Origin: Octopus sinensis
Taxonomy: Eukaryota
Direction of reading: 5' to 3'
Assembly: GCF_006345805.1 (NCBI RefSeq)
Contig: NC_042997.1
Span: 18,724,001-18,788,000 of the forward strand
Length of the DNA: 64,000 nucleotides
Shown here: positions 1 to 64,000 of the stretch, piece by piece
How positions within the stretch are numbered: the stretch's first letter is position 1
Layout: every line of letters begins with the position of its first letter
Notes under the pieces: generated by a model
Database searches by the model: none
Told to the model about the DNA's origin: nothing
The model's input: the letters and a program-made list of their open reading frames with translations, nothing else
Made by a program: the position numbers and the translations under genes

Positions 1-38
1 TTATTTTATATATATATATCTATATATCTATATCTATC

Positions 39-120
<82 letters not shown>
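1..120. repeat. (TA)n microsatellite
   Basis: Direct reading of the sequence. Confidence 0.95.
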
Positions 121-541
121 GTTTAAGAGACAGAACTACCTTCAAGCAACTCAAACAACACTGAACAACATTATCTATGAAAGAAATATATCCGATTAAC
201 TTTTATCAAAATTAATATCTACAACTACTATTCTGAATCATTGAATAAAATTATTTAGACAACGCGTGTTTCATTATAATATATCTATCGATATTTCTGA
301 AATAGAAGGTTCTCGAAATTCAATACCATATCAATCCAACTATACTGCCAATCTTCAGGTCTGGATTATATAAAACTATTTTGCTATTTACATTGTATAT
401 AAAGACATGACAATCAAAATTATACAACTAGAAATCGTTAAAATAATTTTTTATTACTAAAAAAAGAACAAAAATGAGGAATAAAAAATAATAATATTAA
501 AAATTAGAAAAATAAGAAAACGAAATAGGAATATTAACTTA
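121..541 (-). mobile_element. AT-rich Penelope pLTR-like fragment carrying a degenerate hammerhead motif
   Basis: Flanked by (TA)n on both sides. Minus strand 362-257 reads agac-CTGAAGA...GAAAC-acgc-GTT-gtct. Confidence 0.45.
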
Positions 542-559
542 TTATATATATATATATAT

Positions 560-681
560 GACTGAACTTGAAACCACATGGTTTCAGGTTCAGTCTGACT
601 GTTTGACATATTGAGCAAGTGTATTTTACTAAAGCCTTAAGCCAACCAATGTCTTGCGAATGGATTGTATGTGAGCCTGTC

Positions 682-690
<9 letters not shown>
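560..690 (+). mobile_element. Degenerate 5' part of SINE family A
   Basis: accacatggtttcaggttcagtc...gagcaagtgt...aatgtcttgcgaatggatt aligns with the copy at 7564. Confidence 0.65.
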
Positions 691-715
<25 letters not shown>

Positions 716-2139
716 GTATATATGAGTGTTTTTGTGTGTATGTGTATCTATGTATGTGTGTGTATCACATATGTGTGAGTGAGAATGCAGTTTTCATTTC
801 TGTTTCTTCATGTGAAATCCCCTAAGCCCCAAAACGGTGATGTTGTATTTACAATCCCGGTGAACAACTTGTCCTGTAGCTCTGCATTTTCGAAGTTCAG
901 TGAAATAAAAAAAATTCCTTTCAGAAAAAGAAAGATAATTGTTGGTGACAGAAAGAGCGTTTGGTCATAAAATACTGCCTTAAATGTGCATCCATGCAAC
1001 CTATGCCAGCATAGAAGAACAGCCCTGAAACATACGAATGAATATATGTATGTGTGCACGTGTGTACGTGCGTGTGTGTGTGTGTGTATGTGTATGCATT
1101 TACATATATGTATATAATGTATATGTATGTTTGTACATCTAGTTTGGATTAATGATTTCATTTCAATAAAAGAAATAGGTCAACAGATAGTGCTGATAAA
1201 AACCTACAGAAACACAACAACAACAACAAACAAATATGACTTCCCAGCACCGTAAAGCTATAATCTTTCATAGTTTGATCGTTAGAACTTTTAAGAGTTT
1301 TCCCACTTATATCTGAATTACTCCTAAGCAATTTCTTCATTTGGCACATGTGGGAGACATTTATAGAATAGAGTGAATCTGTTTTCTGTCAGTATTTCAT
1401 TTCTGGTGTCAGCTGAGGCAAGTCTGTTATATGCAAGTGACAAATGGCAAGTTAGGATTTATATCTCTCTGCCAAAATCCGACAAGGAAGAAGTATTAAA
1501 ATGCCATTTGACATCCTTTCTGACAGATCAAGCCAAATATAGATTCAAGGGTCTTCTTCTCTTGAATTGCAGCATATTGCATTGTAGAATTTCTTTCACT
1601 TCTTCAGTGAAGCAAGAATATTGGCAAATCTTAGTGACTTCACTTAATATTGATAATTTTATTGAATTGCTTATATATATATATATGTGGGCTGTGTATG
1701 TAGGTAGGTATGTACTTTTGATTTTAGTTCTCAAATTTTCTCTAAACAATTCCCTTTCAATGGAATTTAGACATTAACTAAGTAGTCATGTATATGAATA
1801 TTGGTAGGTATTTAATTATATATATACTCAAATACAACCCTACACACACAGATATATATATATATATATATACAAATACACACACACATTTATATATATA
1901 TACATATACATGTGTGTGTGTCTGTGTGTGTATGTGCATATATGCTTATATGTTTGTATGTCAATGCATGAGTGATTTTGTGTTTAGATTCATGTATGTG
2001 TTCGTATGTGAGTGTAGGTATACATTTAATATTCATGATTTAAAGATCAATTTATATTTGCATCAGATACTTTCATAATTATATGAGAAAATTAAGAATC
2101 TTTTTTAAAAAAAAAGATAAGGTGAATATTGGCATGAAT

Positions 2140-2293
2140 GAAGCGGTGTTGTTGAACGTTTGCTTCTCAACCCCATGGTTGTGAGTTCAGTCCCTCTCCA
2201 TAGCACCTTGGGCAAATGTCTTTGACTATAGACTTAGGCCATCTAAAGCCTTGTGAGTGGATTTGAGAGATGGAAACTGAAAGAATCCATCAT

Positions 2294-2346
<53 letters not shown>

Positions 2347-2590
2347 TATGTGTGTGTGTGTGTGTGTGTTTGTGTATGTCTTTGTGTTTGTGGTAGTTCC
2401 CACCACCAGTTTACAGTAGGTGATGATTTGTTTATGTCCTCGGAATGTAGTGGTTCAGTGAAAAGAATAATTACCAGACTTCAAAAATTATAAATACAGG
2501 AGTAATCCTATTTGATCAAAGTTCGTGAAGTTGGTGTCCCAGTATGGCCATAGTCTAATGATTGAGACAAGTAAAAGATAAAAGAAAAAG
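2140..2590 (+). mobile_element. Diverged SINE family A copy with expanded internal (TG)n
   Basis: Aligns along its length with 7564-7970 (ccatggttgtgagttcagtccc...gaaactgaaagaa...ccagtatggccatagtc). Confidence 0.8.
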
Positions 2591-2931
2591 AGAAAGTGAT
2601 ATGATTTTAGATGCATTGTGTGTAAGGAGTTTATCCTGAATTTGGAATAGGCCCACATTTCCCTTGCATTTTGTAAGAGGTAATACAATTAAGAATAGAA
2701 AGGGCATCTGGCCATAAAACATTATCTCAGAAAAACCGTCCAACACATACCCACATAATAAAACAAACATTTCTGTTGCTGTTGAGTCATTGAAAAATAT
2801 GGGATGGACATGAATTTACTGTCTTTGATCATAGTTCTGTTTGATCAGGGTTAACCTTAAGCTAAGCTAAACAATAACATCATCATTCTCAATATTAATT
2901 CTACTGTCTACATTAAAAATATCTTTTTTTT

Positions 2932-3334
2932 ATCTTTTTATCTTTTACTTGTTTCAGTCATTTGACTGCGGCCATGCTGGAGCACCGCCTTTAGTCGAGC
3001 AAATCGACCCCGGGACTTATTCTTTGTAAGCTCGGTACTTATTCTATCGGTCTCTTTTGCCGAACCGCTAAGTGACGGGGACGTAAACACACCAGCATCG
3101 GTTGTCAAGCAATGCTAGGGGGACAAACACACACACATACACACACACACATATATATATATACATATATACGACAGGCTTCTTTCAGTTTCCGTCTACC
3201 AAATCCACTCACAAGGCATTGGTCAGCCTGGGGCTATAGCAGAAGACACTTGCCCAAGATGCCACGCAGTGGGACTGAACCCGGAGCCATGTGGTTGGTT
3301 AGCAAGCTACTTACCACACAGCCACTCCTGCGCC
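2932..3334 (-). mobile_element. tRNA-derived SINE family A, full length
   Basis: Reverse complement of 7564-7970. A-box-like tggctgtgtgg, B-box-like ggttcagtccc, internal (TA)/(TG) tract, (taaaaga)n tail. Confidence 0.92.
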
Positions 3335-3713
3335 TATGATTACCTATCTTTGTAGTAAGGACCTATATAGCAATATTTGCATTAGATGTAATCATAGAAT
3401 TGAAGTATGGCTACTCTTAATCATACCAATCCATCATTTCAAATTATTTCTATATTTGCCAATCCAAGCAATCATCTAACATTCAGTGACATCATTAAAA
3501 AGAAAAACAAAAATTGTCTCACATTACACCATTTCATTAGGATTTTAAGAGCTTGTATCAATAAAGACAATGACACTTTAGATAAAAATTAAACATATAC
3601 TGGGTGCTATATTTTACAAGGAATAACGTATCGCTATGGTTACTATTAACAAACACACATGCACACACAAACACACACATACATGCACCCACAAACACAC
3701 ACAGGTATATACA

Positions 3714-3714
<1 letters not shown>

Positions 3715-3782
<68 letters not shown>

Positions 3783-3810
3783 GTCTATCTATCTCTCTCT
3801 ATATATATGT
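3715..3810. repeat. (TATC)n microsatellite
   Basis: Direct reading. Confidence 0.95.
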
Positions 3811-3814
3811 ACAC

Positions 3815-4030
3815 GATATATAGGGAGAATTCACAAAACAACAAAAGACGATGACAGGTGGTGTAGAAAACAAACAAATGTATTAGTATAACGTTCAAGA
3901 ATTGAAAAGTCTTTAACATTTCGAGCCTATGCTCTTCCACAGAAAGCAACACAGAAAGAAACAAGGAGAGAAAAAATGTGTGTAGTGGGTAATGATAGAT
4001 TGCTAGCCACTACACACATTTTTTTCTCTC
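3815..4030 (-). mobile_element. Short Penelope-pLTR-like repeat with hammerhead-like motif and terminal inverted duplication
   Basis: Homologous to 10140-10505 in the opposite orientation. Minus strand cttt-CTGTGGA-a-gagc-atag-gctc-GAAA-tgtt-aaag. Hairpin gagagaaaaaatgtgtgtagtgg / ccactacacacattttttctctc. Confidence 0.55.
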
Positions 4031-4600
4031 AGTGTTGCTTTGATATTGCAATCTGTTTCGGGAACATAAGTGCTCCCTTCAACTCCACCACCAGCTTCCA
4101 ACATTTAGCACCATGTAAAAACTTGTATATTGACTTTCCTTCATTTACTCTATTCTTTTGGCCTTTCTCACTCATCTTGTGGAAAACAAAAAGGTGCATC
4201 TTGGTGTTGATTCCTATTGCAGTGATTTTGCATCAGTGTTCTTTTAGTGCAGCAGTAAATTCTCAGCACTTTAATATCCTGCAAAACATGCTCTTCATGG
4301 GTTGGTTTGAATGCTTCTAGAACATACTCTGATGATGTATAGCATTTGTGCTAGTGACAATCTGCAGTTTCACAGCATCCCCATCATCTAATACTGGCTG
4401 GTAATGGCAATAATTGTATACACTACTCTCAAGAGATATTGCAGCCTGGATAACTGCCTTTTCCAATACATGGTTTAATCACTTACCCCTCTTCAAAATT
4501 GTGTGCGTGGCAGTGGCCAGTGTCTGTTTTGAAGGACTGGTTGAGGAAACTGAACAAATAAAATTTGGCTTTCTCATAACATGACATAATTTGACATGGC
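4031..4600 (-). pseudogene. Decayed R2/Hero-like (RLE) non-LTR retrotransposon ORF fragment
   Basis: Frameshifted minus-strand peptides LRVVY/QLLPLPASIR*W and HGAKCWKLVVELKGALMFPKQIA resemble the post-RT/CCHC/pre-RLE region of Hero-type elements. Confidence 0.45.
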
Positions 4601-4609
4601 TGTGTTATA

Positions 4610-5005
4610 GGCACAGAAGTGGCTGTGTGGTAAGTAGCTTGCTTACCAAACACATGGTTCCGGGTTCAGTCCCACTGCATGGCACCTTGAGCAAGTGTCT
4701 TCTACTATAGCCTCGGGTCGACCAAAGCCTTGTAGTTAGATTTGGTAGAAGGAAACTGAAAGAAGCCCATCGTATATATATGTGTGTATGTATATGTTTG
4801 TGTGTCTGTGTTTGTGCCCCCAACATCGCTTGACAACTGATGCTGGTGTGTTTATGTCCCTGTAACTTAGTGTTTCGGCAAAAGAGCTCGATAGAATAAG
4901 TACTAGGCTTACAACGAATAAGTCCTGGGGTCGATTTGCTTGACTAAAGGCGGTGCTCCAGCATGGCCACAGTCAAATGACTGAAACAAGTAAAAGAATA
5001 AAAGA
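4610..5005 (+). mobile_element. tRNA-derived SINE family A, full length
   Basis: High similarity to the other family A copies. Confidence 0.92.
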
Positions 5006-5192
5006 ATTATTATTTGCCCTTTTTCTTTTGCTTCATTAGTGTTTCACATTTTTAATCAAGCTATGTTTCTTACATTTTATATACAACTGCATTAATTTAT
5101 ATACTTTAGTTTTTACTGTAGATGCCAATGGTCTTGATTCATGTGAAAGCATAATTTTGTGACTTGTATCCCAGTTACAAACATGTTTATAT

Positions 5193-5583
5193 CTTTTTGG
5201 AAGCTCTCCGTCGGTTACGACGACGAGGGTTCCGGTTGATCCGAATCAAAGGAACAGCCTGCTCATGAAATTAACGTGTAAGTGGCTGAGCACTCCACAG
5301 ACACGTGTACCCTTAACATAGTTCTCGGGGATATTCAGCGTGACACAGAGAGTGACAAGGCCGGCCCTTTGAAATACAGGTACAACAGAAACAGGAAGTT
5401 AGAGTGAGAGAAAGTTGTGGTGAAAGAGTACTGCAGGGATCACCACCATCCTTTGCCGGAGCTGCGTGGAGCTTTAGGTGTTTTCGCTCAATAAACACTC
5501 ACAACACCCGGTCTGGGAATCGAAACCGCGATCCTATGACCGCGAGTCCGCTGCCCTAACCACTGGGCCATTGCGCCTCCACA
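5193..5583 (-). mobile_element. tRNA-derived SINE family B, full length with 16-bp TSD
   Basis: Head tggcccagtggttagggcagcggac...ggtttcgattccc (A/B boxes). TSD acaaacatgtttatat at 5177-5192 and 5584-5599. Confidence 0.92.
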
Positions 5584-6016
5584 ACAAACATGTTTATATA
5601 ATCTCAAGTAAAGCTTAAGCTATACTTTTTAATGTAGTTGATATCTTCAGAAGTAATGGTCCTTCCACACATTATCTAAATCATGAGGATATCTGACTGG
5701 CTGCTAATGATTCCTTTATAATGTAAAATATGTTTTAGATTTCTCCTTAATGTCTCTCCCTGTTGTTGCTATTAAGTTGTTTCATGAATCTATGATAGTA
5801 CTGATTCTAATTAAACATTTTATTGTTCAATGTTTATTATGAATTAGCAATCAGTTTGATTTTCTTGAAGCAAGATACCATTTTTTCTGCATAGGAAAAG
5901 TTTATTAGAATAGAAGTGTCATTGTGCAGCAGTGCTTACATATATGCATAAATACATTTATAATCAAACAAGCATGCAAATGCATGCATATATACATACA
6001 TGCACTCACACATATA

Positions 6017-6047
<31 letters not shown>

Positions 6048-6394
6048 AAATAAATTAGTAATAAGGAGAACAGAGATTCATATATCCTGTTTTATTCTGC
6101 AGTCAATCATGTCTTTCCATTTCTGCACCTACGTATATGTTCCTGCTGCAACTCAGTATACAATGCAAAAATTTAACAATTTGGTGTGCATTTTGGTGTT
6201 AATTACAGCTTCTTGAAGGTGCTATTAACTGCATTTCAGATCCCATCAGAACTAAATATAAGTCCAACCAAAATATTTCATACACGTGGTGTTAGTACTC
6301 TAAAACTAGTCTAAATTCAGACCTTTTCGACTCTACTGGTTAGAAAAACAAGTGACTGGCTCTCCAACTCTCATATTATATATGTGTGTATATA

Positions 6395-6434
<40 letters not shown>

Positions 6435-6454
6435 ATATATATATATATATATAT

Positions 6455-6700
6455 ATCCTTAAATCCTTAAAAATGTTTTAGCCCGAAGGCCGCGGCCATG
6501 CTGGGGCACCACCGCTGAATGAGCTACACTAGTTTGTGAATCCACCTCTGATACGTGGCACTTGATCAACAAGGGAGTTCGATGCTGCTGCCCGCATCCG
6601 TGTCTCCTGTCGTGAGGTAGGTTCATCTGGGACTCCCAACAAGAAGAGATCCAGTTTAGTTTTTTAAAGAAACCCACATCCACACCATGTAAGTCTCTCA
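6455..6700 (-). mobile_element. 3' end of a CR1/L2-group LINE (ORF2 C-terminus plus 3' UTR)
   Basis: After one frameshift the minus strand gives [55 protein letters not shown], then a short UTR ending ttaaggatttaagg. Confidence 0.7.
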
Positions 6701-6777
6701 TGTATATATATATATATATATATATAAATATATAATATATATGTATATATGTATATATATATGTATATATGTATATA

Positions 6778-6809
<32 letters not shown>

Positions 6810-6818
6810 CACACAGAT

Positions 6819-6852
<34 letters not shown>

Positions 6853-6853
6853 T

Positions 6854-6910
<57 letters not shown>

Positions 6911-7137
6911 CATATATTTATATATATATCTGTGTGTATTATATATGTATATATATATATAATATAATATATATATATATATATACATATATACATATCT
7001 ATATATATATATATACTATATATATATATATATATATTTCTATATATATATATATACTATATATATATATTTAATATATCTATATACATATATACATATA
7101 TATATATGTATGAATTATGTATATATATATACATACA

Positions 7138-7168
<31 letters not shown>

Positions 7169-7170
7169 GT
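6700..7170. repeat. Long degenerate (TA)n tract
   Basis: Direct reading. Source of the YI-repeat ORFs. Confidence 0.95.
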
Positions 7171-7563
7171 TTATCTTTACAAATTTAAGAAATTTTACTT
7201 GATACACTGATATTAGTAAAGTTTTCTTTTAATTAAAATCTTTGAAAAGCAGCTTAACACAGTTCTGAGCATCGAGTGTCTTTATGTGGGTGCTTTCGCT
7301 GTCTTCAGTATCTAAAACCAGTAAGACAATAAAAACATTGCTGGAGATAAAAATCAAAAGATCATGAAATATAAAGCAAATGTTACCATTACAACTGTGC
7401 TGCCAGAAGCAAAGGTCCTATGTCTTATTAATCTAATTTCATAGCTTGTAAACATCATTTATACACAGACAAGTTGCTTCACTTATTGTCATTCTAAGGA
7501 TTTATGAAGGAGATGTACATCTATTTCATGGATGTTTGTAAAGTTATTTTGTATGTAGAAATA

Positions 7564-7970
7564 GGCGCAGGAGTGGCTGTGTGGTAAGTAGCTTGCTAAC
7601 CAACCACATGGTTCCGGGTTCAATCCCACTGTGTGGTGTCTTGGGCAAGTGTCTTCTGCTATAGCCCCAGGCCGACCAATGCCTTGTGAGTGCATTTGGT
7701 AGACGGAAACTGAAAGAAGCCCGTCGTATATATGTATATATATATATACGCATATGTGTGTTTGTGTGTCTGTGTTTGTCCTCCTAGCATTGCTTGACAA
7801 CCGATGCTGGTGTGTTTATGTCCCCGTCACTTAGTGGTTCGGCAAAAGAGACTGATAGAATAAATACGGGGCTTACAAAGAATAAGTCCCGGGGTCGATC
7901 TGCTCGATTAAAGGCGGTGCTCCAGCATGGCCGCAGTCAAATGACTGAAACAAGTAAAAGAGTAAAAGAG
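7564..7970 (+). mobile_element. tRNA-derived SINE family A, full length
   Basis: ggcgcaggagtggctgtgtggtaag...ggttcaatccc...ggcggtgctccagcatggccgcagtcaaatgactgaaacaagtaaaagag. Confidence 0.92.
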
Positions 7971-8379
7971 TATACTTGTATATACCATTGGGTGAATTAA
8001 AGTTGCAGTTAGGTAAATATGCACATATAATTTTTATATGGATATATTTGGGAATCATTCTTTCTAATTATCTATTTCATATAGATATTAGTTATAACGT
8101 CAACTGATTTCTAATTAGTTGTAGAGCACTCACAATGTATTGTATGAAGATGTGTTTTCAGAGTTCATGTGTGTCTAATTACTACATTAACGCACACTAT
8201 TACAGACACATGTACACACATATACGAAGAACATATATGTTTGTCTGTGTGTCTTAATATATAATAGAGGGAGAGTGAGAAAGAGAGAGATAGAGAGAGT
8301 GAAAGTGACAGGCATACAGAAACAGATAGAGAGAAAAGCAGAGACAGAGTCAAAGAGATAAGCCTGAAATAAATTCGTA

Positions 8380-8394
8380 AATAGATGGATTGAT

Positions 8395-8437
<43 letters not shown>

Positions 8438-8507
8438 CATAGATAGATAGATAGACAGACAGGTAGATAGACAGACAGGTAGACAGACAGGTAGATAGAC
8501 AGACAGG

Positions 8508-8576
<69 letters not shown>

Positions 8577-8601
8577 GGATAGATAGATGGATAGATAGAT
8601 G

Positions 8602-8689
<88 letters not shown>

Positions 8690-8720
8690 CGCCCTTTGAT
8701 AGACAGATAAATAGATAGAT
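8380..8720. repeat. (GATA)n/(GACA)n compound microsatellite
   Basis: Direct reading. Confidence 0.95.
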
Positions 8721-9480
8721 TTGCCCTTTGGGTTGCAATGATAAGGTATCACACTGGTTGGTGTTCAACATTCATTTTCGTTTTTGCTGATGATCTGTTT
8801 GTGACATTCCCATTTAAAGAGTAACTATTTCGTGCAAGAATTGTTATGTCCAGTACCAAATAAATTAAATAATGGCATGGATACTGAATTATACATTCCC
8901 AAATGGTGTAATACAAATAAATAAACAAATTAAATAAAGAAAAGAAATAAGAGTAATATCTATAAAAAGCAAAAGAAGTGAAATATATACAATAACAGAG
9001 ATAACAGGAATATAGAAGCAAAGAATATTTTCATGACATTTTCTGAACTTTGCATGCTTATAGTAAGAAAGCATGCAGAGTTTAAGTGAATCTGTAGCCA
9101 CATCTTATTAACAGAACACACTTTCCCTTAACTAGTGTTGTTGTCTGCCATGATCAAGAAAAAACTCCGTAATTTATGGAAATATATATATATATATATA
9201 TATGTATAATAAAATGGGTTTCCAGCTATAAGAAAGATAAATAATCTCTTAATTTGCATGATTTTATTATATGTAGATTTGAAGTTATGCAATAACCTTT
9301 AATAACATTTGACATTTTTTTAAAATGCAATCTGCTATATTCTAGGTTATTTGCAGTTTAAGCAATTAGTTTGCTAAACACATTATCGTTAATCGCTTCA
9401 AATCTAATTGATATATTTATCTCATTCATAAATGATTGCCACAACAATATTCAAACTTACTCATGAATTACATTCCATTT

Positions 9481-9530
<50 letters not shown>

Positions 9531-9700
9531 AATACAGACGCACACACACATATAGTATTGTGTCAGGGAAGAGTGATTCTCTTTTAGTGCTTTATTACTT
9601 AACACACTCACTGGTTCGATTTGTACTCATTTACTTTTATTTTCCGAAAATTTTCGTTGCATCTTGCACCCTCTTCAAAAGTTGTTGGCTATATATATAT

Positions 9701-9760
<60 letters not shown>

Positions 9761-9761
9761 C

Positions 9762-9794
<33 letters not shown>

Positions 9795-9829
9795 ATATAT
9801 ATATATATACATACATCTACACACACACA

Positions 9830-10029
9830 CAGTAATCCTTTATCAGTAGCGGTTCACTTATCGTGGTTTATTATGTTTATTATTTAAGCTCACGTGAATT
9901 ACTCCATAGTGTTGTCTTGCATTTATAATTAAATAAATATACCATAGAGTACTGTTTCTATTCCGTGTATTTTCACCTATCTCAGAGGTGGGGTTGAAAC
10001 CTAATACCACAATAGTTGAAGGATTACTG
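9830..10029. mobile_element. Tigger/pogo-type MITE (~200 bp)
   Basis: TIRs CAGTAATCCTT...AAGGATTACTG, followed by TA. Confidence 0.75.
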
Positions 10030-10107
10030 TATATATATACATACATACATACATACATACATACATACATGCATACATACAAACATACATGCATACATAC
10101 ATACATG

Positions 10108-10138
<31 letters not shown>

Positions 10139-10139
10139 G

Positions 10140-10501
10140 ATAGATCGCTAGCCATGATAGATCATTAGCTACTACACACATTTTTTTCTCTCCTTGTTTT
10201 TTCTGTGTCCCTTTCTGTAGAAGAGCGTAGTTAGCGGTTCATCAAAAGAGTCCGATACAATAAGTAATGCGGTCGATTAGTTCGACTAAAAATTCAAGGT
10301 GGTGCCCAGCATGACTGCAGTCTAATGATTGAAACAAGATAAAAGATAATACATATATATATATATTTTTTTCTCTCCCTGTTTTTTCTGTGTCCCTTTC
10401 TGTAGAAGAGCGTATGCTCGAAACGTTGAGCGTTATACTAATACATCTGTTTGCTTTGTACACCACCTGTCTTCATCTTTTGTTTTTTTCGTAAACTCTC
10501 C

Positions 10502-10505
<4 letters not shown>
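10140..10505 (+). mobile_element. Two partial tandem copies of the 3815-4030 pLTR-like repeat, split by a SINE A 3' fragment (10231-10350)
   Basis: ttctgtgtccctttctgtagaagagcgta occurs at 10201 and 10386. (TA)n flanks. Confidence 0.65.
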
Positions 10506-10543
<38 letters not shown>

Positions 10544-10750
10544 GTATATATATGTATATATATATATATATTATAGTATGTATGTATATATGTATGTATA
10601 TGTATGTATACTTATAGGTCTGTGTGTATATATATATATATGCACACACACATTCACACACACACATACACACACACACATATATACACATACATATATA
10701 TTTACTCATGCATATATATATGTTTATATATGCATACACATATATACATA

Positions 10751-11410
10751 CAGAAGAAACGACAGGTGGTTATATGCAGATCTTTCTGAAGTACTCAGAG
10801 TGATGCACACAAAATTTCCAGTAACTGTGATAGTTTTAGGAGTGGAGAGTAACGAAGGTCATGTGGTGCCTCCCTACTTTTTCCACAGGGTCTTAGAATT
10901 AATGCTGCTGGATACATTGAGGTACTGGAAACTGTTATCAAGCCCTGGATTGATGAAGTGAGTAATAGAAGGCCATGCATGTTTGAACAAAACTCAGCAC
11001 CTTCTAGTCACCCAAGAATGGTTGTCAGACAATCTTTATGATTGTGTAACACCCAATATATGGCCTCCAAACACACTAGATTTGAACTTCATGAGCTTAC
11101 TACATGTGGGGCGCTGTTGAAAGGCAGACTAATTGTCATGCTCATAATGCCATAGGTTCACTGAAGGCTGCCATTGTCCAGGTGATGTCCGAAATGGATA
11201 AGGACCATAATGTGTCAGCATGCCAGCAGTTTCGGTCTTGCAGTGAGGCAGTCGTCGAACCCGAAGGCAGTTTCATAGAATAATTTGCTTAAAAAATCAT
11301 TATCAAGACTAATTGCACAAATGGTTATTCAAATACATATTTAATTATGCTGAAATATAGTTATTTTATTATATACCAAAACTATCCTCAAAAATACCCC
11401 TCGCACCCTG
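10751..11410 (+). mobile_element. maT/DD37D-like Tc1-mariner transposon, 3' half, pseudogenised
   Basis: RNDRW...MHTKFPVTVIVLGVESNEGHVVPPYFF / GLRINAAGYIEVLETVIKPWI / IWPPNTLDLN / YYMWGAVE. Right end ...cgcaccctg|ta corresponds to a CAGGGTG TIR. Confidence 0.8.
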
Positions 11411-11424
11411 TATATTTATATATA

Positions 11425-12020
11425 TATGGGAATAGGTGGTCAAGCATGACCTTCGAACGTTGGGTCTCACAGGGGCAATGATGAAAGACTAAGACCTTTG
11501 GAGATATGCTGTGACTGCGAAGATCCGACAAAAAACGTGAGCTCATGGCTGTTTCCTGCACCAGCTTCACATAGAAGCCCCAGCCCATCCAAAGTACCTT
11601 GGATCACAGGACAGCCTGCTGTGCTTACCTTGGATTGTAGGACGACCTGCTGTGCTTGAGAAGACCTATTGAGTCAAGTACATCAACATCAAAAGATCAA
11701 ATGGAAATTGTAGTTGAGATACCTGTGCCTGTGGCATGTAAAAAGCACCATCCAAACGCGGCCAATGCCAGTGCTGTCTTGACTAGCTTCCGTGCTGGTG
11801 GCACGTAAAAAGCACCATTCAATCGTGGCTGCTGCCTGCCTCACCTGGCACCTGTACCAATGAAGTGGTTGGCGATAGGAAGGGTATCCTGCTGTAGAAA
11901 CACTGCCAGATCAGACTGGAGCCTGGTGCAGCCTCCTGGCTTCCCAAACCCCGGTCAAATCGTCCACCCCATGCTAGCATGGAAAACGGACGTTAAACGA
12001 TGATGATGATGATGATGACT
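11425..12020 (+). mobile_element. RTE-clade LINE 3' end with (GAT)n tail
   Basis: ORF end VVKHDLRTLGL...DLWRYAV, ggcacgtaaaaagcacc units, conserved terminus ggacgttaaacgatgatgatg. Confidence 0.85.
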
Positions 12021-12796
12021 AGAATGTTACCATCATATAAGATAAGTTTTCAAGTATATTTTTGCCACTGTGGGTAATATCAGGAATTATGGTAGACTTT
12101 AATTATAATTTGTCGTTTATCAAATATCTTGAAATGGAAACTAATTTTCCAAAGCAAAATTTTATCTTATGTCTTATTTGTATATTTGCAATAAATACAT
12201 GTTATTGCTTTTCTAAATTTTATCAATATAATTCTGATATATATTTTATCAAAAGCATATATCTGCAAAATTTCATTAAAAATATCTATGAAATGTCAAG
12301 TGCTCTCTGTAAAATGGTTTGCAAATCCAACTGAAAAAATGCAGGGTTGAGAGGAATCTTTGGTCTTCCTGAGAGCAAGACTACTTCTATAGTACTCATG
12401 ACCTGAAAAATGCGACTAATACTCTCTGTAATGTGGTTGGCACTTGAAAGGGCATTTGACAGTGAAACCATACCAAAACTGAGCCTGACAGGGTCCTCCA
12501 GCCTGTTGGATTCTCTAATGCCATCCATGAAAAGTGGACATAATATTATGATAATGGGGATGATGAAAATGATGATGACAACGACAACAACAATGATGAG
12601 GATGTTATTTTTCAGATGCAGGTTTTCAGTGTAGCTTCATCTTTTTATCAAAAGGTAATGCCTCAGTCATTTAGAGCTACACAGTTCTAAATAGAAATTG
12701 CTGTTCCTATGTAGAAAACAGCAAAGGCAACATCTGATGGTGCAGTGTGACTTGAGACTTGTCAAGATAAAATTAATTTAGTTTAATCACACAATA

Positions 12797-12967
12797 GGTG
12801 TAGGAGTGGCTGTGTGGTAAGTAGCTTGCTTACCAACCACATGGTTCCGAGTTCAGTCCAACTGCATGGCACCTTGGGCAAGTGTCTTCTACTATAGCCT
12901 CAAGCTGATCAAAGCCTTGTGAGTGGATTTGGTTGACGGAAACTGAAAGAAGCCCGTCGTATATATG

Positions 12968-12998
<31 letters not shown>

Positions 12999-13216
12999 AT
13001 GTTTGTGTGTCTGTATTTGTCCCACAACATCGATTGAGAACTGATGCTGGTGTGTTTATGTAACCGTAACTTAGCGATTCAGTGAAAGAGACTGATAGAA
13101 TAAGTACTAGGCTTACAAAGAATAAATCCTGGGGTCGATTTGCTCGACTAAAAGGTGGTGCTCCAGCATGGCCACATTCAAATGACTGAAACAAGTAAAA
13201 GAGTAAAAAGAATAAA
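12797..13216 (+). mobile_element. tRNA-derived SINE family A, full length
   Basis: High similarity to the other copies. Confidence 0.92.
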
Positions 13217-13265
13217 GGGTAATGCAGCAAGGAAGAAAATAATGATGAGTACATTTCTTATTAAC

Positions 13266-13639
13266 ACAGTTCTTTATATTATTACATTTATATATTTGTT
13301 TTGCAAGATTTTTGATGTGAAATCGTGTGTTGAAACAGATATTGTTGTATTTAGGAATGGTCATTTTGCCAGTTAAGCCAATAAAAACACACGCACTATA
13401 TATTTGGTGTTACTTTGCTTCAGCGTTATTTATTTTTTTACATTAATCTTAATCTTATTTCGGCCAGAGTTCTTTCGTCACACTCCTGTGACCACATCAG
13501 TGGTCCTTTGCTTTCTTCTTTCTTATTTGTGTGTCTCTCCTTACTAACTGGTACCACCAAATATATAGTGCGTGTGTTTTTTTGGCTAAACTGGCAAAAC
13601 GACCATTCCTAAATACAACAGTTCTTTATAGTATTACAT
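13266..13639. mobile_element. Short element with ~70-bp internal inverted repeats, 22-bp flanking direct repeats and a central hammerhead-like motif
   Basis: IRs 13343-13413 / 13551-13620. Direct repeats acagttctttata(t/g)tattacat at 13266 and 13618. Confidence 0.7.
13462..13505 (-). ncRNA. Minimal hammerhead-like ribozyme motif (variant core)
   Basis: gacca-CTGATGTG-gtcac-aggagt-gtgac-GAAA-gaac-TC-tggcc. Perfect 5-bp stem II, stem I cca/tgg, core differs from CUGANGA at A9. Confidence 0.45.
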
Positions 13640-14145
13640 GAATGGCACTCCAAAATTAATTTCTGGAGCAAAATCCTGTAGTGAATGTCACTCACTTTTT
13701 AGAATGGAGAAACATGTTAAAATAAATGTACACACCATTATTTTGATTTTCACAACTTTGCATGCTCAAACCTCAGACCACTTCAGTTACTATTTTGTTT
13801 GTTATGTAAGTAAAAAAAGATCTATCTAGCTTCAAAGAACTGAAGAATTGAGTAGGTGAAATCACACTGAAATACCATGTCTGGAAGACCACTGGTGTAG
13901 CTTGGCACTTGGTGCATTTTTAGACACAAGCACTAAACACAGAGAATCGCTCTGTTAGACAAAATCCTCCAATCAAAGCCAATCACGTTATAGTGTGCAG
14001 GAATGTATTAAAAATAAATGCACACATTATTTTCATAGTTAAGATTTGATTGCTTATACTGAATACTTATGAATGCATATGTATGTATATATGTATGCAT
14101 GTATGTATATATACATACATGCATATATATATATATATATATATA

Positions 14146-14480
14146 AATTAGAAAAAAAACACCTTTTATCAATTCAAAATGAACAATTAAATTACACCAT
14201 CTAGAAAATTACATATAATAGGAATATTAAAATTGAAATAACAATAAAATGTCAATGTTTAAGTAAATTGCAAAAAATAATAATAAAAACATATATAATA
14301 GGTAGAATAATGACCCGTGTTTCATGGCTATGTGTAAGAAATGATTATAGTAGTAGAGAAATCACTTTGATATAACTATAGTCACTCATCATGTTAAAAA
14401 TAAATTAGAACAATAAAATAATTAATTAATAAATATACTTTAATCTAACAATAAAATAATTAATTAATAAATATGCTTTA

Positions 14481-14515
<35 letters not shown>

Positions 14516-14816
14516 GATTAAAGTATATTTATTAATTAATTATTTTATTGTTCTAGTTTATTTTTAACCTGATGAGTGACTATATTTATATCAAAGTGAT
14601 TTCTCTACTACTATAATCATTTCTTACATATAGCCACGAAACATGTGTCGTTATTCTACCTATTATATATGTTCTTATTATTATTTCTTGCAATTTACTT
14701 AATCATTGACATTTTATTGTTATTTTAATTTTAATATTTCTATTATATGTAATTTTCTAGATGGTGTAATTTAATTGTTCATTTTGAATTGATAAAAGGT
14801 GGTTTTTTTTCTAATT
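14146..14816. repeat. ~300-bp-arm inverted repeat of Penelope pLTR-like units
   Basis: 14146-14447 is the reverse complement of 14514-14816, with scattered mismatches. The spacer is a ~35-bp duplication plus (TA)n. Confidence 0.92.
14565..14653 (+). ncRNA. Type I hammerhead ribozyme (minimal stem III, extended stem II)
   Basis: taac-CTGATGA-gtgactatat...atatagccac-GAAA-c-atgt-GTC-gtta. Intact core, stem I taac/gtta, stem II 9/10 bp, GUC cleavage triplet at 14647-14649. Confidence 0.75.
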
Positions 14817-14922
14817 CTTTATATATATATTACATTGTGTAAAATTTGATTTAGTATTTCTAAATTGAATTTTTTCCTTGTAAGTTTGGATTTTATTCCC
14901 TCAAATAATAATCATATATATA

Positions 14923-14955
<33 letters not shown>

Positions 14956-15099
14956 TGAACCATTTATTCGCAATATTACTGAATCTGGAACTTAACTATG
15001 GTCTGTCTATGGCACTTATTCAGCATTACCTGACATCTTTGGGTCTCAATGACAGCATTATCTTGTATAACCTCAAATGTATATATATATATATATATT

Positions 15100-15288
15100 C
15101 CCCATCCCGGTGGCATGTAAAAAGCAGCCACTACACTCACGGAGTGGTTGGTGTTAAGAAGGGCATCCAGCTGTAGAAACACTGCCAGATCAGACTGGAG
15201 CCTGGGGCAGCCTCCTGGCTTCCCAGACCCTGGTCGAACCATCCAGCCCATGCTAGCATGGAAAACAGATGTTAAACGATGATGATGA

Positions 15289-15292
<4 letters not shown>
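15100..15292 (+). mobile_element. RTE LINE 3' terminal fragment
   Basis: Same terminus and (GAT)n tail as 11425-12020. Confidence 0.85.
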
Positions 15293-15343
<51 letters not shown>

Positions 15344-16539
15344 TCTGCACATATATGTAAATCATTAGATATAAGTATCAATAGATATTGATATGTTTCT
15401 GAGATTTTCATCGAGTCATTTGTTATTTACTAGGAGTAAATATTTGAATAATGCTTCTACTCCTGCTAACAATGAAATTCTCATTGACAATTACCATTTA
15501 TTTTTAAAGCACAAAATTTAAGAAATTTTTTTTCTTCTTTGTGTTTTTATAATTTTCTGCAGTAACTTCATGATTTGTATCAACATTATATCCCGGGTTA
15601 AATGAGTTTGCAAATAATTTATTGAACAAAATTTCTTTACATAATAAATAATGAATATGCATTTCCCATTTTCTATCTAATATCCACTTTCTAAATCCTA
15701 TTGTCACCATCATAATCATTTTATGTCCATCTTCATCATGCTTGCATGGAATAGATGGGCCTTCACCAATACAGAGTTTCACCAGTTGTAGAGGTCTCTT
15801 TTCATATCTGCCATGAGATCAATTTCTACTTCTTTCTGTGTCTTTCTCAGTTTACCTTTTCTGCAGAGTCCTTCCACCTTTCTTGGCACTTCTTTATGCA
15901 ACTGTCATCCTACATATGCATCATATCTATATCAGCTCAGTCTCCTCTCTTGCACACTACATCTAATTTCTCTTATTTCCTCATTTCTTTCAAGCCTTCT
16001 GACATCATCTACATTCAGTCTCCAGGTTTTACTCTTATATGGGTATTGCACTTTATATACAACGTTAGAAAGAGAAACACTTTGTTGCAGCAGAGGTATT
16101 TGCTCTTTGAACTTTTCCTGCCATTCTTATTCTGGCTAATATGACTTCAGTACGCCCACATCAACGTTCTGCTACTTATTCTCTCTCTTTCTCTCTCTCT
16201 GCCCCCACTCCATCTCTGTATATATACATGTGCTACAGCTATCTTTCAAAATCAAGAATTATTTGGTAGCGTATGCAATGCTTTTGTCAATTGTCTCAGG
16301 GCCCAGGTAGTTGCAAGCAGGCAGAAAAATTCTAAATCCCTACTTTCCTTGGTCCAGTAGAACATCCTGGAAATGAAAGCTCAAGAGAGTGGTGCTGCAC
16401 TAACCTTTAGCTCCTAATTTATATATCAATCTTTATAGGATGAAAGACAAAGTTTACCTCAATGGGAATTAATCTCAGAGCAAAAGAACTGGAATAAATA
16501 TTGCAAGGCAATTTAGTATAAATGTGCACGAAACTATCA

Positions 16540-16682
<143 letters not shown>

Positions 16683-16702
16683 TAAATATATATGTATATG
16701 TA

Positions 16703-18655
16703 TCATCATCATCATCATCATCGTTTAACATCTGTTTCCCATGCTGGCATGGGTTGGACAGTTCGACTGGGGTCTGGGAAGCCAGGAGGCTGCACCAGGC
16801 CCCAATCTGATCTGGCAGCTGGATACCCTTCCTAATGGCAACCACTCCAAGAGTGTAGTGGGTGCTTTTTACATGCCACCAGCACAAGGGCAAGTCAGGT
16901 GACACTGTTTTTGACCATGCTCAAATGGTGATTTTTACCTGCCAGTCAGGCAGCACTGGCATCAGCCATATTCGCATGGTGCATTTTACATGCCACTGGC
17001 ATAGGAGCCAGTCTTGTGGGACTGGCATTGACCACTCTCGAATGGTGCTTTTTTACGTGCCACTGAAGAGGTACTGGCATCAGCCACAACAATGATTTCA
17101 CTTGACCCAACAGGTCTTCTCAAGCATAGTTTATTGCCCATTGATTGAATGGTACTCTTAAATGGGCCATTTATGCTACACTGGCATAGGCCATGGTTAC
17201 AGTCTCGCTTGGCTTGCTCAGTCTTCTCAAGTAAAGCATATCTCCAAAGATCTTGGTCGCTTGTCATTGCCTCCATGAGGCCCAACATTCGAAGGTTGTG
17301 TTTTACCACCTCATCCCAGGTCTTCCTGGGTCTACCTCTTCCACAGGTTCCCTCCACTATTAGGGTGTGACCCTTTTCCACACAGCTGTCCTCATCCATA
17401 TGCAACACATGACCATACCAGCACAGTTGTCTCCCTTGCATACCACATCTGATGCCTCTTGTGTTCAACTTTTCTCTCAGGGCACTTACACTGTTGTGTA
17501 TACACACTAACATTACACATGCATCGGAGTATACTAGCTTCATTTCTTGCAAGCTTACACATGTCCTTAGCAGTCACAGCCCATGTTTCACTGCTGTGTA
17601 GCATGGCTTTTTGTATACATGTGTCATACAGTCTACCTATCACTCTGAGAGGGAGGCCTTTCTTACTATCAGAGGTAGGAGTTCTCTGAACTTTGCCCAG
17701 GCTATTCTTATTCTAACAGCTATGCTCTCAGAGCATCCACCCCCACTACTGACTTGTTCACCTAGGTAACAGAAGCTATCAACTACTTCTGGTTTTCTCC
17801 CCTAGAATCTGATGGAAGCTGTTTCCTGCACATTTTCGGTGTTTATTGACCCTGTGCATTTGCCACACATAAAAACTATCTTCCCAGTTAGCTTTCCTTT
17901 GATATTGCTGTACCTCTTATGTATTCATAGCTTACACTGAGTATATCTTACAGAGTTTCTACCTATGCCATTTCTACAGATCAAACAGGGCAAGCTACCT
18001 GAAGGGATTTGCCTGTCTTCCTACTTACTAAGACTTTGGTTTTTGCTAGATTGACTCTAAGGCCCTTCGATTGTAAACCTTGCTTCCATACCTGAAACAT
18101 CTCCTCTAGTTCTGATAGGGACTCAGCTATTAGAGCAATGTCATCAGCATAGAGGAGCTCCCAGGGGCATCCTGTCTTGAGTTCTTCTGTTATTGCCTGG
18201 AAGACTATAATGAATAAGAAGGGGCTGAGGACTGAACCTTAGTGGACCCTTACTCCTACTCAGAATTTCCTGGCAAGGATGTAATCAATCTATCTAGAGT
18301 GTCCACCAGATGGCAGGTTTCCTGAAGTTAGTATTACAAACCATAAGATCATTTGCATCATAGAACTCCAGCAGCCTGGTTCCCTCCTGATTGCCAGAAC
18401 CAAATTCATAGCCACCATGTACACCATGGAAGACAATTGCATGTTGTCCAACATGCCCATTGAAGTCACCGGCCACAAAGAGAAGGTCTCTGTCATTTGT
18501 CGATGAGGTAGTCTGCAAATGGGTGCCATAAAATCAGTCTTTCTTTTCATCAGGTAACCCTGGCTGAGGGGCACAATGGTTGCTAATCCATGTTGCAGCA
18601 CTTATCTAAGCTTAAGTATTCTATCACAGACTCTGCCTGACTTAATTACCTTATC
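16703..18655 (-). mobile_element. RTE-clade LINE relic: AP-endonuclease fragment, RT C-half, Cys-rich insert, thumb/C-terminus, 3' UTR
   Basis: LFVAGDFNGHVG...GTRLLEFYDANDLMVCNTNFRKP (EN). GSVLSPFLFIIVFQAITEELKTGCPWELLYADDIAL (RT). RGRPRKTWDEVVKH (C-terminus). Multiple stops and frameshifts. Confidence 0.92.
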
Positions 18656-18776
18656 GATATGTTACCTATTTATATACAATGTTAGAAAGAGACTTAATTA
18701 CCTTATTGATATGTTACCTATTTATATACAATGTTAGAAAGAGACTTAATTACCTTATCGATATGTTACCTATTTA
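18639..18776. repeat. 52-bp tandem repeat (~2.6 copies) at the LINE junction
   Basis: Unit gacttaattaccttatcgatatgttacctatttatatacaatgttagaaaga starts at 18639, 18691 and 18743. Confidence 0.9.
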
Positions 18777-19862
18777 CTCGATTACCTACATATATACATA
18801 TATAAATATGTGTGTGTGTGTGTGTCTATTTATATATATACGTGTGTGTATTTATAAATATAAATAAACACACACACATATGTACATTCACACAGATATA
18901 CAAATGCATAAATATACCCAACCAACCAACCAACCAAACAAACCAACCGACCAGCCAGCCATCCAGCCATCCATACATCCATCCGTACAAACATATATGA
19001 ACACATATATATCCACCTATCTATTTACTATCTAGGAGCACACATAAATGTATGTTATTTCATTATATGCTTTAGTATTACACCATAACTTACTAGTTAC
19101 ATACATGTCATCTTCACTAGCCTTAAAACCTATCATAATATCTACTGCCAGCTTTATTTCCCCAACTAACATTCCACAGCATCAGATTATGCACCACTTC
19201 TGTTTGTCATCACCATCAGCATTGCCTACATCACCACCACTACCACCACTGACATTGTTGCCACCACTGCCATCCTCCTCCTCATGCACAGCTTCTTCCC
19301 CAGCTCAGTTTTAAAAGTCCATGATGTTTGTTATTCCAGCATAGGTTGAAGAGGTCTCCATTAATATTGTAGCCTCCAGCTGTTTCTATACTTCATCATT
19401 CATCACTAAATCTTAACTTGCTCACATTTGATTTAATTACCTTACTCCATGTCCTTCCTAGTTTACTGGTGCCCTTGCCATTATCTAACATCTAGCATCT
19501 ACAAATATTTGGAAATTTTAGCTATCCTTATGGTGTAATTGCGTTTATTATGTTTCACTAATATCACACAAGTTTCATATGTATCATAATTAACTCAAAA
19601 CTGAGAACAAATTGAAGTCATCTTCTAGTGAGTATATATATATATATATATATATATGTACATAAACACACACACACAATGACACACTTGTATATATACA
19701 TGCACATATATATGATTGCTTTAGATTCTCATACACTATCTCTCACATACAAACTAACTATATGAATATGTAATATATATATATATACATATATATAGGT
19801 AGATAGATATACAAATATTTACATACATACATATATATATACATGCTTATATATATATATGC

Positions 19863-19895
<33 letters not shown>

Positions 19896-20199
19896 TGCAT
19901 ATATATGTAAACATATATGTACATATATATGTACATACATGTACATATGTGTATTCACCCACAAAAAAAATTAAACACATATATATCTGTGATGTTTAGA
20001 ATTTCACTTTGCCACAACATGTCTTCATGTTCAATTCCATTGTGTAGTTCCTAGAACAAGTGAGTTCTAAAAATAGTCTCAGTTTGACCAATGTCTTGTA
20101 ACTGGAATTTGGTAGACAGAAACAACATCTATATATGATCAATGAGAAAAAGTAAGGGTTGTCATCAGGAATGCTATATTGTGTCAGAATAGTATTTTG

Positions 20200-20825
20200 T
20201 GAAGTCTTCTCAGAAAGATTGACATGAAATGTGTTGCCATGCCTATGTGTAATGCTGATAGCTGGACTGACCAGTGCCAAATGATAGTTAAGTGCAAACT
20301 TGAAATAAAGAAAGGCAGATAGCCTCAAGGAAAAGCAATGAAATCTGCTCCAAACCTCAATGAACTCAGATCCAAGGAATCAGCTTGAACATATACTGAA
20401 CCACTCATTAAAGACAATGGACGACTCAGACCACTGCATCAAGGACAAATGGATAAAATTCTCGAATACTATCTTGGCATACGCACTTGAAGTCTTAGGG
20501 GAAATAGAACATAAATATAAAGTCTGTTGTGGTGAGAATAATGATTAAATAATACGAGAACCACCCCCAAATTTTCTGTTAAATAATACACAAAGAAAGG
20601 AATCAGCATGTATGAGTTGTTGTTACCTACCACAGGAAAAAAATATCTCTGAACTAAGGAAAAATGATTGGCTTCAGCAATGAGCTAGGAAAATACATCA
20701 CCTGGATAAGATAAGCAACATTAAAGGCTTCTATAAAGTGATTCATGCTATGTATGAACCTCAAAAAATGAAAACTGCCTCCTTACTCAGTTCAGATGTC
20801 TATTGACAAAGAAATCATTGAGACT
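20200..20825 (+). pseudogene. Decayed RTE/BovB-like LINE fragment (EN C-terminus and linker)
   Basis: ADSWTDQCQMIVK and NIKGFYKVIHAMYEPQKMKTASLLSSD resemble the RTE-BovB CWTDH...FY..LK.VYGP...PLLSSDG pattern. Confidence 0.55.
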
Positions 20826-22499
20826 AAAGTGTATGCATACACACCACAAATACATACATATATGCTTACATATATAATATCTTGTATAAACATCTATTCA
20901 ACACACTACCATAAGGCTTTTGTAACAAATATCAAGGACTTCAGCAGGTGTGATATTATAACACAACCATTGTAACAAACTAAAAAATATACTAATAATC
21001 TTCATCAGAGACCGAATGCTGATAGTAAAGTTTGTATAGATCTGAATATATATAAAGAACTATATTCAATTTTAAATTCACTCTGTATTCAGTCCCTTAT
21101 TTCAATAACTGTATACTTTTGGCTTTGCCAGTATGTTACAATTGGAAATACACAAGCTTCCGACTCTGATACTTTAATGCTTGGCTACATGTTTTCTAAT
21201 ATGAATAATGTATGTCCTATTTTAGAGTGTCAAGCAGATTTGTGCATGAGATATTTATCCTATCAATCTTTTAATCTCAATATTTTTTGTTTTTCTCATT
21301 GAGGTCTTTCTAAATCTGTCGCACGTGAAAATTTCTTGTTATTTTCAGAAGCTTTACTTCAATATATATGTGTGTGCTTATACGTGTGTGTGTGTATGTG
21401 TGTATGTGTGTATATATCCCTTTGATTCCTACAAATGAATGAAACAGCAATGAATACACAAGGTAGCATTATATTTATTAGAAAACAGGTACTGATTTGT
21501 TCCATCATTACTCAGAGTTTCACACACTCACATGAGGCATAAGGATAAGATCGTTCAAATGATAATTTTGGGGCAAATAAATCTGAAAGATGTTTGGGTG
21601 AGTAATATCCATTAAATTTAGATAGTTCCTTACAAGGTAGTCATATGTTTGGATTTGTTGCAGATTTACAGATTTACAGATGGCAGAACTACTAAGATAT
21701 GCAAAGAAGTAACTCAGTCCTTGGCTGTTGCTTAGAAGAACAATTACTTCTCAAGTTGGCTGCAACTTACTAAAGCTGATTTTTATGAATTACGACCTCA
21801 GAACAACCAGAAACAATTCAAGAATAACGTCTTCTAGTAGTGGGTACTGAACCGTAATTTTAAACTCTAGTTAAGAGATTCATGTGTTATTTCATTATCT
21901 GGAAGTATTCAATTCGTTAAGACACACAGTTCCATGACCTATTAAACTATGAAGTAGCATACCATCTACGTTCTAAGTTATTTGAAGACATACCAGTTTC
22001 TTGTTCAAGTATTTGCCAGCAACTCATGATATGCAGGCAGATTATTCCTTCTTCTTTGATATTAAAGGGAGGATGAATTGAACAAAAGTGATTGTGTTTG
22101 GAATTAGTCTCATATAATTCTTTCAATGCCATCCAAAGATATTATGGTTACTTAGTATGATTGCAAAGAAGTATAAACCTGCAAGAAAACATGTAGAGGA
22201 ATTTTGACAGTTAAAATTTGGTGGCTGTCTGGTAGAATTGTTTGTAGTTGTAGTCCTTCATGTAAGAAACTATATTTTTGATAACTGAATTTAACATTAT
22301 GTGCATCAAAGAACTTATGGTAAGTGAGTTAGAAAATGTTTTCACAAATGCATTTTAACGATGCAATTTCAGTCAAGACATGTTAAAAGTACAGTGGTGT
22401 TCATCTATGTTTCAAATAGAAATGCTGAAAACCAAAACAAAATACATTTTCTCTGAACAGTAACCAGATATTCTTGATTATATTCCTAGCTATACTATC

Positions 22500-24300
22500 A
22501 AGCTACATATAGATAACATGAACGTGCATATCAGATGAAACAGGCAAGGAATTGCATGGACCAGTCCAACTAACATATGATAACAGATAAAAAGATATGT
22601 CGTCTGTCTGCAACAAAAATAGTATGCTTTGTTGAAAACTGCTATTTGTGTACAAATAGATACACAATAAAACTTGGGGATCCTTGAGGTCATCAGAAGG
22701 AAACATTAAGAATGAAATCTATTAGATTGTCATAAACAGAAGATGGATATCAGTACTCTGTGACTTAAAAACTGGCTAAGTAGTAGATATTAGCTATGGT
22801 CACTACATGTTTTGAGCTGATATAAAATAACTGCTGAAAGGTAATATAGAAGACAAGACTGATTGAGCTATACGAAAGAGAAAAACGTAAAAATGAAAAT
22901 GTAGTGCTAGTTCAAAAATAATTTTGAAGGTTTACAGAGGCAACTGATGTTGAACAGTGGAAAATGCTCAGAGATACGGTCAGAGAAAGAGAGAGAGAGG
23001 GGGGAATAAAATCTCCAAAACAAAGAGTACAAAGAAAGGAAAGTTGAATACAAGGAAGAACATACTGACTGATGAGGCAAAAGTAGATGAAGTAGCGTAA
23101 AGATCAAGCAAGGACATGAAAACTGAACAGTATCAACTGTTTGATTACTAAAGTAAAGAGAAATTTCTGAACTGACAAGAAGACCAGTTTTGAAGAAAAC
23201 GAGGTGAATTAGAATAGACAACCCACTAAAATAATATGAAGACACTACAAAAATTTTCAGACCTGGTAGTAATACCAAATGCATTAGTAAAAGATGAGTA
23301 GGAAACTATACTTAACAGCTGAAGAATAGAATGTTCATCGGGTGGAGTACTTCTAGAAGCTACAGAACTCTCTACCTCCATCCAGGAGCAACTAAGAAAA
23401 TATTTCTCATGAACCATAGTTCGATGTAGAAATGAGAAACATCATGAGATAACAAAACTAGCAGGGAATTAAAAAGTAACAAAACTGTAAGTCTAGACAT
23501 GATATAAGATTGAGCAGTCAAAGCATGAAGTACTGATGTAACACCACTAACAAAATTATTGCAAAGTTACTGGCAGCAACAGAGTGTTTCAGAAGAGTTG
23601 TGGTGCTCTGCATGGATCTGAGTGCTGAAGAAAGGAAGCACAGCTGATTGTCATAACTGAAACAGAGTTCCCGTTACTGTTAGACCTAAGCAAGGCATTT
23701 TGCCATATGCTACTATGTCAATGTTCATGACGTTGTTAATGCAAGGCTACAAGGAGAACAGGGGAAATTTAAACAACAGAGGTCATTCTATGAACAGATC
23801 TTTGCAAAGTGGAATGTTATTGAGACATGTTTGGAGTTCCAGTGACAGTTATCAATAAAAGTTAATTTCATTGACTTCAAAAAGGCATTCAAGCAGTGTG
23901 CATTGAAAGTCTCTGTAGAGAGTTGCATGAATATCTTGAATTAATTTTCTGAAGTCCTATATCTCACACTTTAGAAGCATTTATCTAAAGTCCAGTTGTT
24001 ATGTGAAGAATGAAAATAGAAATAACTTGATACTTTAACAACACCATTAGGTGTTCACTAGGGATGTAAGGAATCATAAATTCATCATGAAAATGCATTC
24101 AACAGCAATGATAGGGACAACCAATAAAAAGATCTGAGACAGTTAGCTGATATAGAATTTGCAGATGATATTGTGCAGAATCCAGAGGCCTTCTACAGGA
24201 CCATCTCTGGATTCTGCCAACAGTGCAATAGGCCATCTAAGTAAAGTGAAAAATAAAACTGGATGGCTGTAAAGGATATAGAGACTGGACAATAAACATG
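22500..24300 (+). pseudogene. Highly decayed RTE-type LINE ORF (EN end through RT)
   Basis: Remnants in order: TW.S...NEI...INRRW, FIDFKKAF (23867), GVH*GC (24050), LADIEFADDIV (24144). Confidence 0.65.
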
Positions 24301-24477
24301 GTACACTACCTTACTGGTCGATGGCTAGATTGTTGTTGACTATTTGACCCATGGACACATTGGACACTAACAGGAGGTAATAGAAAACATAGAACCCACA
24401 ATTAATCAGGAACAGTGGTAGAGAACTACTCACACATATATACATACAGACACAAATGCACTCATTTATACATACAT

Positions 24478-24516
<39 letters not shown>

Positions 24517-24538
24517 CAACACACACACACCACACACA

Positions 24539-24569
<31 letters not shown>

Positions 24570-25844
24570 TACATACATACATACATACATATCAGTCTGT
24601 CTGGAGTAAAGTATGGCTGAAATTGAAATCTTGGGGAGAGAATGCAAATCCTGAATCCATTAGCTACAATGATCATGGTATCTGGAACTATTAATATCTA
24701 GAAGACTTTCTTAAAATTTCAAGGATGACAGTTAAATCAAGATACATTCCGTTGAGGTGAAATCCTGACACCCCTGAGGGATAGCAAGTGAACTGATCTA
24801 AATCATATAAAGGCGCATACGTACTGACAGTGCAAGATACAGAGTGGTGTGTGTAGTCGCATTTGTGAAGGCAGTCATAAAAATCGTTGAGAGGAGATAT
24901 AAGTTGTTACGTGTTTGTTACTGATTTAGTTTTTATAGTATTATAACACTGTTACAGTGTAGGCTATATCCAAACGTCAAGGATACAAGACTTTCCTTCA
25001 CAACCTTGCTACCAAGTCAGTAGCTAGTCAAAATTTACACTAACTTAAAAAGTGAAAGACAAGACATGTGTACATAAATATATATATTACACGTTTTACC
25101 AACAGAGAGAATTTTTTCTCCACAGTAACTTTAGAAATTGAAACATGTCACAAACAAATGTTTAGAAAAGGAATCCAGAATATATAAGCCTGCAAGTCAC
25201 TGTCTTCTTTTACATAGTCTATCGTTATTGAAAATTAGTTTTCTTTACTTCTAGGAAAATTCCTCTACTTTGGAGATGTTAATTATATGTTTGAACAATG
25301 TTTTGACAACACAGCAAAGATATAATGCTGGTCGGCACACTTCTAAGAATAGCATCGCAGTTGAACACTTTTGAAAATTGAGATTGCTTATCAAAAGCGT
25401 CGTAATTTTACAGAACGTTGTATAAATATTGTTTGCTTTGTCATTGTATGATATTATGTCTTAGCAAAGATTTGGGCAGTTAGCAAGTGTGTCAATACGC
25501 TTAATGTAACTCTGTTTATGTATGTTTCACAAGAACAAAGAGACATATTTAAATTGAAAGGGAAGACAATTATTATTATCTACTATTGATGTTGTTGTTG
25601 TTTAGCCCAAGGTAAAATATGATCAAAGGCTTTCAGCTATGGCTATCACATTTTGTTTTTAAGTGTTGTTTATCAAAGATTACATTTCCCAATATATCCT
25701 TCCTTTCTTAAGATGGTAGAATCTGATATGCATAACATTTAGTTCTTAATTCTAGCATGATGAGAGGCTATGTAATTGTTTCACCATAAATTTTACTACT
25801 GGCATTATTTGTTACTTTCTTTTGGTTTATTTTAGTTAGTTTAA

Positions 25845-26535
25845 AGACAACTGTGCTGGTAAGGTCATGTGTTGAGTACGGATGAGGACAGCTGGGTGAA
25901 AAAGTGTCACGTCCTAACAGTGGAGGGAACCTGTGAAAGAGGTAGACCCAGGAAGACATGGGTTGACGTGGTGAAGCATGACCTTTGAATGTTGGGCCTC
26001 ACAAAAGTAATGACAAGTGACTGAAACCTTTGGAGATATGCTGTGAAGACCCAACAAGCCAAGTGAGATCGTAGTTGTGGCCAATGCCAGTGTCACATAA
26101 CTGGCCCATTTAAAAGTACCCTTTAATCGTTGGGAAATATGCTGTGCTTCAGAAGATCTGTTAAGTCAAGTGAAATCATAGTCATGGCTGATACCAGTGC
26201 CACCTGACTGGCACCTATGCCAGTGGTATATAAAAACTACCATTCGAGAGTGGCTGATCCCAGTGCTGGTAGCACGTAAAAAGCACTATTTGAGCATGAT
26301 TGATGCCAGTTTTGCCTGACTAGCTCCCGTGCTGGTGGCACATAAAAAGCACCATTTGAACATGGTTAATGCCAGTGTCACCTGACTAGCCCCCATGCAA
26401 TTGGCACATAAGAAGCACTCATTACACTCTTGGAGTGGTTGGTGTTAGGAAGGGCATCCAACTGTAGAAACCTTATCAGATCAGATTGGAGCCTGGTGCA
26501 GTTTCCTGATGATGATGATGATGATGATGATGATA
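25845..26535 (+). mobile_element. RTE LINE 3' end with several internal tandem units
   Basis: DEDSWVKKCH...GRPRKTWVDVVKHDL, repeated taaaaagcacc motif, (GAT)n tail. Confidence 0.85.
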
Positions 26536-26569
26536 TAACACTGAGAAAAAAAAAGGTCAATGGTCATTC

Positions 26570-26810
26570 CTGAGCTATAAACTCATAAGGCCAATTTCCA
26601 CTATGCTGCAGTATATATATTCCGCTCTCACCCACCCCAGATGGGATTCTGGTCCATTGCAGGATTACTAATTTTTTCCAGCCTGAGTGAACTGGAGCAA
26701 CATGAAATCAAATGTTTTACTCAAGAACACAATTCATTGCCCATTCTAGGAATCAAAACCACTATCTTACATTCATAAGTGTAACGCCTTAACCATTAGG
26801 TCATGTTTCT
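26570..26810 (-). mobile_element. Diverged SINE related to family C
   Basis: ctgagtgaactggagcaacatgaaat...ctcaagaacacaa matches 54300-54360 and 63850-63905. Confidence 0.6.
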
Positions 26811-27289
26811 CTGCATATAATGTTGTAGCAATTATTTTTGTCATTGTACATCAAATATTTTAAAAAATTTCTCTTAGCCACAAAGTAAAAGTAAAACCTA
26901 TTGTTAATCAACCAAATAAAAGTAAAAAAAAAGTTTTGTACTTTAAATGAATGTTCAAAACTAAAGCTGTTTGAAATTTAGACCATATTGAACTTAGAGC
27001 TATCATGCCTCAACCACTGGCAGATCTATTTGAATGCTGGACAAAATGCTTCATGGTATTTATTCCAATTCTCTGTGCTCTGGATTCAAATCCCACTGAG
27101 TTCAACTTTGTACCTAATCATTTGGGGCTTACTGAATAATGTAAGATCAAGAATGGGAATTTGGTGTAACTGTGAGAGCATCAAAAGACACCTCACAATA
27201 TTTGTTCTGGCCTATTGCATTCTAATAGTAATGCCTCTGACAGCTCTCTGTATTGGCTCTAAAGCACTGACTTTTCTCTCTGGCAGCAT

Positions 27290-27680
27290 CAGTAATGGCC
27301 CAGTGGTTAGGGCAGCGGACTCGTGGTCGGAGGATTGCGGTTTCGATTCCCAGACAGGGCATTGTGTTTTTATTGAATGAAAACACCTAAAGCTCCATGA
27401 GGCTCCAGCAGGGTGGGGTGGCGACCCCTGTTGTATTCTTTCACTCCAACTTTCTCTCACTCTTTCTTATTGTTTCTTATCCCCGACTTCCTACGCAACT
27501 GCTGAGCCTGGATGCACATTCATCCATCCATCGATGCTCTCAGTGTCGGGGGTTGACCTGCTTTCTCTTCTGCAGGTCTTATGAATAGCAAAGGACCACG
27601 TTTCGGACTTCTCCCACTCTGGGACGAAGACCGCTTTGCTCAACAAACAAACAAACAACAAACAAACAAACAAACAAGCA
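27290..27680 (+). mobile_element. SINE with family B tRNA head and a different 3' module ending in (AAAC)n
   Basis: Head nearly identical to the reverse complement of 5440-5575. The 3' module 27485-27680 matches the reverse complement of 43130-43345. Confidence 0.8.
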
Positions 27681-28503
27681 GCATCAGTAGTGGGAAAAAA
27701 GGGACTTGCATACATGAGAAACTGCCAGTCTTCCACAAAAACAACTTTGTCCAGACCTATACATACCGATTCAGAATAATGGCCAACATAGACAAATGAA
27801 AATTCCTGAAATATTAATATCAGGTATGTCTTCCCTTTTTGTCATTAACTCTATTTTTAACATGCCACAAGTTTAAATCAGCAAGTTTACATAAATTAAT
27901 ATAGAAATATACAAAACTACAGCATAAGCATATTTCCTCCATTAATCTAACGTCATTAATGCATAGTGAATCTATGTAGTAGACAAGCCATGTCACAGAC
28001 AAGGTTTGACATGTCTCAGTTAACAAGAAAATGTACCATTTCCTCATGTACATTTTCATGGTGGTTGTTGCTGGGAAAATCATCCAACTGTAGAATATTT
28101 TCATGTAAACACCTGCATTTCCAAACTATTCACTCACTGCCAAAATGGACAAGCAAGTTTTATAGCAGCCAAAAAGAAGAGAATGAAATGCAATGGTACT
28201 GGAAATTACCACTATTCTTATCATCAAATTTATGATCAATTTCTTCATTTTCGACATTACTCTTATGAACAATATCATAATCTAACGAGTGTTTCACCTA
28301 TTTATTTAATCAATATATGTACACACACACACAAGTACACATATAAATATGTACACATCAGTGTATATAAATATATATATGTATGTGTGTGCATGTGTAT
28401 ATGTGTGTGTGTTTGCTTGTGCATATATGTGTGTGTGTACCCACACACACACACAAACAAATGCACACCTGTACACACTCACACACACTCACACACACAC
28501 ACA

Positions 28504-28542
<39 letters not shown>

Positions 28543-29004
28543 ACACATGCATGATTTTTAGCAGGGCCTCTTGTACTGGTGGGAGCAAGGAAGAGGGAAT
28601 CTTTGAGCCAGAGTCCTGGTCTGAACCACTTGCACTCAAGTACCAAAGGACGGTGTTAAATAGGAACAACAGAGTAAGTCTACTACCTATGTAGATCACA
28701 GTGACAACTGAACTCTGAATGAAAAGGATCACTTTAAATACCACAAATAACGTCCCATCCAACCCTGTAACAAGTCTATCAAACTTAAACTCTAGATTAG
28801 TAGTTTATCATGAACCCCAGAAAGATGAATGACAAAGTTAACTTAGGCAGAATTCGAACTCAGAATATTATTTACCAGGCTAAGTACAAGTTCGTTTTGT
28901 CCAATGCTCTAATGACTTTGTTCATTTTCAGCTGATGTATGTATGTATGTATGTATGTATGTATGTATGTATGTATGTATGTATGTATGTAGGTAAGTAT
29001 GTAC

Positions 29005-29900
29005 TCTCATGCATGTAGTTGCATATCTAGATATGTTCATATATATTTAAATAATAAAATTCTGGAAAGTTTTACAGATTTTTACAGTTCCAGTCATGGC
29101 TTGGATCTGTAGTCTTTGAATTAGCTTTCTCCTTTCTGGTTGTGAGAAGCCTAATTTCTCAAGATTATTATTTAGGCAGTGTATTACATATCCCAGGGCC
29201 CCAATAATTATACGTATAAACCTGAACTTGTAATCTGGATAGAGTAACTCCAGATTTCTTAATAGTTCAGCATAGGTGTTCTCTTTTTCACTGATCTTAA
29301 CATCCGCTGGGCAGCTAATTTCCACAACTGTACACAGTTTCTCTTTTCTATTCCAAATCATTATATCAGGTCAGCTTTTCTTACATTTTATTGAGGTCTT
29401 CACTGGTACATTCCATCAGTATTCCTTTTCATTATGAGTGGCTATGGTTTCTACCATACTGTGGGTTCTTATTTCTTTGTCCTTGGGGTTATCCTTCCAA
29501 TGGATTTCATTATAGAGTGTCCTGGCTACAACGTCCTATCTCATCAGTAGATAATATTGTGATGACATTTTCAGACAATTGCTTATGATGTGGGTGATAT
29601 CTTCGGTGTGAACTCCACAATGTCTGCAATGGTTGTCACACTTTACAGCTTTACCTGCATCTCTATCCCTTTTGTGTATCCTACTTGGTTGATATTTTGT
29701 GTTCCTAGATTGCAAATGCATACCCTTCAAAGTGGTCCATGATAAACTGCTTTGATGATCGATGTTAATATCATCATGGAGCTTTCTAGTAACATACTCA
29801 TGCATAGTCTTCTGCTCATATTGGTTCATACTTTCATCTGATGATATGTTGTGGTAGAGTTGTGTGACTTCTTTTCGGCATGTATTCTAGGTTATCAGAC
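29005..29900 (-). mobile_element. R4/Dong-like RLE non-LTR retrotransposon, 3' part, with (CATA)n tail
   Basis: CCHC knuckle CRHCGVHTEDITHIISNC, RLE motif PDIMIWNRKEKLCTVVEISCP, IIIGALG. Tail (TATG)n at 28935-29000. Confidence 0.85.
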
Positions 29901-30059
29901 AAAGAGTGTGGATGGATGTGTACATGTACGGTTGTTTTTGTTTACATGTGCATGCACATATGTAGTTGAGTAAAAAAGGTAAGAAATGGCTATTAACTAA
30001 TTTATCATTTAAAGGCATATTCTTTAACTGATCCTCTTGTTTAGACAGTATTCTTTTTA

Positions 30060-30290
30060 TTATGTATGTATGTATGTGCAGATTTATGTATGTTTTATGT
30101 ATGTATTCTCATGCATATAGTTGCATATCTAGATATCATATATATTTAAATAATAAAATTCTGGAAAGTTTTACAGATTTTTACAGTTCCAGTGATAGCT
30201 TGGACCTGTAGTCTTCGAATGAGCTTTCTCCTTTCTCCCTCTTTGAAGGGTATGCCTTTGCAATCTAGGAACAGGAAATATCAACCAAAT
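30060..30290 (-). mobile_element. Short copy of the same R4-like family with an inverted internal segment
   Basis: 30100-30235 matches 29005-29135. 30241-30288 is the reverse complement of 29685-29732. Confidence 0.75.
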
Positions 30291-31586
30291 GTTTGGCAAA
30301 CTAAAAGAGAAAGTGGATTTAACCATTAGAGTTACAGAATTAAAGTACAAAAGCTAGTATAATAATGAGTGGAAGTACTGAAGTTATACAGGTAATTGGA
30401 TCTCATATATATTCGATAAAAGAGTTTGTCAACATCTTATGAGTTGGCTTTAAGGAGATCTGCTTTGCAGTGATTATAATTCAGTTAATGTGATTGTTCC
30501 GTTTTGTGGATATAATTGTAAGAGGAGATAAGTAAAGGCTATCTATGACTGTATTTGGTTTTCCTACTTGTGTTTTAACTTTATATTTTAATCATTTTAA
30601 TAATTTATTCTAATCTAATTTATGCTTATATAATTATACTTAAATCCAAATGTCGATATTTCTGAAGGGTCTTTTTTCTGTTTTAATATTTTATTTAGTA
30701 ATGATGTGTTTCTATGAATCAATTAAAAAATATCAGTTGTGTGTTTGTTTCATTTATCTTGTATCTATGAAGAAAATAAGGAAAAAAATATCAAATATAT
30801 TTTAAGATAAGATTTATTTTTTTGATGTATTAAAATGTACCCTTTCCTCATTTATTAATTTCATTAAAAGTAGAAGTTAACTGCATCATATATTAGCTCA
30901 TGCTATATATTATAATTGTATCAAAATCAAGGGTCATTTCATGTAAGATTCTTTTGATATTATAAGTCCATATAGATATCTAAGTGTCACAAATGCATTA
31001 TGAAGTTTTATGCCAAGACCAATGAGAAAATCCTGTACACAGCCACTCAAATTTTAGAAGTAACATCCATATTTCCCAGATGTTTAACTCTACTACCTTA
31101 AAGAAAAAAGAATTGTGCTAGATTGTAACCTTAGACATGTAATGCTCAAAATAAATATTGGTGGTCATGCCTGTAATAATTCCATCCATAATTTGCTTAG
31201 TAAGAGATAATCTAGAATCAAACAACAATTATATGTGAAAATAGAAGTAGACAACTGATTGTAAATTAGTAAGAATTAATCATAAAATTTCATTTCTCAG
31301 AATTTGGACAAAATGAAAATATCAAAAAAACATTAAAAAATAAACTATACTGTACATAAAAGTTATATTAAGTTAAGTCCATTCAAAATATATCCACATA
31401 TGTTTAGTGTTCTATTTAATCCTTTTAATTTTCTGCTATATTAAAAATTCATAATGCAGTGTATAGCATTTATAATGAATATATACTTTTAGAATGGTGC
31501 TAGCGAAAATATTTTGTTGCTTAGAAACTCCTCAAGAAGATTTGGCTTCTCTTACATAAAATATAACTTGTGCTGTTTCAAATTTG

Positions 31587-31800
31587 TATCATCATCATCA
31601 TCATCATCATCATCAGCATCAGCATCATCGTTGCCATTGTCATCGTCATCATCGTCGTCGTCATCATCATCGTCGTCGTCATCATTTAACAGTCACCTTC
31701 CATGCTGACGTAAGTTGGATGGTTTGACAGGAGCTGGCCAGGCAGAAGCCTGCACCAGACATCTGTGTCTATTTTGGCAGGACTTTTATGGCTGGATGCT
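31587..31800 (-). mobile_element. Diverged RTE 3' terminus with (CAT)/(CGT) tail
   Basis: catttaac...ttccatgctg...ggatggtttgac...cctgcaccag...ggctggatgc. Confidence 0.65.
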
Positions 31801-34364
31801 GTAAAAATCAGGTCACAAATAGAAGATTTATATGGCAACAAAAAAGTTTTTGCTGACTTTTCTTCATCACCAGATGGGGTAGATGGTGATGATGATGATG
31901 CTCTAGATGACAACAAAGATGATGATCATGATGCTTCAACAAGCTCTGGATGACAAAGGTGCACCAATTTCAACCTATTTGTACATTCAATAATAATAAT
32001 AATCACAAACAAATTTTTGCTCAAATGATTTTATTGCCCTTTTGTCTTTATTTTTATAATCTAAGAGAGTTTGTACTTATTTAAAGTGAAAATAAGTACA
32101 AAACTTACCCTTGAGAAAAATATCTTTTGTTTTTGCTGTTTGGAACACATATTCATGCAATCTTTTCCAGATGTTTCTGAGCTAATTGCTTTAGATCTAT
32201 TTTTCTGATAGTTTTGTATAATGCAATGCTCCATATTAGGCAATATTTATTCATGATCTAGTAACTATTGTTTAACAGTTAACTGGACTATGAGATACGA
32301 AATTAAGTTCCTAAATATGCAAATGCATTAATACACAATAAGAGATCCCCAATAAATTTAAGCTTAAAGTTTGTATGCTAGATATGCTATGCAGAAATTC
32401 CCTTTTATGAGGTGAACTCTTTTTCATTTGCAGAAAATTTCTTGATGTTACAGTTTTATTTTTTTAACGGTGCAATATTCTTCCCATTGTAAAGTTATGC
32501 TTATAATATCTAAGTTTAATTTCCAAGACAAGTCTAATTTCCAAATTTCAGAAACATCTAAAACAGATTAATTATCCTAAATTTATTATTAGTAATTATT
32601 GTATAGAAAAAGAAAAATTAACTGAGACAGGATATTGTAAATATTCTGAGCCAAAGCTCTCCCTCTTGAACTAAATCCTAGATTATACTCAATATGCTAT
32701 AGCTCTGAATCTAATTGCTATTGATTTTAGGGCACTAATGGAAAATGTTGACCCTAGTCTGTCAGGAAACAAACTTTGGATAGTGTGAATTATCTTGTCT
32801 GAATCTTGACTATATTTACTGGTTCTGCTATACTAGAATTAAGATATAGATATTCTTTTTATTTATTTGTAAAATTGTGTTTAGAATATCTTTCTGCTTA
32901 TAATAACATATTTTTTTATCATACAATATATCTATAATACAACAGACACCGTAAAGTAGAATATCGGTTACTAGATCATAGATATCTAATACACTTCCAT
33001 TTCTAAATGTATATACTATTACTATAACATAATAATAAAACAGATATCAATCTAACTGTACATAGTATGTGTTGTAAATGATTATTATGACCTTGTGATG
33101 CCGCAATTGTTTTAGCTTCAACACTGTGTCTTATCACAATGAAGGTCAACTAAAACATATAACAATATCTAAAGATTCATTTCAAATTCATGGTCACCAC
33201 TCAGAAAATTTCTCTCAATTTTTAAATCACATTTTCTTCCATTTGATTCACATATAGCATTTATTCAATTATATTTTTCTTCTAGTTATTTTTTGTCTTC
33301 CATCTTTTGTTAACCACATACAATTCTATCATCTTAACAACCTCATACATATAATGTATTGTTATATTTACTAATAGTTAGCATTTACAAGTTTTCGTTA
33401 CTGTAGCCCTGAATTGTTCTAGAACCAAATAACCAAATTTCATAGAATTGTTGCTGTTATTATTGTTTTTATTATTATCTTTTTTATATTTTTATTTTTT
33501 GCTCATTGTTGATTGTAGTTGAACAACTGAAGCTACTTTTTGTAAGATCAAATATATTCAATTCTCAACCATTCAAGCATGTCATCTCATTTTCTACTTC
33601 ATATTGAACAAAAGATAAGATGAGACAATTTCTTTTAGTGGAGATGTTAATTTAAATAGCAGTCAACCACACCAATGTAATCTAAATCCACTATCTGACA
33701 AATGCAGTGTTATTTTTATAGCGTTTCCTTTTTTTCCTCTCACCAAATGATCTTACATTACATGACTACTATAGATCACTCATCTATTTCATGAGAAATG
33801 CATTACAGATCTAACTCAAAATATTTATCTTTTTACTATTTAGCTGCTTTTTTTTCAATTTTCTTTTCCTTTGTCTTAACTTTAGATAAGTTATTGCTTT
33901 CCTTCTTGATTCAAGAATATGGGTGGGTTCAAGGATGCAATGAATTAAATGTGAAATGGGCTGTTGCACACTACCCATTATACATAGTCTAGAAGCAAAA
34001 TGAACAAACCTCCAGATTTAATAACATAGTAGATTGAGATGAATGTGAGAGGTGGTGACTGTGACTAGATGCTAAGAACTAGTTTAGCTTCTCCATTCTC
34101 ACAGAAGAATTTGAACTCAGTATGGCAAACTATTGAAATTGTTGAGAATTTTATAGTATTTCTACTACTTAAAGTAATAAACTATTGCTACTCAGCAGTT
34201 ATTGCTTTTAACTAAATGGATTAGACTATTTATGAATCAAGTATCTTGGTTAAATATACAAAACAGTGCCAAGTGTAGGAAACGAGCTACTGAACACTTG
34301 GTTTGTTATCCCAAAAATTTATATTTTCCAGTTGTCTTACAGGTTATCAAATCATTTCCTAGTA

Positions 34365-34994
34365 TCAGGTTATCCCATAAAGAATGCAGATAGTTTATAC
34401 TTCTTTTATTTTTCAAAATTAAGATAAAGTTATTTTTTAATCTAAAATATACTCCCTTTCATTTTCTACAATGCCTTTCCATCTATCTGGTAGGCTTGCA
34501 AGGTCCCTCTTCCAAAATTCACTTGTCCGTGATGAAAAATATTCCTCCAGTACTGTTCTGACCTTGTCTACAGAATTTATATTGTTTCTGTTCAAATGAT
34601 TTTGAAGACTGCGGAATAAATGATAATTAGATGGGGCAATGTCCAGCGAATATGGTGGGTGGGATATCGTTTCCAATTCAACTCCCGCCTTTGGAATGTC
34701 ATCCTCGATACATGTGGCCAAGGATTATCCTGATGGAAGAACAGCTTTTGTCTTAAAACCAAAGATAATCATTTTTCTTCTAGTGCTGCTCGCAGTAGAT
34801 CTTATTTCTTATTGTTTGGTTTGGCTTTAAAAGTTCAAAGTGGACTAAACCTTTCATATCCCACCAAACAGATAACAACACCATACATGGGTAAAGACCT
34901 TCTTTAGCCTGGGGTGCTGGTGTTTCTCTTTCTCTACCCACTGTCTTCAGCACTTGACATTTTTATAAAGAACCCATTTCTCGTCACCAGTCAC
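34365..34994 (-). mobile_element. mariner (DD34D) transposon, 3' half, pseudogenised
   Basis: VTGDEKWVLYKNVK and HPPYSLDIAPSNYHLFRSLQN...LPDRWKGIVENEREY. End ta|tcaggttatcccataa. Confidence 0.85.
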
Positions 34995-35059
34995 TGTGGT
35001 ATTGAGCAGAATATTTACTGTGGCCCATCTTTTATACTAAGACAAATTATTATTACTAT

Positions 35060-35624
35060 ATGACCTGATGCAGTTCCAGGCAGTGACTCTCATGGCTTCT
35101 GATCTTAACTGATTGGAAGTGTTATCATGTACATTGTTTTGTCTTGGTATAAAAGATGGGCTACAGCAAATATTCTGCTCAATACCACAGATTTGCTTGT
35201 CAGTTTTTTGACCGTAATCAGTTGAGCATGCCCCTTAGTGGCTGACGATATGTGCATCTCTGATCATGAGCAGAAGTAGTTGGGGAGCATCGTAGCCATG
35301 CGTTAAGAGGAATTCTTTGGGGTTTGGATAATTCACCTTTGGAAACATGGGTGTTTTGTTCATCAACCTCAAACATCCCTGCTGAGTGGGTTGGTTTACT
35401 CGACCTAAAGAAAATTCGAAGCCCCACCTGCAAGCTCATGCCCTGTTTATCTTGATATGAGATCACCATGTCGGGCATATATTGTTGTTATGCATGTGCC
35501 TGGTGTACCCTTATCAGACAGGTAGTTATGATGGGTATACTGGGCTTTGTATATTTGTACCCCAGTGTCACTTTGATGGCATGTGCTACTCTTTCACTCA
35601 ATAATAAAAATAATAATAATGATG

Positions 35625-35668
<44 letters not shown>

Positions 35669-35670
35669 TT
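35060..35670 (+). mobile_element. Unclassified retroposon with (TAA)n tail, copy 1
   Basis: 35108-35600 is nearly colinear with 36619-37128. Both end ctctc/ttcactca-(ata)n. Confidence 0.75.
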
Positions 35671-35674
35671 TGGC

Positions 35675-36060
35675 TTAAGGCCAGCAATTTTAGGGGAAGG
35701 GGTAGGCAATTACATCAACCCCATTGTTCAGCTGCTATTTATTTTATCAACCTCAAAAGTTAACCTTGGTAGCATTTGAAATCAGGATGTAGAGACAGTC
35801 AAAATGCTGTTAAGCATTTTTCCTGGAATGCTAACAATTTTGCTCTCTCACCACCATAATAATAATAATAATAATAATCTTATCTACTATAGGCACAAAG
35901 TCTGAAATTTGGGGGAGAGGGCTAATTGATTACATCGCCCCCAGTGCTCCACTGGTACTTATTTCATAAACCCTGAAATAATAAAAAGCAAAGTCGATTT
36001 TGGTCAAATTTGAAATTAGAATGTAAAAATGAATGAAATGCCAATAAGAAATTTTTACAG
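35675..36060 (-). mobile_element. Two diverged copies of SINE family D
   Basis: Reverse-complement similarity to 47993-48150 (gattacatcgccccc...ctggtacttatttcataaaccctgaa...gcaaagtcga). Confidence 0.55.
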
Positions 36061-36066
36061 GCATGT

Positions 36067-36208
36067 TTGTTTACCAATCACATGTTTCCGGGTTCAGTCC
36101 CACTGCATGGCACCTGGGGCAAGTGTCTTCTACTATAGCCTTGGGCTGACCAAAGCCTTGTGAATGGATTTGGTAGACAGAAACTGAAAGAAGCCCGTCA
36201 TATATACG

Positions 36209-36289
<81 letters not shown>

Positions 36290-36510
36290 TGTGCATCTGT
36301 GTTTGTCCCCCCAAAATCGCTTGACAACCGAAGCTGGTGTGTTTACGTCCCTTTAACTTAGTGGTTTGGCGAAAGAATAAGTTCTGATAGAATAAGTACT
36401 AGACCTACAAAGAATAAGTCCTGGGGTCGATTTGCTTGACTAAAAGACGGTGCTCCAGCATGGCCACAGTCAAATGACTGAAACAAGTAAAAGAGTAAAA
36501 GAGTAAAGAG
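36067..36510 (+). mobile_element. SINE family A, 5'-clipped
   Basis: High similarity to the other copies. Confidence 0.9.
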
Positions 36511-36586
36511 TATGCTAATGTTTCTCCCAGATTGCCACCTTCAGTAATAATGATGATAATGATGATGATGATAATAATAATAATAA

Positions 36587-36617
<31 letters not shown>

Positions 36618-36618
36618 A

Positions 36619-37126
36619 ACTGATTGGAAATGTTATCATGTACATTGTTTTGTCTTGGTATAAAAGATGGGCTACAGCATATATTCTGCTCAATACCACA
36701 GATTTGCTTGTCAGTTGTTTGACTTTAACCAGTTGAGCATGTCCCTTAGTGGCTGACGATATGTGCATCTCTGATCACAAGCAGAAGTAGTGGGGGAGCA
36801 TCATAGCCATGTGTTGAGAGGAATTCTTTGGGGTTTGAATAATTCACCTCTGGAAACATGGGTGGTTCTTTCAACATCCTTAAACAACCTTTATTCAGGG
36901 ACCTTTTGAGCGGTATGGGCTACTCAACCTGAAGAAAATTCTAACTGGGCCCCACCTGCAAGGTCATGTGCTGTTTATCTTGATATGAGATCACGATGTC
37001 ACGCACATATGGTTGTGATGCATGTGCCTGGTGTACCCTTATCAGACGGGTAGTCATGATGGGTATATTGGGCTTCGTATATTTTACCCCAGTGTCACTT
37101 TGATGGCATGAACTGCTCTCTCACTC

Positions 37127-37170
<44 letters not shown>

Positions 37171-37180
37171 CAATGATAAT
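36619..37180 (+). mobile_element. Unclassified retroposon with (TAA)n tail, copy 2
   Basis: Homologous to 35108-35600. Inserted in (TAA)n. Confidence 0.75.
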
Positions 37181-37360
37181 TTAACTTAAAAAAAAAATGA
37201 ACGAACTAGTGAGTTTTGTTTAATGGCCTACCAATGTATACTATGAGTTTCTTTGCCCTAGGAGTCGGGAAGACACTCAGCAAGAAATGGAAGCAAATTT
37301 GAAAGAAGAGGAAAAAAAAAGATAACAATAATAATAACAATGATAATAATAATAATAATG

Positions 37361-37394
<34 letters not shown>

Positions 37395-37422
37395 TAATAA
37401 TAATAATAATAAGAAGAAGAAG

Positions 37423-37965
37423 AAGAAAAGGTCACAGAAAACGAGAAAGCAACCATACTCTGGGATATGCCGATACACACAGATAGAGAAATTAAGGCCA
37501 ACAGACCAGATATAGTTGTCAGAGATCATGAAGAAAAAAAATGCTTTCTAATTGATGTATCAATACCGGCAGATGACAACGTGTCTCTAAAAGAAATGGA
37601 GAAACTCTCAAAATACAAAGACCTGGAAATAGAGGTAACTAGAATGTGGAATCTGAAAACAGAAACAATTCCTATCATAGTAGGTGCATTAGGCATGATA
37701 AAAAATATTCAGACAAATACATAACAAAAACACCAGGACTTACAACACATATAACATACAGAAAATTGCACTACTAGGCAGTGCACACATCCTACGCAGA
37801 ACACTTTCCATACAATAACCATCAGAGCATCACAACAAATCACAGCACATACCCAGGCACACAGAGCTGCGCTCGGTAGTGAAGTGAAAGCACGCTATAA
37901 AAATAAAACTACTGAATAATAATAATAATAATAATAAATAATAATAATAATAATTATAATAATAT
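37423..37965 (+). mobile_element. R4/Dong-like RLE retrotransposon 3' end in (TAA)n
   Basis: KATILWDMPIHTDREIKANRPDIVVRDHEEKKCFLIDVSIPADDNVSLKEMEKLSKYKDLEIEVTRMWNLKTETIPIIVGALG, a PD..D RLE. (TAA)n on both sides. Confidence 0.9.
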
Positions 37966-38495
37966 TTTTGAAAGTTCGATCCCACATCCACATGGAGTGG
38001 AGTCAGCAATGCACAGTTGGCAAGTTACTCACAAAAGTGGCAAAAGAAGCTTTGACAGTCAGATATAACAATATCACTATACTGAAATGAATTATCATAG
38101 TACATTGATCATGTTATGGGTGAACAAGGACTGCAATCCTAAGTGAAGAAGTAGACTAGAAGAGAAATGTTTGCAACCAGAAAAACTCTACTCACCCACT
38201 AGCACTAGAGTAAACCCAGTTCAAGGACACTCCTCCTAATGGCCTTCTAAGTATGGCCACCCTGTAGTCATTCATTTTGGATGTGAAAATGTAATGTATA
38301 TAATTAAAATTTACTAAGTTTGTAAAGCAAATTTCTTTACTGTCTACCTCAGGGTATCAAGAACAGGCATTCCTAAGTAATTATAGTTCTTTTTTTTTTT
38401 TCAGAAGTACTCCACAGAAAATTTCATTTGGTAATGCTTGAATAAATTGTATCTTGCAGAGAGATGATAAACAACATCTTCACACTACAAGAATC

Positions 38496-38566
<71 letters not shown>

Positions 38567-38720
38567 TAAGAAGAAGAAGAAAGAAGAAGAAGAAGAAGAA
38601 GAAGAAGAAGAAGAAGAAGAAGAAGAAGAAGAAGAAGAAGAAGAAGAAGAAGAAGAAGAAGAACAACAACAACAACAACAACAACAGCAATGACAGGAAT
38701 AATAATATTGATGATGATGA
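38496..38720. repeat. Compound (AAT)n(AAG)n(AAC)n trinucleotide microsatellite
   Basis: Direct reading. Confidence 0.95.
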
Positions 38721-39054
38721 TATATAGTAATAGTATATTTTCTTGTGTCCCAATCTTGTTTCATCTTAATTGTGAAGCCCACATCATTTGGAATTGATTT
38801 AACTAACTCTTCAACCTCTATATAAATATTCTTTGATGAAATTTCTATTGCATTTACCTTCCACTCTTAATCTACAAGAATTCTTCAGCCGTAATATATT
38901 CATATTATATATCTGTATTATCATGTAAAATAGAAGTAAACCGGCTGTTAAATTATATGCATACATGTATACATACATACATACATATACACACATATCT
39001 ATATATATATACATATATGTACATACATACATACATGCATGCATGCATACATAC

Positions 39055-39562
39055 AATTGAGGCAATTTTTACAATGCATAAAACTGGTTATAAATACTAA
39101 AATAATGGTAGTAGACAGATATGATTTTAATGTAACATTTATTGCAACAAAAACATTTATCACTCAATGTGGCAGCTCTTTGGGCAATTACTGCCTCCAC
39201 ACAAGAACAAAATTGTTTTGCAGCTACTGCAACCTCCACCTTTTTGATTTTGTGTGTCGCATGCACAATGCAAGTCTTCAAACTGTTGACACTTGAGTGT
39301 GGTGAAGCATTGGTCCTTGCTTGAAGTGCACCCCATAAAAAGTAATTGAGAAAGTTGAGAGCTGGGCCATCACTGGGCCAGATGCTAGCCCTCACAAAAA
39401 ATGGCACCTTCTCACCAAGAAAGGCCTGTGTTGCTTTTGACCCATGGCATGGGCAGAAACCTGGATAAGTACCACATTGTCAAGCCCAAACTTTTGCTCC
39501 ATCCCAAGAAACAGAGTTTCTCAGGATGTCCAGATACTCCTTTCTGCCAATATTCAAGCCAT
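39055..39562 (-). mobile_element. maT/DD37D-like transposase 3' fragment
   Basis: GLNIGRKEYLDILRN and IWPSDGPALNFLNYFLWGALQARTNASPHSSVNSLKTCIV. Confidence 0.75.
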
Positions 39563-39881
39563 TAATCGAACTCAGCTGGACGGCTAGAATGGGGTGCATC
39601 TTTGAGGGCAAAATTTCCATTTTTGAACTTGGCATACCAATCATGAGCAGTTCTTTCAGCTATGGCATCCTCTCCATACACAGAACAAATGTCGCGAGCA
39701 GCTTTTGTGGCCTTAGAACCTTGATTAAAAGCAAAAAGAAGGAGGTGTCAAAAATGCTCGTTTTTCTTACCATGAGATTACATTTTAATGATCTGAAAAT
39801 AAACTAAAATTAACTAGAAAAAAACAAAATAGATTCCAAAAGTTAAAAACGCAATTAATTCCAAAATTTAAAAAAACCACA
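39563..39881 (-). mobile_element. mariner transposase 5' (HTH) fragment
   Basis: EHF*HLLLFAFNQGSKATKAARDICSVYGEDAIAERTAHDWYAKFKNGNFALKDAPHSSRPAEFD. Confidence 0.8.
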
Positions 39882-39885
39882 GGAA

Positions 39886-40224
39886 CTTGGGCATGTGTCT
39901 TCTACTATAGCTTCAGGATGACCAAAAGCCTTGCAAGTGAATTTGGTACATGGAAACTGAAAGAAGCCCATCATGTATATATATGGTGTGTGTGTGTTTG
40001 TGTGTGTGTATGTGTAGGTTTGTGTGTCTGTGTTTGTCCCCCCAACATCGCTTGACAACTGATGCTGGTGTGTTTACATCCCTGTAACTTAGCGGTTCAG
40101 CAAAAGACACTGATAGAATAAGTACTAGGCTTACAAAAAATAAGTCCTGGGGTTGATTTGCTTGACTAAAGGCAGTGCTCCAGCATGGCCACAGTCAAAT
40201 AACTGAAACAAATAAAAGAAAAAA
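39886..40224 (+). mobile_element. SINE family A, 5'-truncated, with an inverted tail fragment at 40315-40370
   Basis: High similarity to the other copies. Confidence 0.88.
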
Positions 40225-40228
40225 TGAA

Positions 40229-40259
<31 letters not shown>

Positions 40260-41799
40260 CCTACACACATACACATATACATATATGTATGTATGTATAT
40301 ACATTATTTCAAGCCCTTTTACTCTTTTACTTGTTTTAGTCATTTAACTGCGGCCATGCTGGAGTACCTCCTTTATGTCTATAATTTCAAAATATGTAAG
40401 AATCTTTCAGTTACAGATAGATTATGTGCTGTCAACCACATATTACTGGCAGCTTTATTGAATATTTTCACTAAATTGGAGAATGTAGGATGTTATCATT
40501 TATTTCACAAGGTATATAACTTAAGTAGCTGTTTCATAGTATACCCAGTCATACACTTCTAATATAACTGGTGATCTTACCATTAAACATTAAACCAGAC
40601 TGCTTAGTCTCCACAAACTCTAACACATTCATGAAGGAAGCTCTTGTTGCTTTCATAATTATCTCTATTAGTTTTGATTCACAATGATTTCCTGTCTTGA
40701 ACACAATAACTCCTGAATTTTTAATAGTTCCTGTACAGCTAATGTGTTGAGCATCAGAGGTTAAGCTAATTTAGTCAATAAATCTTTCTCTACCAAATGC
40801 CTTGCACATCTCTTTGACAGGCTTCTGTTGGAATGATGGCCTTTGTGCATTTCAAAGTAATTATTACTACCCATTTATTCCTGATTTTCACAGTTAGTTT
40901 CACAATGGAATTGGCTCACAAATGTCCCTGTCTTTTCCAAGTAAACTGTTCATTTAGAGACTTCCTTTCAAAATCCATTTTCCTCTCTGCTAAGTTATTA
41001 AGATAGGTCTAAAAATTCAGTTATTCTCCTACATCCTTGGAGTGGATATTTATTTACAATTTTTATTCTCATATTCTTCTTTTAAATATTGGAAACCTTC
41101 CCTGAGAGTTATAGTTAGTAATTCGTGAAATGGCACTAGAACCAATTTTCCAGCTCAGTTAACTGATGTAATGAAATGAGCAAAAGAAGAAAATTATGTG
41201 TTGTCTTTGAACACAATATATTGCCTGTTGCTAGTTTTGAACTTTTGGTTTTAGAGCATTTATGCAAAAAATTTAGTACTTAATATGAGGAAACATTTCT
41301 GAAATATGGCTATCAACTGTGATGGCATAATGCATTCCCTCCATTTACGTTCAGAAAAATCACCTGTTAAACACAAAACTTTAATTTTAATTTTACCACG
41401 GGGAGTTGCTTTCTTCTTATTAAAGAGAGTAGTTCTGGCAAACTGATTTCATAACCTGGCTGCAATTTCATTTTGAAGCCATTTTAGTAAACTTACATTA
41501 GAAATGCCATAAAGAAAGCTATCATTTTCTTTTGCTATAAACTTGTTCCCATATCGTAAGTCATTATTCTAACCCTTTAGAAGGATATCGCAGTTCAGTT
41601 GAAAAGTCAAGTAGCCATTTTCAATTTCTAACCAGAAACATTTCACTTTATTTATCATTTATCTGTTCCAAGATCATAAAAATGACCCTTTCTATTTCCA
41701 GTAAATTTCATATATTTACATCTGTTTATAAAAACCACTATTATAATATCTTCTGCAACAAGATTTACAAAAGTAGCATTCTAGAAGGAACAGTAAATA

Positions 41800-43051
41800 T
41801 TGGGTTGGCCGAAAGGTCCATTCAGTTTCTGCCAAAACTAAACTTCAAGCACTATAATAAGTTGCAAACGTAAGTCTGTCCCTTGCACATGCACAATAGT
41901 TACATGCTTGACACTGCAATGTAGTTTGACACAAACTTACAATGAGACAGGTTGTATTTTGTGTGCTTCAGGTAATTCTGAAAACAGACAACCAAAATGA
42001 ACATTATTTATACCTCATATTTTCTTATTTTAGAAAAGGCAAGAAATCAGTGGAAACCTGAAGGAAGATATGTGCTGTGTATGGAGACGATGCTGTTATG
42101 GAAAATATTTACCAGAAGTGGTTTTCAAGATTTCAGTTCAGAAATTTTTTAATTCACTATGTACTGTGCTCAGGATGGCTGGGATAAACAGCAATATCAA
42201 GCCTTGTTATACAACTAGGATGATCTAAATATTCCCCAAATACTCAAATTGAGTGTTGAAAATCATCTGCATCAACTTGGTTACATCAGCAGGCTTGCTG
42301 TTTGGGTCCCACATCAGTTGAATGAGGCTAACTTCACCCACTGGATTTCCATCTAAGATTTCTTGTAGAAACAGGAAGAAACCATTCTTTTTTTAAGAGA
42401 ATGGTGACAGGGTATAAAAAGTGAGTCGTCTATAACAAGGCAAAGCACAAGCGATCAGAGAGAAGTGTGGTGAACTACCACAAACAACCTTCAAGGCAGG
42501 ACTTCACTTGAAAAAAGGTATGCTTTCGATTTGGTGGAATTGGAAGTGTGTTGTCTTTTACAAGTTTCTTCCCATGGACTGGAACATTAACTTGGATGTG
42601 TACTAGATCAGCTGGACAAATTAAATGCAGTGAGCCACTAGAAGCATCCAGTTAATCATAAGGGCATTGTATTCCATCATGATAATTCCAGACTGTACAT
42701 TTCCTTAAAGATGCAATAGGAGTTACTAGAGATTGACTGGGATGTTTTGATGCTCCCTCCAAATTCATCCAACTTTGCACCTTCATATTTCCGCTTGGTT
42801 TAGTCTTTTTAAAAGTCATTGGAAGAACATAACATCACCTCAGAAGAGGATGTAAAAAAAATGACCTGGAAGAGTTTTTCACTAGTAGACAGGAAATTCT
42901 TTGAGCAGAAAATAATAGATCTACTCACATGGTGGCAGAAAATACTGAAACAAAATTATAATTATATCATTGATTGAATAAATTGCTTTGTGCTTAAAAC
43001 TAGAATCTTATTACCATTTAAAAAACTGAATGGACTTTTTGGTCAACACAA
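41800..43051 (+). mobile_element. Full-length decayed mariner element (~1.25 kb) with TIRs and TA TSD
   Basis: TIRs ttgggttggccgaaaggtccattcagttt / aaactgaatggactttttggtcaacacaa, TA on both sides. Peptides KICAVYGDDAV, WVPHQL, VFHHDNSR, with many stops. Confidence 0.92.
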
Positions 43052-43127
43052 TATTATTGAGAAATATTATTGAATAGATGTTCAGGCTATGGATTTTAAA
43101 AGATTTTGTGGAATTTTGAATTTGTTG

Positions 43128-43348
43128 CTGCTGCTTGTTGAGCGTTTGTTTGTTTGTTTGTTGATCGAAGCGGTCTTCATCCCAGAGCTCGCAAGATTGT
43201 GCCTTTGTAGTGGGAGAAGTCCGAAATGTGGTCCTTTGCTATTCGTAAGACCTGCAGAAGAGAAAGCCGGGTCAACCCCTGACACCGAGAGCATCAACAG
43301 ATGGATGAATGCACATCCAGGCTCAGCGATTGCGTAGGAAGTTGGGAA
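43128..43348 (-). mobile_element. Headless SINE 3' module with (AAAC)n tail
   Basis: Reverse complement of 27485-27680, with ~20 extra bases. Confidence 0.8.
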
Positions 43349-46300
43349 TGTTGCTGCTGCTGGCAAATTATTTGCAGAAAAAAATTAACTCTCAAAGTAA
43401 TTCCTTGGAGGTGAGTGCTGGTGTTATAGTTGTGAAAAAGACAATTCAAGGTTTATGTGTTACTCTTTAGGTGATTGAGTGACTTCATATCTTAGATGTA
43501 GTTAACTGAATTTAACTGCCCAGACTTTTCTAGTTCTGATGAGATATGAGGTAATAAAAGAGATAGCCACTGTCATAACAAGCTCAAAAGAGGTTAGAGT
43601 AGGGAGAATTTGTGTTTCATAAACACTCATAAATCTTTCAACATTCAAGTAAAGTTCTATTTGAAAGCATAATTGGTTAAGATAGCTATGTTAGCATATG
43701 TAAATAAATTCTTAAAGAACTGATAGAAGTATGGTTCATTTGAGTCTTCTTGAATTAAATTGGAAGTTGGACAGGGTTTATATTTTAAAGATTTTAAAGT
43801 AAAAGAAAAATTAAAATAGTGAAATGTGTCATCTGGCTTTGATCCCTTCTGTTAATTTCTTGATTGTCATAAAAATTTTGCAAATAGCTCTCAGTCATGT
43901 TCAAACGGCCAGGCACTAGACTCTTTAGCCTGAAGGAACATCAATGAAGACTTCATTCAAATACTCAAGGAAGTCAGCTTGGCAGAGATAATGAAAGTAA
44001 TGATTGTAATACTCCAGTATAGCCTCAGCCAATAAGCTAAAAATGGTGAAGTGAGAGAACCTACCTCTTTAAATAATGTTTAACTCAATACTACAAACTA
44101 GTAAAACATTTATTAGTTTTATAGGACAACTGCTGCCAGCACAAGTGGGATTCTTCAAACACTTAGCTATTTATTTAATGTCCATCCATTGGTAATCAAT
44201 AAAGACCACATCTCTAATTACACTGCAATTCAACAAAAGATGTAGCTGCACGGGGTCCAGAGAATCATATCTGCTTCCAGCTACACTTTGTCTTCCATAT
44301 TATTCTTGCAAGCGAGGGAACAACGTATAGAAACAATGGGGTTTCATTGTTGCAGGTATATGTGATAACCCAGTTGTTGTAGGGAAAAGTCCTTTTGCTA
44401 CAACAGTACTCTAACAGTCTTTTACATTACTTCAACAAAAGGGGAAATACAAATTTGGTAGAATCAAAGAAACACACTGCTACTCCCACCTATACTACAT
44501 TGTACATATACCTTGCAAGTGAAGATTCTCCAGAAGTGGTATTTCATTGTCATAAATGTATGTAGTACCCTAACTGCTATAGCAAAGAAGTCTATTGTCT
44601 GTTTGTAGTTCTAAGACGTTAATATTAGTTTGACCTGAAGCCACAGCTTCTACAAGACATAGCTTCAAGTGGGAAGAACTTGCTCTACATCATCCACACT
44701 TTCTCATCTTCACTCATCTGGATCCTGTGCCAAGATATAGTCAGGACAGTTGAAGATGACACTAGATTCAAGAGTTGCTGGAGACTTGGCAGGGTTTATC
44801 AAGAAACCATCTGTGAGGTTTCACTCTGATATTTCAGTCATGGTTTTTATCCCTAACCTTCTGCTATCATTAGCACTCAAATGAGAGTCAGACTATTTTA
44901 TCATTACTTCAAGGTCTGTCGATAACAAACATGAGCTGCAGTCATACTCACAATTTAGTAAGGGTTGTGATTTGAAGTTTTCCATCTTCTGCATTTGTCT
45001 TCTCTCAAGAATTGTTGGGGGCCACCACCGTCTTGGTTTAACTTACTACATGCTTTGTTACTAACTCAAGTAGTTCTATATTTCTATGAGACTTGACCAT
45101 AGACACAACAGAACTAGTGACAATGTATGAATTGCTAATTATTCAGCTGATAGTCCAAAATACTTGAGTAACTTATACATTTCTGCCAATCAATATCATT
45201 TCATCGCTGAAATAAATAAAGAGGTGAGTGCCTTTTCAAAATTGATATTTTGTTCAACACAAAAAATGTTATTTAGAGTGGAGAGCGGGTGGAGATGAGG
45301 AATATGATGATATGGATGAAGATGAGATTCAACATGTTGATGGAGAGAGCAACAATGATAATAATGTCTTAAAAAAAGACAAGAGATATGATGTTGAAGA
45401 TGAGAAGATGTTGATAAATATCTGGTTTTAATCTGAAGTGGCATAAGATGGTAATGATGACCATTGTAATGACAATGATGAATATTCTGATTTAATCTGG
45501 ACTATCTGAAAATGTTGTTAGCAAAATAATCAATAATAATAAAAACAACAACAACAATAATAATAATAATAATAAAGTTCTTACTGTTGCTGCTGATAAT
45601 GACGTTGACACAGATGATGGTAGTGGTGAAGTCAGTGGTAGTGATAGTGATGATGGTGGGGGGCGGTTACGGCGGTGGCGACGGTGGTGGTGGTGGTGGT
45701 GATGATGATGATGATGATGATGATGATAGAAAAGGTACAAGCATTGCTGTGTGGTTAAGAAGTTTGTTTTGCAGATACTTTTTTGTAGCCCATCGACATC
45801 TTAGGTTAGTGAGTAAAACTGGAAGGGGGGAAACTATACAGAATCCTGTCATATACATAAGCATCCCCCCCACACACAAGAGGAAATTCTTGAATCAAAG
45901 CTCAGGAAAAAATCCCAAATCCAAAGAGAACTCAGTAAGAGTAGTTAGTTATATATATTTTTTTTATTACTTTAGCAAAGAATGTTTGCACTTGCCAATT
46001 CCAACAGTTCTTAAGAAACAAAAAATCTGTAATCTCTGTGAATGAGTAAATGGCATGTGTGTGCGGGCGCATTTGTGTATGTGAGTGTGTGTGTGTTGCA
46101 TGCATTGGTTCCTGTGCCAGTTTGGAAATAATGGCCTTTGCATATATATATATGTTGCATAACGTATTGGTTCATGACTTTAAAATCATTACTGAGTTTA
46201 ATATGATCAACTAAAACCATTTCAGGCAGTGCTCCAGCATGGTTATAGCTCAATAACTGAAGCAAGTAAAAGAAGAGAAACGAATAAATGAATATATATA

Positions 46301-46674
46301 ATCTGCAGTCCCTCTTACCTTCAATCTTCAAGGTTGTAATTATTATATCTTTAAGACAGCAGTTACCTTTAAATCTAAGTAGTTATATCAATTGGGTTCA
46401 CTGTTCAACCAAGTTGCTCAATCTGCTTGAAACTGCAGCTAAATCTCTCTCAAATCACTCAGCAATGTGCTTTTGAAAAATGGACAATACAGTCCTAGAT
46501 ATACCACAGATGAAAATAATTCGGCATGGTCAGTGCTTGATTACTCTTAATTATAGGTTTGCTCAATCAGTGCAGGTGTGAGGGCTGACTAGCAGCATTT
46601 GAGATCTTGCTACATAACACTATACAGCTCCACACTACATTACTATACACTATACTACACAACTATGTTACACT

Positions 46675-47075
46675 AGGGAAGTTGTGGAAGAGGGTAACCG
46701 AAGAAGACATGGGATGAAGTACTGAAGGCCTATCTCAAACCGCTGAGCCTTATGAAGGAGATGACAGAGAAGCAAGATATGTGGTGCATTGCTGTACTCA
46801 AGAAGACCCACCCACCACAACAGAATTGAGATCCTAAAGCCAAGGTGTCATGTAAAAAACATTGACATGAGTGGTGGTGCCACGTAAAAAGCACATAGTG
46901 CTAATGCCACTTAAAAAGCACAGGGTACAACCCGTAAAGTGGTTGGTGTTAGGAAGACATCAAGCTGTAAAAACCATACCAAAATAGACTGGAACCTGGT
47001 GTGGTTCCTGATCTTGCCTGCTCCTGTCAAAGCGTCCAATTCATGCTAGCATGGAAAATGGACATTAAAGGAAGA
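46675..47075 (+). mobile_element. Diverged RTE LINE 3' end
   Basis: GSCGRG*PKKTWDEVLK, cacgtaaaaagcac units, terminus catggaaaatggacattaa. Confidence 0.75.
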
Positions 47076-47992
47076 AGAAGAAGAAGAAGAAGAAGAAGAA
47101 GAAGAAGAAGAACAACAACAACAACAAGGTGGTCATGGTGGTGGTAGTGGTGGTGGTCATAGTGATGGTGATGATGATGATGAACACTATATTACACTAT
47201 ACTACTCAACACTATATTACATGTTCAAATTTTTTCAGCCATGGTCATACTAAATTATTCAGAAGCAACAATCCCCAGAAGTTTAAATTGAATATCAACC
47301 GCCTAAGCCTTATCAGCCTTGGAGAAACCAACTCAATCATGAATTCTGTCTCCTGCTTTGGCTAAATGAAAAATAAATCAAGCAATAGAATAACTCAAAC
47401 CTCGAGTTATTTACAACTATTTTCCAAGAAAATGTTTCTCGCCCAAGATAATCATCAAGATAATTGTTTCTGTCACTAGATGGTTATTACTGCTGCCAAC
47501 AGCTAACGGTTAACTCTGCATCAGATTTATAGTTATCATTCCAATTAATAATCTTTACTAAAACATAATAATTAAGAACTACCATACTTAGTAATTATCT
47601 CTCTGTGTATTTGGTAGTCAGTCCATGTAAGAATTACATCAAAGATAGGGTTCTGATATTGATTAATTCAAAGTTCTACAAACTGGTTTGAGGTGAAGTT
47701 TTGTGAATTGCTGCTACTGTTTACATGTAACAAAGAAATAGGAAAGGGAAATTGCCTCTAAGATGGCCTTAATGAAAAGGTAAACTTTTGAAGGTATATG
47801 CTCAAATCCTTTATTTACTGTAAGACACAGACAAATGAAAGGAACCACAACATATTCACACCCGCTCTATCATTTGATTGTAGCTATACCATTTCCTCCC
47901 CACCTCATCATCATCATCAGCCTAAGGTTAATCCTCATTGTTGTCATAACTGTCGTCATTGTAATCATCATTGCTGTTGTTGTTTCTATTTT

Positions 47993-48220
47993 GGGCGAGC
48001 TGGTAGAATCGTTAGCACGCCGGGCGAAATGCGTAGCCGTATTTCGTCTACCGCTACGTCCTGGGTTCAAATTCCCCGAGGTCGACTTAGCCTTTCATCC
48101 TCTCGGGGTCGATAAATTAAGTACCAGTTGCGCATTGGGGTCGATATAATCGACTTAATCCCTTTGTCTGTCCTTATTTGTTCCCTCTGTGTTTAGCCCC
48201 TTGTGGGTAGTAAAGAAATA
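47993..48220 (+). mobile_element. tRNA-derived SINE family D with a Meta-domain-like core
   Basis: Head ggcgagctggtagaatcgttagc...gggttcaaattcc. Core ggtcgacttagcctttcatcctctcggggtcgataaattaagtaccag resembles the MetaSINE central domain as I recall it. Confidence 0.75.
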
Positions 48221-48505
48221 TATTTTGGCTTGAATCAGTTCATTAAGGTCTGACTCAGTTCTTGTTTGCAGTTATTGTTCTACTAGACAGGTTATACAGC
48301 CAGGTCTCACTTTTCAATTTCATTTCTGGCTTGGATTCTATGGATGGATTGCCTTCCTAACATCAACTGCTTTACAGATCAAACTGGGTGCATTTTATGC
48401 TAGCACCATCATTAGAGAGGTTGTTCTATATCTGGAATTGCTTTATTCATTGTGCTCTTCCATTTTTAGTAAGTTGATCAACCATAAAGATTATTACTGG
48501 AGTTA

Positions 48506-49012
48506 CCATAAATCCTCGAGTATAGTCCGCCCTTGAGTATAATACACAGGGGATATTTAGAGGGCTATACTTCTGCTGAACCTAAACCTTGTGTATAATA
48601 CGCACCCCTTCTCTAACTTGAGTTGTGCGTAATTAAGCCAGCAGTACCTAGTCGAACAAACACTTCTGCACATGTGTAATACAATAATGGTGATGTTCTT
48701 AACTGTTATATGGGAATGTAAATATGTTTGCAAATTGTTTTTGTTACATGTTATTCTGTGTTCTGAATACTTTTATTTTAATAAATGTTGCTTACTGCAA
48801 GTTATGGATGATTCTTTTATGACTTCATTGCTTTCAGGCTTAGCTTAATGTATTTTCGCGCCCGACATCACAAAATGCGTCTGAATAAATATTGCCGGAC
48901 AGCAAATAGAGACTTGGACATTGCTTAGAAAATAATTTTCATTTTTAACCTTGTATATAGTACGCACTAGGGATTTTGGGAAAAAATGCGGATTATACTT
49001 GAGGATTTATGG
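48506..49012. mobile_element. Non-autonomous Tc2/pogo-type DNA transposon (507 bp)
   Basis: TIRs CCATAAATCCTCGAGTATAGTCCGC / GCGGATTATACTTGAGGATTTATGG, TA on both sides, subterminal repeats tgtataatacgcac. Confidence 0.88.
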
Positions 49013-49888
49013 TATGTATTCCCTTCCTTTTTCTCTTCCTACCATTCATCCCTCTCTCACATACATTCTCACACACATCAATATAAATAGTGAAACTGCA
49101 ATCTAAGAGTCAGGCAGACAAACCTGAACTAGATCTAGAGTAGAAAGGGTATGTCATTGATGAGGTCACAAATGACCTCCAAAAGACTATGGCAAATGTA
49201 GCTGATTGTTGACCAAGTGATAATCAAAGAATCGATTAGTTAATCGGTTAGATGGTTAACCAAATGAACAACGAAAATAAAAAAGTGAAACAAAACTAGT
49301 GTGTGCACTTATTATTGGCATAAAGTCCCACCTGAGATAGAAGAAAATCAGTTCCACCAGTTCACATCAAGAATCTTGCAAACCGAATACAAAAACAAAA
49401 AAAAATTGCTTTAACGCTTTCTTCATATAAAGAAACATTAAGTAACTCACTGTAAAGATAATTATTTCCAAAACAATGATTATTTCCAAAACAACAATTA
49501 TTCAAAAACAATAAACTTGTTGCCTTTATCTAAAACATTTATTTTTATGTTTTAGTTGCTGGAGAGAACATTCAGTTTTAACAACGGAATTAACATTTTT
49601 ACAAAGTTGTATTTCGTTCAGTGTTCATGTTGTTAGAAACACGTAAGCATGCATGCACCTCCTTATATATAATTAATTCATATGTTCTGAGGCATGTTAA
49701 ATAATATTCATCATTCCCTAATTGCTAATCTCATCTCCAGCTTCAGATGATTTAATCTACATGTCCATACATAAATACATACATACATGTGTGTATGTAT
49801 GTATGTATGTATGTATGTATGTATGTATGTATGTATGTATGTATGTATGTATGTATGTATGTATGTGTGTTTGAATGTATGTATGTGC

Positions 49889-49926
<38 letters not shown>

Positions 49927-50059
49927 ACATACACACACACACACATATATATATATATACATACTAACAATATAGGATGAAGTCCCTTTCTCTACAGAAA
50001 AGGATTCCATCAAAAAGCGTAGCAGTATATTAAAAAACCATTACGGTTGAAGTATAAAC

Positions 50060-50148
50060 ATCTTATAATTAAGGGCTAAAGAAGGATATTCTATAGCCAA
50101 TACTGTATTGGCTATAGAATATCCTTCTTTAGCCCTTAATTATAAGAT
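50060..50148. repeat. Perfect 44-bp-arm inverted repeat with 1-nt spacer
   Basis: atcttataattaagggctaaagaaggatattctatagccaatac-T-gtattggctatagaatatccttctttagcccttaattataagat. Confidence 0.97.
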
Positions 50149-50195
50149 ATATATATACATATGTATATACATACTTATATATATATGTATGTATG

Positions 50196-50231
<36 letters not shown>

Positions 50232-50235
<4 letters not shown>

Positions 50236-51103
50236 TCATCATCGTCGTTTAGCGTCCGCTTTCCATGCTGGCATGGGTTGGACGGTGCAACTGGGGTCTG
50301 GGAAGCCAGAAGGCTGCACCAGGCCCAGTCTGATCTGGCAATGTTTCTATGGCTGGATGCCCTTCCTAACGCCAACCACTCCATGAGTGTAGTGGGTGCT
50401 TTTTACGTGCCACCTGCACAGGTGCCGGACAAGTCTAGCAAACGGCCACAGTCGGATGGTGCTTTTTACGTGCCACTGGCACGGAGGCGAGGCGAGGCTG
50501 GCAAACGACCACGATCGGATGGTGCTTTTTACGTGCCACCGGCACGGAGGCCAGGCAAGGCTGGCAACGGCCACGATCGGATGGTGCTTTTTATGTGCCA
50601 CCGGCAGGGAAGCCAGTCAGGGCGGCACTGGCAACGGCCACGTTCGGATGGTTCTCTTATGTGCCACCAGCACTGATATCACAGCAACAATTTCCATTCA
50701 TGTTGATCAATTTTGATTTTTGATTTTTTCATTTTTGACTTTTTAGTTATTTTTTGTTTTTGATTTTCACTTGCCTCAACAGGTTTTCACAAGTAGCGTT
50801 TTGTGTCCCAAGAAGGAAAGGTATGCATAAGTGGACTGGCTACATCTCAGGTAGAGGCCATGGGTGATGGTCTCACTTGTCCTGCCGGGTCTTCTCATGC
50901 ACAGCATACTTCCAAAGGTCTCGGTCTCTAGTCATTTCCTCGGTGAGACCTAAAGTTTGAAGGTCGTGCTTCACCACCTCATCCCAGGTTTTCCGGGGTC
51001 TGCCTCTTCCACAGATTTCCTCAACAGCTAGGGTGTGGCACTTTTTCACACAACTATCTTCATCCATTCTCGCCACGTGACCATACCAGCGCAAACGTCT
51101 CTC
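50232..51103 (-). mobile_element. Young RTE LINE 3' end with a ~60-bp tandem array in the 3' UTR
   Basis: RLRWYGHVARMDEDSCVKKCHTLAVEEICGRGRPRKTWDEVVKHDL. Units start near 50394, 50458, 50521, 50583 and 50649. Confidence 0.9.
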
Positions 51104-51240
51104 TTATATATATATATATACATGTATATATGTATGTATATATACACACACACACATATATATATATATATAGTGACAGTAACAAATATAGTGACAGTAA
51201 CGCAGTTCTAATTTCAGAAACTAATCCTAGCAGAATAAGA

Positions 51241-51633
51241 TTCACGTCGGCGAACTCCAAGATCAGAAACGCCGTCTACTAATGCAAGGTTTACACGGAC
51301 TCAGATGTCTACGCTTATGTAGGGGCCTCATCGTCAAGATTGGCTTTACGAATCTCCAACCATTACGCAACTTTTCGAGACATGAATAAACGCCAGACCA
51401 CGGGACTTAGCAAGCTAATATGGCGATTGAAGAATACGAACTCAAGCTACAGGCTGGAATGGTCAATTTTGTCGGTGGCCCTCCCATTTGATAGGGGCAG
51501 AAGGATGTGCAACCTTTGTGTCTCCGAACTCTTCCATATATTGTTCGCCAGAGACCGGATGGTAAACGGACTTTTACAGTCGGCTTTTCGATGCCCCCAT
51601 TGGCGGCGTTATACTTATCTAGCTTATAAATAA
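51241..51633 (+). pseudogene. Penelope-type C-terminal GIY-YIG endonuclease (one in-frame stop at 51280)
   Basis: NAVY*CKVYTDSDVYAYVGASSSRLALRISNHYATFR...TGLSKLIWRLK...LEWSIL...CNLCVSE...N...RCPH matches the PLE EN pattern VY..YxG..RxxNH..LSKxIW..CxLCxxE..CxH. Confidence 0.85.
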
Positions 51634-52306
51634 CGCTTATAAATAATACCTGAACCCGGTTACACTACTTATATGAAAATAGCCCTTGGTAATAAATTCT
51701 GAAAAAGCCGTTAAGAGAAATTTGATCAACCATTGCAAGGGGAATTACTCCTGTGAGATGAATGGGGCTTTGTTTTTTGTCGACGGGGGGTTTCTTTGAC
51801 AAGGCATGATTAGACGAACACACGCACACATAAAATATTTTTCTGCCGCCCGACCGATCTTACAGCAGTGACCATTGTGTAGAGCTGTTTACCAACTGAC
51901 AGCCGCGCGATCAAACGCACACACGTACACATAAAATGTTTTCTACCCCTTGACGGATTTCTCGGCAGTGACCAGAATGTAGCGCTTCTTGCCAACTTGC
52001 GCCCGTACACATATATAGAACAGTAAACACACACATGTCTCTAAGTAGTTTTTGTCTCGCCCCATATAATACATCCGATATTCTTTAAATAGTCAGAACT
52101 TTAATCTCGGTCACAAAGAACATCTACACACCCCGTGCCCTCACCCACCGAAATGACCGCTGCCTGACCCGTTAAAATCTTCAACGCACCCACCACCCGT
52201 TTTCAACATACACTGATAAACAGTTTGGCCATGGGCTCTTAGGAGCCTAGTTCGATTTGTTTTGCTCCGCCTCTGTTCTGTTTTTGTTTTTTCCAACGGA
52301 TTTCCT

Positions 52307-52396
52307 ATTTCTTCCTGAGAGAAAGACACAATATGGTCTCATTATTCAATCGGAATTTGGTAAATTGTGCCTTTCGAAACACGTGTAGAATGAAAT
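52307..52396 (+). ncRNA. Hammerhead-like motif in the PLE 3' region (core lacks N7)
   Basis: ttc-CTGAGA-gaaagacacaat...attgtgcctttc-GAAA-c-acgt-GTA-gaa. Stem II 11/12 bp. Confidence 0.6.
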
Positions 52397-52602
52397 AAAA
52401 CGATTTCTGTTCAATCTTCGTTCAACTCCATTTCTTCAATTCACTAAAAATATTAAAATTCAATTATCCGCACCAACGCACGGTTGCAACACCATATGGT
52501 TGTACCTCCAACCGTGCTGTCTTCTGCTGTGATTTTTGCTACCAAGGTATCGGTTAAACTTTTGATTAATCTGCAACAAGATTATTCATCTTTCTATTTC
52601 GC

Positions 52603-52652
<50 letters not shown>

Positions 52653-52698
52653 ATATGTATATACATATATATGTCTGTGTGTGTATGGACATGTAGAT

Positions 52699-52794
<96 letters not shown>

Positions 52795-52932
52795 TAGAGG
52801 TAGAAAGATTTATAGATATTATTATATAGATATATATTAAAAACAGAATGAACAAGCAAAACATGTATCACTTTAGAACATTTTATTGATAATTTAAACA
52901 TTGTGCAGAGTAGCAATAGTAAATAGGTAAAG

Positions 52933-53027
52933 TTTCTTACATATGTTTCAAGAATAACTAAGCTTGTGGATCTTATATTATTGATTAAAGATTTACATGT
53001 CAGTCAGGTATTCCATCATCAGAGAGA
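52933..53027 (-). ncRNA. Hammerhead-like motif in an adjacent, unrelated pLTR-like unit (about 52830-53165)
   Basis: tct-CTGATGA-t-ggaata...tattct-t-GAAA-c-atat-GTA-aga. Confidence 0.55.
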
Positions 53028-53967
53028 CAGAGAAATATGGAATATCCTTAATCTAGGATATTATTAGTTACCACTTCATTGAGAAATTAAGGAATGTCCA
53101 AAGTAAAAGATAATATTGGTTGGTTGATCCAGGATCAAAAGATTAAGAATATCCATAATAAAAGACAGGGTCCTCATCATCATCATCATCATGTAACATT
53201 CTCCATGTTGGTACAGACTGGACAGTTCAATAGAAACCAGTGAACCAGAGGACTGTGTCAAGCTCCAGTGCCTGCTTCTGCATGGTTTCTACAGTTTGAT
53301 GCCTTTCCTAACACCCACCACTTAACAGAGTGTACTGGGGTATATTTCTTTCATAGCAACAGCTCTAGTGAGGTCACCAAGTGATTAACTTATAAGACAG
53401 AACTTCTTGAAACAGTTGGAGGGAAAGAGTGGTGATGCAAGGGAGGTGACTTTATGTTGAGTGTAGAGAGGCTAGAGTATAAAAGAGGAACTGAAAGAAG
53501 TGTCTTGCAGTTGAAGAGATACACAACTACCCAAGCTGAAAAGGGAGAAAAGTGGTACAGATAAGGTATCAGGATGTGTCCTCAAAGTACAAAGTAAGTG
53601 GCTAGAGAGAGACTAGGGACAAAGAATTGAGAGTGGGAGAGTGGGTACGAGAGTATGAAAAAAGAGTGACATGTAGTCAGAGATGGAGATTAAGATCATT
53701 GTAATGAATGGTGAACAAGATATGAGCATGGTCAATAGTGAATCACAGTTTGGCTGGGAACATAAAAGTTGGAGTGGTCAGGGAGCAGGAGGTGATAGGT
53801 GACAGTACATAAAAGGGGGAGGAGGGGAGTATAAAGAAACCATAGCTAGAGGAGAAATAAGTGAATGATGCTCTAGTGTAGGGAGAAATAGAGATGCACA
53901 GTGATAGAGACAGACATGGAGATCAGAGGTAGGAAGGAAACATGGGGTAACTGACAGAGAGCTGCTT

Positions 53968-54203
53968 AGTGGAGGCACAATGACCCAGTGGTTAGGGCGG
54001 CGGACTTGCTGCTGTAAGATTGCAGTTTCGATTCCCAGACTAGGCATTCTGCGTGTTTATTGAGTGAAAAAACCTAAAGCTCCACGAGGCTCTGGCAGGA
54101 GGTGGTGGTGAACCCTGCTGTACTCTTTCACCACAACTTTCTCTTACTCTTTCTTCCTCTTTCTGTTGTACCTGTATTTCGAAGAGCCAGCCTTGTCACA
54201 CTC
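53968..54203 (+). mobile_element. SINE family B, 5' portion
   Basis: Matches the reverse complement of 5345-5583. Confidence 0.85.
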
Positions 54204-54427
54204 TGAATACCAGCATTTCCTCTCCATGCCACTGGTGTTATCCAAGGGAAAGGCAAAGCCTGATACTGTTTGGTACTAGTGATGTGGCAATTCATTTCTG
54301 CATCTGAGTGAACTGGAACAATGTGAAATAAAGTGTCTTGCTCAAAAACACAACACACAACCCAGTCCAGGAATCACACTCACTACCTCATGATTGTGAG
54401 CCCAACACTTTAATCACTGAGCCATGA
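54204..54427 (-). mobile_element. SINE family C, partial
   Basis: Homologous to 63750-63970. Confidence 0.8.
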
Positions 54428-54469
54428 GCATATATATACATACACACACACACATATATATATATACAC

Positions 54470-54801
<332 letters not shown>

Positions 54802-55473
54802 ATGTACAACTCTGGCTTTCCACATAAATATATAACACACTCATACTCTGACTGAGAGTTTATTCTCTCTCTCTCTCTATCTCTAAGTTAAATGCAACCT
54901 GACTTTTCTCTCAAACATTTACAATCCCCCATATTATGTTATAACAAAGCTAAAAATATATTGTGATATGGAACAAACTTCTTGCTATCATACATACAAT
55001 GGTTGTAGCATCTACTACTGAACACAAGTGATAGACAAGAGAAAAAAAAATATGCTGCTATTTCAGAAATATAATACAATAACAGTAGCAGGTTTTGAAC
55101 TTGTAATCTTATGCATCATTAGTTCAGTAACTTCACCATTCAGTGATCATCTTGCTTATATAAGTAGAGCTAGAATTCTCTTCTATTGCAAACAATATCA
55201 AGAATTACAAACATGCTGTAAAATACTAAATATATTCATATATTTCTAAACAAAATTGCCCATGTCTGTAAAACTATTTGCAAGCTGCTTTACTTTCTTG
55301 GAAGTACCAATTGTATTCCTTACCAATTCCATTGATTATTTACTTTTCCAGCAGGGAAAACATACATTTCACATGATGCAACTAAATTTTTTCTTTTTCT
55401 TCTTTTTGTTGTTAGTTGTTTATTATTATTATTATTATTATTAATATTATTTTTATTATTATTATTATTATTA

Positions 55474-55507
<34 letters not shown>

Positions 55508-56287
55508 GAATATGCTTTTCTTTTTTTTTTTTTTATAAGATTTTTTTTCTCTCTTGCACTTGGAAATCTTTAGTTTGCTGAGCCATGCAAAACAGCTTTT
55601 GCTTTTTTGATATTTCATTGTTTGTTAATATCTGGTGTTTACTTGAATGTAAATATGGCATCACGGTTCAACAGCTCATTGATAAAAGTGTGTGAAAATC
55701 TGCAAGGAAGGCTTATGGTTTATAGCATTTTTATTCTATTCTATTTTATATCATCTATTTTTTTTTTGTGTGTGATGAATTAAATCTCTGTGTGATTTCA
55801 TGAAGAAAATAAGTTTTGAATTGATAATAAGACCAAAAACCTTGAGCAGAGACAGAAGAAAGAACAATTTGAAAATCAGTTTAACACATAAGTTGTTCAA
55901 AAAGCATGAAAGATATTGCATTTAGCCATACTTCTTGATATATCATTTATTGTGTGTATGTTTTATCTTTTATTTTTAAAATGGAGGTAAAATGCCTCAG
56001 AGAAAAGAGTATTCAAAGTACTGTTTGTGGGGTAGTAGTAATGGCAGTGTTATTAACAACACAAAAATAATAATACATAATAACAATAATATATATAATA
56101 ATATTGATATGATAATAGAATTTATGGTAAAGTAGTTTTTATCTTTATTCTTGTTATGCCATGAGGTGAACAGCTTCTTATAATTCCTCTGATTAATATT
56201 TGGTGGGATGATTCTGCTATTCACGTCATAAGCATCAAACAATTTCAAGAATTTTTTATCTATTTATTTATTCATTAATTCATACAA

Positions 56288-56327
<40 letters not shown>

Positions 56328-56330
56328 GTT

Positions 56331-56419
<89 letters not shown>

Positions 56420-56433
56420 CATCATTATTATTA
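56288..56433. repeat. (TAT)n(CAT)n(TAT)n microsatellite
   Basis: Direct reading. Confidence 0.95.
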
Positions 56434-57528
56434 TCTCATTAGTTTGCTTTTTATTAAGATGGTATCTGCAAGTAATTATCATATATTCCTTCGTCAATAG
56501 ATGCTCAACCTGTTTGGCCAAATGCAGAAATATGAGATGATTCTCATTAAATTTTCATGTATGAATTCCAAATAGATGCTTAAAAATTGTTTAGTTTTAA
56601 TTCTTGATGAACAGTAGGTGAAAGTTTTTAAAAAAACCTGAAATGCCAACATTTAACTAAGTGTTTGTTATCAATACAATATCTTAAATTAAAGCATCAG
56701 AGTTAAATTCAATGATAATGCCTTCAAATTGTACTTAAAGTTATTTCTTTTGACAAGGTATGAGGCCTTGGATTTATAGAGCAAATAAATGGGAGTATAT
56801 AGCATTTATGACTTTCAAAAGAATTCTAGTAATGCAAACAATGGGAAATGATTTCAACCAAAACTTAAAAGCCTGTGGGAGGCAAATTCTGCTGTATGGC
56901 ATTTACTGTATGTGCTTAAATTACTATTTTCTTTTAATAAGCTCAAATAAATCAAAATGCATTGAGCATTATTTTTTTAAAAATAGAAATGTCCAACAGT
57001 TTTTAAATATACAAATAAATTAAATGATAATGAAAAGCATACTTTTAAATTATTTATCTTCACCAGTTTGAAGAAATGATACTTAATGTAAGATATGACA
57101 AGTTTCCTTATTATTTTACAAGAATAATCTTATTCCCAAATTCATAATAGATCACATTCTGACTATAGGTAATATAGTGTGAAGATTAGACAAAAGATTT
57201 GACTACTTACCTATATACCTATCTACTTAGCCTCTTCAATAATTAGAACTACTCCTATATCTTATATCACTGTCCCCTAAATGTTCCCATTTGGCAACTC
57301 ACTTTTTCTACTAGTGGTAATGGTATTTTAAAGTCATTAAAAGACTTAAGCAAATTTTATATTGTTAAAAGGATTCAAGTAAGGCCCTTAGTTTGAAGAT
57401 AATATAGTCCTTTGATGTACATAACCTGAGTAGTTGGGGAAAAGTTTCCAGGTACATCATAGCAACAAGAACAAAGAGCAACATCTCAGCCCATTTCCCT
57501 ACTGGCTAGTACATATGCTGGCATTTAA

Positions 57529-58374
57529 CCCTTTCGTTACCAACCCAGCTGAAACTGGCTCTGGTTCTGAGTACAAATGGGCAACGTTTCGGTTGTCGTA
57601 GCACAAGTTTCCGTCGATTTCCGTAAAAAACTTTTATTTTTTTACATAAGTAATGAGAGTGAAAGAGACTAAGAGGAAGCGATTTTATGATGAGGAAGTT
57701 TCTCTTTGAAGTGTGTGCGTATGTGTTTGATGGGGTGTGGGAGACAGACAGTATGTTGTGTAAGTGAAGTGCTTCTGTTAGTGTGTGTGAAGAGACAGAG
57801 AGAGTAATGTGTGAAAGAGAGAGATAACTGAAATTTTTTACTCAGTGTATGTGTATATGTATGTATGCATGTATGTGTGTGTGTATGTATCTATGTATGT
57901 GTGTGTGTGTAAGTATGTATGTGTGTATGTATGGCCGATTCATCGTAATTACGATGAATCGGCCATACATACATACATACACACACACATACACACACAC
58001 ACATACATACACACATACATACACACACACATACATACACACACATACATAGATACATACACACATACATACACACACACATACATAGATACATACACAC
58101 ACACATACATACACATACATAGATACATACACACACACACATACATGCATACATACATATACACATACACCGAGTAAAAATTTCAGTTATCTCTCTCTTA
58201 CAAATGTCTTGTTTTCATAAGTTTTGAATTAAAATCTTCCACCAAACCCTAGTCACAATTTATATTCCTAACACTAGCTGAATGATAACTAAGTTACTTT
58301 ACTAAATCCTTTGTTATATTTAAAGTAATTGAAAGAGACAAGAGCATCTCAAAATAAATACAATAACAAAAGGT
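57529..58374. mobile_element. piggyBac-type MITE interrupted by a 619-bp insertion
   Basis: TTAA|CCCTTTCGTTAC ... ATAACAAAAGGT|TTAA (right TIR has 3 mismatches). Confidence 0.7.
57816..58198. repeat. Zero-spacer palindrome with microsatellite-containing arms
   Basis: Centre at 57948/57949: ggccgattcatcgtaa|ttacgatgaatcggcc. Outer arms agagagagataactgaaattttt.actc.gtgtatgtgtatatgtatgtatgcatgtatg are mirrored. Confidence 0.95.
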
Positions 58375-58899
58375 TTAATCACATGCTTCTTTTTAGTGAG
58401 GTTCATCAAAGTTCACTGATCTCCAGCTAGGCTACTCACAGGGACAGAAGTAATGGTTTGTAACAGCTTATAAAACTTCAGTTTCCCTTTCTCTTCTACC
58501 AAACTATTTATTTTCAAAATCTTGATAAAGTCCCATAAAAAATTGGACAATTATCCCACCGCTAAACCAATTTCAGTCCATGAGTTTCAGTCCAAACCTT
58601 ATCCAAGCAATCTCTCCAACTATCATCCTCGTACTACCATGTAAAATATGAATTATATTCCTGTTAGAAACATAACTCCATCAGACACAATATCTAAGCT
58701 ATGTCTGTAAAATCCCATCACTTAAACAATTACTTCAACACCCAAAGACTCCCATTTATTTAAGCTTAAATTCATTCGTCTGTATTCATCTAAGTTTTAA
58801 ATCTTTACCATCCACTTACTTCTCTCATCCATAATACCATCTTTCATTTTCTGTTGAGGACATTTATCACTACACACAATGAAACTGCTCTGAAGCTCT

Positions 58900-59850
58900 C
58901 CACCATTGTACCGATCTCACTGCTACTAGTACACAATTACCAAGCACAAAAATATCTGCAATCACTTCAACATAATAAGAAACCGGTATCCAAGTTATAT
59001 ATCTGCTATTATCTTCAAACAGTTCACTTCTGAGCTTGCTATGATGATCCCTAAATTCATGACTTATCTATAAGCATCTGTCCAAATCTACAGAAATGTA
59101 TGACACTGTAACCTCTTTGACTCTAACAGGTAGTCATGAGGTATCACCAACTTGCAGTAATTGAAGCAGTGGATCAAAACATGGTTATGTTTCCACACAT
59201 TTTTTTTTTTACTATTGCTGACCTGATTACTTTTTTAACTGCATTTTCTCCCATACTTAAATATGTAGATGACTGATTCCTTCATTTTTCTTAACCTTGG
59301 ACATATAGTTTTCATCACCTGTAATATAGACATCTCACAGAAAACATGCATTAATTCCATGGACAGAGATTTCAAAAACATATTCCAACAAATGCATAAC
59401 AATCTGCCTACATTCAACAACATATACAATCATTGCATACATGAAAAGAATGTTCATGCAATGTATCATCACAATATGCAACTAACCAACAATATTTAAT
59501 GATCTCATCTTTCAGGGCAACCTCACATATACAATGCTACCAATCTGGAATTTCAAAGACTAGGCTTCATCTTTAGGAACAGAAAATAAATTTACAAAAT
59601 CCAGTGGTGGCTGATTGCCAAAAGTTAAACATCAACACAGTACAACCATTAATCCACAAATAATCTGTTACTTTCTACTATTTCAATCTACTCTGCTCTT
59701 CTAAGCTAGCAAGCATCTGACCTGGTCAAAATGATGTCCAACCTATCCATCTCTTGTTAACTCTCCATACCAACCAATATGCTGAATCATTTTCACCCAT
59801 CACTGAGGTTCAAAGAAATGGTTTTTCTTACAGTTATAGCCTTACAAAGT
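58900..59850 (+). pseudogene. Very decayed L2/Crack-like LINE RT remnant
   Basis: IIFKQFTSELAMMIPK resembles VLKKCAPELAPILSK, and a weak D..K.F..xH motif lies near 59360. Many stops. Confidence 0.3.
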
Positions 59851-61619
59851 TCAAAGTGAACATCATGGGCATTGATCTAATTGGTCTGGTTGAAAAAGGG
59901 ACGAACTCTCATCTCTGATGATCATGATTAAATTGAAGAGTTGACTTGGGTGAAGTTTAGCTTTATATCTAATTGATATTTACTGGTAAATGCTAAGGAG
60001 AAGTAAGCCCTAGATACTCAAAGTTTGCAAAACATATGGGTTCTGATTGGAACCATCAGTAACAGGGAGAAGCATGGATATTTCTATTCCCCACTTAAAC
60101 ATTGCTGATTTCTTTCCATGCATTTGATGTTGAGTGGAAGCTCAGATTGGGATGGATAATATCAAGTAATTTTTCCCTTGATACACACAAAAATGATACC
60201 TTCATTATTGACACCTTAACAATTCACTGGTTTGTGAAAGACTTGAACTTCCAAATACATCTTTCAAAGATGAATTCCTCCATATTACCTAAACATTTAT
60301 TTACTCATCCATATGTTCAATTTAGAAGTAAAGCAACTGAAAATTAACTGTGTAAACAACTATTGTTAGCTTCTCAAAATGATACATCATGTCATAGGAG
60401 AGGCAGTTTCAAGTGTGAGAAATGTAGTGCATAAAGATAAAAGTTGTTTCATTCAACTGTTAAGGCCTATGAGAATAACAATATATCCTGCGGGTTGCAG
60501 GTTCATTAGTGGTATCCAAATTAGACATGTGTCTGTGTATTTCTCAAACAATCAGCTACAGAAAGAAAGAGCACACCATTATGAAGGCTCTGAAAATTAA
60601 ATAAAAAAAGCAACATATGCTCATTAGATGTCCATTGATCAATAAATTAGAGGATGAATCAGCAGAAAAGAGGAGGGGTTGAGAAAGATGGGAACGACTA
60701 AATTCATTTTGCTTTTACTTGTGTACATAGGCTCTTCTTTGTCCATTAGTAACTAAGATTATTTAGTGTGTCTGCTGATAATTATATTCACACATTTTGA
60801 ATAGGACTCAGAATATCATGCTACCACTAGTTTCTATTCCTAGCATTTTGGTTCAGGGTTCTATTCAAATATTCAATTGTTCTTGTCATTTGACCACTTT
60901 CTCCATAATTCATTACCTTTTTTTTAATTTATATTTTTTGACATTCACTTAGCTAAACTTACATGGGTAGAATTGGTTTATATCTGAATATTTGAATGAA
61001 TGTTTTTCATACTATGACAAAGATGTAAATGGCTGATGTACTTTTCCTAACAACAACCACTAAATTGTATAAAGAACAATGATACCTAATTTACAGAGAG
61101 GTTCATAAGAGAAAGCATTCCTTTAATTAAGCTGTATGTTACAATAAAAGAGCTGTAGAAATATTTCACCCTATAAATGAAGAACCCTTCTGTTCTTTCT
61201 TTACATAGTCCTTGTTATAGATGACAATGATATACCATTATAATTATGTACGAAAATAAACTTTGTTGAGGCGGGGATGTGGGCAAATTGAAGCCATTAT
61301 ATCAATAGTACTTATCTTAGCAACTCATCAGTAGTTTTAATCAATAAAAGAATTATAATTGTTAATGCAACAGAAAATAATGCAATTGTAGCCCTTATTG
61401 AGGTGACAGAACTACCTGTTACATCAAAGTACAGCAAAAGTAAGGACTGAATGATAAATAAAATGACTGTTTCTGCAAGGCCCTCTTACATATATGGTGT
61501 GGAAGAGAGATGACTGAACTGGAACAAAGATGTTATGCAAATGGAGGAAGACAGATCAGTACAGAAGTACCAAGCAATGCAAGTGGGAGGAACCTGCAGG
61601 TAAAATATAACGTAAAACA

Positions 61620-61905
61620 TGGGAATGCCAGGGCCACCTTGATTGGCTTCCATGCCGGTGGCATGTAAAAAGCACCAATCCGATTGTGGCTGTTGCCAGC
61701 CTCGCCTGGCACCTGTGATGGTGGCACGTAAAAAGCACCCACTACACTCAGAGTGGTTGGCATTAGGAAGGGCATCTAGCTGTAGAAACACTGCCAGATC
61801 AGACTGGAGCCTGGTGCAGCCTTCTGGCTTCCCAGATCCTCGGTCGAACCGTCCAACCATGCTAGCATGGAGAACGGACGTTAAATGATGATGATGATGA
61901 TGATG
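61620..61905 (+). mobile_element. RTE LINE 3' terminal fragment
   Basis: Two taaaaagcacc units, conserved terminus, (GAT)n tail. Confidence 0.88.
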
Positions 61906-62529
61906 GGAAGAAGCAGTTAAAGTTGATCTCAAAAGAGGAAACCTCAGGAATATGACAAAGCACTGTAAGAAGTGCTGAGGTACTCTACTAGAAAGACTCA
62001 ATCTACTCCATTTCAGTAAAGAACAATAAGTATGTGATGATGTAGGGATAACAAGCATATAAGTGTTGTTACCAAGCTAAGATGTAGTGTTCAAATCCTG
62101 CATGTGATGTTACAACATTTTTCCATCTTATTCATTGATATCATTAAGTATATAATACTATAACTTGAATACTGTGTGGACTTAGATTGCAGTTGATAAA
62201 TCAATATCATGTTAAGGTAGCTATTTAATTAAAGAGCTAATTTAAGTGGTAAAGGGTTGAGACATTGTTTCATTGTAGTGGTTAACACAACTGTATAGTT
62301 TACAGTAGTCATGGTGTTTGAATTCCACAGGTGATGCTACAAAATGTTTCCATCTTATGTACGTGTGTATGTATGTGTATGTCATTATTCAGTTTTATGT
62401 CAAGATTTCTTGCAAATAGAGAGAGCCTGTTTCTAACCAAGATCCAAGGCATCTTTATTGGAATTTCAACAACATAAACAGAGTATTTTTGTATGTATAT
62501 ATGCACACATGCAAGTTTGTATGTTTTGT

Positions 62530-63618
62530 TTTATGTATACATTCTCATGCATATACTTGCATATCTAGACATGCTCATATATACTTAAAAGATAAACTTC
62601 TGGAAAACTTTACAGATTTTTATAGTTCCAGTGATGGATTGGATCTGTAATCTTCAAATCAGCTTTCTCCTTTCTGGTTTTAAGAAGCCCAACTTCTCAA
62701 GATCAATACTTAGGCACTTTGTGTTACATGTCTCAGTGCGCCAATGAGTACAGGTATAACTTGAATTTGTAATCTGAATGGAGTAACTGCAAATTTCTCA
62801 ACAGTTCAGCATAGGTATTTTATTTTCCCCTGAACTTTAGCTTTATGTTAATATACATGTTAACATGTGCCAGTGGCATGTAAGAGCACCCATTAAACTC
62901 TCAGAGTGTTTGGCACTAGGAAGGGCATCCAGCTGCAGGAACCATGCCAAATCAAACTGGAGTCTGATGCTAGCTTCCAGCTTGCCCTGGTCAAACCGTC
63001 TAACCCATGCCAATCATCATCATCATCATCATCATTTAACGTCCGCTTTCAATGCTAGCATGGGTTGGACGGTTCAACTGGGGTCTGGGAAGCCCGAAGG
63101 CTGCACCAGGCCAGTCAGATCTGGCAGTGTTTCTACAGCTGGATGCCCTTCCTAATGCCAACCACTCCGAGAGTGTAGTGGGTGATTTTATGTGCCACCG
63201 ACACAGGTGCCAGACGAGGCTGGCAGACGGCCAGTAGATGTTAAATTAGGATGATAATGACGATGCTGGACAGCTGATTTCCACAACTGTAGTTTTTGTT
63301 CTGTATCCCAAATCATTATGTCGGGTCTATTGTTTTTACATTTTATTAAGGTTTTTCACTGGGATATTCCCCCAGTATTCCTCTTTAGTATGAATGGCTT
63401 TGGTTTCCACCATATTGTGGGTTTTTATTTCTTTGTCCTTGGGGGTTATCCATCTGATGGATCTCGTTATACAGTGTCCTAGCTGCAACATCATGTCACA
63501 TTGGTAGATAATACCATGATGATATTTTCGGACACCTGCTTATAATCTGGTTGATACCTTGGGTGTTAACACCACAAAGTCTGCATTGGTTGTCACATTT
63601 TTCTGCTTTTCCTGCATT
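62530..63618 (-). mobile_element. R4/Dong-like element (same family as 29005-29900), interrupted by two nested RTE 3' ends (62865-63264)
   Basis: 62540-62850 and 63265-63618 align colinearly with 29005-29300 and 29306-29660. Confidence 0.82.
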
Positions 63619-63619
63619 T

Positions 63620-63980
63620 GTATGTATGTACGTATGTTCTTACTCACAAGACCTTCGGTCATGAATGACCATGGGATTGCACCTAGAAAGTTACTCTCCG
63701 AGGCAGAAGCTTGGGCAAAGTTGTTTGTGGAAGGCCAGCAGTCTCCCATGCATACCGGCCTCCCCTCTCCACACCACTGATGTTATCCAAGGGAAAGGCA
63801 AAGGCTGATACAGCTTGGCACCAGTGTTGTTGCAACTCATTTCTACAGCTGAGTTAACTGGAGTAACGTGAAATAAAGTGTCTTGCTCAAGAACACAACA
63901 CACAGCCTGGTCTGGAAATCAAACTCATAACCTCACGATCATAAGCTCGACACTCTAACCACTGAGCCATGAGTCTTCAC
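63620..63980 (-). mobile_element. tRNA-derived SINE family C, near full length
   Basis: Head gtgaagactcatggctcagtggttagagtgtcgagcttatgatcgtgaggttatgagtttgatttcc, then gtgttcttgagcaagacacttt. Confidence 0.82.
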
Positions 63981-64000
63981 AAGACCAAGTGCACCAATTA

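Follow-up and report, generated by a model that had tools for sequence, protein, structure and literature searches.

A long-stem-II hammerhead ribozyme, probably dead, in a truncated Hydra-clade Penelope-like element of Octopus sinensis

A hammerhead motif in a 64,000-nt stretch of Octopus sinensis DNA (the window) is, with high probability, the 3'-end hammerhead of a Hydra-clade Penelope-like element (PLE), left behind as part of a 5'-truncated inverted pair in a TA microsatellite. On the same reading, an active parent element would likely cut only as a dimer, joined through an 8-nt palindrome, and the copy in the window is likely inert. The motif is, in our view, a genuine ribozyme that is probably dead; it belongs to a known class, within which it represents a highly abundant variant of distinct structure.

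Results

A canonical core with a long stem II

The motif carries a complete type I hammerhead core. Stem I (UAAC 14565-68 / GUUA 14650-53, 4 bp) brackets CUGAUGA (14569-75), GAAA (14638-41) and GUC (14647-49), and stem II (14576-85 / 14628-37) is paired at nine of ten positions, with one A-C mismatch. These features bear out the canonical core, stem I, 9/10-bp stem II and GUC of the original prediction. All core bases and the G10.1-C11.1 pair are intact; the sequence conforms to the type I consensus (CUGANGA, GAAA, NUH, three helices, open at helix I), and the predicted cut falls after C14649. The loop previously described as about 40 nt long is indeed long, but it includes another hairpin, made of an 8-bp stem (14594-601 / 14615-22) and 13 nt of loop.

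Standard covariance models do not detect this hammerhead. Rfam, the check first proposed for it, gave no match to the motif at gathering score, and among 27 matches at E ≤ 10 there was no hammerhead family, likely because stem II is long. A loose hammerhead descriptor found two sites in the window, whereas 200 window shuffles of 2-nt blocks averaged 0.01 (2 of them had one site). The 101-nt stretch with the motif folds no better than shuffles (z -0.33), and the hammerhead fold (-7.1 kcal/mol) lies 4.3 kcal/mol above the minimum free energy (-11.4 kcal/mol). Contigs, of presumed or unknown type, from 20 of 24 runs include part of the stretch; some span the cut site, which is uninformative on cleavage.

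Table 1. Positions of the features discussed (window coordinates, except for the two sister loci)
Feature	Position	Strand	Basis or remark
Type I hammerhead	14565..14653	+	core and stems read from sequence, folding
Helix III palindrome ACAUGUGU	14641..14648	+	copy comparison, predicted duplex energy
5'-truncated 3' end (pLTR) of Hydra-clade PLE	14515..14912	+	cut off at internal (TA)n
Tail, + arm only	14831..14912	+	same sequence as ORF leader in ORF-bearing copies
Inverted 5'-truncated partner without tail	14145..14480	-	repeat comparison
Degenerate hammerhead of inverted arm	14308..14396	-	copy comparison
(TA)n tract at centre of inverted pair	14481..14515	.	sequence
Left flanking TA/TATG microsatellite, putative target	14077..14145	.	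sequence
Right flanking TA/TG/TATG microsatellite, putative target	14913..14953	.	sequence
L158	G000:C4:78513500-78523499		young intact pLTR, 960-aa ORF, pLTR; plus inverted pLTR
L159	G000:C26:1190500-1200499		young intact pLTR, 960-aa ORF, pLTR

An inverted pair of truncated element ends

The hammerhead lies in one arm of an inverted pair of element ends (Table 1). The arms (344 nt, 91% complementarity) stand head-to-head across a (TA)n tract. At its 5' junction the inverted partner contains 38 bp duplicated in tandem (14409-14484), and its hammerhead core is dead: C3 is changed to A at 14392, with further alterations at C11.1, in the palindrome and in stem I. Four departures from the column majority of 36 distinct copies are shared by both arms, two of them rare elsewhere, which fits one insertion event; counting against one event, the copy nearest to the plus arm is L004 (2.4%), not the minus arm (4.7%). 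The unit was first described as about 300 bp long. It measures about 400 bp, a fragment left by truncation of a much longer element (about 5.5 kb). Within the tail, which is leader sequence in other copies, GTAAGT at 14878-14883 resembles a 5' splice site and varies between copies; Penelope leaders hold an intron.

Family copies lead into an RT and GIY-YIG gene

The unit is a high-copy repeat whose longer copies join it to a protein-coding gene. Searching the unit against its own genome gave 129 matches at 88-94% identity from 40 scored of 3,580 candidates. Exact patterns set lower bounds of 362 family copies, by a 27-nt stretch of stem II, and of 93 copies with an intact core; each control gave 0. 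The copies have a common 3' end and ragged 5' ends, some reaching more than 2 kb upstream, and the longer ones run into reverse transcriptase (RT) and GIY-YIG endonuclease on the strand of the hammerhead, with 2.4-3.1 kb from stop codon to hammerhead in seven copies; a value for L075 came from a false anchor and is left out. The RT frame has no majority stop over 518 codons in 14 copies, and RT and then GIY-YIG lie in one ORF. The pLTR shows as an inverted 5'-truncated copy, with a tail at one end, and sister families have the full pLTR-ORF-pLTR arrangement. The earlier link to Penelope pLTRs holds. No intact ORF of the window's exact family turned up among 97 scored of 13,610 candidates, where the longest open frame was 432 aa.

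The same copies speak against a non-LTR retrozyme, that is, a short non-coding repeat spreading via tandem arrays and small circular RNAs. Such elements share with the window unit a type I hammerhead, low GC and the few hundred base pairs visible there (PMC7229834), and the unit's palindromic helix III, AT-rich composition and length of about 400 bp would suit one. Moreover, one same-strand pair 383 bp apart (C21) occurs among the 93 intact-core copies, and a 2026 preprint argues that retrozymes derive from PLE ends (10.64898/2026.07.22.740005). However, retrozymes form head-to-tail arrays of 150-450 bp units (PMC7229834), whereas the window unit is an inverted, truncated end of a protein-coding element. 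The family copies begin at varying 5' positions and continue into the PLE gene. Second copies, present in 11 of 35 loci, are inverted in all 11, and the window contains no tandem array of the unit. The self-standing non-coding mobile unit first envisaged is thus largely refuted, and we give it next to no credence.

Core conservation carries little information here. The core is intact in 24 of 36 compared copies, and departures number 9 of 420 within the core against 274 of 7,247 outside it, a difference that is weakly informative because copies were chosen by likeness to a query that includes the core. The conservation check suggested at the outset thus yields little within one family; stem covariation is seen between families. 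Separately, one insertion (L034, L037, L038 and L043-L047) has lost about 0.9 kb internally, endonuclease included, and occurs as at least five near-identical segmental copies on two contigs.

Clade assignment and intact sister elements

We assign the element to the Hydra clade by its motifs and by visual comparison with the supplement of PMC8557442; that paper and its supplement furnished the clade definitions and alignment. The element has DKT, the divergent RT4, the CxCX5C linker, CxxC and CxH, lacks CCHH and IFD, and its family copies insert into (TA)n, a Hydra trait. The RWK position reads KWK (RIKWK) in the window family and RIRWR in L158, and a length of about 5.5 kb is outside the Hydra tendency of less than 3 kb. 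Pfam found nothing significant for the RT or endonuclease pieces, nor for two full-length homologues. Searching for homologues brought up 66 proteins, most of them around 700 aa long and 33-44% identical; the few with a named source come from a sea cucumber and Octopus bimaculoides. Naiad was rejected, as the endonuclease is C-terminal here and N-terminal, without a canonical hammerhead, in Naiad. Domain order and the linker motif led us to set aside Neptune and Nematis.

Intact sisters show the complete arrangement. Among 12 loci around long open frames, L158 and L159 have a 960-aa ORF flanked by direct repeats that carry hammerheads. The repeats are spaced 5,570 and 5,602 bp apart, their identity in L158 is 99.5%, and hammerhead-to-hammerhead distance is 5,570-5,626 bp in L157-L159. 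L158 and L159 have an 85-nt stem II and a GC-centred palindrome, and their RT is 53% identical to that of the window family. Closer sisters (about 73-75% identity) have a stem II of 16-19 nt, so stem length changes easily.

The 3' region of these elements is non-coding and 2-3.5 kb long, with diverged internal repeats in the window family and U-rich, mutually unrelated sequence in the sisters. K/N-rich translations hinted at an antisense second ORF, which we rejected because, over 14 copies, all six frames have between 45 and 72 majority stops apiece and codon-position bias is absent; RT in the same copies, as control, had 0 stops and 73 synonymous versus 57 non-synonymous shared variants. Young sisters have no common ORF in the 3' region (three loci read, eight regions compared); a frame-shifted ancient ORF is conceivable. 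The sister family with the 16-19 nt stem II (L154-L157 and L164) has GT-rich internal repeats in this region and a stretch of about 900 bp with opposite strand bias and open frames of 100-174 codons.

Two fixed 3' ends past the predicted cut site

Copies end at two fixed positions. For the main copy this is 14910-14914 in 33 of 35 loci; for nine of the 11 inverted second copies it is 14829-14830. The 82 nt between these ends correspond to leader that stops about 58-79 nt before the ATG (three ORF-bearing copies). The two ends sit 263 nt and 181 nt downstream of the predicted cut, which implies that the RNA serving as template was continuous there, either never cut or re-ligated.

By analogy, this pattern agrees with the PLE of the green anole, in which RT starts at two internal sites, making a tail, and mainly uses uncut RNA, and in which the hammerhead is assisted by protein and can be dispensed with in vitro (PMC11167929); the re-ligated circle proposed in PMC4209133 would fit too. 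The anole element, Poseidon PAc, also has AT-rich targets and two fixed 3' ends past the ribozyme that define its tail, with the cut 26 nt inside the ORF and RT starts within the ORF (PMC11167929). In the octopus element, unlike PAc, the predicted cut lies about 320 nt before the ATG and both ends are in the leader.

We propose the following model. The parent element would be transcribed from a pLTR-ORF-pLTR tandem, and its endonuclease would nick (TA)n. RT would start at one of the two leader sites past the cut, and early abortion of copying together with inversion would give two short ends. Two hammerheads could pair their palindromes and complete helix III, probably with protein help, and the pair would cut unit-length RNA from tandem transcripts as a processing or regulatory step. 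Insertion itself would not need hammerhead cleavage.

A self-complementary palindrome in helix III

The helix III palindrome is the feature that points to pairing between two ribozymes. The palindrome first described as acatgt is, in the family, the 8-mer ACACGUGU; in the window copy it reads ACAUGUGU. Position 14644 is C in 30 of 34 other family copies, and the C-to-T change here weakens the predicted self-duplex from -10.3 to -6.0 kcal/mol. Cofolding predicts that two intact copies pair exactly through their 8-mers and that the window copy pairs off-register. Families use CG, UA, AU or GC at the palindrome centre, which are all four self-complementary dinucleotides, and UG occurs in 2 of 11 cluster representatives. 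The centre is unpaired in the monomer, yet self-complementary, and this argues for contact between two molecules. Minimal PLE hammerheads are described as cutting weakly and only as dimers (PMC4209133).

Alternatively, the ribozyme could act as a monomer stabilised by its long stem II or by an element protein, with the palindrome serving as a protein-binding site or a plain hairpin. The anole hammerhead does need protein (PMC11167929), and the supplement of PMC8557442 draws Hydra hammerheads with an intramolecular helix III of 3-4 bp. We consider this improbable, however. An unpaired loop dinucleotide should not take four self-complementary forms while avoiding RR/YY, and a sequence-specific protein site would not vary that way; close sister families, moreover, do without a long stem II, which is therefore dispensable.

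More than 12,000 matches to a long-stem-II pattern

Genome-wide counts favour dimer cleavage as well. The pattern CTGADGAG-N45-75-GAAACANNTGTM matched 12,405 sites in the genome, with a control of 6. Palindrome centres comprise 9,767 YR, 2,401 RY and, by subtraction, 237 (1.9%) RR/YY; the YR and RY classes include the non-palindromic centres CA, UG, AC and GU, and RR/YY is the class that is never self-complementary. That only about 2% of centres fall in this class supports dimer cleavage in active elements, the mode first suggested, though a few large families dominate the counts and the sites are not independent events.

Pairing in both stems is kept between hammerhead families. Grouping 68 distinct YR hammerheads gave 11 clusters. 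Across these, the proximal part of stem II retains 98 of its 110 pairs, against 62.1 ± 5.7 with shuffled partners, and stem I retains 35 of 44, against 20.7 ± 3.1. None of 5,000 shuffles reached the observed pairing in either stem, a result inflated by the mutual relatedness of the clusters. A Hydra-like same-strand match lies within 4.5 kb upstream in seven of the 11 clusters and is absent from that interval in four.

We lean, by a modest degree, towards the view that the genome harbours a radiation of Hydra PLEs of double length, so far undescribed, whose long-stem-II hammerheads number more than 12,000 and are missed by Rfam. In such a radiation, switching of the centre among all four self-complementary dinucleotides, with avoidance of non-self-pairing classes, would be genome-scale evidence of selection for dimer cutting, and the young sisters L158 and L159 would make the role of PLE hammerheads testable.

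Two further PLE hammerheads lie in the window itself. A second long-stem-II hammerhead with an intact core, of another family and with a UA centre, occupies 52935-53025 (minus strand); its predicted cut follows GUA at 52938, a TA/TAGA microsatellite comes next, and no Hydra-like coding match lies within 4.5 kb upstream. A third PLE end (51262-52606, plus strand) includes a Hydra-type endonuclease fragment (51262-51630, E 4e-17) and, at about 52310-52390, a hammerhead of the most abundant family with a one-base core deletion. The third end and the 52935-53025 element meet tail-to-tail across a microsatellite (52606-52836).

The window copy is likely inert

The copy at 14565-14653 is an old one and, judging from predicted structures and its surroundings, likely inert. 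A transcript through both arms would form a predicted hairpin of -428 kcal/mol that buries the ribozyme. Age, seen in arms that already differ by 4.7%, the weakened palindrome, the lack of a tandem partner and this read-through hairpin together point to inactivity, and the off-register predicted dimer and a hammerhead fold above the minimum free energy add to the doubt, so that activity, first put forward as possible, is unlikely for this copy.

Might the copy nevertheless still cut RNA, be it host intron or read-through transcript, on its own or in trans, perhaps after co-option? It retains every core base, G10.1-C11.1 and the 4-bp stem I, it differs from the column majority by 2.3% against a family mean of 4.1%, two-thirds of the compared copies (24 of 36) keep the core, and U-G centred palindromes can still wobble-pair. 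Yet besides its weakened palindrome it has lost one stem II pair (14627), it lacks a tandem partner, the inverted arm is dead, the long hairpin is predicted to sequester it, and an ORF scan recognised no host exon nearby. We judge continued cutting very unlikely, and retain the reading of an inert copy.

Discussion

Published work already covers hammerheads at the ends of PLEs and their cleavage as dimers, inverted tail-bearing ends, and an Octopus family of the Hydra clade. The window element resembles the Hydra clade of PMC8557442, including Hydra-1_Obim of Octopus bimaculoides, in its C-terminal GIY-YIG, DKT, divergent RT4, GLYRDD, CxCX5C linker, CxxC, CxH and (TA)n targets, and in its sense hammerhead near the 3' end, inverted 5'-truncated partner and tail. 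It differs from the families listed there in unit length (about 5.5 kb versus 2.0-2.7 kb for complete Hydra families), in its 2-3.5 kb non-coding 3' region, in the stem II region (53-85 nt versus at most about 25 nt in listed Hydra hammerheads) and in the tail (82 nt versus the 30-40 bp described for Hydra). Compared by eye, RT and hammerhead also differ from those of Hydra-1_Obim (PMC8557442). A long loop 2 occurs in a spike-moss PLE (PMC8557442 supplement).

Minimal PLE hammerheads as described in PMC4209133 share with the octopus motifs a short helix I, a longer helix II and a palindromic helix III. In both cases the motifs are scattered in their thousands, singly or on opposite strands, a genome holds many families, and a dimer model is proposed. 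Unlike them, the window family has no extra base between A9 and G10.1, and its stem II is much longer, with a distal hairpin (PMC4209133). The main text of an octopus repeat annotation mentions Penelope elements, and neither ribozymes nor Hydra (PMC13282606). We found no account of these long-stem octopus hammerheads in the literature searched, a scope outside which most subscription papers fall.

The window locus alone is an ordinary fossil; the hammerhead class matters moderately. The role of PLE hammerheads is puzzling, since almost every clade retains them although insertion in vitro can proceed without them. The palindrome-centre pattern amounts to a natural compensatory-mutation experiment for the dimer model, and the intact young elements offer both RNA and protein for a reconstituted test of the ribozyme's role. 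Standard models miss thousands of ribozymes in the O. sinensis genome.

Other repeats occur near the element. An interspersed repeat of about 190 bp ending in (GAT)n/(TA)n, probably a SINE, has at least six copies in the window, one of them at 15109-15340. A 71-bp inverted repeat pair (13343-13413 and 13551-13620, 94%) is possibly a small DNA transposon.
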